Of a DNA stretch of 61,697 bases, positions 1 to 61,697 are shown piece after piece. The notes beneath the pieces were generated by a model, which was given only the letters and a program-made list of their open reading frames with translations, ran no database searches and had not been told where the DNA came from. Position 1 is the first letter of the stretch. Each line of letters begins with the position of its first letter. The position numbers were made by a program, and so were the translations under genes. Source of the stretch: Mycobacterium sp. (GTDB lineage Bacteria > Actinomycetota > Actinomycetes > Mycobacteriales > Mycobacteriaceae); assembly GCA_036519055.1 (NCBI GenBank), contig DATDLZ010000074.1, forward strand, positions 1-61,697, written 5' to 3'.

Positions 1-2
1 TC

Positions 3-116
3 GACGCCGCGCGCCGGACTATCGATGACAACTTCGGCTCTCTTGACGGCTACTTCCGCAGCGCTGGCGTCACTACAGCCGACGTGACGCGGTTGCGCGA
101 CGCACTGCTGGGCTGA
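3..116 (+). CDS. ptpB: 3' end of tyrosine-protein phosphatase PtpB (partial, truncated by window)
   Basis: Hand translation DAARRTIDDNFGSLDGYFRSAGVTTADVTRLRDALLG* resembles the PtpB (Rv0153c) C-terminus; synteny fits. Confidence 0.75.
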   Translation, partial: DAARRTIDDNFGSLDGYFRSAGVTTADVTRLRDALLG

Positions 117-398
117 GTTCAGCTTCAGCCCCGCGCTGATATCACCCGCGCCCTCGAACTCGAGAAGGCGCTAATCCTTCAGCCAGGGATTGAAGGGGCT
201 GCTGAACCCTCGTGTGGTTCGAGCGCCCAGTGAGGCAACGGCAGCCGCGGCAACAAAACTTAATTTTCGCCAACGAAAACCTGTGTATTTCTCAGACAAC
301 GGCGTGTAATAGGCGTAAAACATATGTTGAATACCTATGCCGCTGGGGTCAGTTAGTGCCCTGACGGCCAAGAGCCCATAGCCCCGAAAGGTCGCACA

Positions 399-1955
399 AT
401 GTCAGGTCGCACGCTTCGTCTAATGGGTCTGGGAATGGTCGCCACCGCTGGCGCCGGCTTCCTCAGCCTGGCCGCGATGATGAACACCGGTTATGCCCAC
501 GCCGACGGCGAAGACGTCGGCCTGGAGATGGGCGGCAGCGGTCTTCCGATCCCCGGCTCCGATTACGTGCAGGCTGCCACCGGGCTTTTCCTCAACCATA
601 TTTACCCCGGTGACATCACGAACTTCTACGGAGCCACCGCAGGCAATCCGTTTGGCGAGGGGCTCTTCACACCGGAGGGCCTGTATCCGCTGACCGGCGT
701 GCACACCCTGCTGCTGAACTACCCGTCCGGTGGTGAACTCGGCCTGCCCACCGACGCCACCTCGGTCGGTCAGGGCATCACGATCCTGGCCAACCAGATC
801 GAAGCCAACGCCTTAAACGGCGATGTCTCAACGGTATTCGGTTACTCGCAGAGCTCCACGCTCGCCGGTCTGACGATGACACAGCTGGAAGCAGATGGGG
901 TGAGCCCGAATGACGTCCAATTCTTGTTGATCGCTGACCCAAGCAACCCCAACGGTGGCTTGCTCTCGCGCTTCGACGGTTTCACCACGACATCGGGCGA
1001 TGTCCACTCCCTGGAGTTGAACCTGCCGAGCCTCGGCGTCTCGTTCGACGGCGCCACCCCGACCGACGATTACGCCACCTCGATCTATTCGGTCGAATAC
1101 GACGGCTTCACCGACTTCCCGAAGTACCCGATCAACTTCCTGTCCGACCTCAACGCGTTTCTGGGCATCACATCGATCCACGGCCACTACCTGGACTTCC
1201 CACTCGACGGAAGCGGCCCCTCACCGAGCGACATCGCCAACGCGATCCTGCTGCCGGGCTCGGAACATTACGTGCCCGACCCGAACCTCGACAGCCTGAC
1301 CGATTACTACATGATCACCACGCTCGGCGGGCAGGACGTCACTCCGCCGCTGGTCGCGCTGCTGCCGGCTCCGCTGCAGGCACTGCTGGGCCCGGACCTG
1401 ACCTACCTGATCAACCTGGGCTACGGAGACGGCTCGACCGGATACTCCGTGGATGTGGACTCGCCTGCCGACGTCAACACCCCATTCGGGTTGTTCCCCG
1501 ACGTCAGCCTGTCCGACATCTTCACCAACCTGGCCGCCAAGACTCAGGACGGCATCACGGCTTTCGAGGCCTACCTCGCGGATCCCACTCCAGCGGTTAC
1601 GTCGACGCTGGACTCGGCATCGACGGGAGCCAACTTCACCGAGTTCCTGTCCGCGCTGTCCGCCGACCCGACGGCGACGTTCACCGACTTCGTCAACGCG
1701 ATCACGACGGCGTCGTCCGCGGCCTACTCCACACTGTTGCCGACGGCGGACATCATCAACGCGCTGGTGACCAGCATGCCGGCCTACGACCTGTCGCTGT
1801 TCTCCGCGAACATCGCAACCGGCGACCTGGCCGACGCGTTCGGCCTGCCATTGGCAGCGGACACGGCGCTGTTGACCCTGGCGGCCGGTTTCGAGGTCGA
1901 GGTCCTGCAAAACGCAGCCACCGAAATCACCAACGCCTTCTCGGGTCTGTTCTAG
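399..1955 (+). CDS. PE-PPE domain serine hydrolase with N-terminal Sec-type signal peptide
   Basis: MGGSGLPIP start of PE-PPE domain, GYSQS nucleophile motif, NPNGGLLSRF, EYDG, H(G)HY; signal peptide ending AHA; position of PE1/PE2. Confidence 0.85.
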   Translation: MSGRTLRLMGLGMVATAGAGFLSLAAMMNTGYAHADGEDVGLEMGGSGLPIPGSDYVQAATGLFLNHIYPGDITNFYGATAGNPFGEGLFTPEGLYPLTGVHTLLLNYPSGGELGLPTDATSVGQGITILANQIEANALNGDVSTVFGYSQSSTLAGLTMTQLEADGVSPNDVQFLLIADPSNPNGGLLSRFDGFTTTSGDVHSLELNLPSLGVSFDGATPTDDYATSIYSVEYDGFTDFPKYPINFLSDLNAFLGITSIHGHYLDFPLDGSGPSPSDIANAILLPGSEHYVPDPNLDSLTDYYMITTLGGQDVTPPLVALLPAPLQALLGPDLTYLINLGYGDGSTGYSVDVDSPADVNTPFGLFPDVSLSDIFTNLAAKTQDGITAFEAYLADPTPAVTSTLDSASTGANFTEFLSALSADPTATFTDFVNAITTASSAAYSTLLPTADIINALVTSMPAYDLSLFSANIATGDLADAFGLPLAADTALLTLAAGFEVEVLQNAATEITNAFSGLF

Positions 1956-1969
1956 TCACGCGGGGTACG

Positions 1970-2007
1970 GAACGCGCCGCCACCGGTATGGCCGGGGCGG
2001 CGCGTTC
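1970..2007. terminator. Hairpin between convergent genes
   Basis: GAACGCGCCGC ... GCGGCGCGTTC inverted repeat just after the stop at 1955. Confidence 0.6.
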
Positions 2008-2027
2008 GGTATCTGCGAGCAGCCAGG

Positions 2028-2996
2028 CTAGGGCTCTAGTACAACCTTGCCGAACACCCCGCCGTCGGCCAGGGACTGCAGCGCGTCACGGCCTTTCGAC
2101 AGTGGATACCGCTGCGGCGGTGGAGGTTTCAATCCGGCCGCCACCAGCTGGTTGAGACCCGAGGCGAACAGTCCCGCCGAGCCGGGCACCTGATGGAGGT
2201 ATTCGCCCCAGGCGACGCCGAGCACGCCGACGTTGCGCAGCAGCAACCGATTGACCTTGACCGTCGGAATGGAACCCGCGGCGAAGCCGATCACCAGCAG
2301 CTTGCCGTCAATAGCCAGCACCCGGATCGCGTCATCGAAGGCCTGGCCGCCGACCGGGTCGACCACGATGTCGACGCCGCGGCCGTCGGTATGGTCGCGG
2401 ACCGCCTTCGCCCAGCCGTCGGTCAGCGGTAGCACCACGTCGGCGCCCAGCGACTCGACGAATTCCGTTGCGCTCGTGCGGTGTACCACCGCGATGACCT
2501 TGCTCGCGCCCATCGCCCGGGCCACCTGGATGGCCGCGGTGCCCACGCCGCCCGCCGAACCCAATACCAGCACGCTGTCGCCGCGCCGCATGGCGGCCCG
2601 TCGGGCCAGCGCGAAGTACATGGTGTTGTAGTTCACCAGCAGCGACACCGCTTCGGCGTCGTCGAGCTCGGCCGGGCTGCGGGTCACGTTGGCCGTCGGG
2701 GCAAGCACCTGCTCGGCGAAGCCGCCCAGCACGCCGAACGCCGAAACCCGGTCCCCCACTTTGAATTCGGAGTCCTCCGGCGCCCAATCGACAACGCCGG
2801 CAGCCTCCATGCCGGGGATGAACGGCGGCGGCAGCTTGAGTTGGTACTCGCCCTTGCTCAGCAGCAGGTCCGGAAAGCAGACACCCGCGGCGCGGACGCC
2901 GATGACCAAGACGTCGTTGTTTCCGGCGACGTCCTGAACATCGGTATAGACAAGACCGTCCGGACCTGAAAGCTCCTGTACAACACAGGCTTTCAT
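2028..2996 (-). CDS. NADPH:quinone oxidoreductase (zeta-crystallin/MDR family), Rv0149-like
   Basis: MKACVVQEL start, PGMEAAG, GSAGGVG nucleotide-binding motif. Confidence 0.9.
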   Translation of the reverse strand: MKACVVQELSGPDGLVYTDVQDVAGNNDVLVIGVRAAGVCFPDLLLSKGEYQLKLPPPFIPGMEAAGVVDWAPEDSEFKVGDRVSAFGVLGGFAEQVLAPTANVTRSPAELDDAEAVSLLVNYNTMYFALARRAAMRRGDSVLVLGSAGGVGTAAIQVARAMGASKVIAVVHRTSATEFVESLGADVVLPLTDGWAKAVRDHTDGRGVDIVVDPVGGQAFDDAIRVLAIDGKLLVIGFAAGSIPTVKVNRLLLRNVGVLGVAWGEYLHQVPGSAGLFASGLNQLVAAGLKPPPPQRYPLSKGRDALQSLADGGVFGKVVLEP

Positions 2997-3006
2997 GTAG
3001 TCCCGA

Positions 3007-3870
3007 TCAACGGATCGAGAAGTTGGCCGCCTTAGCCGCGGACAAGTCGTCGATCTCGCCCCAGTGCGAGGCGATGTCGTCGACTGACGGCGGCGTCTTG
3101 AAGGTGACGCCCTCGTTCTGGAACAGCGCGGTGCGCTGGACCTTTCCGCCACCGACGATGAAGATCGAGCCGGAGTCGGGCACCTCTTCGGTGACCAGGT
3201 AAGCCACCACCGGCGCGACGAAGTCCGGCGTGAGGTTCTTCAGCACCTCGGGCGGCAGGATGTCCTCGGTCATCCGGGTGGCCGCAATCGGCGCCAGCGC
3301 GTTGGCCTTGATGTTGTACTTGGCGCCTTCCTGGGCCAGCGTGTTGATCAAGCCGACCAGGCCCAGCTTCGCCGCGCCGTAGTTGGCCTGTCCGAAGTTG
3401 CCGAACAGCCCGCTGGTGGAGGTGGCGACGAGCACGCGACCGTAGCTCTGCTCGCGGAAGTGCGGCCAAGCGGCGCGGACGACGTTGTAGCCGCCGTAGA
3501 GGTGCACCTTCAGCACGGAATCCCAGTTCTCGAACGACATCTTGTGGAAAGTGCCATCGCGCAGGATGCCGGCGTTGCTCACCACGCCGTCGATCTTGCC
3601 GAACTCATCGAGAGCGGTCTTGATGATGTTCTCGGCGCCCTCGGTCTCGGCAACGCTGTCGTAGTTGGCGACCGCACGGCCGCCGGCGTCCTTGATCTCG
3701 TTGACGACCTCGTCGGCCATGTTGTGTCCGGCGCCGGTGCCGTCGCGGGATCCGCCGAGGTCGTTGACCACGACGCTCGCGCCTTCCTTGGCGAGGGTCA
3801 GCGCGTATTCGCGGCCCAAGCCACCGCCGGCTCCCGTGACGACGACAACACGATCCTGCACTCCGGGCAT
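3007..3870 (-). CDS. Short-chain dehydrogenase/reductase, Rv0148-like
   Basis: TGAGGGLG, NAGILRD, YGAAK catalytic motif. Confidence 0.92.
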   Translation of the reverse strand: MPGVQDRVVVVTGAGGGLGREYALTLAKEGASVVVNDLGGSRDGTGAGHNMADEVVNEIKDAGGRAVANYDSVAETEGAENIIKTALDEFGKIDGVVSNAGILRDGTFHKMSFENWDSVLKVHLYGGYNVVRAAWPHFREQSYGRVLVATSTSGLFGNFGQANYGAAKLGLVGLINTLAQEGAKYNIKANALAPIAATRMTEDILPPEVLKNLTPDFVAPVVAYLVTEEVPDSGSIFIVGGGKVQRTALFQNEGVTFKTPPSVDDIASHWGEIDDLSAAKAANFSIR

Positions 3871-3925
3871 TACGTTCCTATCTCTCGATCCTCAGTGACC
3901 AACGGATTCAAACGGGCCGGCCAAG

Positions 3926-5362
3926 CTAGAACAGCCGACGCGCCAGCTTCCACGCCTTCTCTGTATACGGCGGGTAGATGAAGCTGGCGAGGTCGGGTCG
4001 GGTCGGCTTGGTCAGCACCGACTTGCGGTGGCTGAACTCTTCGAAGCCGAACTTGCCGTGGTAGGCACCCAGACCGGACGGCCCGACGCCGCCGAACGGC
4101 AGCTTGTGGGTGGCGAAGTGGAACAGCAGATGGTTGACCACCATGCCGCCGGCCGGCACTTCCTTGATCACGCGTTCCCGGACGGCTTTGGTCTTGGTGA
4201 ACAGGTACGCGGCCAGCGGCTTGGGCCGCGCGTTCACGAATTTGATTGCCTCGTCCAGGTTTTGAACGGTCAGCACCGGAAGGATCGGGCCAAAGATCTC
4301 GTCGGTCATCAACGGCTCGTCGGCCGCGGGGTCCACCACCACGGTCGGCTGGATGTTCAGCTTCGACGCATCCGAGCCTCCGCCGATGACGACATTGCCC
4401 TGAGTTGCCGCGAGCGCGGTGGTGAGCCGGTTGAAGTGCCGCTCGTTGACGATCCGCTTACCACCGGTGGTGTTCTCCGCCTCGAACCCGGCGACCGCCT
4501 TCTGGATCTCGTCGATCAGCTGGTCGCGGATCGGCGCCTCCGCCAGGACGTAGTCGGGCGCGATGCAGATCTGGCCGGAGTTGATCAGCTTGGTCCACGC
4601 GATGCGCTTCGCGGCGACCTTGATGTCGGCGTCTTTCGACACGATGACCGGGCTCTTGCCGCCGAGCTCCAGGGTGACCGGCGTCAGATGCGACGCCGCG
4701 CCCTCGTACACCTTGCGCCCGATCTCGGTGCCGCCGGTGAACAGCAGATGGTCAAAGCCCTGCGCGATGAGCTCCTGGCTGACGGCGCCATCGCCCTCGA
4801 TGACGGCGATCGCGTCGGTGTCGAGGTAGCGCGGCACGAGCTCGGCCATCAGCGCCGACGACGCGGGCGCCACCTCAGATGGCTTGAGCACCAAGGTGTT
4901 ACCCGCGGCGATCGCGCCGACGGCGGGACCCAGCGTCAGCGCGAACGGGAAGTTCCATGCGCCGATGATCAGCACGGTGCCGTACGGCTCGTACTCCACC
5001 CAGCCGCGGCCGGGCAACTGCGACATCTCGAGCAGGCGATGGCGGCGCTTCGCCCACTTGCCCACGCTCTTCGCCGCGTACGCGGCCTCACTGCTGGTGC
5101 TGGCGACGTCGGCGAGCCAGGCCTCGAATGGCGACCGCCCCAGGTCCTTCTCCAGTGCATCGGCGATCTTGGTCTCGTTCTCGACCATCAATTGGTTGAG
5201 TGCGCGCAACTGCTCCTTGCGCCACTCCAGATTGCGGGTGCGACCAGTGGCGAACGTCTGGCGAAGCCGTGCGACCGTCTTGGCCACATCGGAGCTGGCG
5301 GCCGGGGCCGCGGGTGCAGCTGGTGCGGTGGTTTCGGTGGCATGGGTCGTCTCGGTGGTCAT
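3926..5362 (-). CDS. Aldehyde dehydrogenase (class 3-like), Rv0147-like
   Basis: WNFP, LELGGKSP, GQICIAPDY, EIFGP; GGAAGG RBS before ATG 5362. Confidence 0.93.
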   Translation of the reverse strand: MTTETTHATETTAPAAPAAPAASSDVAKTVARLRQTFATGRTRNLEWRKEQLRALNQLMVENETKIADALEKDLGRSPFEAWLADVASTSSEAAYAAKSVGKWAKRRHRLLEMSQLPGRGWVEYEPYGTVLIIGAWNFPFALTLGPAVGAIAAGNTLVLKPSEVAPASSALMAELVPRYLDTDAIAVIEGDGAVSQELIAQGFDHLLFTGGTEIGRKVYEGAASHLTPVTLELGGKSPVIVSKDADIKVAAKRIAWTKLINSGQICIAPDYVLAEAPIRDQLIDEIQKAVAGFEAENTTGGKRIVNERHFNRLTTALAATQGNVVIGGGSDASKLNIQPTVVVDPAADEPLMTDEIFGPILPVLTVQNLDEAIKFVNARPKPLAAYLFTKTKAVRERVIKEVPAGGMVVNHLLFHFATHKLPFGGVGPSGLGAYHGKFGFEEFSHRKSVLTKPTRPDLASFIYPPYTEKAWKLARRLF

Positions 5363-5499
5363 GGGGATTCCCTTCCTCGACCGGCGGAAACCCAATCCTA
5401 ATCAACCATCCAGTTGGGCAACAGGTGCCCTCAGCGATCGCAGCCGATCGCGATCATGGCTTTTCAGCGGCGGCGAACACGGTCACCATCGGCCGCTGG

Positions 5500-7423
<1,924 letters not shown>

Positions 7424-7436
7424 AACGCCGTCGATG

Positions 7437-7456
7437 TTACCTAATAACTTAGGCAA
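7437..7456. promoter_or_regulatory. AT-rich palindrome, candidate operator
   Basis: TTACCTAA-TAAC-TTAGGCAA (1 mismatch) just upstream of the methyltransferase pair. Confidence 0.45.
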
Positions 7457-7477
7457 TCTATCTGGTCGTGGGCTACA

Positions 7478-8122
7478 TCACTGCACTTGGTCGGTCCGCC
7501 GGGTGAGGCTGCGGGCCAGCATCAATTTCAGTTGATCGGTGACGGGGTCCAGTTCGTGGCGGCTGCCGATAAAACCGGCATAGAAGCCCACGCCCAATAG
7601 CACCGCGAGCAGCATCTCGGTGAGCGCCGCGGCGTCGGTGTCCGCATCCAACTCGCCTCGCTGGATTCCGTCGTTGATCGCCCACAACAGAAACGCCCGG
7701 GTGGTGCTGACCGAGTCGGTTCCGGGCCGGCTCAGCTCGGGGTGGCGCTGCGACTCCAGCGTTGCAGTGATCAAGAACGCGGCCGCCGTTGGGTTTTCGA
7801 TTTCTGTATCGATCGCGCCTTCGATGAATGCGGACACCTGGCGGGTCAACGTCGTCTCAGCTCGCGCCCGCTGCACACTCGCGGCGACAACGGCACTGTT
7901 GGTCTCGTCCAGCACCTGCCAATACAGGACGCGTTTGTTTGCGAAGTAGTGATTGATCGCCGGCCGGGTCAGGTCGGCCCGGATCGCGATGGCCTGAAAG
8001 GTGGCAGCGTCATAGCCGCGTTCGCTGAACACCTCCCGAGCAGCACGCAGAATGCGCTTACGTGTCTCGGCCGCCTTTGCTGCGGGGGGGCGACCAGGCC
8101 CCCGGCTCGCGGGCTGCACCAC
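7478..8122 (-). CDS. TetR/AcrR family regulator, Rv0144-like
   Basis: RKRILRAAREVFSERGYDAATFQAIAIRADLTRPAINHYF HTH; start uncertain (8119-8146). Confidence 0.9.
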   Translation of the reverse strand: MVQPASRGPGRPPAAKAAETRKRILRAAREVFSERGYDAATFQAIAIRADLTRPAINHYFANKRVLYWQVLDETNSAVVAASVQRARAETTLTRQVSAFIEGAIDTEIENPTAAAFLITATLESQRHPELSRPGTDSVSTTRAFLLWAINDGIQRGELDADTDAAALTEMLLAVLLGVGFYAGFIGSRHELDPVTDQLKLMLARSLTRRTDQVQ

Positions 8123-8192
8123 AGCATGAATTGTGCCACAGCGCACACTGCTGCCCGCCGAGTCGAGAGAACCGCCTGTTAGCCAGCGGTCG

Positions 8193-9164
8193 CTACGTCG
8201 CGCGGTGCGGCATCAATCCGTTGGGCGGGACGCTGCCGAACTTGCCGGCCTGGAAATCTTCGACGGCCTGGACGACCTCGGCCTTGGTGTTCATCACGAA
8301 CGGGCCGTAATGGAACACCGGTTCGCGGATCGGCCTGCCGCCGAGGATCAGCACCTCCAGAGCGGGCACCCGCGACTCCTGCGAGGCGGCCGCGTTGACC
8401 GTGATCCGGTCGCCGGGACCCAGGACCGCCAGCTGACCTTGCTGCAGCGGGTGCGCGATCGGCCCAACGGAGCCACGCCCGGCGAGAACGTAAACCAGTG
8501 CATTGTAATCCCGGTTCCACGGGATGTTCAGCCGCGCCCCCGGTTGAATCGTGGCGTGCGCCATAGTGATTGGAGTGTGCGTCACACCGGGCCCGCTGTG
8601 ACCGTCGATCTGGCCTGCGATGACGCGAATCAGCGCGCCGCCGTCGTCGGAGGACAGCAGTGCGACGTCGGGGCCTTCGATGGCCTGGTAACGCGGTGTG
8701 GCGAACTTGTCCTTCTTCGGCAGGTTCACCCAGAGCTGGATGCCGTGAAACATCCCACCGCTCTCGACGAGTTCTGCCGGCGGCGTTTCGATGTGCAGGA
8801 TGCCTGAGCCCGCCGTCATCCACTGGGTAGCGCCGTCGGCGATCAGCCCGCCGCCACCGTGTGAATCCTGGTGCGCGAAGCGACCGTCGATCATGTAGGT
8901 GACCGTCTCGAACCCGCGGTGCGGGTGCCAGTCAGTGCCGCGGGGTTCGCCGGGCTGGTATTCCACCTCGCCCATCTGGTCCATGTGGACGAACGGATCG
9001 AGCGCGGCGCTGCTGACCCCGGCGAAGGCCCGGACCACCGGGAATCCTTCGCCCTCATGACCGCGCGGCCCGGTCGTGATCGAGCGGACCGGACGTTCGG
9101 TGTCGATAGGGCCCGCCGCGGACACCCGCGACAAGGCCAATGTGTCTGCGGTGATCGCGGGCAT
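8193..9164 (-). CDS. Pirin family protein (bicupin)
   Basis: DPFVHMD, HPHRGFETVTY, WMTAGSGILHIE, YGPFVMNT. Confidence 0.93.
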   Translation of the reverse strand: MPAITADTLALSRVSAAGPIDTERPVRSITTGPRGHEGEGFPVVRAFAGVSSAALDPFVHMDQMGEVEYQPGEPRGTDWHPHRGFETVTYMIDGRFAHQDSHGGGGLIADGATQWMTAGSGILHIETPPAELVESGGMFHGIQLWVNLPKKDKFATPRYQAIEGPDVALLSSDDGGALIRVIAGQIDGHSGPGVTHTPITMAHATIQPGARLNIPWNRDYNALVYVLAGRGSVGPIAHPLQQGQLAVLGPGDRITVNAAASQESRVPALEVLILGGRPIREPVFHYGPFVMNTKAEVVQAVEDFQAGKFGSVPPNGLMPHRAT

Positions 9165-9224
9165 CTGTAGCCTCCTTGTGCTTCGGATACCCGATATAAC
9201 CGGACCGCGGTCCGATTATTCCGC

Positions 9225-9773
9225 TCAGCCCTTGCTGCGGGCAGACTTCGCCGCCTTCTTCTCGGTCGACGCGCCCTTGTGAGCTAAGCCCCCGCCGGCA
9301 TTCTCCAAGTGCGCGCGCACGAACCACTGGAACTTCTCCAGCTCGGCCGAGTGGCCGATCAGGATGTCCTGGGTCACCGGATCAGCCTCCTCGGTTTCGT
9401 CGATCCCCCTGCGGGTGTCCTCAATGACGCCGTTGTAGACCAAATCGAGTGCGGCCAGGTGCGCCTGCACGGTGTCGCGGCCGACCGAGTAGTCGTCCCA
9501 GGTGCGGTCTTTGAGAATCGAGCCCGGGGTGCCCTGCGGTGATCCGCCGAGAGTCGCGATCCGCTCGGCCACTTCGTCGGCATAACCGCGGACCAGGTCC
9601 ACTTGCGGGTCGATCATCTCGTGCACCCCAATAAAGTTGGGGCCGACCACATTCCAGTGGACATGCTTGAGTGTCAGATGAAGGTCGTTGTAGGTGCTCA
9701 ACTGCTTCTGCAGCAGGTCAGCGATCTTGGTTCCCTGCTTTTCGGTCAAGCCCGGAACAGTGAATTGGGTCAT
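9225..9773 (-). CDS. dps: DNA starvation/stationary phase protection protein Dps
   Basis: HWNVVGPNFIGVHEMID, DEVAERIATLG ferroxidase motifs; basic C-tail; GGAGG RBS. Confidence 0.95.
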   Translation of the reverse strand: MTQFTVPGLTEKQGTKIADLLQKQLSTYNDLHLTLKHVHWNVVGPNFIGVHEMIDPQVDLVRGYADEVAERIATLGGSPQGTPGSILKDRTWDDYSVGRDTVQAHLAALDLVYNGVIEDTRRGIDETEEADPVTQDILIGHSAELEKFQWFVRAHLENAGGGLAHKGASTEKKAAKSARSKG

Positions 9774-9812
9774 GGCTACCTCCCTGAGGTCATCCCCTCC
9801 GTTCGGCGATGG

Positions 9813-9839
9813 GTACCCGATGACCGTGGGAAGTAACCC
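9813..9839 (-). promoter_or_regulatory. Putative SigF promoter of dps
   Basis: Minus strand GGGTT-N16-GGGTAC, close to mycobacterial SigF consensus GGWWT-N16/17-GGGTAY. Confidence 0.55.
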
Positions 9840-9847
9840 CCGGCAGA

Positions 9848-10762
9848 TCACAGCGCGCGGATGTCCTGCACCGGCAGTCGCGCGCCCCGGCGTGGCTCGT
9901 AAGCCAGCCGACTGGCCTCCAGCAACCGGACCACGCGGTGGCGGTGTGGGCGCATCGGTTCGAGAAGTTCGACCATCTCGTCGTCGTCGATCGGGTGTCC
10001 CAGCAACGTCCAGCCGATCATCTTGGAGATGTGGTAATCGCCCACCGACAGCGCGTCGGCGTCGCCGAGGGCACGTTGCGCCGTCTCGGCCGCGGTCCAT
10101 ATCCCGACTCCGGGCAGCGAAATCAGCGCCTCGCGGGCCCTCACGGCCGGCCATGACGCGAGTCGCTCCAGCGACGACGCACGTTGCGCGCAACCGACGA
10201 TGGTGCGGGCGCGTCCGGGATCGACGTTGGCGCGGTGAAATTCCCACGATGGGATGCGGCGCCACACCTCGGCCGACGGCAGCACCCGCATCCGCTCGGG
10301 GGCGGGTCCCGGTGCCGGCGTTCCGAATTTGGTGACCAGTAAGCGCCAGGCGCGGAAGGCGTCCGCACCCGGCACGCGCTGCTCGAGGACGGCCGGGATC
10401 AGAGCCTCCAACACCTGATCGGTGCGCCCGAGTCGCAGGTGCGGCACCCGCTGGTGCGCGGCGGCGACGACGGGATTGGCCGGTACGAAATCCGACGAAT
10501 CGTCGTGGGCGCCAAGCATTGCCGGAAGGGCGCCGAGGAACTCCTCGGCGCCGCTGCCCCACGCCGCGCAATCGACTGCATTGGCGGCGGTGCGGCTGAT
10601 ACGCGCCGTGACGGACCCACTGGGCAACAGGCTGGTGCGCCAGATGGCGCCGTCGTCATCGACCTGGAAAGTCGGATCGCCAGGTCCTCGGCGCAGCGGG
10701 AAAAGGGTCATGCCCGGGCTCACCACCCCGGGAAACGTCACCGTGCGAGCGCTACTCACCAT
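9848..10762 (-). CDS. HhH-GPD DNA-3-methyladenine glycosylase-like protein, Rv0142-like
   Basis: LEQRV, LISLPGVGIWTA helix-hairpin-helix, GDYH. Confidence 0.85.
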   Translation of the reverse strand: MVSSARTVTFPGVVSPGMTLFPLRRGPGDPTFQVDDDGAIWRTSLLPSGSVTARISRTAANAVDCAAWGSGAEEFLGALPAMLGAHDDSSDFVPANPVVAAAHQRVPHLRLGRTDQVLEALIPAVLEQRVPGADAFRAWRLLVTKFGTPAPGPAPERMRVLPSAEVWRRIPSWEFHRANVDPGRARTIVGCAQRASSLERLASWPAVRAREALISLPGVGIWTAAETAQRALGDADALSVGDYHISKMIGWTLLGHPIDDDEMVELLEPMRPHRHRVVRLLEASRLAYEPRRGARLPVQDIRAL

Positions 10763-10879
10763 CTGCTCCCACCGGATACCGCAACTGCTCGATTCCGACG
10801 ATCATAAGTCCGAATCCCCCCACACATCCTTGTCCAGTGCGTCATTGACCGGCACTGTGTTCCACGTCAGGATGGCGAG

Positions 10880-11275
10880 GTGGCCACCCCCTTCGACGAC
10901 CCGCAGGCCGAGCTGGCGTGGATGTTCCTGCAGTGCCTGTCCGAGGGGGACGTCGACGAGTGCTTCGGGCTGCTGAGCGACGACTTCACCTACTGGAACC
11001 TTCTGACCCGCAGCTCGGTCGACAAGGCGACATTGCGTGACGAGGTCGAGCGGCGCAAACGCACCGCCGAGCTCAACCTGGACTTCATCCAGTGCTTCAA
11101 CGACGGCGAAAGCGTGGTGATCGAAGCCGAAGCCGACGGCGAGACTGGCGATGGGCTTCGCTACCACAGCCCCGCGGTCTTCATCTTCGAGACCCGCGAC
11201 GGGCTAATCGCGTCGTTGCGCGAATACAGCGACACCCAGCTGACCTCGCACTTATTCGGCCCGGCGAACCGCTAA
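10880..11275 (+). CDS. NTF2/SnoaL-like (ketosteroid isomerase-like) protein, Rv0141c-like
   Basis: MATPFDDPQAELAW, FETRDGLIASLREYSDT. Confidence 0.85.
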   Translation: MATPFDDPQAELAWMFLQCLSEGDVDECFGLLSDDFTYWNLLTRSSVDKATLRDEVERRKRTAELNLDFIQCFNDGESVVIEAEADGETGDGLRYHSPAVFIFETRDGLIASLREYSDTQLTSHLFGPANR

Positions 11276-11649
11276 GCGGTTTCGACGCTGACCTCCGCCT
11301 TATCGGGGTAGAACGCCACGTGGCCGGCGATCTCCGCCACCGCCGGATACGGCTGCTCGTACGTCCAGATCACGTCGTCGACAGTGCCCGCGGCGGTCGT
11401 CACGCTGTAATAGCCAGCCTCCCCCTTGTACGGGCAGTAGGTGCTGGTGTCGGTGCGGGTGAGACGGTTCTGCACGACATCCTTGAACGGGATGTATTGC
11501 ACGGCAGGGTAAGTGGACTCTTGAAGCTGTAACGCCTCGTTGGTGTCGGCGACCACTTCGCCGTTGACGCGAACCACGACCCGGGTTCCGGTGGGGTTGA
11601 TTGTGATCGGGTGCTCGGCGGTGGGTTCCAAAACGGGCCGACTGGTCAT
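11272..11649 (-). CDS. DUF427 domain protein, Rv0140-like
   Basis: TYCPYKGEAGYYS, WTYEQP, GHVAFY. Confidence 0.9.
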   Translation of the reverse strand: MTSRPVLEPTAEHPITINPTGTRVVVRVNGEVVADTNEALQLQESTYPAVQYIPFKDVVQNRLTRTDTSTYCPYKGEAGYYSVTTAAGTVDDVIWTYEQPYPAVAEIAGHVAFYPDKAEVSVETA

Positions 11650-11680
11650 GATGACGTCTCCTCACGTGCGACTAGCAGGT

Positions 11681-11708
11681 TCAACACCGCTCGGCGCGCA
11701 AGATTCCC
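11681..11708 (-). promoter_or_regulatory. Putative SigH/SigE promoter of the DUF427 gene
   Basis: Minus strand GGGAAT-N17-GTTGA matches the ECF SigH consensus GGAAY-N17/18-GTT. Confidence 0.6.
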
Positions 11709-11724
11709 GTCGGGGGCTTCTGAT

Positions 11725-13272
11725 TCAGCCGGCGGGCGCAAGCATGTCCTTCCACCCGGAGTCTCCGGTGTGACGCGAGTCCTCGAGCAAGTACTTCGCG
11801 CCGTCGGGTCCCACCACTTCGCCGCTGGATGGAAGGTAGATCGCGGCCGGGCCGGCCGGCGTGTAGGTACACGGGTTGGGCTGTTGGCCATTGCACCGCA
11901 CGGTGCCCGATCCGGGCCGCTGCAGCGGATCGTTGACCGGCGCGGCCGGCGGGGGCAGCCGATCGGCCGGTGCGGGGTTGAGGCCGTTGTTGACCGAGGG
12001 CGCCGGTATCACCTTTCCGGGGTCGACCGGCTGGTCGCAGCGAGCACCCGGCGCCGGGCAGTTGCGAACCTGGTTCGGATCGCCGTACCACGGGTTGGTG
12101 CCCAGCGGGACGTACGGCTTGTTGTCGCGGCATTCCCGTGGGGTCGCCCTGCGTTTGCCGGGGACGTCGACGCAGGGGTAGTTGCGCGCCCCGCGCACCC
12201 CGTTCGCCGGAGTGTCCTGTGGGATCTTGCAGTACGTCCCTTCCGGCAACGGTGCGGTGCTGACGTCCGCGGGTGAGCGCCACTCCGAAGCCGGCAGGAA
12301 TCCGGTCAGGCATGGCGGAGGATTGTTCAGCGACAGGTTGAGATTCATCAGCACCGATCCAGGAGCGGATGCGATCAAAGTCTGCGCGACCGAACCGACC
12401 TCGGGCAGGAATACCAGCAACTGCTCGAGGCCTTTGTTGTATCGCTTGAGCATGTCGGCGACGACTTCCAGGTTCGCCAACGTCTGCGGCAGCGACTCGC
12501 GGACGTCATTGAAGACGTCGTTGACCTGATCCGCGGTCGGCGCGGCTTTCGACAGGATGCTTTGCACGTGCTGATCGGTTTGCGCCGTCTGAGCGGTGAG
12601 CACCTTGAGGTTGTGCGACCACTGCGCGATCGAGTCGCCGGAGTCGACCTGGCTGTCCAGGATCGGTGCCGCGTTGGCGATGATGTCGTCGACGTCGGAC
12701 ATGTTCGCTTCGAAGTCGCCGACGATGGACTGCGTCGAGTCGACGAGACGTTGCAGCGATGGCCCCAATCCTCCTACTGCCAAGGCTGTTTCGTCGAGCA
12801 GCGATGCGATCTTCTTCTTGGGCAGGACGGACAGACCACGGTTGGCCGCGTCGAGGGCCGGGCCTATCTCGCTGGGCACGGTGCCCTTGGTAATCGTCTG
12901 TCCGGGCGAGAAGAACTTGCCCGGGCCGCTGGTGGACACCAGATCCAGATACTGCTCACCGATCGCCGACACCGAGTGCACATTGGCTGATGCGTCGACG
13001 GGGATCTTGTACCGGCTGTCGATGCTGAGCGTGGCCCTGACACCGTGTGCGGTCGGCTCGACCTTGGTGACCCGGCCGATCTGGATTCCCCGATATGTCA
13101 CGTTGGACGTGCGATACAGACCGCCCGACGCCGGCAGCTCCGCGACCAGTCGGTATTGACCGACACCGAGCTGGCTCGGGATCCGAAGGTAGTACCAGCC
13201 CAGTGCGACCAGCGCGGCTAATGTCAAGGCGGCGAACACAATCAACTGATTGCGAATGAAGCGGGTCAGCAT
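11725..13272 (-). CDS. mceF: MCE family protein MceF
   Basis: MLTRFIRNQL, SGGLYRTSNVTYRG, SAIGEQY, Cys-rich C-terminal domain. Confidence 0.93.
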   Translation of the reverse strand: MLTRFIRNQLIVFAALTLAALVALGWYYLRIPSQLGVGQYRLVAELPASGGLYRTSNVTYRGIQIGRVTKVEPTAHGVRATLSIDSRYKIPVDASANVHSVSAIGEQYLDLVSTSGPGKFFSPGQTITKGTVPSEIGPALDAANRGLSVLPKKKIASLLDETALAVGGLGPSLQRLVDSTQSIVGDFEANMSDVDDIIANAAPILDSQVDSGDSIAQWSHNLKVLTAQTAQTDQHVQSILSKAAPTADQVNDVFNDVRESLPQTLANLEVVADMLKRYNKGLEQLLVFLPEVGSVAQTLIASAPGSVLMNLNLSLNNPPPCLTGFLPASEWRSPADVSTAPLPEGTYCKIPQDTPANGVRGARNYPCVDVPGKRRATPRECRDNKPYVPLGTNPWYGDPNQVRNCPAPGARCDQPVDPGKVIPAPSVNNGLNPAPADRLPPPAAPVNDPLQRPGSGTVRCNGQQPNPCTYTPAGPAAIYLPSSGEVVGPDGAKYLLEDSRHTGDSGWKDMLAPAG

Positions 13273-13275
13273 CGG

Positions 13276-14418
13276 CTACTCGCCTCGCTCCACCGGCGCG
13301 TCGGCCGGGTTGGGCGTGTACCGGATGTCCGGAATCATCGTCGACGGGTCGCGGCCCCAGGATTGCTCGAGGGCACGCAAGGCTCCGGAGAAACCGGTGC
13401 CGGTGAAGATCGCGTTGTCGACTGTGCTCAGCGTCAAGTCCAGAGCTCCGGAGACGTTGATGTAGTCGCCGCGAACGATCTTCGGCACGCTGTCGACGGC
13501 GAACGGCGGTGACAGCAGCAGCATCAGGGCGTCGACCAAATAGGGGGCGGCACGGCCGAGTTGCTTGAGCGGTCGCTGCAGATCTTGCAGGTCCTGATGA
13601 AGATCGCCGCGCGCGGCCGACAACGTCTGGCCGGTGACGTTGCTGATCCGGCCTACCGCTTCGACCGTGTTGGCGAACAGATCACGTTGCTGGGCGAAAT
13701 GATCGACCAACGGCGGGAATTCGGTGAGCACCCGATCGAGGGTGTCGGTTCTGGTGCCCGCGTACGACAGTAGCCGGTCGGTGGAGTCGATGGCGTGGAC
13801 GATGTCGTCGCGCTGCGCGTTCAGCTCACCCGCGAAGGTGTCCAGCTTGCCGAGGAACTCCCGGATCTGATGGGCCCGCCCGGTCAGGATCTTGTAGACC
13901 TCGTTCTGGATGACCTCGAGGTTCGGAATGCCGCCGCCGCGCAGCACCATGGCCAGGCTGGCGAGCGTCTGCTCGGTGGAGGGATAGGCCGACGAGTTGT
14001 TCAGCTGGATGGTGTCGCCGGCCTTGAGTTGCTGTGGCGACGGATCTGGCGGTGCGGCCAATTCAATGTGCTGAGAACCCAACAAGCTGGTCTGGCCGAT
14101 CTTGGCGGTGGCGTTCTTCGGCAGCTTGACGCTCTTGTCCAGGTCCACCGTCAGCGTGGCCACCCAGTTCTTCAAGTCGATCGAACGGACCGTGCCGACG
14201 AAGACGTCGGCCACCAGGACTCGGCTATTGCCGTTCAGCGCCATGGTGTTTGGCATCTGGACAAAGACCTTGTAGGAGCCTGGGCCGCTGCCGGGCCCAC
14301 CGGGCAATGGGACGTTGGCGATGCCGCGCCAGTTCCCGCAGGAGGTCAGCACCACCATGGCGGTCAGCAACGCCAACGCCTGCCAGGCCTTGCGGCTCGC
14401 CAGCCGCACGACCCTCAC
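13276..14418 (-). CDS. mceE: MCE family lipoprotein MceE (LprK/LprL-like)
   Basis: Lipobox LTSC, LPGGPG, QTSLLGSQHIEL. Confidence 0.93.
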   Translation of the reverse strand: MRVVRLASRKAWQALALLTAMVVLTSCGNWRGIANVPLPGGPGSGPGSYKVFVQMPNTMALNGNSRVLVADVFVGTVRSIDLKNWVATLTVDLDKSVKLPKNATAKIGQTSLLGSQHIELAAPPDPSPQQLKAGDTIQLNNSSAYPSTEQTLASLAMVLRGGGIPNLEVIQNEVYKILTGRAHQIREFLGKLDTFAGELNAQRDDIVHAIDSTDRLLSYAGTRTDTLDRVLTEFPPLVDHFAQQRDLFANTVEAVGRISNVTGQTLSAARGDLHQDLQDLQRPLKQLGRAAPYLVDALMLLLSPPFAVDSVPKIVRGDYINVSGALDLTLSTVDNAIFTGTGFSGALRALEQSWGRDPSTMIPDIRYTPNPADAPVERGE

Positions 14419-15974
14419 CGACCCGGCCCCGGCGGTGCCTCAGCTGCACCGAGCGGAAGGTCAGGCGGTGGCGGTGGCGCCGCCGTCGGTGACGGCAAGG
14501 GCTGCGGGTACCACGGCGGTGGCAGCGGGTTGTTCTCGTCGTAGGCGTTAGGCGGCCCGGTCATGTTGCGCGCCGCCGGTGGCGGCGGGATGTCCGGCCC
14601 ACCCATCAGCTCACCCAATGACGCCGGCGTCAACAGGTTCGCCGTGGCCGGTTGGACCTTCGTTCCCTGCATGCCGGGCGCGACGATCCAGCCCGGCTCC
14701 GAATTGCGATGGGACCACGGGGTGTCCGGCGAGAAGATACCGGGGACGGTGGTGTCCTTGAAGCCAGCTGGCGGCTGCAAACGTGGCTCGGAGTACGCGA
14801 TGTTCTTCGGCAACGTGTCAGCGCTGCTGAACAGGTTGATGCCATACGGGAAGTAGTTGAACTTGATCGCATCCAGGACGGGCGCCAGGTATTGCGCACA
14901 CAGTTCCGCCGAGTCCTGATAGCCCAGCCGGCTGCCGGCTTGAATGACGCTGCAAATGAACTCCATTGGGTTGGCAAAGTTGGTGAACGCGGCCACGCCG
15001 CTCAGACTGCCGTGAGCGGGCTCGTAGATCGCCAGCACGTTGGCGGCCATGTTCGGCAGGATGTGCAGCGCGGTCTCCAGACCGTCGCGCGGAGTCGGCT
15101 GCATGATCGCGGTGGTGACGTCACTCAGGTTGTTGACATCGTGGGTCAGCGCGTCGCGGTTCTCGGTCAAGAATTTTTGGGCGGTGGACAGCAGGCTGTC
15201 GGTTTGCTCAATTGCGTTGGCGGCGGACTGATCCGAGCTGGTGAGGTTGCCGGTCAACTGGGCCAGGTCCTTGTTCAGTGCGACGAACTGCTGGTCGTCC
15301 TGATGTAGCGCGTTGACGAACATCGCCAAACTGCGCAGCACCGAGAAGAAGTCGCCGCGACCTTCGTCCAGCGTGCTCAGCGCGTTCGACAGGCTGTTCA
15401 GCGTGGTGTTGATCTGCTGGCCCTTGCCGGCCAGGCCGTCGGCGAAGGAGTCGATGACGTCACCGAAGGGCCCCTTGGGCTGCTCCTTGGTCGGGCCGAG
15501 TTGGCCGATGATGTGAGTGATGCTGTTACGCAAGTCATCCCACTCGACCGGCACTTGTGTGCGCTCGATCGGGATCACCGCGTTGTCGGCTAACTGCGGG
15601 CCGCCCTTGTAGGGCGGCTCCAGTTGGATGCTGCGCGAGGCCACCAGCGTCGGGTTGAGCACCACCGCCGACGCATCGGCCGGCACCTTGTATTTGTTCC
15701 GGTAGTGGAACGTCACCTTCATCTGATCACCGGTGGGTTCGATCTTGTCGATTGCACCGACGCGGATACCCATGATCTGGACCTTGTCCCCCGCGTAGAG
15801 GGCGTTGGTCGCCGGGAAGTAGGCGACCACCGTGTTGTTGGTCAGCTTGTCGTAAAGCTGCCACCCCACCAGCGCGGCAACGAGACCGAGCGCCACGACG
15901 AGCGACCCGATGATCACCGCGGCCTTGGACAACTGCGGTAGCCGCAGTTTGCGGATGTCGAAGATCGTGCTCAT
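14415..15974 (-). CDS. mceD: MCE family protein MceD
   Basis: MSTIFDIR, LYAGDKVQIMG, PVEWDDLR, Pro-rich tail. Confidence 0.93.
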   Translation of the reverse strand: MSTIFDIRKLRLPQLSKAAVIIGSLVVALGLVAALVGWQLYDKLTNNTVVAYFPATNALYAGDKVQIMGIRVGAIDKIEPTGDQMKVTFHYRNKYKVPADASAVVLNPTLVASRSIQLEPPYKGGPQLADNAVIPIERTQVPVEWDDLRNSITHIIGQLGPTKEQPKGPFGDVIDSFADGLAGKGQQINTTLNSLSNALSTLDEGRGDFFSVLRSLAMFVNALHQDDQQFVALNKDLAQLTGNLTSSDQSAANAIEQTDSLLSTAQKFLTENRDALTHDVNNLSDVTTAIMQPTPRDGLETALHILPNMAANVLAIYEPAHGSLSGVAAFTNFANPMEFICSVIQAGSRLGYQDSAELCAQYLAPVLDAIKFNYFPYGINLFSSADTLPKNIAYSEPRLQPPAGFKDTTVPGIFSPDTPWSHRNSEPGWIVAPGMQGTKVQPATANLLTPASLGELMGGPDIPPPPAARNMTGPPNAYDENNPLPPPWYPQPLPSPTAAPPPPPDLPLGAAEAPPGPGR

Positions 15975-15980
15975 TGGCTA

Positions 15981-17525
15981 CTACCCCCCGTCCCCGCCGG
16001 GCGTAACGAATGGAACCGGTAGCTGCGGACCCGGGCCCGGAGGTGCGGGCGGTCCGGGCGGCAAAGCGGGCGCGAAGGTCGACGGCGGTGGAGGCGGGCC
16101 GGCCGGCAGCAGGCTTTCCCGTCGCGCCCCCGGCGGAGCGTTCGGCGGCAGCGGCACCGGCGTGCCCGGCATATTCGGCGGCGGTGCCCCGGGCAGGCCG
16201 GCATCCGGAATCCCCGGCGCCGGTGGCCGACCATTCGGATTGGGCGGCGACGAGAGCACGTCGGGCAGCGCCGGATACGGCCCGTTGGGCCCGAACGGAC
16301 CCTGTCCTTGATCGACGCCCGCGCACGGCATCGGGTTGCCCGGTCGCGGCGACATCTCCGGCGGCGGCGCATACGCGCACGGCGACCCCGGCACCACAGC
16401 CGGCCCCGGGTGATCCGGGGTGCCCTCGAGTACCGGCGGCGCCGGTGGCGGAGCGCCGTTGGAGAAACGGGTTCCGTTCGGGTCAGGCCACTTGAAAGCG
16501 GGCAATCCCGCACTGCGCCAGAAGTTCTCCGGGTCGATGCCGCGCTTCTTGAACGCCGCATCCACCCACGGCTGCAGGATCTGGTAGGGCACCAGGTTGC
16601 CGATCATCACCTTGAAGTACGGCCCAGAGCCGACCGCCTCACTCAGCGCCGCGGTGTAGTTGCGCAGCGTACTCAGCACGGAGACAAGGTCGTTCTTGTG
16701 CTCGACCAGAACATCGGTGACGCTGTGCAGCTGGTCGAGCAGATGGTGCAGATTCGGGTTGTCGTGGATCAACCCCTGCACCTGCGTGGAAAACGCCGAC
16801 ACGTTGGCCAGTAGCGCCGCGATGGCCTTGCCACGTTCATTGAACGCGGCAAGGAGCGACTGAGTGTTTCGCAGCAGCGCGTTGATCTGCTTACTGCGAT
16901 CACCGAGTACGTTGGCCACTTTCCGGGCCTCGGTCAGCAGGTGTTTGAGCTCGTCATCGCGTTTGCCGATGATGTCGGAGAACTTCGCCACCCCGTCGAG
17001 CGCTGCGCTCAAGTGTGGGTAGGTCTGGTTGATGGTGTGCGACAACACATTCAGTGACTGCTTCACGGTATCGATGTTCCAGCCGGCGGCGGCCTTGGTG
17101 ACGTCGAAGAACGCGTCGTACACCTGGTATGGAGTGGTGCTTTGGCCGAGCGGCAGCACATCATTCGGTCGCATCCGCTTGGCACCGCGCGGTTCGATCT
17201 CGAGCACCTTCTTGCCCAGCAGCGTGTCGGTCCGGATCGCCACCCGGCTCTCGGTGCCGATGGTGTGCGTTCCGGTGGTGAACTTCATCACGACGTGATC
17301 GCCGTCGATCGAAAGATCCTGCACCGTGCCGACATCCATCCCAACGATGCGGACTTTGTCACCTTTGCTCATTCCACCTGAGTCGCTGAACTGCGCGTAG
17401 TAGGTCGCGGTCGCGAACAGCACCGGCAGGCTGCCAAAGCTTTGTCCCACGCCGACAATGAGGACCACCAGCGCGATGGCCAGCACCCCGACACGGACCC
17501 GGTTGGCGGGCTGAAGAGTTCTCAT
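15981..17525 (-). CDS. mceC: MCE family protein MceC
   Basis: GDKVRIVG, TDTLLGKKVL, long Pro-rich tail; ATGA overlap with mceB stop. Confidence 0.93.
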   Translation of the reverse strand: MRTLQPANRVRVGVLAIALVVLIVGVGQSFGSLPVLFATATYYAQFSDSGGMSKGDKVRIVGMDVGTVQDLSIDGDHVVMKFTTGTHTIGTESRVAIRTDTLLGKKVLEIEPRGAKRMRPNDVLPLGQSTTPYQVYDAFFDVTKAAAGWNIDTVKQSLNVLSHTINQTYPHLSAALDGVAKFSDIIGKRDDELKHLLTEARKVANVLGDRSKQINALLRNTQSLLAAFNERGKAIAALLANVSAFSTQVQGLIHDNPNLHHLLDQLHSVTDVLVEHKNDLVSVLSTLRNYTAALSEAVGSGPYFKVMIGNLVPYQILQPWVDAAFKKRGIDPENFWRSAGLPAFKWPDPNGTRFSNGAPPPAPPVLEGTPDHPGPAVVPGSPCAYAPPPEMSPRPGNPMPCAGVDQGQGPFGPNGPYPALPDVLSSPPNPNGRPPAPGIPDAGLPGAPPPNMPGTPVPLPPNAPPGARRESLLPAGPPPPPSTFAPALPPGPPAPPGPGPQLPVPFVTPGGDGG

Positions 17526-18562
17526 CTCAGCGTGCACCTACCCGACGGCTGTTGGAAAAGTTTCACCGATCGAACAGGTCCGCCCGGCTGAAGCCCGTTG
17601 ACCTTGAGCGACAGGTCGCACAGGTAGAAGTTGAAGAAGTCACCGTAGATCCCGCTGGCGCGGCCGATGATATTGAACGCCGCGGGCACTTTCCCGACCA
17701 AATCCCCGACTCGGTCGCGCTGCTCGACAAGCGGTCCGGCAAGGGTTTCTAAGTGGTTGACCGTGTCATGCAGCAGGGCCCGGTTGTCGGCCAGCAGGTC
17801 GGCCACCGTTCCCGCGGCGTTGCTGATGTGCGCGGTCCCGTCCGCCAACGGGGTGGCACGGTCCTTCAGGCCGGTGATGAGCACCTCGAATTTGTCGATG
17901 GTCGCGTCGAATTGATCGCGGTGCCGAACCGTGGTGTCCAGCACGGTGTTCAGGTTGTGGATCACCTCGCCGATCGCCTGGTCGCTTTCCGCCAATCGGT
18001 CGGTCAGCTGTGCGGTCTGGTCGAGGATGTCGTTGATCGTGCCGCCTTCACCCTGAAAGACGGTGATGATCGACGAGGCGATGCTGTTGACCTTCTGCGG
18101 ATCCAGCGCCCGAAACAGCGGCTTGAAACCACCGATGAGCGCGTCGAGGTCCAGCGCGGGCTGGGTCCGCGACAGTGGAATGAATCCGCCTGCCGGCAAC
18201 ACTCTTTCAGCGTTCTCTCCGGTACCCCGGCTGATTTCCAGATACCGGTTGCCGATGAGGTCCTGATAGCGGATCTGCGCGGTCGTCGACTGGTAGAGCT
18301 GCACCGTGCGGTCGACGGCGAAGTCGACGCGAATCCGCTTGTCCCCGTCGACCAGTTCGATTTTCTTGACCTTGCCCACCTCTACGCCTGAGGCGCGGAC
18401 GAACTGGCCGGCACGTAAGCCACTGGCATTGCTGAACTCGGCGGAATAGCTGTTGGTGCGGTCGAAGCGCACTTGGCCGAAAACCACGACGATGATCGCG
18501 GTGAACAGCAGCTGCACGGACACGACGGCCGCCAGCCGCACGACAGTACCGGTGATCCTCAT
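17522..18562 (-). CDS. mceB: MCE family protein MceB
   Basis: SGLRAGQFVRASGVEVG, YQDLIGNRYL, PALDLDALIGGFKPLF; ATGA overlap with mceA. Confidence 0.93.
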   Translation of the reverse strand: MRITGTVVRLAAVVSVQLLFTAIIVVVFGQVRFDRTNSYSAEFSNASGLRAGQFVRASGVEVGKVKKIELVDGDKRIRVDFAVDRTVQLYQSTTAQIRYQDLIGNRYLEISRGTGENAERVLPAGGFIPLSRTQPALDLDALIGGFKPLFRALDPQKVNSIASSIITVFQGEGGTINDILDQTAQLTDRLAESDQAIGEVIHNLNTVLDTTVRHRDQFDATIDKFEVLITGLKDRATPLADGTAHISNAAGTVADLLADNRALLHDTVNHLETLAGPLVEQRDRVGDLVGKVPAAFNIIGRASGIYGDFFNFYLCDLSLKVNGLQPGGPVRSVKLFQQPSGRCTLR

Positions 18563-19776
18563 GGGTTGATCGTGTTCTCCCCGTACTGACGCCCCCAGAC
18601 GTACTCGTTGGCCAGCGGCTGGCCCAACTCGAAGTGGTTGTAGGGCGCAATGCTGTTGCCGGAGTCCATCACCAGATACGGTGCCGGCCACAGGTCGCGG
18701 GTGATCGGCGCCCAGCAGCCGGCTTTGCCGCCGGGTCCGCCGCGACCGTTGACCCTCGGCAGGTTGTCCGGATACACGTAGGGGTTCTCGGTGCCCGCGA
18801 TCGCCACGCCGAGTTGCGCCGCATAGTGGTTGCCGCTCTCCAGCTGCGCAACTTTTGGAGCGACGTCGGCGAAATTCCGGATGGTGCAGAACACCTGCGG
18901 GCTGTAGGTGTCCAGTAGATGGGCGGTCGGCCGTAGGTCGGCGGTAAGGCGTTCCAGGTACGGTTTGCTGCGAGTGAAGACGTCGTTTCCGGTGTTGGCG
19001 AAGCCAATTGCGGCCAGCAGGGCCGCGTCGAGCTCGGCCTGATGCCGGTTGAGGGTGCGCGCGGTGGTCACGGCATTCTCCAGCGCGTCAAACAGATCCG
19101 GTGCGGCTTTGGCGTAGACATCACCGAGTGCGGCGAGCCGCTGGAGGTCGTGGCGAATCGCCGGCATCCGGGGGTTCAGGTCGCCGAGGATCTTGTTGCC
19201 GTTGACGATCGACTGCCCGAACTTGTCACCCAATCCGGTCAACGCCTGCGCCGCGGCGCCCAGCGTGAGGTTCACCTTGACCGGATCGACATTGTCGGCA
19301 AGCTCGACCAGCGTCTCGAACACCGTGTTGAACTCCGTCGTGATCGACGTCGCATCGATGACCGATGACGGTGTAATCCGCTGCGGTGTCGGCTCTTTGG
19401 GCGAAGTAAGCGACACATATTTGTTGCCGAACACGGTGGTCGCCTGTATTTTCGCGATGACGTTCACCGGGATGAGGTCGACGTACTGCGGGTCGACGTC
19501 GAGGGTGAATCGGGCCGCCGGCTTGCCGCGATGCTCGACCTCGGAGATGCCGGCCACCCGGCCAATGCTCACGCCGTTGTAGGTGACCTTCGAGCCTTGG
19601 TCCATCACCAACCCGGCGCGGGCGGCCAGCATCGTCAGCTTGGTCTTGGGCGTGAAGTCTCCGTGAAACTGCCCGTATATCAACGCCAGTAGCAGCGCAC
19701 ACGCCGCAAACAGCCCGATACCCGCCGCGGTGTCCGGCCAGGTCCGGGTTCTGCGCTCCTTTGTCGGGGTCGTCAT
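18559..19776 (-). CDS. mceA: MCE family protein MceA
   Basis: RAGLVMDQGSKVTYNGV, TTVFGNKYV, WGRQYGENTINP. Confidence 0.93.
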   Translation of the reverse strand: MTTPTKERRTRTWPDTAAGIGLFAACALLLALIYGQFHGDFTPKTKLTMLAARAGLVMDQGSKVTYNGVSIGRVAGISEVEHRGKPAARFTLDVDPQYVDLIPVNVIAKIQATTVFGNKYVSLTSPKEPTPQRITPSSVIDATSITTEFNTVFETLVELADNVDPVKVNLTLGAAAQALTGLGDKFGQSIVNGNKILGDLNPRMPAIRHDLQRLAALGDVYAKAAPDLFDALENAVTTARTLNRHQAELDAALLAAIGFANTGNDVFTRSKPYLERLTADLRPTAHLLDTYSPQVFCTIRNFADVAPKVAQLESGNHYAAQLGVAIAGTENPYVYPDNLPRVNGRGGPGGKAGCWAPITRDLWPAPYLVMDSGNSIAPYNHFELGQPLANEYVWGRQYGENTINP

Positions 19777-19782
19777 CGCCGG

Positions 19783-20652
19783 TTACACCGTGAGGTTGAA
19801 GTTCGGGTCGACGCCATAGAGCGCAAGTGAGGTCAGCAAGACGACGATCACCGTGGACACCAACGAAAAGCGCATCGACCGACCGACGGCCTCGCCCACC
19901 CCGACCGGTCCGCCGCTGGCGTTGTAGCCGTAGTAGCAGTGGGTGATCATCACGATCACCGCCATCACAATGACCTCACCACCCGACCAGAACACGTCCT
20001 CGGTGCGCAGGAAGGTCCGGAAGTAATGCTCGTAGGTGCCTTCCGATTGGCCGTAGAACAGCGTGGTGACGACCTGCCCGGACAGAAACGACATGACCAG
20101 CGCCATCGCGTAGAGCGGGACGACCACCACCAGCCCCGCCATCAGTCGCGTCGAGACCAGGAACGCCACCGACTTGATGCCCATCACCTCGAGCGCGTCG
20201 ATCTCTTCGCTGATCCGCATCGCGCCCAGCTCCGCGGTCGCACCCGCTCCGACCGTGGCGGCCAGCGCGACACCGGTCACCACCGCGGTGACGACGCGCA
20301 CGTTGGCGAGGGCGGCGAAGAACCCGGTGAACGCCTCGACGCCGATGTTGCCGAGCGACGCGAAACCCTGGATGGCGATCAACGAGCCACCGGACAGCGT
20401 CACGAAGCCCACGATCGCCGCGGTACCGCCGACGACGGCCATCGCGCCGGTGCCCATGCCAATCTGAGCGATCAGCCGCAGCGTCTCCCTGCGGTAGCGG
20501 CGCACCGCCCATCCGATCGACCAGGCGCCGATGATCGAGAACCGGGTGAGGTGCCCGGCCTTGTTGATCCCGCGGATGGCCCCGCCGCCGTAATGGTCGA
20601 CACCGGCGGCCATGCGCGGAAAACGCGCACGAATTACCGCTGCGGTCGTCAT
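19783..20652 (-). CDS. yrbEB: MlaE-family permease YrbEB
   Basis: GATAELGAMRISEEIDALEVMG, GGPVGVGEAVG. Confidence 0.93.
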   Translation of the reverse strand: MTTAAVIRARFPRMAAGVDHYGGGAIRGINKAGHLTRFSIIGAWSIGWAVRRYRRETLRLIAQIGMGTGAMAVVGGTAAIVGFVTLSGGSLIAIQGFASLGNIGVEAFTGFFAALANVRVVTAVVTGVALAATVGAGATAELGAMRISEEIDALEVMGIKSVAFLVSTRLMAGLVVVVPLYAMALVMSFLSGQVVTTLFYGQSEGTYEHYFRTFLRTEDVFWSGGEVIVMAVIVMITHCYYGYNASGGPVGVGEAVGRSMRFSLVSTVIVVLLTSLALYGVDPNFNLTV

Positions 20653-20653
20653 G

Positions 20654-21457
20654 TCAGCGACCCGTCCCGAACCGGACGCCAATGGTGGTCAGCACCACGT
20701 TGACCGCGAAGAGTGCGATCACGCAGAGCACCAGCGTCTCGTTGACGGCGACGCCGACACCTTTGGGACCGCCCTTGGTGGTCAGGCCGCGATAGCAACC
20801 GACCAGTCCTGCGATCGTCCCGAAGATCGCGGCCTTGATGGTCGCGATGAGAACTTCGGGTAAGCCGGTGACCAACGTCAGGGTCGCGAGATAGGCCCCG
20901 CCCGAGACGTTTTGGAGTTTGACGCCGAAGAGGAAACCGCCGACCAAACCGATGGTGATGACGGTTCCGTTGAGCAGCGTGGCGACGACAGTCGCGGCCG
21001 CCACCCGCGGTACCACCAGCCGGTGAATCGGATCGATGCCGAGGACCTCCATCGCGTCGATCTCTTCGCGGATGGTGCGTGCGCCCAGGTCGGCGCAGAT
21101 GGCGGTCGAGCCGGCACCGGCGACCACCAGCACGGTGGTCAGGGGGCCGAGCTGGGTGACGGCGCCCAGTGCTGCGCCCGCGCCCGAGATGTCGGCGGCG
21201 CCGAAGGCCGACAGCAAGGTGTTGAGCGTGAAGACGATCAGCACGGTCAGCGGAATCGAGACCGCAATCGTGGGCAGCAACGCGACCCTGGTGATGAACC
21301 AGGTTTGGACGATGAACTCGTTCCAGTGAAAGGGTCGGCGGAACAACGCTTTTCCGGCCAGCGTGCACATCCGCGCGAATCCACCGACGGTCGCCAGCGG
21401 TGGCGTGAGTTGGTCACGCACGTAACCAACGAGCCCGGCGGGCGTCGTCGCGGTCAC
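20654..21457 (-). CDS. yrbEA: MlaE-family permease YrbEA
   Basis: AICADLGARTIREEIDAMEVLG, GGPKGVG. Confidence 0.93.
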   Translation of the reverse strand: MTATTPAGLVGYVRDQLTPPLATVGGFARMCTLAGKALFRRPFHWNEFIVQTWFITRVALLPTIAVSIPLTVLIVFTLNTLLSAFGAADISGAGAALGAVTQLGPLTTVLVVAGAGSTAICADLGARTIREEIDAMEVLGIDPIHRLVVPRVAAATVVATLLNGTVITIGLVGGFLFGVKLQNVSGGAYLATLTLVTGLPEVLIATIKAAIFGTIAGLVGCYRGLTTKGGPKGVGVAVNETLVLCVIALFAVNVVLTTIGVRFGTGR

Positions 21458-21623
21458 CGCTGCGCTACCGCCGAAATGAGGCGGTCATCGAACGGCGCAG
21501 GGTGACGTGTTTCAGCGCGGTGCCACCACACATCCACCATGCGTCACACTATGTAACAAAAATCACTTCGGTTACCCGAGACACGCGGAGGATCGGACGT
21601 CGGAAGTTAAGCGTGATTCCGAC

Positions 21624-22655
21624 CTACTCGGACGACGCAGCCTTGCTGTTTCGCTTGGCATTCTTCATGTTGGCCCAGAACCGCGCGGCCTCCCGAATGG
21701 ACTCCTCGACCGGCCTTGGCTCCCAGCCCAATTCGCGAGTGGCCTTGCTGTGGTCGACAGGAGCTTCGGCACGCATCATCCGCACCGACTTCATGCTGAG
21801 TTCGGCGTCTTTACCCGTCAACCGGGCCCGCAGGGTTCCCATCGCTCCCAATCCGTACAGCACCGGCACCGAGATCGATCGCCGCGGCGGCGGCACGCCT
21901 GCCTCGTCGGCCGCGATCTCGACCACCTCTTTCAGCGGGATCATGCGCTCGGAAATCAGATAGCGCTCGCCGACGCGGCCACGCTCGGCCGCCAGCAACA
22001 TGGCCTGCGCCGCGTCGTCGACACCGACGACCTCAAGCTGGATGCCGTTCATCGAGAACGGCAGCTTGCCGAAGACGGCCCCGGCGATGAATGCGCCGTG
22101 CGGGGTACGGCCCCAGTCGCCGGAGCCATAGGTCGTCGAAACGCACATGGCGACGGCGGGCAGCCCGGCTTCGGCCGCGTACTGCAGCACCAGATCCTCG
22201 GCCTGGACCCGCGAGTCGACGTAGGGGGTGAGGTTGCGGCGGTCGATCGGGTCGTCCTCGGTGGCTACGTGGCCATGACGACGACCCACCGTCGCATACG
22301 TACTGGTGAACACGAACCGCTTCAATGTGGACGAAATCGGTTCTGCCACAGCTACATCCATGACACTGCGCACACCTTCGACGTTCGTGTGGAACAGCGG
22401 AGACGGGTCTTGCAGCCAGGCCCGGGTGTCGACGACGCAGTAGTAGACCTCGTCGCAGCCCTCCATCGCCTCGCGCACGGTAGCCCTATCGAAGACGTCG
22501 CCGCGGAAACGGGTGACGTCCAGGTCGTCGATGCTGCGGGTATTGGCGGTCGGGCGGACCATCGCGCGCACGTCGGCGCCGGCGGCGATGAGTTGGCGGG
22601 TGACATGCGAGCCCAGGAAGCCGTTGGCGCCGATGACCAGCTTGGGGGCGCTCAC
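21624..22655 (-). CDS. NAD-dependent epimerase/dehydratase family oxidoreductase, Rv0139-like
   Basis: GANGFLGS, FTST, YVDSR; GTGA coupling to the upstream gene. Confidence 0.9.
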   Translation of the reverse strand: MSAPKLVIGANGFLGSHVTRQLIAAGADVRAMVRPTANTRSIDDLDVTRFRGDVFDRATVREAMEGCDEVYYCVVDTRAWLQDPSPLFHTNVEGVRSVMDVAVAEPISSTLKRFVFTSTYATVGRRHGHVATEDDPIDRRNLTPYVDSRVQAEDLVLQYAAEAGLPAVAMCVSTTYGSGDWGRTPHGAFIAGAVFGKLPFSMNGIQLEVVGVDDAAQAMLLAAERGRVGERYLISERMIPLKEVVEIAADEAGVPPPRRSISVPVLYGLGAMGTLRARLTGKDAELSMKSVRMMRAEAPVDHSKATRELGWEPRPVEESIREAARFWANMKNAKRNSKAASSE

Positions 22656-23167
22656 TGTGACCCTCCGAAAGTCCCGCCGTATGTCTGCAGCCAGCGGGCG
22701 GCGTCATCGTCGAGCGTGCCCAGTGCCTCGGCTTTTTTGCACCACTTGATTCCCGCCTGCAGAAAGCGCAGCGGGTTGTAGATGTCTTCTTGTCTGCACC
22801 ATTGGCCGTCGCCCGCGTAAGTGATGATCGAGATGTTCGTCGCGCTGATGATCGTGCCGTCGCCCGGGTCGACCATCGGATTGTCGAGCTCGCAGATGAT
22901 CCGTCCGCCTGCCTCATCGATCACCGACCACAGCGACGGGAAAGCCGTCATGTGGCTGCCCGGGAAAGTTGTCATCGTCTTGCGGATCCAGGTGAGCACC
23001 TCGTCGCGGCCCTTCATGGTGCCGGCGGCGTGCTCGATGTAGTCGACATCCGGGGTGTAGTGCTGCACCCAGCGGTCCCAATTCTTGGTCTCGGCCGCGT
23101 GGGCCACGGTCTGCTCAACCGTGTCGAACGCGGCGGCGAGCTCGTCGCGGGTAAAAACCTGGTTCAC
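22652..23167 (-). CDS. NTF2/SnoaL-like protein, Rv0138-like
   Basis: FTRDELAAAF, YTPDVDYIEH, WCRQEDIYNP; the longer ORF-track start is antisense to msrA. Confidence 0.85.
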   Translation of the reverse strand: MNQVFTRDELAAAFDTVEQTVAHAAETKNWDRWVQHYTPDVDYIEHAAGTMKGRDEVLTWIRKTMTTFPGSHMTAFPSLWSVIDEAGGRIICELDNPMVDPGDGTIISATNISIITYAGDGQWCRQEDIYNPLRFLQAGIKWCKKAEALGTLDDDAARWLQTYGGTFGGSQ

Positions 23168-23176
23168 GCAAGAAAC

Positions 23177-23190
23177 TAGAACACGTTCTA
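23177..23190. promoter_or_regulatory. KstR operator
   Basis: TAGAACACGTTCTA is an exact match to TnnAACnnGTTnnA, 10 bp upstream of the Rv0138-like start. Confidence 0.85.
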
Positions 23191-23224
23191 TTGCGGTTTG
23201 TCGAGGAAGTGGATAATCGGGGAG

Positions 23225-23740
23225 ATGACGGACTACAGCAAGGCAATACTGGCCGGTGGCTGCTTCTGGGGTATGCAGGACCTGATCCGCAAGCAGCCCG
23301 GAGTGGTCTCGACCCGAGTCGGCTACACCGGGGGCGACGTGCGTAACGCGACGTACCGCAATCACGGAACCCATGCCGAAGCCATCGAGATCACCTACGA
23401 CCCGGCGGTCACCGACTTCCGCGCAATGCTGGAGTTCTTCTTCCAGATCCACGACCCGACCACCAAGAACCGGCAGGGCAACGACGTCGGAACCAGCTAC
23501 CGCTCGGCGATCTTCTATGTCGACGACGACCAGCAGCGCGTCGCGCTGGACACCATCGCCGACGTCGAGGCCTCAGGTCTGTGGCCGGGCAAGGTGGTGA
23601 CCGAAGTCAGCCCCGCCGGCGACTTCTGGCAGGCCGAGCCTGAACACCAGGACTACCTGCAGCACTACCCCAATGGGTACACCTGTCACTTCATCCGGCC
23701 GGGATGGAAGTTGCCACGACGGGCCTCAGCCGAGACGTAA
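23225..23740 (+). CDS. msrA: Peptide-methionine (S)-S-oxide reductase
   Basis: GGCFWG motif, [17 protein letters not shown]. Confidence 0.96.
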
Positions 23741-23743
23741 CGG

Positions 23744-24418
23744 CTAGGTGCGGTTGACCTGTCCCAGCCCGGGATCTGCCGTCAGCTGAAATGCCGCGCG
23801 CATCGCTTCGATCGCGGCGGCACTGCCCTCGAACTTCCACCGCCGCAACGCGGCCTTCCGCTCGGCGGCGGTGCCGCCAAGACGCGCGGTGATCAGGTCG
23901 GCCGCAGTCGCGGTCACGGTGACGGCCGGTGGGTCCTCAGCGCCGGCCAGTCCGTGGCGAGTAGCCGCGAATCCGAAACGGCGACCGTCGATTTCAACGC
24001 TGTAAGACGTCGACACATCCGGGGCCCGAGCTGGGTCGAAGCCGAGCAGGATTCCGGCGAGAAATCCGTTGAGCGGTGTCAGCACGCTGTCGGCGGGTTC
24101 GAGCAGATCCAATCCGAATGTGGCGACGGCCTTGATCACCGGCGGTACTTTGCCCCACCCCTCTTCGCTGAGCGTGTACACGGTGCGGGCAACGGGCGGC
24201 GGTAATTCGCTGCGACAGATCAGGCCGGTCTCTTCGAGTTCACGCAACCGGTCGGCGAGCAGGTTAGTGGCGATGCCCGGAAGTGCCGCACGCATATCGC
24301 CATAGCGGCGGGCCCCACCGATGAGCTCGCGCAGGATCAGCAGCGTCCACCGCTCACCGAGGACGTCAAGCCCGCGGGCTATCGGGCAGTTCTGGTTGTA
24401 ACTCTTGCGACCGGCCAC
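23744..24418 (-). CDS. HxlR-family winged-helix regulator with C-terminal SCP2-like domain
   Basis: YNQNCPIARGLDVLGERWTLLILRELI, LPGIATNLLADRLREL. Confidence 0.88.
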   Translation of the reverse strand: MAGRKSYNQNCPIARGLDVLGERWTLLILRELIGGARRYGDMRAALPGIATNLLADRLRELEETGLICRSELPPPVARTVYTLSEEGWGKVPPVIKAVATFGLDLLEPADSVLTPLNGFLAGILLGFDPARAPDVSTSYSVEIDGRRFGFAATRHGLAGAEDPPAVTVTATAADLITARLGGTAAERKAALRRWKFEGSAAAIEAMRAAFQLTADPGLGQVNRT

Positions 24419-24496
24419 ACCAGCCACTCTACCGCATCGACTCGTTAATAAAGTTAATGCTTGATTTTCTTGTCTATTGAGTTTACGGTTCTGTCC

Positions 24497-26071
24497 ATGC
24501 GCAACTTCCCCCGCCCGCCCGTGTTCCGTGATCATCCGATCGCCGCACTGGCCGCCATCTGCATCAGCGTGTTCGTCATCAGCGTCGATGCCACCATCGT
24601 CAACGTCGCTCTGCCGACACTGTCCCGAGAGTTGAACGCCGATACCGCGCAATTGCAGTGGATCGTGGACGCCTACACCCTCGTTATGGCAGGCCTGTTG
24701 TTGTCGGTAGGCAGCCTCAGCGACCGATACGGCCGTCGGGGTTGGCTGAGTGGCGGGCTTGCCGCGTTCGCAATGACATCTGTTGTTGCGGCGCAGGCGA
24801 ACTCGGCGGACGCCTTGATCGCGGCCCGCGCCGCGATGGGGGTCGGCGCGGCGGTGATCTTTCCGACCACCCTGGGTCTGATCACGAACATCTTCACGGA
24901 TCCGGTGCGGCGGGCCAAGGCAATCGGCGTCTGGGCGGCGATGGTCGGTGTCGGCGTCGCCGTCGGACCGATGGCCGGCGGCTGGCTGCTTGAGCACTTT
25001 TCTTGGGGGTCAATATTTTTGGTGAACGTGCCGGTCGCAGCTGTGGCCATCGCGGGTGGGATTCTGTTCGTCCCGACGTCGCGTGATCCGGCCGCACCGA
25101 AGGTCGATATGCCCGGGCTCATCCTGTCCAGCATCGGCGTGACGGCGTTGATTTACACGGTTATCGAGGCCCCGCAGTGGGGATGGGGTAGCCCGCGGAC
25201 TCTGGCGGGCTTTGGCATCGCCACGATTGTTCTCGCCGCCTTCGCACGCTGGGAGTGGCGCAGTTCGCACCCGATGCTCGATGTCTCTGTGTTCGCGAAC
25301 CGGCGATTCTCCGGGGGGAGCCTGGCGGTGACCGCAGGCTTCCTCACCCTGTTCGGCTTTATCTTCGTGATTACCCAGTACTTCCAATTCATCAAGAGCT
25401 ACAGCGCATTCGAGGCGGGCGTACGGTTACTGCCCGTCGCCGTCTCGATCGCCGTCGCCAGTGTGCTGGGACCGCGCATCGTGGAGCGGGTCGGCAGCAC
25501 AGCGGTCGTAGCGGCGGGTCTCGCGATTTTCGCAGCTGGGCTCGCATGGGCCTCCACCGCCGATGCGGCCACACCCTACCTGCAGATCGCCGGGCAGATG
25601 GTGCTGCTTGGCGGCGGCCTAGGCCTGACCACCGCGCCGGCCACCGAAGCGATCATGGGCTCGCTCTCCATCGATAAGGCCGGTATCGGTTCGGCCGTCA
25701 ATGACACCACGCGCGAGTTGGGCGGCACCCTCGGCGTCGCGATCGTTGGCAGCGTGTTCGCATCCGTCTACTCCAGCCGCATCGGCTCCGCGTCGGCTCT
25801 TACGGCACTTCCAGGAGACGTCCGGTCCACAATGGAGCACTCAACGGCCGCCGCGTACAAGGTCATTGGGCAACTGCCCGCCGCGCAGGCCGCCGGTGTG
25901 CGCGATGCCGTCAACCACGCGTTCCTGGGCGGCATGCAGATTGGCTCCCTGGTGTGCGCGGCTATCGCACTGGCCGCGGCGGTCGTCGTCGCGGTTCTGC
26001 TGCCCGCGCGGGCACACCGACCGGCGACCGAGACCACTGAGTCGGCTGAATCAGAGGCGGTGATCGCCTGA
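24497..26071 (+). CDS. DHA2 (EmrB/QacA) MFS efflux transporter
   Basis: DATIVNVALP, WIVDAY, GSLSDRYGRR, about 14 hydrophobic segments. Confidence 0.92.
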   Translation: MRNFPRPPVFRDHPIAALAAICISVFVISVDATIVNVALPTLSRELNADTAQLQWIVDAYTLVMAGLLLSVGSLSDRYGRRGWLSGGLAAFAMTSVVAAQANSADALIAARAAMGVGAAVIFPTTLGLITNIFTDPVRRAKAIGVWAAMVGVGVAVGPMAGGWLLEHFSWGSIFLVNVPVAAVAIAGGILFVPTSRDPAAPKVDMPGLILSSIGVTALIYTVIEAPQWGWGSPRTLAGFGIATIVLAAFARWEWRSSHPMLDVSVFANRRFSGGSLAVTAGFLTLFGFIFVITQYFQFIKSYSAFEAGVRLLPVAVSIAVASVLGPRIVERVGSTAVVAAGLAIFAAGLAWASTADAATPYLQIAGQMVLLGGGLGLTTAPATEAIMGSLSIDKAGIGSAVNDTTRELGGTLGVAIVGSVFASVYSSRIGSASALTALPGDVRSTMEHSTAAAYKVIGQLPAAQAAGVRDAVNHAFLGGMQIGSLVCAAIALAAAVVVAVLLPARAHRPATETTESAESEAVIA

Positions 26072-26132
26072 AGACGATTGCTGCGCAACGCTTTTCCCGG
26101 AGCCAAATCGAGTCAACAAAGGAGCAACGCTG

Positions 26133-27242
26133 ATGAGCACACAACCTATAACCCTGGTGACCGCGGCAGCGGGCAAGACCGGCCGTCATACTGCGCTGGC
26201 GTTGCTGTCACGAGGCCTTCCGGTTCGCGCGATGGTCCATCGCGAAGACGCGCGCTCCGCGGCGCTGCGCCGCCGCGGAGCCGAGATCGTCGTCGGGAAT
26301 GTCAGCGACGTGCACGATGTGCGCAACGCGCTGGACGGCGTGCAGCGTGCCTACTGGACGGCCCCTGTGATGCCGAGTGCATTGGAAGCCGCCACCCTGT
26401 TCGCTGCCATCGCCGAGGAGAAGCGGCTCGAGGTCGTGGTATCCATGAGTCAATGGCTGGCCGACCCCGGTCACCTTTCGGCGCAGACCCGCACCACGTG
26501 GCTGGCCGACCGGGTGTTCGACTGGATGCCGACCGTCGGGTCGATCACGGTTAATCCGGGCTTCTTCGCGGAGAGCTACACCTACACGCTCGACTCCGTG
26601 GCGCAATTCGGGGTGTTGACACTCCCCTTCGGCGACGGGCTCAACGCTCCGCCGTCCAATGAGGACATCGCCGCGGTCGCCGCCGCTCTATTGGTAGATC
26701 CCGCACCGCATCTGGGCCGCAGCTACCGTCCCACCGGCCCGGAGTTGCTCACCCCCGGCGGCTACGCCGAAATCCTCAGCCGGGTGTTCGGCCGCACGAT
26801 CCGCTACCTCGATATCCCGTTCACCGTGCTGGCTAAGTCGGCCCGCTCGATCGGCTTCGACGAGTACACCCTCATCCAAATCAAGTGGTACGTCGACGAA
26901 CTCAAACGAGGCACCTTCGCCATCAACGCGCCCACTGATGCCGTCGAGCGGCTCACCGGCCGGCCGCCCGAGGACATGGAAACGATCGCTCGCCGCTATC
27001 TCACCACCATGCCCGGCACCACACGTGGCCTCTCCGGGATGGCCCGCGCCATGCGCCTGCTCGCGAAATCGGTTATCGCCCCTGCTCCGAACCGCAAGCG
27101 TTACCTGCGCACGTTCCAAGACGGCGCGTCCATCGGAGCACTGTCGATCGACTCCGATCTCTGGCAGAACACCCACGACCCCGACCGGATCCGCCACGCG
27201 CAACTGCCGCGGATCGGCGTGACTTCGGCGGTCGCACGATGA
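26133..27242 (+). CDS. NmrA-family NAD(P)-binding protein
   Basis: LVTAAAGKTG, VRAMVHRED, EDIAAVAAALL, YRPTGP; AAGGAG RBS. Confidence 0.82.
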   Translation: MSTQPITLVTAAAGKTGRHTALALLSRGLPVRAMVHREDARSAALRRRGAEIVVGNVSDVHDVRNALDGVQRAYWTAPVMPSALEAATLFAAIAEEKRLEVVVSMSQWLADPGHLSAQTRTTWLADRVFDWMPTVGSITVNPGFFAESYTYTLDSVAQFGVLTLPFGDGLNAPPSNEDIAAVAAALLVDPAPHLGRSYRPTGPELLTPGGYAEILSRVFGRTIRYLDIPFTVLAKSARSIGFDEYTLIQIKWYVDELKRGTFAINAPTDAVERLTGRPPEDMETIARRYLTTMPGTTRGLSGMARAMRLLAKSVIAPAPNRKRYLRTFQDGASIGALSIDSDLWQNTHDPDRIRHAQLPRIGVTSAVAR

Positions 27243-28069
27243 CCGGCCAGCCTGCCGTCGGTGCGGCGGCGCAGTACGCCGTCGGAGGGGTACGCGAGCG
27301 TATCGAGGCCGCGCTGCGCGCCGCCGGAAAGGATCTCGATGCGCTGAGCCCCGCCGACTTAGCCAGCGGCCTCGCCTCCTTCGAGCACTTCCACTCTCTG
27401 GGCCGCACCGGCACCACGGCGCTGCTGGAGGCCGCTCACGTCACCGCAGCCGATCACGTCCTCGACGCCGGCAGCAGCATCGGCGGAACCGCCCGCCTAC
27501 TGGCCGCCGAGCACGGCTGTCGGGTGACGGCGATCGATCTCACCGCTGAATACTGCGACACCGCCCGGTGGCTGAACGGCCTTGTACACCTCGAAGATCG
27601 GATCGAGGTGATCGAAGGAGATGTCACTGACCTGCCGTTGCCGGATGCCAGTGTCGATGTCGTTGTCAGTCAACACGTTCAGATGAACGTCGCCGACAAA
27701 TCGCGGCTGTACCGCGAAGCGCGCCGCGTTCTGCGCCCCGGTGGCCGACTCGCCCTCTGGGACGCCACGGCAGGACCCCGAGAGCCCCTGATTTTTCCCG
27801 TGCCGTGGGCAGACATACCCGAACGCAGCCACCTCATCACACCCGATGAGCTCGCCACGACGCTCAAGGATGCTGGGTTCGAGCTCGAGGTGTGGAATGA
27901 CCTGACCGAGTTCGCCGTCGCGGCCATGACGGCGATATTTGAGTCACCCACCGACCCGCTCGGACTCCAACTCGTCGTGCCCGATATCGAGACCAAGGTG
28001 ATGAACCTGCTGAAAAACGCCCGCGAAGACCGCTTGCGGCTCATCCAAGCTGTCGCGCTGGCCGTGTAA
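27239..28069 (+). CDS. Class I SAM-dependent methyltransferase (sarcosine/dimethylglycine MT-like)
   Basis: EHFHSLG, VLDAGSSIGG, SQHVQMN, RVLRPGG; ATGA coupled to NmrA. Confidence 0.85.
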   Translation: MTGQPAVGAAAQYAVGGVRERIEAALRAAGKDLDALSPADLASGLASFEHFHSLGRTGTTALLEAAHVTAADHVLDAGSSIGGTARLLAAEHGCRVTAIDLTAEYCDTARWLNGLVHLEDRIEVIEGDVTDLPLPDASVDVVVSQHVQMNVADKSRLYREARRVLRPGGRLALWDATAGPREPLIFPVPWADIPERSHLITPDELATTLKDAGFELEVWNDLTEFAVAAMTAIFESPTDPLGLQLVVPDIETKVMNLLKNAREDRLRLIQAVALAV

Positions 28070-28083
28070 CGCGGGCCCAGCCT

Positions 28084-28140
28084 CGAAATCGCCTCCAAGG
28101 CTGTGATTTTCGCGAGATCGCAGCCGTGACTGCCGTTTCG
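28084..28140. repeat. REP-like intergenic palindrome / bidirectional terminator
   Basis: GGCTGTGAT ... ATCGCAGCC stem within an outer CGAAA ... TTTCG pair between convergent genes. Confidence 0.45.
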
Positions 28141-28153
28141 CTCGACGGGACGG

Positions 28154-28612
28154 CTACTTGCCGATCGCGCGCAGCTGATATAGCCCGCGGGTGGTGGCGA
28201 CCGTCTTGCCGTCGGCGTCGGTCACCACTGCCTCGAGAGTGAAATCGGACTTACCCCGTTCGGCCGCTTCGGCTTCGATTCGCGCGATCGTCTCGTCGTC
28301 GAGGCTGGCCTGCGCCCGCAGTTCGGACCGGGCCATGCCGACGAAGGAGATGTCGACGTTTTTGACCAGTGGAAAGTACGTGGAGCTGTCGAAAGTGCTC
28401 AAAGCGATGATCCCGCCGAGGATTTCGGCCACGGTGAACTGAACACCCGCGTAGATGACGCCGAAGTGGTTGCCATTGCCCTCCACCGGAACCGTGGCTG
28501 CGGCAAAGCCGCGCCGCGCCTCCACAACTCGGACGCCCATGTTGCGCGCGGTCGGGATGGTGGAGCCCAGGGCGCCGTTCATCAGCTCGACGAGCTGGCT
28601 GTCATCGGTCAT
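28154..28612 (-). CDS. PaaI/hotdog-fold thioesterase (DUF4442-like)
   Basis: GNGNHFGVIYAGVQFTVAE, hotdog strand pattern. Confidence 0.82.
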   Translation of the reverse strand: MTDDSQLVELMNGALGSTIPTARNMGVRVVEARRGFAAATVPVEGNGNHFGVIYAGVQFTVAEILGGIIALSTFDSSTYFPLVKNVDISFVGMARSELRAQASLDDETIARIEAEAAERGKSDFTLEAVVTDADGKTVATTRGLYQLRAIGK

Positions 28613-28623
28613 AGCGACAGATC

Positions 28624-29952
28624 TTAACGTCGACGGACCACGATCTTTCCGCCGTCCTTCGGGGTGTAGGCCACACCGCGGGAGTGCAGCTTCTCCCCCG
28701 GCGCGTTCGTGGTTTCGATAGTGAAGTGACGCAACACTGTTCGCAGCACCACGTCCATCTCCATGTTGGCGAACGCGGCCCCCACACAGCGTCGGGAACC
28801 GCCGCCGTACGCCAGCCAGGCAAAGCTGGGCGGCTTGGTTCCGACGTAACGCTGTGGGTCGAATCGGTCCGGATCGGGGAACAACTCCGGGTCGGCGTGC
28901 AGCTTCGAAATGCTGACGATGATGGTGTGCCCTCGCGGAATGGACCATTCGCCGAGTTCGAAGACCGGCGCGTGCACGTGTCGGCCGGTGGCATCGATGA
29001 CGGTTCGGATTCGCTGCACCTCGAGGATGGTCGCCTGCCGAAGCTCGTTGTCGTCGGTCTCGGCCTCGGCGACCAGCGCAGTCAGCACTTCAGGGTGTCG
29101 GCTGAGCTGTTCGAATGCGAAGCCGAGCGTCGACGCGGTGGTCTCGTGCCCGGCCGCGAGCAAGGTGAGTAGCTCATCGCCAATGTCCTTGCGCGACATC
29201 GCCGAACCGTCCTCGTAGGTGCTGCGCAGCATCATCGCCAGCACATCGGTGCGATGCTCGAAGTTCGGGTCTGACCGCTCGGCGGCGATGAGCTTGTCGA
29301 GAACGGCGTCATAGCGGCGTCGGTACTCCGCCAGTCGGCCCCACGGCGAGTAGCGACCGTAGGTTCGGGAGGGTTTGGGCAGCGTCGCCAGCCGCGAACC
29401 CAACGTCACCCACGGCGGCAGGATCTGCCGAAGCTCATCGAGTTCGGCGCCCTCGGCACCGAACACCGCCCGCAGGATCGCGTTGAGCGTGATGCGCATC
29501 GTGGACGGCAGGGTGGCGAACGCCGTCCCCTCCGGCCAGTCGGCGATCTCGCGCAGCGTTTCCTCTTCGATGATCGACTCGTAGTTCTTGATGCTCTTGC
29601 CGTGGAAGGGCGGCGCGAGCAGTCGGCGGCGCTGCCGGTGATCGTCTTTGTCCAGCGCGAACACCGATCCGGATCCGAGCAACCGGCTCAGGTTGGGCTG
29701 AATGTTGCCGAGCACTTCCGGGCTGGCGGTGAAGACCTGTTTGGCCAGCTGCGGACTGGCCGCCACCACCAACGGGCCGTACACCGGCACGTGCAGCGAG
29801 AATGCGTCGCCGTAGCGGTGCGCCATCTCGTGCATGAACCGTCGCCGAACAAACGCGAAGGCGATCCCTTGCAACGCTTTTGGAATTCGGGGCCCAGGGG
29901 GCAACGTGCTGGCGGCCATCGTCGAAGCCGCATGCGTGTCGATGGTGCTCAT
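28624..29952 (-). CDS. cyp138: Cytochrome P450 CYP138
   Basis: AGHETT, EVQR, YGGGSRRCVG heme ligand; synteny with Rv0136. Confidence 0.9.
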   Translation of the reverse strand: MSTIDTHAASTMAASTLPPGPRIPKALQGIAFAFVRRRFMHEMAHRYGDAFSLHVPVYGPLVVAASPQLAKQVFTASPEVLGNIQPNLSRLLGSGSVFALDKDDHRQRRRLLAPPFHGKSIKNYESIIEEETLREIADWPEGTAFATLPSTMRITLNAILRAVFGAEGAELDELRQILPPWVTLGSRLATLPKPSRTYGRYSPWGRLAEYRRRYDAVLDKLIAAERSDPNFEHRTDVLAMMLRSTYEDGSAMSRKDIGDELLTLLAAGHETTASTLGFAFEQLSRHPEVLTALVAEAETDDNELRQATILEVQRIRTVIDATGRHVHAPVFELGEWSIPRGHTIIVSISKLHADPELFPDPDRFDPQRYVGTKPPSFAWLAYGGGSRRCVGAAFANMEMDVVLRTVLRHFTIETTNAPGEKLHSRGVAYTPKDGGKIVVRRR

Positions 29953-29976
29953 GGTGGTGCACTCCCAACATCGATA

Positions 29977-30027
29977 TGGTACTGCGCCGTACCACTACTC
30001 ATTACGGTACGGTACCGTGTGGTACCA
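29977..30027. promoter_or_regulatory. Two GGTAC-N6-GTACC operator palindromes
   Basis: TGGTAC-TGCGCC-GTACCA (29977-29994) and CGGTAC-CGTGTG-GTACCA (30010-30027) between divergent cyp138 and tetR. Confidence 0.65.
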
Positions 30028-30076
30028 AGTGCTGGCAAGGGTTGAGATGACGCTGGTTTGACACAAGGAGGCGCCG

Positions 30077-30694
30077 ATGGCGACGACCGTCGCGAAAGAT
30101 GCTTCCTCGGCTGACCCCACCGAGCTCGACCCGTTTCGACAACGCCTTCTGGATGGCCTCGCGGCGTCGATCACCGAGCGCGGATACCGTGCCAGCACCG
30201 TCGCCGATATCGTCCGGCACGCGAAGACGTCCAAGCGCACGTTCTACGACCAGTTCCCCAGCAAGGAGCAGTGCTTTCTCGAGCTGCTGCACGCTGACGT
30301 CGGAAAACTGGGCGAGGGCATTCGCGACGCCGTCGATGCCGACGCCGAATGGCAGACCCAGATCCGGCAGGCCGTCGAGGCTTACGTCGGCCACATCGAG
30401 TCGCGTCCGGCGCTCACGCTGAGCTGGATCCGCGAGCTGCCGTCGTTGGACGCCGCGGCGCGCCCGTTCCAGCGTCGCGGTATGCAACTCCTGACCAGCC
30501 TGCTGATGAACCTCAGCGGCAGCCCGGGCTTTCAGAACGCCGGCCTGCCGCCCCTGACCCAGGCGAAGGCGGTAATCCTGGTGGGCGGCCTACGCGAACT
30601 GACCGCTCTGGCAGTCGAAGACGGGCACACTATGCGCGAGATCGTCGAACCCGCGGTGCAGGCCTCGGTCGCGATGCTCGGCTATCGCCACTGA
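30077..30694 (+). CDS. TetR family regulator, Rv0135c-like
   Basis: GYRASTVADIVRHAKTSKRTFYDQF HTH. Confidence 0.92.
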   Translation: MATTVAKDASSADPTELDPFRQRLLDGLAASITERGYRASTVADIVRHAKTSKRTFYDQFPSKEQCFLELLHADVGKLGEGIRDAVDADAEWQTQIRQAVEAYVGHIESRPALTLSWIRELPSLDAAARPFQRRGMQLLTSLLMNLSGSPGFQNAGLPPLTQAKAVILVGGLRELTALAVEDGHTMREIVEPAVQASVAMLGYRH

Positions 30695-31579
30695 TCAGAT
30701 TTTGAGGAAGGCGCGCAGCCGGTCCAGCACCAGATCCGGGCGCTGCTCGACGATCCAATGGCCCACGCCGTCAACCAGCTCGACCTCGAAATCGCTGATG
30801 TGCTTGGCATATCCGTCGATCAGGTCTGGCGTGAGCACCGGGTCTGCGGTGCCACTCAGCCAGCGGACCGGGACGTCGATGCGCACGTCGTCGAATTCAC
30901 CCCGCAGCCAGCGCAGCATCTCGGTGCTCTGAAAAGTGCGGTACCACCGCGAGCCGGCGACGGCGTGTCCGGGCTGGCGCATGCACTCGAGGTACATCGC
31001 GACGTCGTCCTCGGGCAGCAGGAATCCGCCGCCGACCCAGGAGCCCAGCATCCGGAAAAACCGTCCCTTGGGATCACCGAGGACCCGCGGGCCGATCACC
31101 GGCAGCGCCATCGGAATCTGGTACCAGAACCGCCAGGCATTGCGCATTGACGATAGATCGCGCTGCACATAGGGCGCCGCGGTGTTGAGTCCGAAGAAGC
31201 CGGTCACCTTCGCCGGATGGCGCAGCATCATGATGAACGCGACCGGGCCGCCCCAGTCGTGAGCCACCAGTTTCACCGGCCCGACGCCCAACCGGTCCAG
31301 CACAGCCGCCAGGTCGTCGGCCATGTCGTTCTTCAGGTAGCGCGAGCGCGGTGCCGAACTCCAGCCCGCACCACGCAAATCGGGGCACAGCACGCGGTAG
31401 CCGTCGGCGGCCAGTGGTCCGATCAACTCGTGCCACTCCCACCAGTTCTCCGGGAATCCGTGCACCAGCATCACCGGCGGCCCGTCAGCGGGTCCGGCGT
31501 CGGCGACGTGAATCGTCACACCATCCCCGAGATCGACGTACTTGTGGTCTAGACCGTCGAGGGCGGGCAGAGCAACCAT
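30695..31579 (-). CDS. ephF: Epoxide hydrolase EphF-like alpha/beta hydrolase
   Basis: HGFP, DLRGAG, AHDWGG, GHW. Confidence 0.85.
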   Translation of the reverse strand: MVALPALDGLDHKYVDLGDGVTIHVADAGPADGPPVMLVHGFPENWWEWHELIGPLAADGYRVLCPDLRGAGWSSAPRSRYLKNDMADDLAAVLDRLGVGPVKLVAHDWGGPVAFIMMLRHPAKVTGFFGLNTAAPYVQRDLSSMRNAWRFWYQIPMALPVIGPRVLGDPKGRFFRMLGSWVGGGFLLPEDDVAMYLECMRQPGHAVAGSRWYRTFQSTEMLRWLRGEFDDVRIDVPVRWLSGTADPVLTPDLIDGYAKHISDFEVELVDGVGHWIVEQRPDLVLDRLRAFLKI

Positions 31580-31655
31580 GCGTTGCAACGTAGCCGATCA
31601 ACGCGTCGAACCGGAACCACTTGTGCGTGGTCCCGGTCCGACGTAGCTGCGCCGC

Positions 31656-32762
31656 TCAGGCAGCGACCAAGTCGCGTTCCTTCGGCTTGACGTCGCTGCG
31701 GTCCTTCGGCGGCACGGCCAGCCTGATGATCTTGCGCACGACCGTGCCGAACTGCTTCGGTAGCGAGCCCGAGTTGTACGGGATGCCGTAGCGCCGGCAG
31801 ATTTCCTGCACCTCGGACGCGATCTCCGAGTACCGGTGGGCCGGCATGTCCGGGAAGAGGTGGTGCTCGATCTGGTGCGACAGGTTGCCGGACAGCAGGT
31901 GAAAGAGCTTTCCGCCGGTCAGGTTCGCCGAGCCGAGGATCTGGCGGAAATACCACATGCCGCGCGACTCGCCCTGAGTCTCTTCGACGGTGAACTGCTG
32001 TGTGCCGTCCGGGAAGTGGCCGCAGAAGATGATCATGTACGACCACACGTTGCGCATCAGGTTGGCGGTCATGTTGCCGGTGAACACGAACGGGGCGAAC
32101 GGTCCGGCCAGCAGCGGGAATGCGACGTAGTCCTTGAGCACCTGCTTGCGGGTCTTGTGCCAAATCTCCTGCAGAACATCGCGTTTGTCCGCCAACCGGA
32201 TCTCGCCGGAGGTGATGCGCTCGCTTTCCATTTCGTGCAGCGCGACGCCGTACTGGAACAGCACCATCAGCAGGAAGGCGTAGATCGGGTTGCCCAAGAA
32301 GTAGGGCTTCCACGGCTGGTCCTCGCTCATCCGCAGGATGCCGTAGCCGATGTCGCGGTCCATGCCCACGATGTTGGTGTGGGTGTGGTGCATGTAGTTG
32401 TGCGAGTGCCGCCATTGGTCGGCCGGGCACGCGGTGTCCCACTCGAATTCCTGGCCGCGGATCGACGGGTCACGCATCCAGTCGTACTGGCCGTGCATGA
32501 TGTTGTGGCCGATTTCCATGTTGTCCAGAATCTTTGAGATCCCGAGCATCGCGGTACCCGCCAGCCAGGCCGGCGGAAAGATCCCGGCGAATAGCAGGGC
32601 GCGGCCGCCCACTTCGAGTCCGCGCTGCGTCTTGATGACGCGACGGATGTAGTCGGCGTCGCGCTGGCCGAGGTCGGCCATCACGCGTTCTTTGATGGCG
32701 TCGAGTTCAGCGCCGAATGCATCGGCCTGCTCGGAAGTCAGATTGATCTTGGGCTGCGACAT
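31656..32762 (-). CDS. Membrane fatty acyl-CoA desaturase (DesA3-like)
   Basis: His boxes HNIMH, HNYMHH, HQIEHHLFP. Confidence 0.92.
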   Translation of the reverse strand: MSQPKINLTSEQADAFGAELDAIKERVMADLGQRDADYIRRVIKTQRGLEVGGRALLFAGIFPPAWLAGTAMLGISKILDNMEIGHNIMHGQYDWMRDPSIRGQEFEWDTACPADQWRHSHNYMHHTHTNIVGMDRDIGYGILRMSEDQPWKPYFLGNPIYAFLLMVLFQYGVALHEMESERITSGEIRLADKRDVLQEIWHKTRKQVLKDYVAFPLLAGPFAPFVFTGNMTANLMRNVWSYMIIFCGHFPDGTQQFTVEETQGESRGMWYFRQILGSANLTGGKLFHLLSGNLSHQIEHHLFPDMPAHRYSEIASEVQEICRRYGIPYNSGSLPKQFGTVVRKIIRLAVPPKDRSDVKPKERDLVAA

Positions 32763-32790
32763 GATTGGAGCCTCCAAATCTCTAGCGGGT

Positions 32791-33846
32791 TTAAAGGGCG
32801 ATGTCGACGTCACCGACGGGAACGGACACACAGATCTGCACGTCCTCGTCGGGTGCTGTCGACACCGCACCGGTGGTCAGGTTGCGCACGACACCGCTGG
32901 TCTTGCGGCGCGTGCAGGTGTGGCAGATGCCCATCCGGCATCCGCTGTTCGGGTTCAGGCCAGCCGATTCGGCCTGCTCCAGCAGCGGGCGACCATCATC
33001 GACGACGTCAATGCTGCTGTCCGCGAACGTGACCCGCCCACCCGTTGGCTGCGCGGGCAGATCGAACGACGGCGCCACGAAGCTCTCCGAGTACACGTTC
33101 TCGCAGTGCTCACGGACGGCCTCGACCAAAGCGGTTGGACCACAGACGAAGACCGCGTCAGGTTCCGGCATGGCCGCCGTCAGGTGGCCGGGGCCGAATC
33201 GGCCGTCGAGATCGCCGCCGGCCGATCTGGTGTAGCCGTGCAGCACTCGCACACCCGGCATCGCGGCAAGCTCGTCGCGGTAGCACGCCTCAGCGCTGTT
33301 GCGCGAGTAGTGCACGAAGGCGATCTCGCCCGCATGGTCCTCGTTGACCAGCGTGCGCAGCATTGCCATGACGGGCGTGATCCCGCTGCCGCCGGAGACG
33401 AACAGGATGCGGCGGGGTCGCTGCGCCGGCAAGACGAAGTCGCCGCCGACACCGGTCAGACCGACCACCATCCCGCGACGCGCGCGCTCGTACAGATAGG
33501 TCGAGACCAGTCCGCCGTCGTGATGTCCGATGGTCAGCTCGACATGCGAGGAGCCCTCGGCGTTGGCCGGTGAGTAGCACCGCGTGTGCCGGCGTCCGTC
33601 GATCTCGACGCTGAGGTTGAGGTATTGCCCGGCCTTGATGGTGTCGGTGAACGCCTCGTTGGGCGCCAGCACCAGGGTGACGCTGCGCGGGGTGTCCCGT
33701 CGCACGTCGACGACCTTCGCGCGGCCTTCAGCCAGCGTCCAGGTCCGGTCCACCTGCTCGGTGTACCGGTCGACGCCGTGCGGGCCGGTCAGCAGGTTGA
33801 CCAGGTCGGAGCCCAGCACCCGCGTCTTCAAAGTTTGAGTGAACAT
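32791..33846 (-). CDS. Ferredoxin-reductase partner of the desaturase (Rv3230c-like)
   Basis: RCYS, GGSGITP, CGP, 2Fe-2S CRMGICHTC...C. Confidence 0.92.
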   Translation of the reverse strand: MFTQTLKTRVLGSDLVNLLTGPHGVDRYTEQVDRTWTLAEGRAKVVDVRRDTPRSVTLVLAPNEAFTDTIKAGQYLNLSVEIDGRRHTRCYSPANAEGSSHVELTIGHHDGGLVSTYLYERARRGMVVGLTGVGGDFVLPAQRPRRILFVSGGSGITPVMAMLRTLVNEDHAGEIAFVHYSRNSAEACYRDELAAMPGVRVLHGYTRSAGGDLDGRFGPGHLTAAMPEPDAVFVCGPTALVEAVREHCENVYSESFVAPSFDLPAQPTGGRVTFADSSIDVVDDGRPLLEQAESAGLNPNSGCRMGICHTCTRRKTSGVVRNLTTGAVSTAPDEDVQICVSVPVGDVDIAL

Positions 33847-33912
33847 GTGTATACCGTGCGCGCACATAGCCCTGTTCGTCAAGGGTTTTCCCAGGTCTGT
33901 GGTACGGTTCAC

Positions 33913-34590
33913 ATGGTGAACAGTCGTGCTCCTAGTTCACGGCCGCACCGGTCGAGCCGCGGTCGTAGCCGCGAGGGCCCGTCCCGCGAGGAGCGCAAAG
34001 AGGCGACTCGCCGGGCCATTGTGGCCGCGGCGCTCAAACTGCTCGACGAGCACAGTTTCAGCGGATTGAGCCTGCGTGAGGTGACCCGGGAGGCCGGGAT
34101 CGTCCCGGGAGCGTTCTATCGCCACTTCGAATCGATGGAGGCCCTCGGGCTGGTCCTGATCGACGAGTCGTTTCGGACCTTGCGTGACATGTTGCGCGGC
34201 GCGCGCGCCGGCAAGCTCGACCCCAACCGGGTGATCGAGTCCTCGGTCGAGATCGTGGTCGCGAGCGTCACCGAACGTCGCGAGCACTGGCGTTTCATCG
34301 GACGCGAACGCTCCAGCGGCGTCACCGTTTTGCGGTATGCGATCCGCACCGAATTTCGGCTGGTGACGTCGGAATTGGCCACCGACCTCGCCCGGTTCCC
34401 GGGTCTCAACGCCTGGAGCACCGACGACCTCAACGTGCTGGCGAGTCTGTTCGTCAACTCGATGATCGTCATCGCCGAGGCACTCGAGGACGTTCAGGGC
34501 GCCGATGCGATCGAGGAGATCCGCATAACCGCGGTCAAGCAACTGCGGATGATCGTCGTCGGCGTTACCGGCTGGCGCAGCAGCCCCTAA
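33913..34590 (+). CDS. TetR family regulator (DesT/FabR-like)
   Basis: FSGLSLREVTREAGIVPGAFYRHF; divergent from the desaturase operon. Confidence 0.88.
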   Translation: MVNSRAPSSRPHRSSRGRSREGPSREERKEATRRAIVAAALKLLDEHSFSGLSLREVTREAGIVPGAFYRHFESMEALGLVLIDESFRTLRDMLRGARAGKLDPNRVIESSVEIVVASVTERREHWRFIGRERSSGVTVLRYAIRTEFRLVTSELATDLARFPGLNAWSTDDLNVLASLFVNSMIVIAEALEDVQGADAIEEIRITAVKQLRMIVVGVTGWRSSP

Positions 34591-35021
34591 GCATCTTCGA
34601 CGTTCTCTGCGCAGCGCAGTAACACTTCGGCAACGGTTCGCCGATCGCGGGCCGAAACACGTTGCAGCATCACTGCTTCCACGGCGAATACCGCGTCATG
34701 AGCAGCGCTCAGGCGGCGCGCTCCGAGGCGAGTCAAGGCCAACGATCGGGATCGGCCGCGCGGCGGCGCGTCAGCAGTCTCGACCAAGCCATCAGCCCTT
34801 AAGCCGGCCAATACGTCCTGCAGCGACTGCCTCGTCACGAAACACAGCCGGGCCAACTCCGCCGCCGAGGCATCGGGGTGTTCATGCAGCGCCCGCAACG
34901 TCGAGTACTGGGCCATCGACAGACCGGTCGGCTTCAGCGCGCTGTCACATCGGCGCCGCAGGCCCTGCTGAACCCGTTTGATGAGGTAGCCGACTGAGCG
35001 TTCGGCCTCCGACGGTTGCAT
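34587..35021 (-). CDS. MarR family regulator
   Basis: GYLIKR, SAAELARLCFVTRQS, LTRLG. Confidence 0.88.
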   Translation of the reverse strand: MQPSEAERSVGYLIKRVQQGLRRRCDSALKPTGLSMAQYSTLRALHEHPDASAAELARLCFVTRQSLQDVLAGLRADGLVETADAPPRGRSRSLALTRLGARRLSAAHDAVFAVEAVMLQRVSARDRRTVAEVLLRCAENVEDA

Positions 35022-35066
35022 GACAGGAACCTTACACTCATGCTATGGTTTCGTCAGGAACCTGAC
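35022..35066. promoter_or_regulatory. Paired MarR-type operator palindromes
   Basis: GTCAGG-AA-CCTGAC (35053-35066, perfect) and GACAGG-AA-CCTTAC (35022-35035). Confidence 0.65.
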
Positions 35067-35079
35067 AAAGGAGAAAACC

Positions 35080-35406
35080 ATGTCGACCATCACCGCACAC
35101 GCCGACCACGCGACATTGATCAACGTGTTCAGCGTGCAACCCGAGCGGGCTCGAGAACTCGCCGATCTCCTGACGGCGGCCACCGAGGACGTGATGCAGC
35201 ACATCGACGGGTTCATCTCGGCGAATATTCACCTCAGCACCGACGGCACCCGTGTCGTCAACTACGCGCAATGGCGCAGCCCGGAAGCATTTCAGGCGAT
35301 GCTGAGCAATCCCACGGCCCGCCAACACATGGGACAGTGTGCGGACTTAGCCGACAGCTACGAACCGCATCTCTACACCGTCGAGTCGGTGCATTCCGCG
35401 CCATGA
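35080..35406 (+). CDS. Antibiotic biosynthesis monooxygenase family protein
   Basis: TLINVF, GFISANIH, VVNYAQW; AAGGAG RBS. Confidence 0.88.
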   Translation: MSTITAHADHATLINVFSVQPERARELADLLTAATEDVMQHIDGFISANIHLSTDGTRVVNYAQWRSPEAFQAMLSNPTARQHMGQCADLADSYEPHLYTVESVHSAP

Positions 35407-35531
35407 TGGTGCCATGGGCAGCTGTGAGTGACTCGTCACATTGGCCGAACCGGCTTCACCCGCTCGTCGTGAGATGCATTGGAGGTCAATGAGGATCTGT
35501 GACATGCACCATCACAGCCGAGGAGACCATC

Positions 35532-35777
35532 ATGACAAATCTAGACCCGCAGACCACGGACGACTTCTGGGATGCATATCTCCGCGCCGCCGGCGCCGAT
35601 ACCAAGCTGGCGCAGGTCAGCCGCACTTTTCCCGATGCCCCGCACGAACTCTGCTCTCCAGTTGGCGGGCCGGTGTCATTCGTGCCGAGAATTACTACTG
35701 CGCCAATAACATTCGCCTGGGACCTCGTTGTGCTGCGGGCTCCGATCGCCGTGGACGCGCCACCTAGGGTTGCGTAA
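35532..35777 (+). pseudogene. Short ORF, possibly a truncated ASCH-domain gene remnant
   Basis: GAGGAG RBS; N-terminus DDFWDAYLRAAG is reminiscent of ASCH proteins, then the sequence degenerates. Confidence 0.3.
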
Positions 35778-35900
35778 GCGGCTGAGTAGAGCGGCGAGAA
35801 GTTGGGTGAGCCAGGTTGGTCCTTGCGCCACGACTCATCGGCCCTCCTGCTCGGCGCTTGGTCCTGACTGCCTTCACAAAGCCGTGTCCTGGATCTGTAT

Positions 35901-36515
35901 TCAGCGCGGCGGCCGCCACATCGGCCACAACGTCGGGCCGCCATCGGGGAGGGTAATTTCTCCGGTGACCTCGAAACCGAACCGCTGGTAGTACGGCACG
36001 TTTTCAGCCTTGCTGGATTCGAGATAGGCGGGTGCGTGCTCCGCGTCGACACGGTCGAGGCGCGACTGCATCAGCGCCTGCCCGTAGCCTTTGCCCCGCA
36101 CCGAGGTGTCACTACCGATCACCGCGAGATACCAGTGCGGTTCCTCCGGGTGCTGTGACTTCATCTGCTCGAGCAGTCCACCGAGCCTGCGGGCCGTTGT
36201 CAGCCGCGGACCGAACCCGAGGATGAATGACGGCAGCATCATCAGCTGCTCGCGGCCCGATTGCTTCCATCGGCCCGGGGGATCCCAGAGTGCCGCCGCG
36301 CCGATGGTCGACCCGTCGGTGGCGACCTCGACGCCGCCACCGGCGAGGTGGTGGTGGCGCGTGACGGTCGCGAAGAACTTCCGCAGGTGCGCCGCCCGCG
36401 CCTTGGGGTCGGGCATGATCCAGACCGATACCGGGTCGTCGTAGAAGGCGCGGCCAAGTGCGTGCGATAGCTCGGAGACATCGGCCTTGTGCCCAGGACG
36501 CGTATGGATTGTCAT
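35901..36515 (-). CDS. GNAT N-acetyltransferase, Rv0133-like (puromycin acetyltransferase-like)
   Basis: HWYLAVIG, RGKGYG, AYLESS, YYQRFGF. Confidence 0.9.
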   Translation of the reverse strand: MTIHTRPGHKADVSELSHALGRAFYDDPVSVWIMPDPKARAAHLRKFFATVTRHHHLAGGGVEVATDGSTIGAAALWDPPGRWKQSGREQLMMLPSFILGFGPRLTTARRLGGLLEQMKSQHPEEPHWYLAVIGSDTSVRGKGYGQALMQSRLDRVDAEHAPAYLESSKAENVPYYQRFGFEVTGEITLPDGGPTLWPMWRPPR

Positions 36516-36544
36516 TGACCGCCAGAGTAGTAGCGTCGGATATC

Positions 36545-37834
36545 GTGTGGGACTTCGAGACGGACCCCGAATACCAGCAGAAGCTGGATTGGGTCGAAGA
36601 ATTCATGGTCAACGAGCTCGAGCCGCTGGACCTGGTCGCGCTCGATCCGTACGACAAAAAGAATCCCGAGACCATGGCGGTCCTGCGTCCCCTGCAGCAG
36701 CAGGTCAGGGATCACGGCCTGTGGGCGGCGCACCTCGAACCCGAACTCGGCGGCCAAGGCTATGGCCAGGTCAAGCTCGCGCTGCTGAACGAAATCGTGG
36801 GCCGGTCCCGCTGGGCCCCGTCGGTGTTCGGCTCGCAGGCACCGGACTCGGGCAACGCCGAGATCCTGGCCCTGTTCGGCACCCCCGAACAGAAGACGCG
36901 CTATTTAGAACCGCTGCTCGCCGGCGAGATCACCTCGTGTTACTCCATGACCGAACCGCAAGGCGGTTCGGATCCGGGCCTGTTCGTGACCCGCGCCGAA
37001 CGCGACGGCGACTCATGGGTCATCAACGGCGAGAAATGGTTTTCCACCAACGCCCGGCACGCCACGTTTTACATCGTCATGGCGGTCACCAATCCCGACG
37101 CCCGTACCCGCGACAAAATGTCGTTGTTCATCGTCCCCGCCGGAACACCGGGCGTCGAGATCATCCGCAACGTGGGCGTCGGCACGGAGTCGCATGCCAC
37201 GCACGGCTACGTCGGTTACACCGACGTCCGGGTGCCGGCCGACCACATCCTCGGCGGCGAGGGACAGGCCTTCGCGATCGCACAGACCCGGCTGGGCGGC
37301 GGGCGCATTCATCACGCCATGCGGACCATCGCGTTGGCCCGGCGGGCATTCGACATGATGTGTGAGCGAGCGGTCTCCCGCCAGACCCGGATGGGTCCGC
37401 TATCGAATTTCCAGATGACCCAGGAGAAGATCGCCGACAGCTGGATCCAGATCGAGCAGTTCCGGTTGTTGGTGCTGCGCACCGCCTGGCTGATCGACAA
37501 GCATCACGACTACCAGAAGGTCCGGCGCGATATCGCCGCAGTCAAGGTGGCGATGCCGCAGGTGTTGCACGACGTCGCTCAGCGCGCGTTGCACCTGCAC
37601 GGCGCGCTCGGGGTCTCCAACGAGATGCCGTTCATCAAGATGATGATCGCCGCGGAGTCGCTGGGGATCGCCGACGGTGCCACCGAGCTGCACAAGATGA
37701 CCGTGGCTCGCCGCACGTTGCGCGAATATGAGCCGGTGTCAACGCCTTTCCCGTCGCAGCACCTGCCGACCCGGCGCGCCGAGGCGCAGGCCCGGTTGGC
37801 CGAGCGCCTGGAGCACGCGGTCGCCGAGTTCTAA
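36545..37834 (+). CDS. fadE1: Acyl-CoA dehydrogenase FadE1
   Basis: WDFETDP, QAPDSGNAE, SMTEPQGGSDP, RLGGGRIHH, IADGATE. Confidence 0.9.
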   Translation: MWDFETDPEYQQKLDWVEEFMVNELEPLDLVALDPYDKKNPETMAVLRPLQQQVRDHGLWAAHLEPELGGQGYGQVKLALLNEIVGRSRWAPSVFGSQAPDSGNAEILALFGTPEQKTRYLEPLLAGEITSCYSMTEPQGGSDPGLFVTRAERDGDSWVINGEKWFSTNARHATFYIVMAVTNPDARTRDKMSLFIVPAGTPGVEIIRNVGVGTESHATHGYVGYTDVRVPADHILGGEGQAFAIAQTRLGGGRIHHAMRTIALARRAFDMMCERAVSRQTRMGPLSNFQMTQEKIADSWIQIEQFRLLVLRTAWLIDKHHDYQKVRRDIAAVKVAMPQVLHDVAQRALHLHGALGVSNEMPFIKMMIAAESLGIADGATELHKMTVARRTLREYEPVSTPFPSQHLPTRRAEAQARLAERLEHAVAEF

Positions 37835-38736
37835 CCGCCGGCGGTGACGCGGTCGATGTGGGCAAGAAAGTGCGTCAGCACCGCATCAGGTGCCTCGAGT
37901 TGCGGCCAGTGCCCGATGTCGTCGGCGAGCACGATCACGTCGGGGTTGGGGATCACCTCGGCGTAGCGGCGGGCCATGTGCGCACCGGAGTTGGGGTCGA
38001 TCGGTCCGTCAATCAACCGCATCGGAACATCGGTCTCTCGCATCGCCCGCACCCACCGGTTCCGGTGTGTGTGGCGGTCTTTGATGAAACGGCCGACCTT
38101 GTGCAGCACGCGCCGGCCGTCGTTGTAGTCCAGGATCTGACTGAACACGTCCATCATGTGCCGTGTCGGTTTGGTGTTGGGACCGAACATCTCCCGCAAC
38201 GTCGGCTCCAGCAGCCGACGCGACAACGGACTGTTCTGTACCGGACTCAAGATGTCGCCCAGCGGCGTTCCCGACATCAGCTTCTGTGCCGCCCGCGGCG
38301 TGTAGGTCTCGACGAACATGCCGCCGTTGAGCCAGGTGATCGAGTCGATGCGCAGCGCGCCATAGGCGTGTTGACGAAATTCGTGACGGGCCAACAATTC
38401 CTGGCCGACTGAGTCGCCGATGTCATGGGCCAGGATGTGCGCGTTGCTGATGCCCAGGTGAGCCAGCAGCGCCTCGTGCATGTCGGCGTGGTCATGCACC
38501 GAGTATTCGTACGCGACGGGCTTGGCCGAGAAGCCCATTCCCATCATGTCGGGTGCGATCACCGTGAATCGCTGGGTCAGCGTCGGCCAAATCGGCTCCC
38601 AGTCAAAGGAATTGAATGGGTAGCCGTGGATCAGCAGCAGCGGAGGACCGCTGCCCTCCACCCGATAGAAGATGTCGAAGCCGAGATAGTCGAAGTACAG
38701 TCCTTCATCCAGCCAGGAAGCCAGGCCAGCGTCCAT
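37831..38736 (-). CDS. Alpha/beta hydrolase (MesT/epoxide-hydrolase-like)
   Basis: HGYP, AHDIGDSV, DPNSG, GHWPQLE. Confidence 0.88.
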   Translation of the reverse strand: MDAGLASWLDEGLYFDYLGFDIFYRVEGSGPPLLLIHGYPFNSFDWEPIWPTLTQRFTVIAPDMMGMGFSAKPVAYEYSVHDHADMHEALLAHLGISNAHILAHDIGDSVGQELLARHEFRQHAYGALRIDSITWLNGGMFVETYTPRAAQKLMSGTPLGDILSPVQNSPLSRRLLEPTLREMFGPNTKPTRHMMDVFSQILDYNDGRRVLHKVGRFIKDRHTHRNRWVRAMRETDVPMRLIDGPIDPNSGAHMARRYAEVIPNPDVIVLADDIGHWPQLEAPDAVLTHFLAHIDRVTAGG

Positions 38737-38748
38737 GACCCCGCCGCC

Positions 38749-39204
38749 CTACGCGATGTAGCGAACGACGCTCTCGGCCACACACGCCGGTTTGTCCGAG
38801 CCCTCGACCTCCACGGTGGTCGACACGGTGGCCTGCACCGCACCGTTGCCCAGGTCCTCGACATTGACCAGAGAACTCTTCGCACGGACGCGAGAGCCGA
38901 CCGGGACCGGCGCGGGAAAGCGGACCTTGTTCAGTCCGTAGTTGATTGCGAGCTTGATGCCGTTGACGGTGTACATCTGGTGTTGCAGCCGGGGCAACAG
39001 CGCCAGCGTCATGAAACCGTGCGCGATCGTCTTGCCGAACGGACCCTTGGCCGCCCGCTCCGGGTCGACGTGGATCCACTGGTGATCGCCGGTCGCATCG
39101 GCGAACAGATTGACGTCTTCCTGGCTGATCGTCACCCACTCGCTTTCTCCGATGCTTTCACCCTTGATCGCGGCGAGGTCGGCGACTGATTCGAAGGTGC
39201 GCAT
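38749..39204 (-). CDS. htdZ: MaoC-family 3-hydroxyacyl-thioester dehydratase HtdZ (Rv0130-like)
   Basis: FADATGDHQWIHVD, IAHGF, NYGLNKVRF. Confidence 0.88.
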   Translation of the reverse strand: MRTFESVADLAAIKGESIGESEWVTISQEDVNLFADATGDHQWIHVDPERAAKGPFGKTIAHGFMTLALLPRLQHQMYTVNGIKLAINYGLNKVRFPAPVPVGSRVRAKSSLVNVEDLGNGAVQATVSTTVEVEGSDKPACVAESVVRYIA

Positions 39205-39330
39205 AGCGTTTCTCTCCTTTGAGTCGGCCCGACGGCTAGGCGGGCGGCGCTGATATGCATCGTGCCACTCGCCCGTTGCCAAGCGACCGTCGGCCCGCAC
39301 CGATCCGGCGGCCTGTTGCACGATGGCGGG

Positions 39331-39828
39331 GTGAGGTTGCTCCTTCTCGCCGATACGCATGTGCCGCGCCGGGCCCGCGATCTACCGACGCGCGTGTGGG
39401 ACGAGGTGGCGCAGGCAGACGTCGTCCTGCATGCCGGCGACTGGGTGGAACCCGAGCTGCTCGATGAGCTGACGGCCAGGGCCGCGCGACTGGTGGCGTG
39501 CTGGGGCAACAACGACGGGCCGGTACTGCGTTCACGCCTGCCCGAACGTGCCGACGTCGTTTTGGACGGGCTGCGCTTCACCATCGTCCACGAGACCGGG
39601 GCCACCGCCGGCCGGGACGCCCGGATGTCACGTCAATACCCCGACACCGACGTCCTGGTGTTCGGCCACAGCCACATCCCCTGGGACACCACGACCAGCA
39701 CTGGCCTGCGGCTGTTGAACCCGGGCTCACCGACCGATCGCCGTCGGCAGCCGTACTGCACCTACATGACTGCGCGCGTCGACAGCGGTGCGCTCACCGA
39801 CGTTGTGCTGCATCGTTTGGAGAAGTAG
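39331..39828 (+). CDS. YfcE/MJ0936-family metallophosphoesterase
   Basis: ADTH, HAGD, GNND, GHSH, NPGS. Confidence 0.9.
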   Translation: MRLLLLADTHVPRRARDLPTRVWDEVAQADVVLHAGDWVEPELLDELTARAARLVACWGNNDGPVLRSRLPERADVVLDGLRFTIVHETGATAGRDARMSRQYPDTDVLVFGHSHIPWDTTTSTGLRLLNPGSPTDRRRQPYCTYMTARVDSGALTDVVLHRLEK

Positions 39829-39884
39829 CTCGCTGCTAGCTCGGACATAGCGTCCACACATATTTAGCTCGTAAACAGATACAA

Positions 39885-40337
39885 GTGAACACACTCATCG
39901 ACCCCGTCACCGAGGTGTCGCGGGTCATCGGCAGATTCCGTCGGCAACTTCGCAGGTCGACGGGGCGTGGTTTCGAGTCGGTACGGCTCACCGAATCGCA
40001 GTCGGAATTGCTGTGGCTGGTCGGCCGCCAGCCAGACATCTCGGTCAGCGCTGCCGCGGCCGAGCTGGGGCTGGTCGCCAACACCGCCTCGACCCTGGTG
40101 TCCAAGCTGGTCGACAAGGGGCTGCTGGTGCGGACCGCAGGTCAAACCGATCGCCGCGTCGGCCAGTTACGACTGACCGGAGCCGCCCAGCAGATCGTCG
40201 ATACTTCGCGCGCGACCCGAAAGGCAGCGCTGGCCGAGGTACTCAACGAGCTCGACGACGCCCAGATCGATTCTCTGGCAAAGGGGTTGGAGGTTCTCGA
40301 CACAATGACCCGACGACTACAGGAGCGACCACAATGA
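39885..40337 (+). CDS. MarR family regulator
   Basis: wHTH with NTASTLVSKL, DRR, LT; ATGA coupled to the ABC ATPase. Confidence 0.88.
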   Translation: MNTLIDPVTEVSRVIGRFRRQLRRSTGRGFESVRLTESQSELLWLVGRQPDISVSAAAAELGLVANTASTLVSKLVDKGLLVRTAGQTDRRVGQLRLTGAAQQIVDTSRATRKAALAEVLNELDDAQIDSLAKGLEVLDTMTRRLQERPQ

Positions 40338-41155
40338 GCGGAGCACTGCCGATGGCGGTCGACGCCCGCAATCTGACCTATCGCTACGGCAGTTTCACCG
40401 CCGTCGATGACGTGACGTTGCAGGTGCGGCCGGGCGAGACGATGGGCCTGCTGGGACCCAACGGCGCCGGCAAGACCACGGTGGTGCGGATGCTCACCAC
40501 GCTGACACCCGTGCAGCACGGCGAGCTACGGATCTTCGGCCTGGACGCCCGCGATCAGACGATCGATATTCGCAGCAACATCGGCTATGTGCCGCAGCAA
40601 CTTTCGATCGAGCCGGCGCTGACCGGCCGGCAGAACGTGGCCTGGTTCGCCAGGTTGTACGGCGTGCCGCGCGCGCAGCGATCCGAGCGGGTGGATGAAG
40701 CGTTGGACGCCATGGAGTTGCTCGACGTTGCCGATCGTCCGGCGGGAACCTATTCCGGCGGGATGGTCCGGCGACTGGAGGTGGCGCAGGCGTTGGTCAA
40801 CCGCCCGTCACTGCTGGTACTCGACGAACCGACGGTGGGGCTGGATCCCATCGCGCGCGACCGCGTCTGGGCGCACGTGCTGAACATGCAGGGTCAGTTC
40901 GGCATGACCGTGCTGCTGACCACGCATTACATGGAAGAGGCCGACGCCTTGTGCGACCGGGTTGCGCTGATGCATCACGGCAAGCTTCGCGCCGTCGGGA
41001 CGCCGACGAAGTTGAAGTCGACCGTCTCGTCGTGCGCCACGCTCGAAGACGTCTTCCGGCACTACACCGCGTCGGACTTGTCGAAGCAGGCCGATGGCTC
41101 GGGGTTGTTCCGTGAAATCCGTTCCAGCAGAAAGGTTGCCAGCCGTGCCGGTTGA
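40334..41155 (+). CDS. ABC transporter ATP-binding protein (DrrA-like)
   Basis: GPNGAGKT, YSGGM, LDEPT, TTHYMEEA. Confidence 0.93.
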   Translation: MSGALPMAVDARNLTYRYGSFTAVDDVTLQVRPGETMGLLGPNGAGKTTVVRMLTTLTPVQHGELRIFGLDARDQTIDIRSNIGYVPQQLSIEPALTGRQNVAWFARLYGVPRAQRSERVDEALDAMELLDVADRPAGTYSGGMVRRLEVAQALVNRPSLLVLDEPTVGLDPIARDRVWAHVLNMQGQFGMTVLLTTHYMEEADALCDRVALMHHGKLRAVGTPTKLKSTVSSCATLEDVFRHYTASDLSKQADGSGLFREIRSSRKVASRAG

Positions 41156-41972
41156 TATCGCTATCAAGCCCACGCCGGGGACGCTGACCCTCGTGCCGCG
41201 CGGATGGCAACGCGTGCCCGCGACGTTGAGCCGCGTCAGCGCATTCGCGATCGTGGAAATGCAGAAGCTGCGACGCGATCGCACCGAGCTCGTCACGCGG
41301 ATGGTGCAACCGGCGCTGTGGCTACTGATCTTCGGCACCACCTTCAGCAAGCTGCACGTGATCAACACCGGGCCGGTGTCCTACCTGGCGTTCCTGGCGC
41401 CGGGCATCATCGCCCAGTCGGCGCTGTTCATCTCGATCTTCTACGGCATCCAGATCATCTGGGACCGCGACGCCGGCATCCTGGCCAAGCTGATGGTGAC
41501 ACCATCGCCCGCCGCGGCGCTGATCTCCGGCAAGGCGTTCGCAGCGGGCGTGCGATCGGTGGCCCAGGTCGTCGGCGTGTTGGCGCTGGCCTATGTGATG
41601 GGCATCGGGATGACGATCAACCCGCTGCGGATCCTGGCCGCGACGGCCGTCGTGATGCTGGGTTCGGCGTTTTTCGCCTGCCTGTCGATGACGTTGGCCG
41701 GGTTGGTGCGCAGCCGCGACCGGTTGATGGGAATCGGCCAGGCGATCACCATGCCGCTGTTCTTTGCGTCCAACGCGCTGTATCCGGTCGACGTCATGCC
41801 GGCCTGGCTGCATGTGCTCAGCACGGTCAACCCGCTCAGTTATGAAGTCCATGCCCTGCGGGCGCTGCTGATCGGCACACCGTTCAACCCGCTGGACGTC
41901 GTGGTGTTGGTGGTGGCGGCGATTCTCGGAATCGCCACGGCGTCAACGCTTTTGCGGCGTCTGGTCAGATAG
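41145..41972 (+). CDS. ABC-2 type transporter permease
   Basis: QPALWLLIFG, FLAPG, SNALYP, NPLSY. Confidence 0.9.
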   Translation: MPVDIAIKPTPGTLTLVPRGWQRVPATLSRVSAFAIVEMQKLRRDRTELVTRMVQPALWLLIFGTTFSKLHVINTGPVSYLAFLAPGIIAQSALFISIFYGIQIIWDRDAGILAKLMVTPSPAAALISGKAFAAGVRSVAQVVGVLALAYVMGIGMTINPLRILAATAVVMLGSAFFACLSMTLAGLVRSRDRLMGIGQAITMPLFFASNALYPVDVMPAWLHVLSTVNPLSYEVHALRALLIGTPFNPLDVVVLVVAAILGIATASTLLRRLVR

Positions 41973-41988
41973 ATCACGAATATGTAAC

Positions 41989-42019
41989 GCCCCCTGCTGA
42001 ATTCGATTCGGCAGGGGGC
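41989..42019 (+). terminator. Intrinsic terminator
   Basis: GCCCCCTGCTGAAT-TCG-ATTCGGCAGGGGGC stem followed by TATTT. Confidence 0.75.
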
Positions 42020-42148
42020 TATTTCGTCGTCGGGTAGCTCCGAGTCGGAATCGTTATCTGCGGGTAACGCTTCGAGCCTCAATCGTTAGCGAACCGCGAT
42101 CGCACACCCCGAGGTGACTAACAGGCTTGTAGTTACTTGCGTGTTTGA

Positions 42149-43198
<1,050 letters not shown>

Positions 43199-43212
43199 CA
43201 TCTCCACCCACG

Positions 43213-43249
43213 CATCGGCAGCAGCGCTCCCCCAGCGCTGCTGCCGATG
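43213..43249. terminator. Strong hairpin terminator between convergent genes
   Basis: CATCGGCAGCAGCGCT-CCCCC-AGCGCTGCTGCCGATG perfect 16-bp stem. Confidence 0.8.
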
Positions 43250-43264
43250 TATTTGTCCGGGAAG

Positions 43265-43945
43265 CTAATTCAGTAAGGCGCGGCGATCCTGGTGAAAGTA
43301 CGTATAGGCGGTTGCCAACGCGCACATCGCCGAAGCGAACACCAGCATCCCGGTCCCGTTGACGAGCGTGCTGATGAGGCCACCCACCGTGGCACCCAAA
43401 ACGAAGCTACTGAACAGCAGGAAGTAGCCGAGCCAATCCGACAGGTTGCCGCCGGCGATGTGCCGTTCGATGCCCTGTCCCATCTTGACCAGCGTGCCGG
43501 TCACGTAACTCAACGGCACCGACACTTCACCATCCCTGACGAACGACGTGTTCAGCGCGCCGATAGCGAAGGCCAACAACATGATCGGCGGGAAGTCGAG
43601 CTGACCCTCTTCCCAGCCCTCGTCCAAGACGTCCACAAATGTTGCCGCTATCAAGCTAAACGTCGCCAGCACCGTCGGGCCGTGCGGATGTGCGACCCAG
43701 AAATGCCGCCGACACACCGACGAGATCACCACGCCGGCGACGAAGCTCAGCAGCAGCAGACCTGCCGTCACCGACAACACCACGTCGCCGCGGAAATAAC
43801 CCAGCACCGCGCGTTGCGCGTTTCCGGTCATGAACGTGACGAAGTACCCGGCCGAGTGGGTGAAAGCCGTCGCACCGAGCACACCGGCAAGCCCCGCCAG
43901 CACCCACGACAAGCGCGCTTCACTGTCGAACGTCTCAAGAAGCAT
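43265..43945 (-). CDS. DUF1275/YoaK membrane protein, Rv0128-like
   Basis: FVTFMTGN, SYVTGTL, multiple transmembrane segments. Confidence 0.88.
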   Translation of the reverse strand: MLLETFDSEARLSWVLAGLAGVLGATAFTHSAGYFVTFMTGNAQRAVLGYFRGDVVLSVTAGLLLLSFVAGVVISSVCRRHFWVAHPHGPTVLATFSLIAATFVDVLDEGWEEGQLDFPPIMLLAFAIGALNTSFVRDGEVSVPLSYVTGTLVKMGQGIERHIAGGNLSDWLGYFLLFSSFVLGATVGGLISTLVNGTGMLVFASAMCALATAYTYFHQDRRALLN

Positions 43946-44012
43946 GAAACCTATGCTTTCAAAAAGCTACGCCGATGACAGGGCGGGGACGGCCATTCAG
44001 GTGACACTCACA

Positions 44013-45328
44013 TCAATCTGCTACAAACTTGGCGATCGACCGCAGCGGAATGGGTAGCCAACCGGGCCGGTGCCGAGACTCGTAACCCGCCTCATAAACC
44101 GCCTTGTCCAGCTCGTACGCCGCCAGGATCAGCGCCGAATCACGCGGGTCGACGCCGGATGCCGCCGCATAACCGTCACAGAAGGCAGTTCGGTTGCGCT
44201 GCACCCACTCTCGAGCACGCGCGGCCAATTGCTTGTCGGCGGACTGGTCGACCAGCGGTCCGTAGGCGGCGTACTCGAACGATCGCAACACCCCTGCCAC
44301 GTCGCGCAGCACGGAGTCCGGTGCGCGGCGTTCGGCCAGCGGCTGGCCCGGTTCACCCTCGAAGTCGATCAGCAGCCAGGACTCGGGCGTGCGCAGCACC
44401 TGTCCCAAATGCAGGTCGCCATGCACCCGCTGCACCGTGATGGTCTGCTCGGCCAACTTCTGGAACCGATGCTCGATCGCCGGCGCGTACTGCTCGAGCT
44501 CGGAGACCGCGCCGGCCGCCGACGACAACCGGGCCAGCATGGTGTCGACCGGGAACGGGGCCTGCGAGGTGCCGAGCGCCTCGGCGAGCCCGCCATGCAC
44601 CGACGCGACGGCTTCGCCCAGCCGGTAGGACTCGCCGGCGAAGTCACCGCCGACCTCGTACGCGTAGAGGTCGCCCTCGGCGAACAAGTCGCGAACGCTG
44701 GCGGTGGCCATCGCCCAGCCCTCGGCCGCGTTGCCTTCATACTCGGTCGCCATGCCCAGCGGACAGCTGGTGTCGGTGTCCGAAGCGGTCAGCTCGTAGG
44801 TACCCAGCAGGCGTGCCACGTGCGGGTTTCCGGCCCGGCCCAGGACCCGGTTGAGCTCGATATCGGGGTTGACGCCCGGGCTGACGCGGCGAAACACCTT
44901 CAAGATCGCATCGCGATCGAAGATCACGCTGGTGTTGCTCTGCTCGGCGTCCGACACGCGTGGATAGGCGTCCAGAGGCAGGGTGACGTCCGGCTCTTTG
45001 CCGAACGACACGCCCTCCCGGGTGGCCGACGAGTCGACCAGCGACAGCAGAAATGCCGCGGAGTCCGGATCGTAGAGCGCGTCGAAGCCGGTGCGATCGC
45101 GATCGGCGCCGATGGTGGCGACGGTGTTGTACTCGGTGGGCGGCTCGGAATCCCAGCCGACGATCACCTGGTAGCGCTCGGTCGAACCGTCGGTGTACGT
45201 CACGTCCACCAGCACGAGATCCAGATTGTCGCGCAAACCTACGACGAGACCAGGCTCGGCGGTTGCCAGTTCGCGGCTACGCCCGGCGTACCAACGCTGC
45301 TGCGGTAGCCAATCCGACCACGGCAAGT

Positions 45329-45332
<4 letters not shown>
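44013..45332 (-). CDS. mak: Maltokinase (Pep2)
   Basis: [29 protein letters not shown]; coupled to treS. Confidence 0.95.
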
Positions 45333-47110
<1,778 letters not shown>

Positions 47111-47120
47111 GACGTTACAC

Positions 47121-47146
47121 GTACCCGGGGTGTGGCATCGAAAACC
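47121..47146 (-). promoter_or_regulatory. Putative SigF promoter of treS-mak (probably leaderless)
   Basis: Minus strand GGTTT-N15-GGGTAC ending 10 nt before the GTG start. Confidence 0.65.
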
Positions 47147-47194
47147 TTATGCGCCAGACGAATTGAGCACAGCTGCATGAGCTGCGACGTTGGA

Positions 47195-48229
47195 TCAGCC
47201 CGGCGGGCCGTCCCCCAACGCCACATTGACTTCCCGTCCGCCCAACCCCACGCTGACGCCCTCGCCGGGGTGGTGCTGGTCGAGAATTCTCGTCAGTGCG
47301 GTAGCCGAGTTCACCGGCTGGCCGTTGATCGAGGTGATCACGTCACCCGGAGCGAGACCGGCCCCGGCGGCGGGACCGGTCGGAATCACCTGCCGGATGA
47401 TGGCGCCTGCGCCGCCCGGGGCGTCGTTGACTCCCACTCCGAGGAACGCGGTCGGCCCGATGTGCACCGTCGCCGACGAAGCGCCGGACCGGATCTGTCC
47501 GGCGATGGCCATCGCCTCGTTGATCGGGATCGCAAAGCCCTGGCCGCTGCCCAGGTGGAAGTTCGCCGTTGCGGCGGTGTTCATGCCGATCACCTGGTTG
47601 GCGGCGTTGACCGTTGGGCCACCCGAGTCACCCGGGCGGATGTTCGCGTTGACCTGGATCAGGTTGCTAAGGCTCTCGGTGCTACCGGTCAGCGCGTCGC
47701 TTGCCGACACCGTCTGGCCCAGCGCACCGATCCGCCCCTCCTCCACGCTGGGCGCACCGCCCGCACCGCCGGCGTTACCCAGCGAGACGACCGGATCGCC
47801 CACCTTCACCGTGTCGGAGTTGCCGATATTGGCCACCGGTAGGCCGCCTCCGGCGAGTTGCAGTACAGCGATGTCGTGCTGGCGGTCGAAACCGATCACC
47901 GTCGCCGGGTAGGTCTGGCCATTCGCGATGGACCTCGCGGTGAGGTCGGTCGCGCCGGCGATCACGTGGTTGTTGGTGAGGACCACGCTGGGGTCGATCA
48001 CGATGCCGGTTCCGGCGCCGATCGCGCTCTGGAATCCAAGCTTGGCGTCGATGTCCACGATTTGCGGACCCACCTGCGCGGCCGCGGCCGCCGCGTCGCG
48101 CGGGGCAGGCGTCGTCAGCGGTGACGCGTGCGCGGGCGCCGTCGCCAGAGCCAGGCCTGTCGCTGCCAACAGACTGAGCAAGCGCAGCGACCCCCGCGGT
48201 GTGCCGCGGTGCGATCCGCTCATCCCCAT
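47195..48229 (-). CDS. pepA: Secreted HtrA-like serine protease with PDZ domain (PepA/Mtb32A)
   Basis: Signal peptide, TNNHV, DIAVL, GDSGG, C-terminal PDZ. Confidence 0.9.
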   Translation of the reverse strand: MGMSGSHRGTPRGSLRLLSLLAATGLALATAPAHASPLTTPAPRDAAAAAAQVGPQIVDIDAKLGFQSAIGAGTGIVIDPSVVLTNNHVIAGATDLTARSIANGQTYPATVIGFDRQHDIAVLQLAGGGLPVANIGNSDTVKVGDPVVSLGNAGGAGGAPSVEEGRIGALGQTVSASDALTGSTESLSNLIQVNANIRPGDSGGPTVNAANQVIGMNTAATANFHLGSGQGFAIPINEAMAIAGQIRSGASSATVHIGPTAFLGVGVNDAPGGAGAIIRQVIPTGPAAGAGLAPGDVITSINGQPVNSATALTRILDQHHPGEGVSVGLGGREVNVALGDGPPG

Positions 48230-48451
48230 TTACCTCCTGCGTAAGTACCAGCCGAATTCAGCCCGAATGTCGCAAGATTATGATCTTGACGACACAACTT
48301 TGTTCATCTAACCGTAGCCTGCGTCGCTCGGCCAGGCATATCGATGTCGGGTTTTCCCGGTCCCGCCGGAGGTTGATCCACCGGCACATTGCAAGGCGGT
48401 AGCTTCATAGCTTCGGCTGAACGGCAACTCGACAGCAAAGGTGTCTTGCGC

Positions 48452-49213
48452 ATGGGCGTGCTTGATTCATTCCGGCTCGACGACAAAGTCGTGATCGTGA
48501 CCGGCGCTTCGTCCGGGCTGGGTGTGTCGTTCGCCCAGGCATTCGCCGAGGCCGGTGCCGACGTCGTGTTAGGCGCCCGACGCGTCGACAGGTTGGCCGA
48601 GACGGCGTCTCTCGTGGAGGCCGGCGGCCGCAAGGCACTGACCATCGCGACCGACGTCAGCGAGCCCGAGCAGTGCCAGGCGCTGGTCGATGCCGCGATG
48701 CAGACCTTCGGCCGGGTCGACGTGTTGATCAACAACGCCGGCGTCGGGACCGCGCACCCAGCGACCCGCGAGACACCCGAGCAGTTCCGCTCGGTGATCG
48801 ACGTCAACCTCAACGGCGCGTACTGGGTGGCACAGGCCTGCGGGCGGGTCATGCAGCCCGGAAGTTCGGTGATCAACATCGCCAGCATTCTGGGGATCAC
48901 CACCGCCGGACTGCCGCAGGCGGCCTACAGCGCAAGCAAGGCCGGGATCATCGGGCTCACCCGGGATCTGGCGCAGCAGTGGGGCGCGCGCAAGGGCATT
49001 CGGGTGAATGCCCTCGCTCCGGGATTCTTCAAAACCGAGATGACCGACGAATACAAACCCGGCTACCTGGAGAGCCAGTCGCATCGACTGATCCTGGGCC
49101 GACTGGGCGATGGACGCGAACTCGCGGCCACCGCGGTCTGGTTGGCATCGGCGGCCGGCGGATACGTCACCGGACAGACGATCGTCGTCGACGGCGGCCT
49201 GAGCATTACCTAA
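48452..49213 (+). CDS. SDR family oxidoreductase
   Basis: [17 protein letters not shown]. Confidence 0.92.
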
Positions 49214-49241
49214 ATCAACTCCGGCACCTAGGCTCAGCGAC

Positions 49242-49649
49242 GTGGTCGAATTCGACCCCCAGGCCCGCTTCGCGCACGCACCGGTAGCCCGGTTGGCCAG
49301 CGCCGCCCTCGACGGCCGGCCGCATCTGGTGCCGGTGGTCTTCGCGCTGCACGACGAGGTCATCTATACGGCCGTCGACGCCAAACCCAAGACGACCCAT
49401 CGGCTGCGCCGGCTCGCCAACATCGAGCGCAACCCGCAGGTGAGCCTGCTGGTCGACCACTACGCCGATGACTGGACGCAGTTGTGGTGGGTCCGCGCCG
49501 ACGGTGTTGCCGCGATCCATCACGACGGCGACACCATGCACGTCGGACGCGATCTGCTACGTGCGAAATATGCTCAATACCAATCGGTTTCGCTGGATGG
49601 CCCGGTGATCGCCGTCGCGGTCCAGCGCTGGAGCAGTTGGCACGCCTGA
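49242..49649 (+). CDS. PPOX-class F420-dependent oxidoreductase, Rv0121c-like
   Basis: [30 protein letters not shown]. Confidence 0.88.
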
Positions 49650-49760
49650 GCCCGCTGGCTCCCTTAATTCCCTTCACCGCCCGTTCACCCTTGTTTTGCG
49701 CGGACGCTAGGAGAAAAGTGACCTGCATCACGATGACGGGGACCGCGAGGGAGTGACGTC

Positions 49761-51920
49761 ATGGCAGACAAGTCCCACAGTTCGAACGGCGCAGGAGCAG
49801 CTCCCGCCGTAGACGATCCGGCCGCCGTCCGGAACGTGGTGCTGGTAGGCCCGTCCGGCGGCGGCAAGACCACCTTGGTCGACGCGCTTCTTGTCGCGTC
49901 CGGCGTGTTGTCCAGACCCGGCTGTATCGCCGACGGCACCACGGTCTGCGATCACGACGAGGCCGAGATCCGCCAGCAGCGTTCGGTCAGTCTCGCTTTG
50001 GCGTCGCTGTCGCACGACGGCGTCAAGGTCAACCTCGTCGACACCCCCGGCTACGCGGACTTCGTCGGCGAATTGCGGGCCGGGTTGCGCGCCGCGGACT
50101 GCGCGCTGTTCGTGATCGCGGCCAACGAGGACGTCGACGAGCCGACGAAGTCACTGTGGCAGGAGTGCAACCAGGTCTGCATGCCCCGAGCCGTGGTGAT
50201 CACCAAACTCGACCACGCCAGGGCCAACTACCAGAATGCGCTCGCGGCCGCGCAGAATGCGTTCGGCGACAAGGTTTTACCGCTCTATCTCCCTACCGGT
50301 GACGGCGTGATCGGTCTGTTGTCGCAGACGCACTACGAATACGCGAACGGCAAGCGGACCGCCCACGCGCCCGACGCCTCCTACGCCGATCAGATCGAGG
50401 AAACCCGCGGCACGTTGATCGAGGGAATCATCGAGGAGTCCGAAGACGAATCGCTGATGGAGCGTTACCTGGACGGCGAAAAGATCGACGAAGCGGTGCT
50501 GATCGACGATCTGGAGAAAGCAGTCGCCCGCGGCTCGTTCTTCCCGGTGATTCCGGTCTGCAGCGGCACCGGCGTCGGCACCCTGGAACTACTGGAGGTG
50601 GCCACCCGCGGATTTCCGTCCCCGGCGGAACACCCACTGCCCGAGGTGTTTACGTCGCAAGGTGCCGCGTTCACGAAGGTGACTTGCGGCTCCGAGTCGC
50701 CGCTGCTGGCCGAGGTGGTGAAGACGACGTCGGACCCCTATGTCGGCAGGCTCAGCCTGGTCCGGGTGTTCTCCGGGACCATCAGGCCCGACACGACCGT
50801 TCATGTGTCGGGCCATTTCTCGTCGTTCTTCGGCTCGCCAGACGACGCCGGCCCCGATTCTTTGGCCGGCCACGTGGACCACGACGAGGATGAACGCATC
50901 GGTGCGCTGTCCTTCCCGCTGGGCAAGCAGCAGCGGCCGGCATCGATGGTGCTGCCCGGCGACATGTGCGCCATCGGACGTCTGAGCCGGGCCGAAACCG
51001 GCGACACACTCTCCGACAAGGCGCAGCCGCTGGTGCTCAAGCCGTGGATGATGCCGGAATCATTGCTGCCGGTGGCGATTCAGGCACATGCCAAGACCGA
51101 CGAGGACAAGCTGTCGGTCGGGCTTGGACGATTGGCCGCCGAGGACCCGACCCTGCGGATCGAGCAGAACCCGGAGACGCATCAGATCGTGCTGTGGTGC
51201 ATGGGCGAAGCCCATGCCGGTGTGGTGCTGGACGCACTGGCCAACCGCTACAGCGTCTCCGTGGATACCGTCGAGCTGCGGGTACCGCTGCGAGAAACCT
51301 TTGGCAGCAAGGCGAAAGGCCACGGCCGGCACGTCAAACAGTCCGGTGGACACGGGCAGTACGCGGTGTGTGACATCGAGGTCGAACCGCTACCCGAAGG
51401 CTCCGGGTTCGAGTTCCTCGACAAGGTGGTCGGCGGCTCGGTGCCGCGCCAGTTCATCTCGAGCGTCGAGAAGGGTGTGCGCGCTCAGATGGAAAAGGGT
51501 GTGCACGCCGGTTATCCCGTCGTCGATATCCGGGTCACCCTGCTCGACGGCAAGGCGCATAGCGTGGATTCCTCAGATTTCGCCTTCCAGATGGCCGGGG
51601 CGCTGGCGCTGAAAGAAGCCGCGGCCGCGGCGAAGCCGGCGCTGCTCGAGCCGATCGACGAGGTCTCCGTGCTGATACCCGACGACCTGGTCGGCGCCGT
51701 GATGAGCGACTTGTCCGGGCGTCGCGGCCGGGTAATGGGGACCGACACGGCCGGCAACGACCGCACATTGGTGAGATCCGAAGTCCCACAGGTTGAGTTG
51801 ACCCGTTACGCAATCGATTTGCGCTCGCTCTCACACGGCGCGGCCTCGTTCACCCGCACCTTCGCTCGGTATGAACCGATGCCAGAATCCGCTGCCGCGC
51901 AGGTGAAGTCCGCGGGCTGA
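49761..51920 (+). CDS. fusA2: Elongation factor G-like protein EF-G2
   Basis: GPSGGGKTT, DTPGYADF, KQSGGHGQY, HSVDSS. Confidence 0.95.
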   Translation: MADKSHSSNGAGAAPAVDDPAAVRNVVLVGPSGGGKTTLVDALLVASGVLSRPGCIADGTTVCDHDEAEIRQQRSVSLALASLSHDGVKVNLVDTPGYADFVGELRAGLRAADCALFVIAANEDVDEPTKSLWQECNQVCMPRAVVITKLDHARANYQNALAAAQNAFGDKVLPLYLPTGDGVIGLLSQTHYEYANGKRTAHAPDASYADQIEETRGTLIEGIIEESEDESLMERYLDGEKIDEAVLIDDLEKAVARGSFFPVIPVCSGTGVGTLELLEVATRGFPSPAEHPLPEVFTSQGAAFTKVTCGSESPLLAEVVKTTSDPYVGRLSLVRVFSGTIRPDTTVHVSGHFSSFFGSPDDAGPDSLAGHVDHDEDERIGALSFPLGKQQRPASMVLPGDMCAIGRLSRAETGDTLSDKAQPLVLKPWMMPESLLPVAIQAHAKTDEDKLSVGLGRLAAEDPTLRIEQNPETHQIVLWCMGEAHAGVVLDALANRYSVSVDTVELRVPLRETFGSKAKGHGRHVKQSGGHGQYAVCDIEVEPLPEGSGFEFLDKVVGGSVPRQFISSVEKGVRAQMEKGVHAGYPVVDIRVTLLDGKAHSVDSSDFAFQMAGALALKEAAAAAKPALLEPIDEVSVLIPDDLVGAVMSDLSGRRGRVMGTDTAGNDRTLVRSEVPQVELTRYAIDLRSLSHGAASFTRTFARYEPMPESAAAQVKSAG

Positions 51921-52169
51921 CGCCGCGGGGCGCACACGGCCAACGCATAGCCGGTGCAATTTCCGCTTGCCACACCGCGCCCAGCGTAAGACTTCGATAT
52001 CACTCTCTAGGGCATATTTGCGGCGTGAGCAGCGACGATACCCGAAACGCGCGTATATCGATCGCGACTTGCGCAATTTATAGTCTGTTTGCTGAGCGCC
52101 AGATAGGGCATATTAGAGTTACGGAATGCGAGCGCTTCGGGCTTGCATCGTCTCGGAGGGGTGGACACC

Positions 52170-52925
52170 GTGGTGAGAGCGATTCGAATGGGATGGCTTG
52201 CGGCCCTGACCGCAATGCTGGCCGTGGCGGGATCGGTGGCCACGGGCACGGCGGCGATCGCACCGCCCAACCTGGCCGCGGGCGTGGCATCGATCCAGCC
52301 GGCCAACGGCGCCGTGGTCGGCGTGGCCCACCCGGTGATCGTCACGTTCACCGCTCCGGTCACCAACCGCCCGGCCGCCGAGCGCGCAATCAAGATCACC
52401 GCACCGAATCGCATGACCGGGCGGTTCGATTGGCCCCAGCCCAACGTTGTCGAGTGGAAGCCGGACGGTTACTGGCCGGCCCACAGCCACGTCGGCGTCG
52501 AAGTACATGCGCTGTCAACCGGTTTCGACACCGGTGATCAGGTGGTGGGCGTGGCCAGCATCTCCGCGCACACGTTCACGGTCAGCCAGAATGGCGAGGT
52601 GCTGCGCACGATGCCGGCGTCGATGGGTAAGCCCACTCGTCCAACACCGATGGGAAATTTCGCTGCGCTGTCCAAAGAGCGCACGGTCGTTATGGACTCG
52701 CGGACCATCGGGATCCCCCTCGAGTCGTCGGAGGGATACAAGATCACCGCGTCGTACGCGGTCCGGGTCACCTGGAGCGGCGTGTACGTGCACTCGGCCC
52801 CGTGGTCGGTGGACTCTCAGGGCTATTCGAACGTCAGCCACGGCTGCATCAACCTCAGCCCGGACAACGCCGCGTGGTACTTCGACACCGTCCACATCGG
52901 GGACCCCATCAACGTGGTGTCCTGA
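52170..52925 (+). CDS. ldtA: L,D-transpeptidase LdtA (LdtMt1-like)
   Basis: Signal peptide, Ig-like domain, HSAPW...SHGCIN catalytic motif. Confidence 0.9.
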   Translation: MVRAIRMGWLAALTAMLAVAGSVATGTAAIAPPNLAAGVASIQPANGAVVGVAHPVIVTFTAPVTNRPAAERAIKITAPNRMTGRFDWPQPNVVEWKPDGYWPAHSHVGVEVHALSTGFDTGDQVVGVASISAHTFTVSQNGEVLRTMPASMGKPTRPTPMGNFAALSKERTVVMDSRTIGIPLESSEGYKITASYAVRVTWSGVYVHSAPWSVDSQGYSNVSHGCINLSPDNAAWYFDTVHIGDPINVVS

Positions 52926-53121
52926 TCCCGGTATCTGCAGCGGCGTACGTCGCTGTGACGGCGGTCACACCGCTATGTCGGAAGACATCACCGGGCTGCC
53001 TCTGTTGCGCCTACCGGAGGCTGTAACGCATGGGCGATCGACTCGGTACGCCTAATCACCGTCAGTTGTTCAAAGTCGCTGCAGCCGAGAGATTTTCGCA
53101 ACGAAAAGCAGGGAGATCACG

Positions 53122-54063
53122 ATGGTAGCCGCACAAGCGCGAGCAGTCCGCTTCGACCGTTACGGCGGGCGCGAGGAGTTGTACGTGGCCGATATCGATC
53201 GGCCGTCGCCCAGTGCCGGCGAGGTGCTGGTCGAGGTTCGCGCAGCCGGCATCAATCCCGGTGAGATCGGCATTCGCAGCGGGGCACTGCACGAACGATT
53301 CCCGGCCACCTTCCCGTCCGGCGAGGGCAGCGATCTGGCCGGCGTCGTGCTCGAGGTCGGCGACGGCGTCAGCGATTTCGCCGTCGGCGACGATGTGCTG
53401 GGTTTCAGTTTCCAGCGCTCGAGCCACGCCACCCACGCGAAAGTCCCGGTCGACCAGCTGATCCACAAACCTGCCGAGCTGAGTTGGGAGGTCGCGGGTT
53501 CGCTATACGTCGTCGGCGTCACGGCCTACGCGGCCGTTCGCGCTGTCGCGCCGCAACCGGGTGAGACCGTCGCGGTCTCCGCCGCGGCCGGAGGCGTTGG
53601 CAGCCTGGTGGTCCAGCTGTTGGCCCTGCGCGACGTGCGGGTGTTGGGTATCGCATCGTCGGGCAATGCGCAGTGGCTCCGCGCCCACGGCGTCGAGCCG
53701 GTCGAATACGGCGACGGGTTGGCACAACGGCTGCAGCAGGCCGCACCGGACGGCATCGACGCCTTCATCGACCTGTTCGGACCGGACTATGTGCAGCTGG
53801 CGGTCGACCTCGGCGTACCACCCGAGCGGATCAACACCATCATTTCCTTCGAGAAGGCCGCCGAGGTCGGCGCGAAAAGCGAAGGCAGCGCTGAGGCGTC
53901 GACACCGGCGGTGCTGACCGAGATCGCCGATCTGGTCACTTCCGGCGCGCTCGACTTCGATGTCGCCGCGACCTACCCGCTCGACCGGGTCGTCGACGCG
54001 TTCGCAGAACTCGAGCAACGACACACGCACGGCAAGATCGTTCTGCTGCCTCAGGTTTCGTGA
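53122..54063 (+). CDS. NADP-dependent MDR oxidoreductase
   Basis: AGINPG, GSDLAG, SAAAGGVG, GKIVL. Confidence 0.9.
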   Translation: MVAAQARAVRFDRYGGREELYVADIDRPSPSAGEVLVEVRAAGINPGEIGIRSGALHERFPATFPSGEGSDLAGVVLEVGDGVSDFAVGDDVLGFSFQRSSHATHAKVPVDQLIHKPAELSWEVAGSLYVVGVTAYAAVRAVAPQPGETVAVSAAAGGVGSLVVQLLALRDVRVLGIASSGNAQWLRAHGVEPVEYGDGLAQRLQQAAPDGIDAFIDLFGPDYVQLAVDLGVPPERINTIISFEKAAEVGAKSEGSAEASTPAVLTEIADLVTSGALDFDVAATYPLDRVVDAFAELEQRHTHGKIVLLPQVS

Positions 54064-54069
54064 CGCTGG

Positions 54070-54396
54070 TTAGGACGCGGTGGCCTGGCCGGCCAGGCCG
54101 CGGTGCTCGTCGACGGCGCTGACCAGTCTGGCTTTCTGCGCGATCCGGCTCCGGTAGTACGACCACGGCTGACGCTCCTCTACCGGAACGCCGACCATCT
54201 GGTCGAGCAGGTTGGTGGCTTGCAGCGCATCGGCGAGATGGCGCTGCAGCCTACCCAGATCGCTGAGCACTTTGAACGTGTCGTCGCTGGCGGTGGTGGG
54301 AATGCTGCCGTCCGCGAGGAGCTCCAACGCACTGAACAGGGCAGCGCGGACGTCGCCGCAGGCTCGATGAATCTGACGCTCGGGGTTGGGACGCAT
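54070..54396 (-). CDS. Hypothetical 108-aa soluble helical protein downstream of the M-box
   Basis: GAGGAG RBS 6 nt before ATG 54396; no recognisable family. Confidence 0.6.
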   Translation of the reverse strand: MRPNPERQIHRACGDVRAALFSALELLADGSIPTTASDDTFKVLSDLGRLQRHLADALQATNLLDQMVGVPVEERQPWSYYRSRIAQKARLVSAVDEHRGLAGQATAS

Positions 54397-54492
54397 GATC
54401 GTCTCCTCAGGGGAAGCCCGACCCATCGCTGTAGGCGAGTCCAGCCACCGCCAATTGTAGGTCGGCACAACAGAACCGACATCCGGGGAGGC

Positions 54493-54573
54493 TCAGGCGA
54501 CGGCGGGAAGACCGCTACCGGATCGGGACGAAATGGATTTCCAATATGGATGCGGACTATCGCTCGGACTCAT
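54493..54573 (-). CDS. 26-aa leader peptide MSPSDSPHPYWKSISSRSGSGLPAVA
   Basis: Strong SD GAGGAGGTGA (54581-54590) 7 nt before ATG; below the ORF-track size cutoff. Confidence 0.65.
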   Translation of the reverse strand: MSPSDSPHPYWKSISSRSGSGLPAVA

Positions 54574-54657
54574 ATCGCCCTCACCTCCTCACGGCCAGGA
54601 CACACGGGGGTGTCACCACAGCGCACGCATGACAGGGGGTTGGCGCCTGACGGCGAC

Positions 54658-54827
54658 GCACCCCCATCGTCGGAGCTTCGGCACTGCACGGCGTATCCGG
54701 TGTTGCACCCGGAAGCCACTTGGGCTCAACCCTTAGGTCGGGAAGAGCTGTCCTGACCCGGGGCGTCTCTCGACGTTCGGGGTCAGTGGCCTGTATCCGC
54801 GCAGACGCCTCACCTACCGAGGTGCTT
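54658..54827 (-). ncRNA. M-box (ykoK leader) Mg2+ riboswitch aptamer
   Basis: Minus strand AAGCACCTCGGTAGGTGAGGC...ACGTCGAGAGACGCC..GGGTCAGGACAG..TAAGG..GTGCCGAAGCTCCGACGATGGGGGTGC has the ykoK signature blocks; P1 GCACCTC/GGGGTGC closes. Confidence 0.9.
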
Positions 54828-54911
54828 GCCGGTCCATCCTCGCACCACTATCAATGCTCGTCAAACATGGTAGAGGCCAATTCTCAGGGCCGCCTGGCTA
54901 GGCTCGACGGC

Positions 54912-55571
54912 ATGGCCACCACACTGCAGGATCCTCGAGTCGCCGAAGCCCTTGAACGGATGTATACCGAGTCACGCGAACAGATGTCGTTGCTGCGCGA
55001 GAGGCGCCCCAACATGTCCGCGGCCAGAACCGTCCAGGAACGCGCCGACGCCATGAGCGAGTTCTACATTCCCGTGACGCCCGAGTCCGGCCAGCTGTTG
55101 TACTCGCTGGTGCGGGCAACCCGTCCGGCGACCGTCGTGGAATTCGGTATGTCGTTTGGCATTTCGGCGCTGCATCTGGCGTCAGCGGTCCGCGACAACG
55201 GCACTGGCCGCGTGGTAACGACCGAGATCAGCGACACCAAGATCGCCGCCGCCAAGAAGACGTTCGCCGAAACCGGGTTGGATGACCTGATCACCGTGCT
55301 GGAAGGCGACGCGCTGAGCACGCTTGCGGATCTGGACGGACCGGTCGACTTCGTCCTGCTCGACGGCTGGAAAGAGCTGTACCTGCCGGTGATCAAGCTG
55401 CTCGAGCCGAAACTGTCTCCCGGAGCCCTTGTCATCGCCGACAACACCGAGAGCGCGGACGCACGGTCTTACCTCGACTACGTCCACAACAGCGAGAACG
55501 GCTACGTGAGTTTCAATTTCGCCGTGCGGGAGAGCGACAGCATGGAACTCAGCTGCCACGCCGGCGTTTAG
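54912..55571 (+). CDS. O-methyltransferase (class I SAM-dependent)
   Basis: VEFGMSFGIS, GDAL, LLDGWK, IADN. Confidence 0.9.
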   Translation: MATTLQDPRVAEALERMYTESREQMSLLRERRPNMSAARTVQERADAMSEFYIPVTPESGQLLYSLVRATRPATVVEFGMSFGISALHLASAVRDNGTGRVVTTEISDTKIAAAKKTFAETGLDDLITVLEGDALSTLADLDGPVDFVLLDGWKELYLPVIKLLEPKLSPGALVIADNTESADARSYLDYVHNSENGYVSFNFAVRESDSMELSCHAGV

Positions 55572-57683
55572 TCACCGCGGGCGTAGCGATTGCTCGAGCC
55601 AGGGCGTCAGCCACTGCACGCCTTCCTCGGTCAAGTGCACGCCGTCGCTGCGGACCTGGATGCCGTCGACTTTGGCGGTGTACGTGCCTTCAGGACACAG
55701 CTTCTTTTTGAAGTCCAGTATCCGCACGTCCGGACGATTGCCAATGGTCTTGCCCAGCATGGCGTTCCATTCGTCCACCCGCTCAGGCTGATCCTCGGGA
55801 TACAGGCTGCCGTCCGGCCGTTCACCGCGCCTGCTGTACGGCAAGTTCGCGACGGTCAACGGCGCACCGCTGAAGCTGAGGATGTCCACCGCACGCCGCA
55901 GCTCGGCGCTGATGTAGGAGTCAAAGGCCGGATCCCCGATGTGAGTCCAGCGTCCCTCATTGACCCGGTTCACGGTCTCCCAGCGGCCGATCACCAGCAG
56001 GACGGCGTCGGGCTGGTCGACGGTGATCTGCGATGTCCACCGGCCCGGCCATGATTCGCACTCGCTTTTCTGGTCCAGGGTCTGGCCGAGGTAGCTGTAC
56101 GGGCCGCCGCGCACCAGGCTGCAGCCGATCACGGTGTGGTCGATGAATTGGAACCCGGGGGTTTGCGGCAGGAAGTGCATCATTGTCCAGCCGATCGAGT
56201 CGCCGAACACCGAAACGGTGAACGGCCGCCGCGGATCTCGCTTCGCGACGGACCGTGCGGGCCGGACTCCTTGTGGAGGCGACGGCGAGACGACCGCGAC
56301 CGGCGACACCCCGGGAGGAAGGCTGGCGTCGAGTGCGCTGACGCCGGGCTTGTGCACGACCGGAACCACCAGCAGCGTCACCGCCGCGGCAGTTGCCGCG
56401 GTCGCTCCGGCCAGCGGCAGCAGCGGCACCCGCACCGGTCGCCACTTTCGGACCGGCTGCTCGATCGCCCACCACGACACCACCGAGACCGCCAGCGTGG
56501 CGGCGCACCGGACAGCGAACAACGAGAGCCCGTGCCATCCGGTTCGCTGACCGTTGAGCACCAGAAAGACCGGCCAATGCCACAGGTAGACGCCGTAGGA
56601 GACGCTGCCCAGCCAGGCCAGCGGACCCCAGGCCAGCACGGTGGCGACAGGCCCGCGCTGATCCAATGCCACCGGCGCGATCACCAACACCGCCGCGACG
56701 GCGACCACGATCAGCAGGCCGCTGCGGAATTCGCGGGCGCTGCCGGTCGCGTAGTGAACGGCCACCCCCAACAACACCAGACCGATCACCGGAAGCCCCC
56801 GGGCGATCCACCTGCCCCACCGCGAACGGATCAGCGACCATCCGCGATTCAGCGACTCCCAATCGTCGACCAGCAACGCCGAAGCCGCGGCGCCCACCAG
56901 CAGCGCCTGGGCCCGGGTATCGGTGCCGAAGTAGACCCGATCGCGTGTTGCATCGGAGGCGAGCAGGATGGCGGCCGCGGCAGAGCCCAGCGCTCCCAGC
57001 GCGGCCAGCACGAACACCGTCAAGCGGACGCCGCCGAGGGTGGCCCGTTTGTCCTGCCGACGCGCTCGCGCCGCCAGCACCACCGCCACCGCGACAAGCA
57101 CCAGCGGCCAGACGATGTAGTACTGCTCCTCCACGCCGAGCGACCAGGCGTGCTGCAGCGGCGACGGCGGCGCACCCTGGGCGAAGTAACCGGTCTTGTC
57201 CGCGACGAACATCCAGTTCGCCACCCAGAAGAATGCGGCGACGGCATCGTCGCGTAAGCCCACGATCGCTTCGGGTGAGAAGAGCTGACGCCCGATTGCC
57301 ACGGTCAGCACCATCAAGACCAGCGCCGGCAGCAACCGGCGGGCCCGACGAATCCAGAAATTCGCCAGGTCGATACGACCGCTGCGGCCCAGCTCGTCCA
57401 GCAGCAGCGAGGTGATCAGGAATCCACTCAGCACGAAAAACACGTCGACGCCGAGGAACCCGCCCGCCATACCGGGGATGCCGCCGTGGTCGGCCAGCAC
57501 CAGCGCGACCGCCACCGCGCGCACGCCATCCAGCGCACGAATACCCGGACGGCGCTCTGGACGGTCACCGTTGTCGCGCGCCCTGCGGGTGGGCAACCGG
57601 CTCGCCGGCGGCGCCGCGACCCAACGGGGCTTCCCAGCAGAATGAACCGGCACGGGGTACGCCCCGGCCGGTTCCATGTTCAC
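55572..57683 (-). CDS. Acyltransferase-3 + SGNH fusion (OatA/OafA-like), Rv0111-like
   Basis: LDGVRAVAV, GVDVFFVLSGFLIT, WSLGVEEQYY, GDS and DGVH SGNH motifs. Confidence 0.92.
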   Translation of the reverse strand: MNMEPAGAYPVPVHSAGKPRWVAAPPASRLPTRRARDNGDRPERRPGIRALDGVRAVAVALVLADHGGIPGMAGGFLGVDVFFVLSGFLITSLLLDELGRSGRIDLANFWIRRARRLLPALVLMVLTVAIGRQLFSPEAIVGLRDDAVAAFFWVANWMFVADKTGYFAQGAPPSPLQHAWSLGVEEQYYIVWPLVLVAVAVVLAARARRQDKRATLGGVRLTVFVLAALGALGSAAAAILLASDATRDRVYFGTDTRAQALLVGAAASALLVDDWESLNRGWSLIRSRWGRWIARGLPVIGLVLLGVAVHYATGSAREFRSGLLIVVAVAAVLVIAPVALDQRGPVATVLAWGPLAWLGSVSYGVYLWHWPVFLVLNGQRTGWHGLSLFAVRCAATLAVSVVSWWAIEQPVRKWRPVRVPLLPLAGATAATAAAVTLLVVPVVHKPGVSALDASLPPGVSPVAVVSPSPPQGVRPARSVAKRDPRRPFTVSVFGDSIGWTMMHFLPQTPGFQFIDHTVIGCSLVRGGPYSYLGQTLDQKSECESWPGRWTSQITVDQPDAVLLVIGRWETVNRVNEGRWTHIGDPAFDSYISAELRRAVDILSFSGAPLTVANLPYSRRGERPDGSLYPEDQPERVDEWNAMLGKTIGNRPDVRILDFKKKLCPEGTYTAKVDGIQVRSDGVHLTEEGVQWLTPWLEQSLRPR

Positions 57684-58076
57684 CTCTCCAGCGCGCCGAC
57701 CGGTTTCCTGGTCGGTGGCTTTGTTGCCGCCGATACTCGGGTGCCCCTCCCTGCTGATGCAGGCGTCAGTTTAGGTGCGCGCAGACCGCATCAGCGGCAG
57801 ACACGGCGCGGCGGAAACCGAAATATGCTGCCGCGCGGCAACTCCGCGTGCGGCAAGAGAATTGGCTCTACGCCGAGCCCGAGTTCGGTTCCGACGGGGG
57901 TCGAACATGGCATCGTTGGCATGCTCGACCGAGATGAACGATGCCATGGTTTCGAACATCGCGACTTCTACTTGTTGACCTTCGCCGGTTTTTCCCAGCG
58001 AAGTGGCGCCATCAGGCTGGTCTACCGCGCCGCCAGACCAGCGACCGGGTCCGCCACGATCGTGCCCGCACGGTTG

Positions 58077-59237
58077 CTAGCTGCTGGCGAAATCGATGAT
58101 TCCGCGAATGTTGCGGCCCTCGCGCAGATCCGCGAACGCTTCGTTGATCTGGTCGAGTTGGTAGTGCTTGGTGACCAGTTCGTCGAGCTTCAAAGCGCCC
58201 GCCTGGTACAACGACAACAGCATCGGCACGCTCGTGCGCGGATTCATTCCGCCGTAGAGCGCTCCTCTGAGTTGCTTGGCCGACAGCGTCATCTCCTGCA
58301 GGACCATCGGCACCGGAGGCTCGGTGAACGGGGTGATCCCGGTGAGTACGCAGATGCCGCCTTTGCGAAGCAAGGCCATCGCCAATGGGATCAAGTCCAC
58401 GTGCACGACGCCGGGGCAGATGACGACGCGATCGGCCATCAGGCCGTCGGTGATCTCCCTCACCAGCGGCACCGCTTCCTCAGCGGATGCTGCGCTGTGC
58501 GTGGCACCGAAGATCTTTGCTGAATCCCGCTTCGACTCAACCGGATCCACCGCGACGACGTATTTGGCGCCAACGGCGCGCGCCCCCTGCAGGGCGTTCA
58601 TCCCGACGCCACCGGCGCCGATGACGACCACGGTGTCGCCGGGTTCGGTGCCTGCTGACACCGTCGCGGAGCCCCAACCGGTACTGACGCCGCACGACAC
58701 GAGCGAGGCGGCGTGGAACGGAATCGCTTCGTCGATCTTGATCACAGACCGTTCCGATAACACCGCATATTCAGCGAAGGTGCCGAGTTGTCCATAGGCC
58801 AGGAGGTTTTCGTCGCCGAGATGCCGGCGACATGTGCCGTCAGTCGGCATTTCCCGGACGAACAAGCTGGCGCCGATGTCGCAGATGTAGCTCTGGCCGT
58901 TGACGCAAAACCGACAACTACCGCACGCGGGGATGAATGACAGCGCAACGTGGTCTCCCGGCTGCACCGCCGTCACTCCCGGACCGACCTCTGCGACTAC
59001 ACCAGCTCCTTCGTGACCACCAAGCAGCGGGAACCAGTCCGGCGCGGGCTGACCGCTCGCGGCCAGCACTTCCGGAGTTGGCACCACGTCGCCGGTGAAC
59101 AGGTGGTCGTCGGAGTGACAGATCCCGGCGACGGCCATCCGCACCAGGACCTCACCGGCGCGGGGCGGATCGAGATCGATTTCATGGATCTCCCAGTCCA
59201 TGCCAACCCCGCGAATCACGGCGGCACGACACTTCAT
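58077..59237 (-). CDS. Zn-dependent alcohol dehydrogenase (NDMA-dependent nicotinoprotein-like)
   Basis: CHSDDH, GHEGAG, CGSCRFC..C, CGVSTGWGS, GAGGVG. Confidence 0.88.
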   Translation of the reverse strand: MKCRAAVIRGVGMDWEIHEIDLDPPRAGEVLVRMAVAGICHSDDHLFTGDVVPTPEVLAASGQPAPDWFPLLGGHEGAGVVAEVGPGVTAVQPGDHVALSFIPACGSCRFCVNGQSYICDIGASLFVREMPTDGTCRRHLGDENLLAYGQLGTFAEYAVLSERSVIKIDEAIPFHAASLVSCGVSTGWGSATVSAGTEPGDTVVVIGAGGVGMNALQGARAVGAKYVVAVDPVESKRDSAKIFGATHSAASAEEAVPLVREITDGLMADRVVICPGVVHVDLIPLAMALLRKGGICVLTGITPFTEPPVPMVLQEMTLSAKQLRGALYGGMNPRTSVPMLLSLYQAGALKLDELVTKHYQLDQINEAFADLREGRNIRGIIDFASS

Positions 59238-60670
59238 TGCGCGGCCTTGTCCGGCGCGAAGCCCAATACGCTTTTTACTTCCAAATACTCGTGGAACCCG
59301 AACTCACTCCACTCTCGACCGTTGCCGCTGCGCTTGTAGCCGCCGAAGGGCGTATTCATGTCGAATGCGTGATTGATGGTCACCCAGCCCGCCCGGATCC
59401 TGCGAGCAATCTGACGCGCCGTGTCGAGGTCGGCCCCGGAAACAAAGCCGGCAAGGCCGTACTCGGTGTCGTTGGCGATCTCGATAGCCTGGTCGATGTC
59501 GTCGTAACCGAGGATGCACAGCACCGGCCCGAAGATCTCTTCACGTGCAATCGTCATGTCGTTTGTGACATGGGCGAAGACGGTCGGCTTGACGTAGTAA
59601 CCCTTGTCCAAATCCGCGGGTCGGCCCGGGCCTCCCACGACCACGGTCGCGCCCTCGTCGACGCCCTTCTGGATCAGGCGCTGCACCTTGTCGAACTGCG
59701 CCCTTGAGGCCACCGGCCCGATAGTCTTCCCTGCGTCTGGCCGGCCCACCGTGACCTGCTCGGCCGCCTCCCGCGCGATGGAAATAGCCTCGGCCATACG
59801 GGAATTCGGGACCAGCATGCGGGTCGGCGCGTTGCAGCTCTGCCCGGAGTTCGGCATCATGTTGGCCACGCCGGCGCTGACGCTCTCGGCAAAGCCGCTG
59901 TCGTCGAGGACGATGTTGGGGCTCTTGCCGCCAAGTTCCTGGGTCACCCGCTTCACGGTCGGGGCGGCAAGCTTGGCCACCTCAACGCCGGCGCGGGTTG
60001 AGCCGGTGAACGACACCATGTCGATGTCGGGATGGCTCGCCAGGGCCACGCCCACGCCCGCGCCGTCGCCGTTGACGAGGTTGAACACCCCGGGCGGCAC
60101 GCCCGCGGCATCCAGGATCTCGGCGAAGATATAGGCCGAAAACGGGGCCACCTCGGAGGGTTTGAGGACGACGGTGCAGCCGGTGGCCAACGCCGGGTAG
60201 ACCTTCACGGCGATCTGGTTGATCGGCCAGTTCCACGGAGTGATCAGCCCGCAGACACCGATGGGCTCCTTGGCGATCAGGCTCTCGCCCTTTTGTTCCT
60301 CGAACGAGAAGTTCTTCAGCACATCGATCGCCTTGGCCAGGTGTCCGATGCCGAGGAAAACCTGCGGCCCCGAGGCCAGCGACGCCGGCGCGCCGATTTC
60401 GTCGGTGACCGCCGCGGCGAGGTCGTCCGCGCGCTTTTGGTATTCGGCGAGGATGGCCTGCAACAGATCTAGGCGCTCTTCGCGGGTGGTCCGCGACCAG
60501 CCGGCGAACGCTCGGCGGGCAGCTTTGACGGCCACGTCGACGTCGGCCGCCGAGCCCAGCGAGATCTTCCCGGACACCTGCTCGGTTGCCGGGTTCTCCA
60601 CGTCGAAAGCATTGGGCTGCAACGGGTCGACCCATTGTCCGTCGATATAGAACTTCAAGTATTCGCGCAT
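59234..60670 (-). CDS. Aldehyde dehydrogenase
   Basis: PWNWP, FTGS, QELGGKS, GQSC, EEIFGP; ATGA coupled to the ADH. Confidence 0.93.
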   Translation of the reverse strand: MREYLKFYIDGQWVDPLQPNAFDVENPATEQVSGKISLGSAADVDVAVKAARRAFAGWSRTTREERLDLLQAILAEYQKRADDLAAAVTDEIGAPASLASGPQVFLGIGHLAKAIDVLKNFSFEEQKGESLIAKEPIGVCGLITPWNWPINQIAVKVYPALATGCTVVLKPSEVAPFSAYIFAEILDAAGVPPGVFNLVNGDGAGVGVALASHPDIDMVSFTGSTRAGVEVAKLAAPTVKRVTQELGGKSPNIVLDDSGFAESVSAGVANMMPNSGQSCNAPTRMLVPNSRMAEAISIAREAAEQVTVGRPDAGKTIGPVASRAQFDKVQRLIQKGVDEGATVVVGGPGRPADLDKGYYVKPTVFAHVTNDMTIAREEIFGPVLCILGYDDIDQAIEIANDTEYGLAGFVSGADLDTARQIARRIRAGWVTINHAFDMNTPFGGYKRSGNGREWSEFGFHEYLEVKSVLGFAPDKAAQ

Positions 60671-60698
60671 AGCCTGCACTCTTCCTTAGTCGTGGCGC

Positions 60699-61697
60699 TT
60701 ACTGGGTGCCTTCGGCATACCAAGTGCGGAATCGGTCGTATTTAGGCATCTCCTCGGAGTTGGCCTTCGGGTCGATGCACACGTGCACCACACCGACTTT
60801 GCCGCTGGCGTAGGCGCGGGCGATGGCCGGTCCGATCTCGTCTTCCTTCTCGACGTACTCGCCGTGGCAGCCGAAGCCCTCCGCGACCTTGTCCATCCGC
60901 ACGTCCTTGCTCCAGTGCACGCCGGGTTGCGGCGACGGCTGCTCGAACGTGCGCTTGTACACGCCCACTTCGAGACCCCACTGATGGTCGACACCCACTA
61001 CGCATACCAGCGGAAGCTGCAGGCGCGCGGCGGTTTCCAATTCAGCGATGTGGAAGAGAAACGCCGAGTCACTGGTCAGCAGCATCACCGGCCGCTTACC
61101 ACCCTCGGCGACCGATGCTCCGACCGCGTACGGCAATCCGGTACCGAGGTGGCCGAAGTTCTGGTTCCAGATGACGTCCCGCGGCTTGGACTGCGAGTAG
61201 GTCCACTGGAAGATGACGGTCGCGCCGCCATCGCGGACCAGGATGCCGTCCTCGAGATCGTTGAACGCCTTAGTGGCCTCAACCACATAGCGCGCCGGAT
61301 GAATCGGCGAACGTCCCGACGGCGCACTCACGGCAAGCTGCGCGAGTTCCTCGGCGTCGGCGTTGACCAACTTCTCGAGGTTGGCGGACGGGGTGCGCGG
61401 CGTATCCCGAAGCGCGTCGACCAGCTGCGGCACGACGCCGCGCAAATCGCCCACAAGCGGCACGTCGAACTGGCGGTTGACGCCGATGGCGGCTGGGTCC
61501 TGCTCGACATACACCCACTTGCGATTCGCATCGTTGTCTGCCCAATGCTGGGTCCGGCCGTAGTGCATGGGCTCACCTAGTTCGGTTCCCAGCGCGACGC
61601 ACAGGTCGGATTCCTCGACTGCCTCGTTGGCGGCCGGGGAGAACAGGTAAGGGAATGTTCGATCCTGCAGACCCGGGATGTACGACGTACCCCCGGA
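60699..61697 (-). CDS. Thiamine-diphosphate-dependent enzyme (acetolactate synthase/lyase superfamily), 5' truncated by window
   Basis: Open frame to the window end; GHLGTGLPYAVGA, variant ThDP motif SDSAF...DHQWG. Confidence 0.88.
   Translation of the reverse strand, partial: SGGTSYIPGLQDRTFPYLFSPAANEAVEESDLCVALGTELGEPMHYGRTQHWADNDANRKWVYVEQDPAAIGVNRQFDVPLVGDLRGVVPQLVDALRDTPRTPSANLEKLVNADAEELAQLAVSAPSGRSPIHPARYVVEATKAFNDLEDGILVRDGGATVIFQWTYSQSKPRDVIWNQNFGHLGTGLPYAVGASVAEGGKRPVMLLTSDSAFLFHIAELETAARLQLPLVCVVGVDHQWGLEVGVYKRTFEQPSPQPGVHWSKDVRMDKVAEGFGCHGEYVEKEDEIGPAIARAYASGKVGVVHVCIDPKANSEEMPKYDRFRTWYAEGTQ

Follow-up and report, generated by a model that had tools for sequence, protein, structure and literature searches.

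A mycobacterial M-box unit carrying a distant relative of mycobacteriophage proteins, probably captured into a magnesium-uptake operon

Behind a complete M-box on the minus strand of a Mycobacterium contig (DATDLZ010000074.1 of assembly GCA_036519055.1, analysed over positions 1 to 61,697, hereafter the window of 61,697 nucleotides) lies the gene of a soluble 108-aa protein that belongs to a conserved Mycobacterium family and is distantly related to the mycobacteriophage proteins of phrog_666. Its surroundings in related genomes make it probable that a duplicated operon for magnesium uptake (M-box/PE/NRMT) captured this phage-related gene. The reading of the unit as a whole, namely a low-Mg2+ M-box unit whose captured protein serves as a soluble accessory of an NRMT-type transporter, is tentative and falls short of an even chance. 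The wider idea that a mycobacteriophage gene has been domesticated into the Mg2+-starvation regulon of one mycobacterial branch at the start signals of a PE gene (of an esx gene in a sister subfamily), and that the resulting protein is a soluble, novel regulator of Mg2+ demand or uptake which outlived its transporter, is a possibility somewhat below even. The riboswitch and its uORF2 are already known. New proteins of magnesium homeostasis have been discovered by following M-boxes, NrmT among them, and the one in the window points at an unstudied soluble family, for which low Mg2+ is a condition that can be tested and NRMT a possible partner. A search of the full-text literature found no description of the 108-aa family, of its phage link or of capture at a PE start; a gene of this kind could nevertheless appear, labelled "unknown function", in the Mn2+-type class of PMC12810186 (Fig. 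1B or supplements).

Organization of the M-box unit

The unit and its neighbours comprise the following features:

53122..54063, plus strand: convergent zinc-type (MDR) oxidoreductase, a neighbour outside the unit
54070..54396, minus strand: 108-aa soluble helical-hairpin protein of an M-box-linked family, a distant relative of phrog_666
54394..54407, minus strand: SD and ATG of a former PE-like start, fused to the 108-aa ORF by a 44-nt deletion
54493..54573, minus strand: uORF2 of 26 aa, Rv1805A-type with Pro7 (ORF list and leader comparison)
54581..54590, minus strand: SD2 of the 26-codon ORF, GAGGAGGTGA, its core invariant in 36/36 aligned leaders
54605..54614, minus strand: C-rich candidate anti-SD, predicted to pair with a free SD1
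54659..54668, minus strand: G-rich SD1-like stretch, candidate anti-anti-SD, in the 3' strand of the closing helix of the aptamer (element names from PMC12810186)
54655..54828, minus strand: complete M-box (ykoK) aptamer, RF00380, 148.7 bits, E 7.9e-34
54836..54844, minus strand: extended -10 (TGc) and GAGGAT (54841-54836), 7 nt before the aptamer
54859..54864, minus strand: -35 hexamer TTGACG of the predicted promoter, with TTGA(C) at the same place in 40/40 linked leaders
54912..55571, plus strand: divergent SAM-dependent methyltransferase, a neighbour, start inferred at 54912

The complete ykoK-type aptamer proposed in the initial annotation of the minus strand was confirmed by an Rfam covariance search, in which the match covered model positions 1-169 of 169 with no broken pairs marked and far exceeded the cut-off of 44 bits. 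It is the sole Rfam match within the window. The candidate promoter suggested in front of it (TTGACG and GAGGAT at a spacing of 17 nt) proved to be conserved in position, even though its match to sigma70 is poor and it goes undetected in a generic sigma70 scan (0 sites). In fact, the permissive pattern TTGAC-N16/18-xAxxxT lies 7-8 nt before the aptamer in 40/40 distinct leaders linked to the 108-aa gene; among other mycobacterial M-box leaders, 32/33 have it at a distance of 5-11 nt. One promoter type is thus found across mycobacterial M-boxes (72/73 leaders), with a near-perfect TTGAC -35, a spacer of 17-18 nt, usually a TG, and a weak xAxxAT -10, and it resembles the motif reported for the gca and rv0115A promoters (PMC12810186).

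At its other end the unit converges with the oxidoreductase, as previously noted, whose stop codon lies only 6 nt away. Unlike the ykoK-type M-box of Bacillus subtilis, that of the window has no intrinsic terminator as an expression platform, and no terminator-like site (0) was detected in 53900-55000. Soil metatranscriptome contigs overlap the unit, among them one of 918 nt spanning 53822-54741 and another spanning 53868-54589; such contigs carry neither strand nor level, and therefore transcription of the unit is not demonstrated by them. In the six RNA-labelled runs, coverage falls to near zero upstream of ~54840, whereas it extends further in one run of unknown kind, which provides a weak hint. 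By analogy with the pe20 M-box, the unit is predicted to be switched on at low magnesium. A 719-aa ORF (window 49761-51920, plus strand), which by eye resembles an elongation-factor-G-like GTPase, is no more than a few kb from the unit in 19/46 loci.

The 26-codon ORF as a general element of mycobacterial M-box leaders

Both the strong SD (54590-54581) and the 26-codon ORF (54573-54493) that had been picked out downstream of the aptamer stand. According to PMC12810186 (2026), a conserved uORF2 with an invariant Pro7 follows mycobacterial M-boxes (Rv1805A, Rv1535A, Rv0115A), is controlled by an SD1/anti-SD/SD2 translational platform plus Rho and encodes a peptide without known function; in the pe20 leader of Mycobacterium tuberculosis it is the directly controlled, well-translated ORF. 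The window leader shares with the pe20 and rv1535 leaders described there the aptamer, the layout of SD1, C-rich anti-SD and SD2, the short uORF with Pro7, the lack of an intrinsic terminator and, as in the rv1535 type, a possible cargo gene that is small and functionally uncharacterised. Hence, by its conserved SD2, its position downstream of the aptamer and its conserved N-terminus with Pro7, the 26-codon ORF fits the uORF2 as defined in PMC12810186. In predicted folds, release of SD1 leaves SD2 more open in 22/39 leaders and less open in 2/39, whereas the SD2 of the window leader is unchanged, being 0.61 unpaired in both predicted states.

The same uORF2 is present behind almost every M-box fetched, before PE genes, the 108-aa gene or genes for MTAALYDEVV-type proteins, which we take to be Rv1535-like, and its length is exactly 26 aa in 63/73 leaders whatever gene comes after. 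The suggestion that the peptide is a special output of this unit is therefore not supported, as it corresponds to the general M-box uORF2 already described in PMC12810186. In a rival reading, the peptide would be the real output, in line with a hypothesis put forward for Rv1805A in that paper, with the 108-aa gene as a passenger. The fixed length agrees with it, as do the direct control and good translation of uORF2 in the pe20 leader. However, uORF2 varies to the same extent at each of the three codon positions (0.31/0.29/0.28; 29 non-redundant sequences) and its pN/pS is 0.69 (37 sequences) versus 0.24 for the 108-aa ORF, a pattern of conservation that does not resemble selection on a protein. 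Moreover, no phenotype was found for the peptide in PMC12810186, and the 108-aa gene can hardly be a passenger because its dN/dS in the window clade is 0.07. The peptide as the real output is consequently very improbable, and uORF2 would mainly play a role in cis that depends on its translation and length. This pattern across codons is of interest for deciding whether uORFs of the Rv1805A type work as peptides or as cis elements. A structured-RNA reading of uORF2 was also considered, and dropped because RNAalifold gave no conserved structure on 36 uORF2 regions.

A conserved family of soluble proteins outside the known M-box classes

The second SD (AGGAG at 54407-54403) and the 108-aa ORF (54396-54070) were likewise correctly recognized, and so was the absence of a transmembrane helix, the highest Kyte-Doolittle 19-residue mean of the protein being 1.03. 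Its AlphaFold model (pLDDT 81.8) is a soluble helical hairpin (residues 5-30 and 39-68) followed by a third helix. The protein had been taken for an orphan, which is incorrect: its homologues form a Mycobacterium family of 186 clusters at 90% identity, the named ones among the 120 clusters listed being "hypothetical", and 16 matches were obtained among 50% representatives. Members occur in 25/400 Mycobacterium genomes including the source genome, five weak genus matches with internal stops (L056-L060) having been left out as chance, and in none of 300 further genomes (24 of them in the genus) of an order-wide search. The ORF is clearly conserved, with a median dN/dS of 0.16 over 45 family sequences and the pooled value of 0.07 in the 8-sequence window clade.

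The association of this family with the riboswitch is tight. An M-box lies upstream, in sense and 256-354 nt away, in 42/46 GTDB loci; among the rest, one is on a short contig and three have no M-box, including a frameshifted copy and a fusion. Rfam also confirmed the M-box in 19/24 non-self loci from the genus search. In the converse direction, HMMs of the family run against six-frame ORFs of 30 M-box loci retrieved nothing but its two true members at E<1. The cargo in the window is thus neither a PE nor an Rv1535-like protein as behind the pe20 and rv1535 leaders, and the family falls outside the four M-box classes described in the text of PMC12810186, the closest being its "Mn2+-type" class, whose transporters look NRMT-type in the loci examined here.

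Annotation resources gave little for this protein. No Pfam family was matched at E<=1, PE and WXG100 included, and searches of NCBIfam, PHROGs and PDB sequences with the protein or its alignment, as well as a plasmid search, returned no match. Foldseek of the model against the PDB gave nothing at E<=0.001, and VIA-align detected generic helical bundles only, the best at Z 9.9 to GPCR helices; its match to EsxEF (Z 7.8, rmsd 2.1, 72 aligned, rank 25) is of the same generic helical kind. The ESM Atlas yielded one unnamed cluster at 0.78 for the 108-aa protein and nothing informative for a 68-aa relative.

Some copies deviate from the common arrangement. One of them, at L105:5011-6396, is an in-frame fusion between the family domain and an N-terminal portion of cobalamin-independent methionine synthase, with no M-box nearby. 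The copies at L102, L107, L050, L051 and L055 have neither the usual start nor an M-box in the available DNA, two of these loci being frameshifted, and they are possibly decaying. Copies without an M-box adjoin pckA in Mycobacterium attenuatum and Mycobacterium innocens.

Linkage to NRMT-type transporters

In the window the gene next to the unit is convergent and the unit contains no NRMT, so that its only ORFs encode, as the initial annotation stated, a micropeptide and a soluble uncharacterised protein. The description of the output as "not a transporter" is correct for the window unit and does not extend to its relatives, and the associated view of a unit separate from transport is not supported. 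A gene of the NRAMP family lies directly downstream of the family gene in 17/46 loci (two of them frameshifted) and a C-terminal NRAMP remnant in 2 more, while NRMT sequence is absent in 27/46 from the available downstream DNA, some contigs being short. The linked NRAMP genes score far below the MntH cut-offs, and DxxG in helix 1 together with TxxA in helix 6 was found in 6/6 transporters inspected. These residues constitute the NRMT signature (PMC8806188), and on this sequence basis the genes are assigned to the NRMT (Mg2+) type. Since such a gene follows in 17/46 loci, the absence of a transporter in the window would describe a derived loss. M-box-controlled NrmT is a Mg2+ importer, usually accompanied by a soluble MgtE-like companion gene (PMC4072509), and the 17 relatives reproduce this order of M-box, soluble-protein gene and DxxG/TxxA NRAMP gene. 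They differ in that an unrelated helical protein takes the place of the usual MgtE N-terminal/CBS fragment, and the window in that the transporter is gone.

The source assembly, which is 66% complete, holds a second M-box. Its leader is 81% identical to the window leader over 317 nt and, beside an eccA-like gene on contig C50, it drives uORF2, PE, PPE and NRMT. Between the PPE and NRMT genes of that contig (L134:6200-6260) a frame of 17 codons begins like esxM and finishes like esxN; it is probably what a deletion has left of a pair of esx genes. In Mycobacterium fragae, two tandem NRMT-type genes follow the family gene (L083:6389-9931).

A second group of small proteins occurs at the same position. 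Four loci (L012, L013, L020, L029) encode, after uORF2, basic proteins of 60-70 aa with a T[PA][QE][ED]R motif that HMMs of the 108-aa family do not match. An NRMT gene follows in at least 3/4 (L012, L013, L029), and the L029 protein opens with a fused PE-like start (MAFVVTQ).

Probable capture at a PE-like start

The start region of the family carries PE-like remains. A PE-like mini-ORF lies ~45 nt before the gene in 34/46 loci, with the consensus MEFLVTQ as compared with MSFVTTQP, and 18/34 of these mini-ORFs exceed the 99th percentile of 3613 background N-termini for PE likeness; the window clade kept only the SD and ATG. Back-to-back M-box pairs were found at L088, L095, L104 and L135, where the other side faces PE or PPE genes. 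A sister subfamily, which forms one clade with the M-box-linked family next to the distant relative P0017 (supports 98/87 and 96/87 in two trees), begins like esxN and is located between genes that we take to be esxM- and esxN-like. At L133 it lies inside a run of M-box, PE, PPE, esx, the gene itself, esx, MgtE_N/CBS and NRMT. The NRMT linkage, the PE-like start, the back-to-back pairs and the context of the sister subfamily together indicate that the transporter-free state of the window is likely derived and that the 108-aa gene is the newcomer in the operon, later kept after loss of the transporter. In this comparison the M-box-uORF2 leader behaves as a portable cassette, with the start codon of a PE gene as the site where small genes are captured.

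These start signals raise the question of secretion. With its helical hairpin, the protein could assist ESX-5-type secretion or be one of its cargoes, having replaced PE/PPE or Esx proteins in the Mg2+ operon, and act on envelope permeability, in keeping with the position of both subfamilies at the start of a secretion-substrate gene (PE or esxN-like), with eccA adjoining L095 and L135, and with the two long antiparallel helices of the AlphaFold model. On the contrary, neither PE nor WXG100 is matched in Pfam, the alignment contains neither WxG nor YxxxD/E, presumably the motifs of secretion substrates, the PE remnant is usually out of frame and deleted in the window clade, and the PE5-PPE4 rows of Foldseek have E above 0.5. 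A role in secretion is therefore regarded as improbable.

Proposed mechanism and a possible partner

By analogy with pe20, at high Mg2+ the aptamer would fold, freeing the anti-SD to mask SD2, and Rho would terminate transcription. At low Mg2+ the aptamer would likely unfold, uORF2 would be translated, termination by Rho would be prevented and the 108-aa protein would be made. Once produced, it may act as a soluble NRMT accessory, in cis in many relatives and in trans in the source genome, where it would bind or tune the NRMT behind the second M-box (C50). Arguments for such a role come from the position of the gene in the slot before NRMT, from the sister subfamily within an NRMT operon and from the second, unrelated small protein in the same slot. 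The proposed role is modelled on MgtS and MgtR, two small proteins that are induced, or co-expressed, when Mg2+ is low and that bind a transporter and tune it, although they are single-pass membrane peptides of enterobacteria whereas the 108-aa protein is soluble, and no homology is expected. A transporter-accessory function is best held as a cautious working idea, distinctly under an even chance. The dN/dS values in lineages without the transporter (0.07, 0.19 and 0.14) versus with it (0.14) indicate a selection as strong or stronger in its absence. Because selection is not relaxed without the transporter, a transporter-independent job fits equally well, and the phage relatives are not beside transporters in the phage records examined.

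Relationship to mycobacteriophage proteins

The phage connection of the family is transitive and relies on intermediates at the profile level. The 108-aa protein itself does not match the HMM of phrog_666 at E<=1, while P0017 (77 aa) reaches E 0.19 over its full length and matches gp63 of a Mycobacterium abscessus prophage (E 1e-5) and Fowlmouth gp50. The phrog_666 HMM recognizes these two proteins (E 1.7e-9 and 1.1e-18, respectively), and hhalign of the family profile against them gave probabilities of 96 and 89. Small chromosomal members, which share the PWSYYR motif, bridge the phage and 108-aa families. The best viral Foldseek match, at probability 1.00 and E 0.2, has 86 residues and comes from phage Cuke, whose gp46 is of the same length (86 aa). 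A viral scan with P0017 alone found nothing, and genes 62-77 of L5 gave no family match.

Both groups share a helix-loop-helix core and an initial N-x-x-[RK]-Q (Serenity gp75, Adephagia gp82, Fowlmouth gp50 and prophiGD02-2 gp63 on the phage side), and the closest phrog_666 members also end in LL-x-x-MV...PWSYY like the 108-aa family. They differ in size (64-86 versus 108-112 aa), in their tails (acidic EEF(G) in the phage proteins, basic in the mycobacterial ones) and in context, phrog_666 being found in the right arm or early region of phages. Taken together, these profile-level comparisons show, through intermediates, that the 108-aa family is distantly related to phrog_666. In the trees, which do not settle which way the gene moved, the phage sequences fall on one side of a weak branch (72/78) and the root is a midpoint; diversity and a patchy distribution would argue for a move from phage to host. 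Phage proteins of phrog_666, a family without an assigned function, occur in 658 mycobacteriophage records, and a large unannotated phage family thereby becomes tied to a host regulon. If the domestication described above is correct, the target of the 108-aa protein would give a function to a gene family in over 600 mycobacteriophage records.

The main rival to the accessory role is a host-modulator of phage origin, since domesticated, that would lower Mg2+ demand under Mg2+ scarcity by binding to some housekeeping machinery (ribosome, tRNA/RNA repair, RNA polymerase or ATP synthase); secretion, phage defence and the peptide as output are less likely. This explanation comes close to the ribosome/ATPase modulator suggested at the outset, for which no direct support was obtained and which stays among the rivals. 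The strong selection that persists after transporter loss is in agreement with it. Furthermore, the nearest small chromosomal relatives follow an RlaP nucleotidyltransferase (PF10127) in 3/4 genomes with a full-length match, the same coupling appears in 3/8 IMG/VR loci, RlaP acts on damaged RNA (PMC12776372), and the phage members of cluster K are located one or two genes before an RNA ligase. Against these observations, no RlaP was found in the 66% complete source genome, the C-terminal EEF(G) motif of the phage proteins is replaced by a basic tail, no fold match is informative, and toxicity screens offer no encouragement: Adephagia gp82 was tested and found non-toxic (PMC11373665), and Hammy gp81 and Waterfoul gp76 do not appear on the toxic lists in the text of PMC10700055 and PMC9339283. 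A host-modulator is on balance rather unlikely. A toxin reading as such is weakened by the same published screens, which cover distant relatives and in which poor expression can mask effects.

Protection against phage, for instance by superinfection interference, with a Mg2+ control merely borrowed from the leader where the gene landed, would be in line with the abundance of relatives in phage records and with those in M. abscessus prophages beside a BrnT-type toxin-antitoxin pair. Nevertheless, both subfamilies stay inside M-box operons, and among the three loci that lack an M-box are one frameshifted copy and one fusion, which makes this possibility decidedly improbable. Compared with it, the accessory role remains our preferred, if tentative, reading.

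Finally, a two-gene cassette of an RlaP nucleotidyltransferase and a phrog_666-like protein of 68-70 aa is found at L138:7729-8699, L139:7219-8242, L126 and L113-L115; viral contigs of IMG/VR carry it, and so do chromosomes in which no prophage genes are visible.
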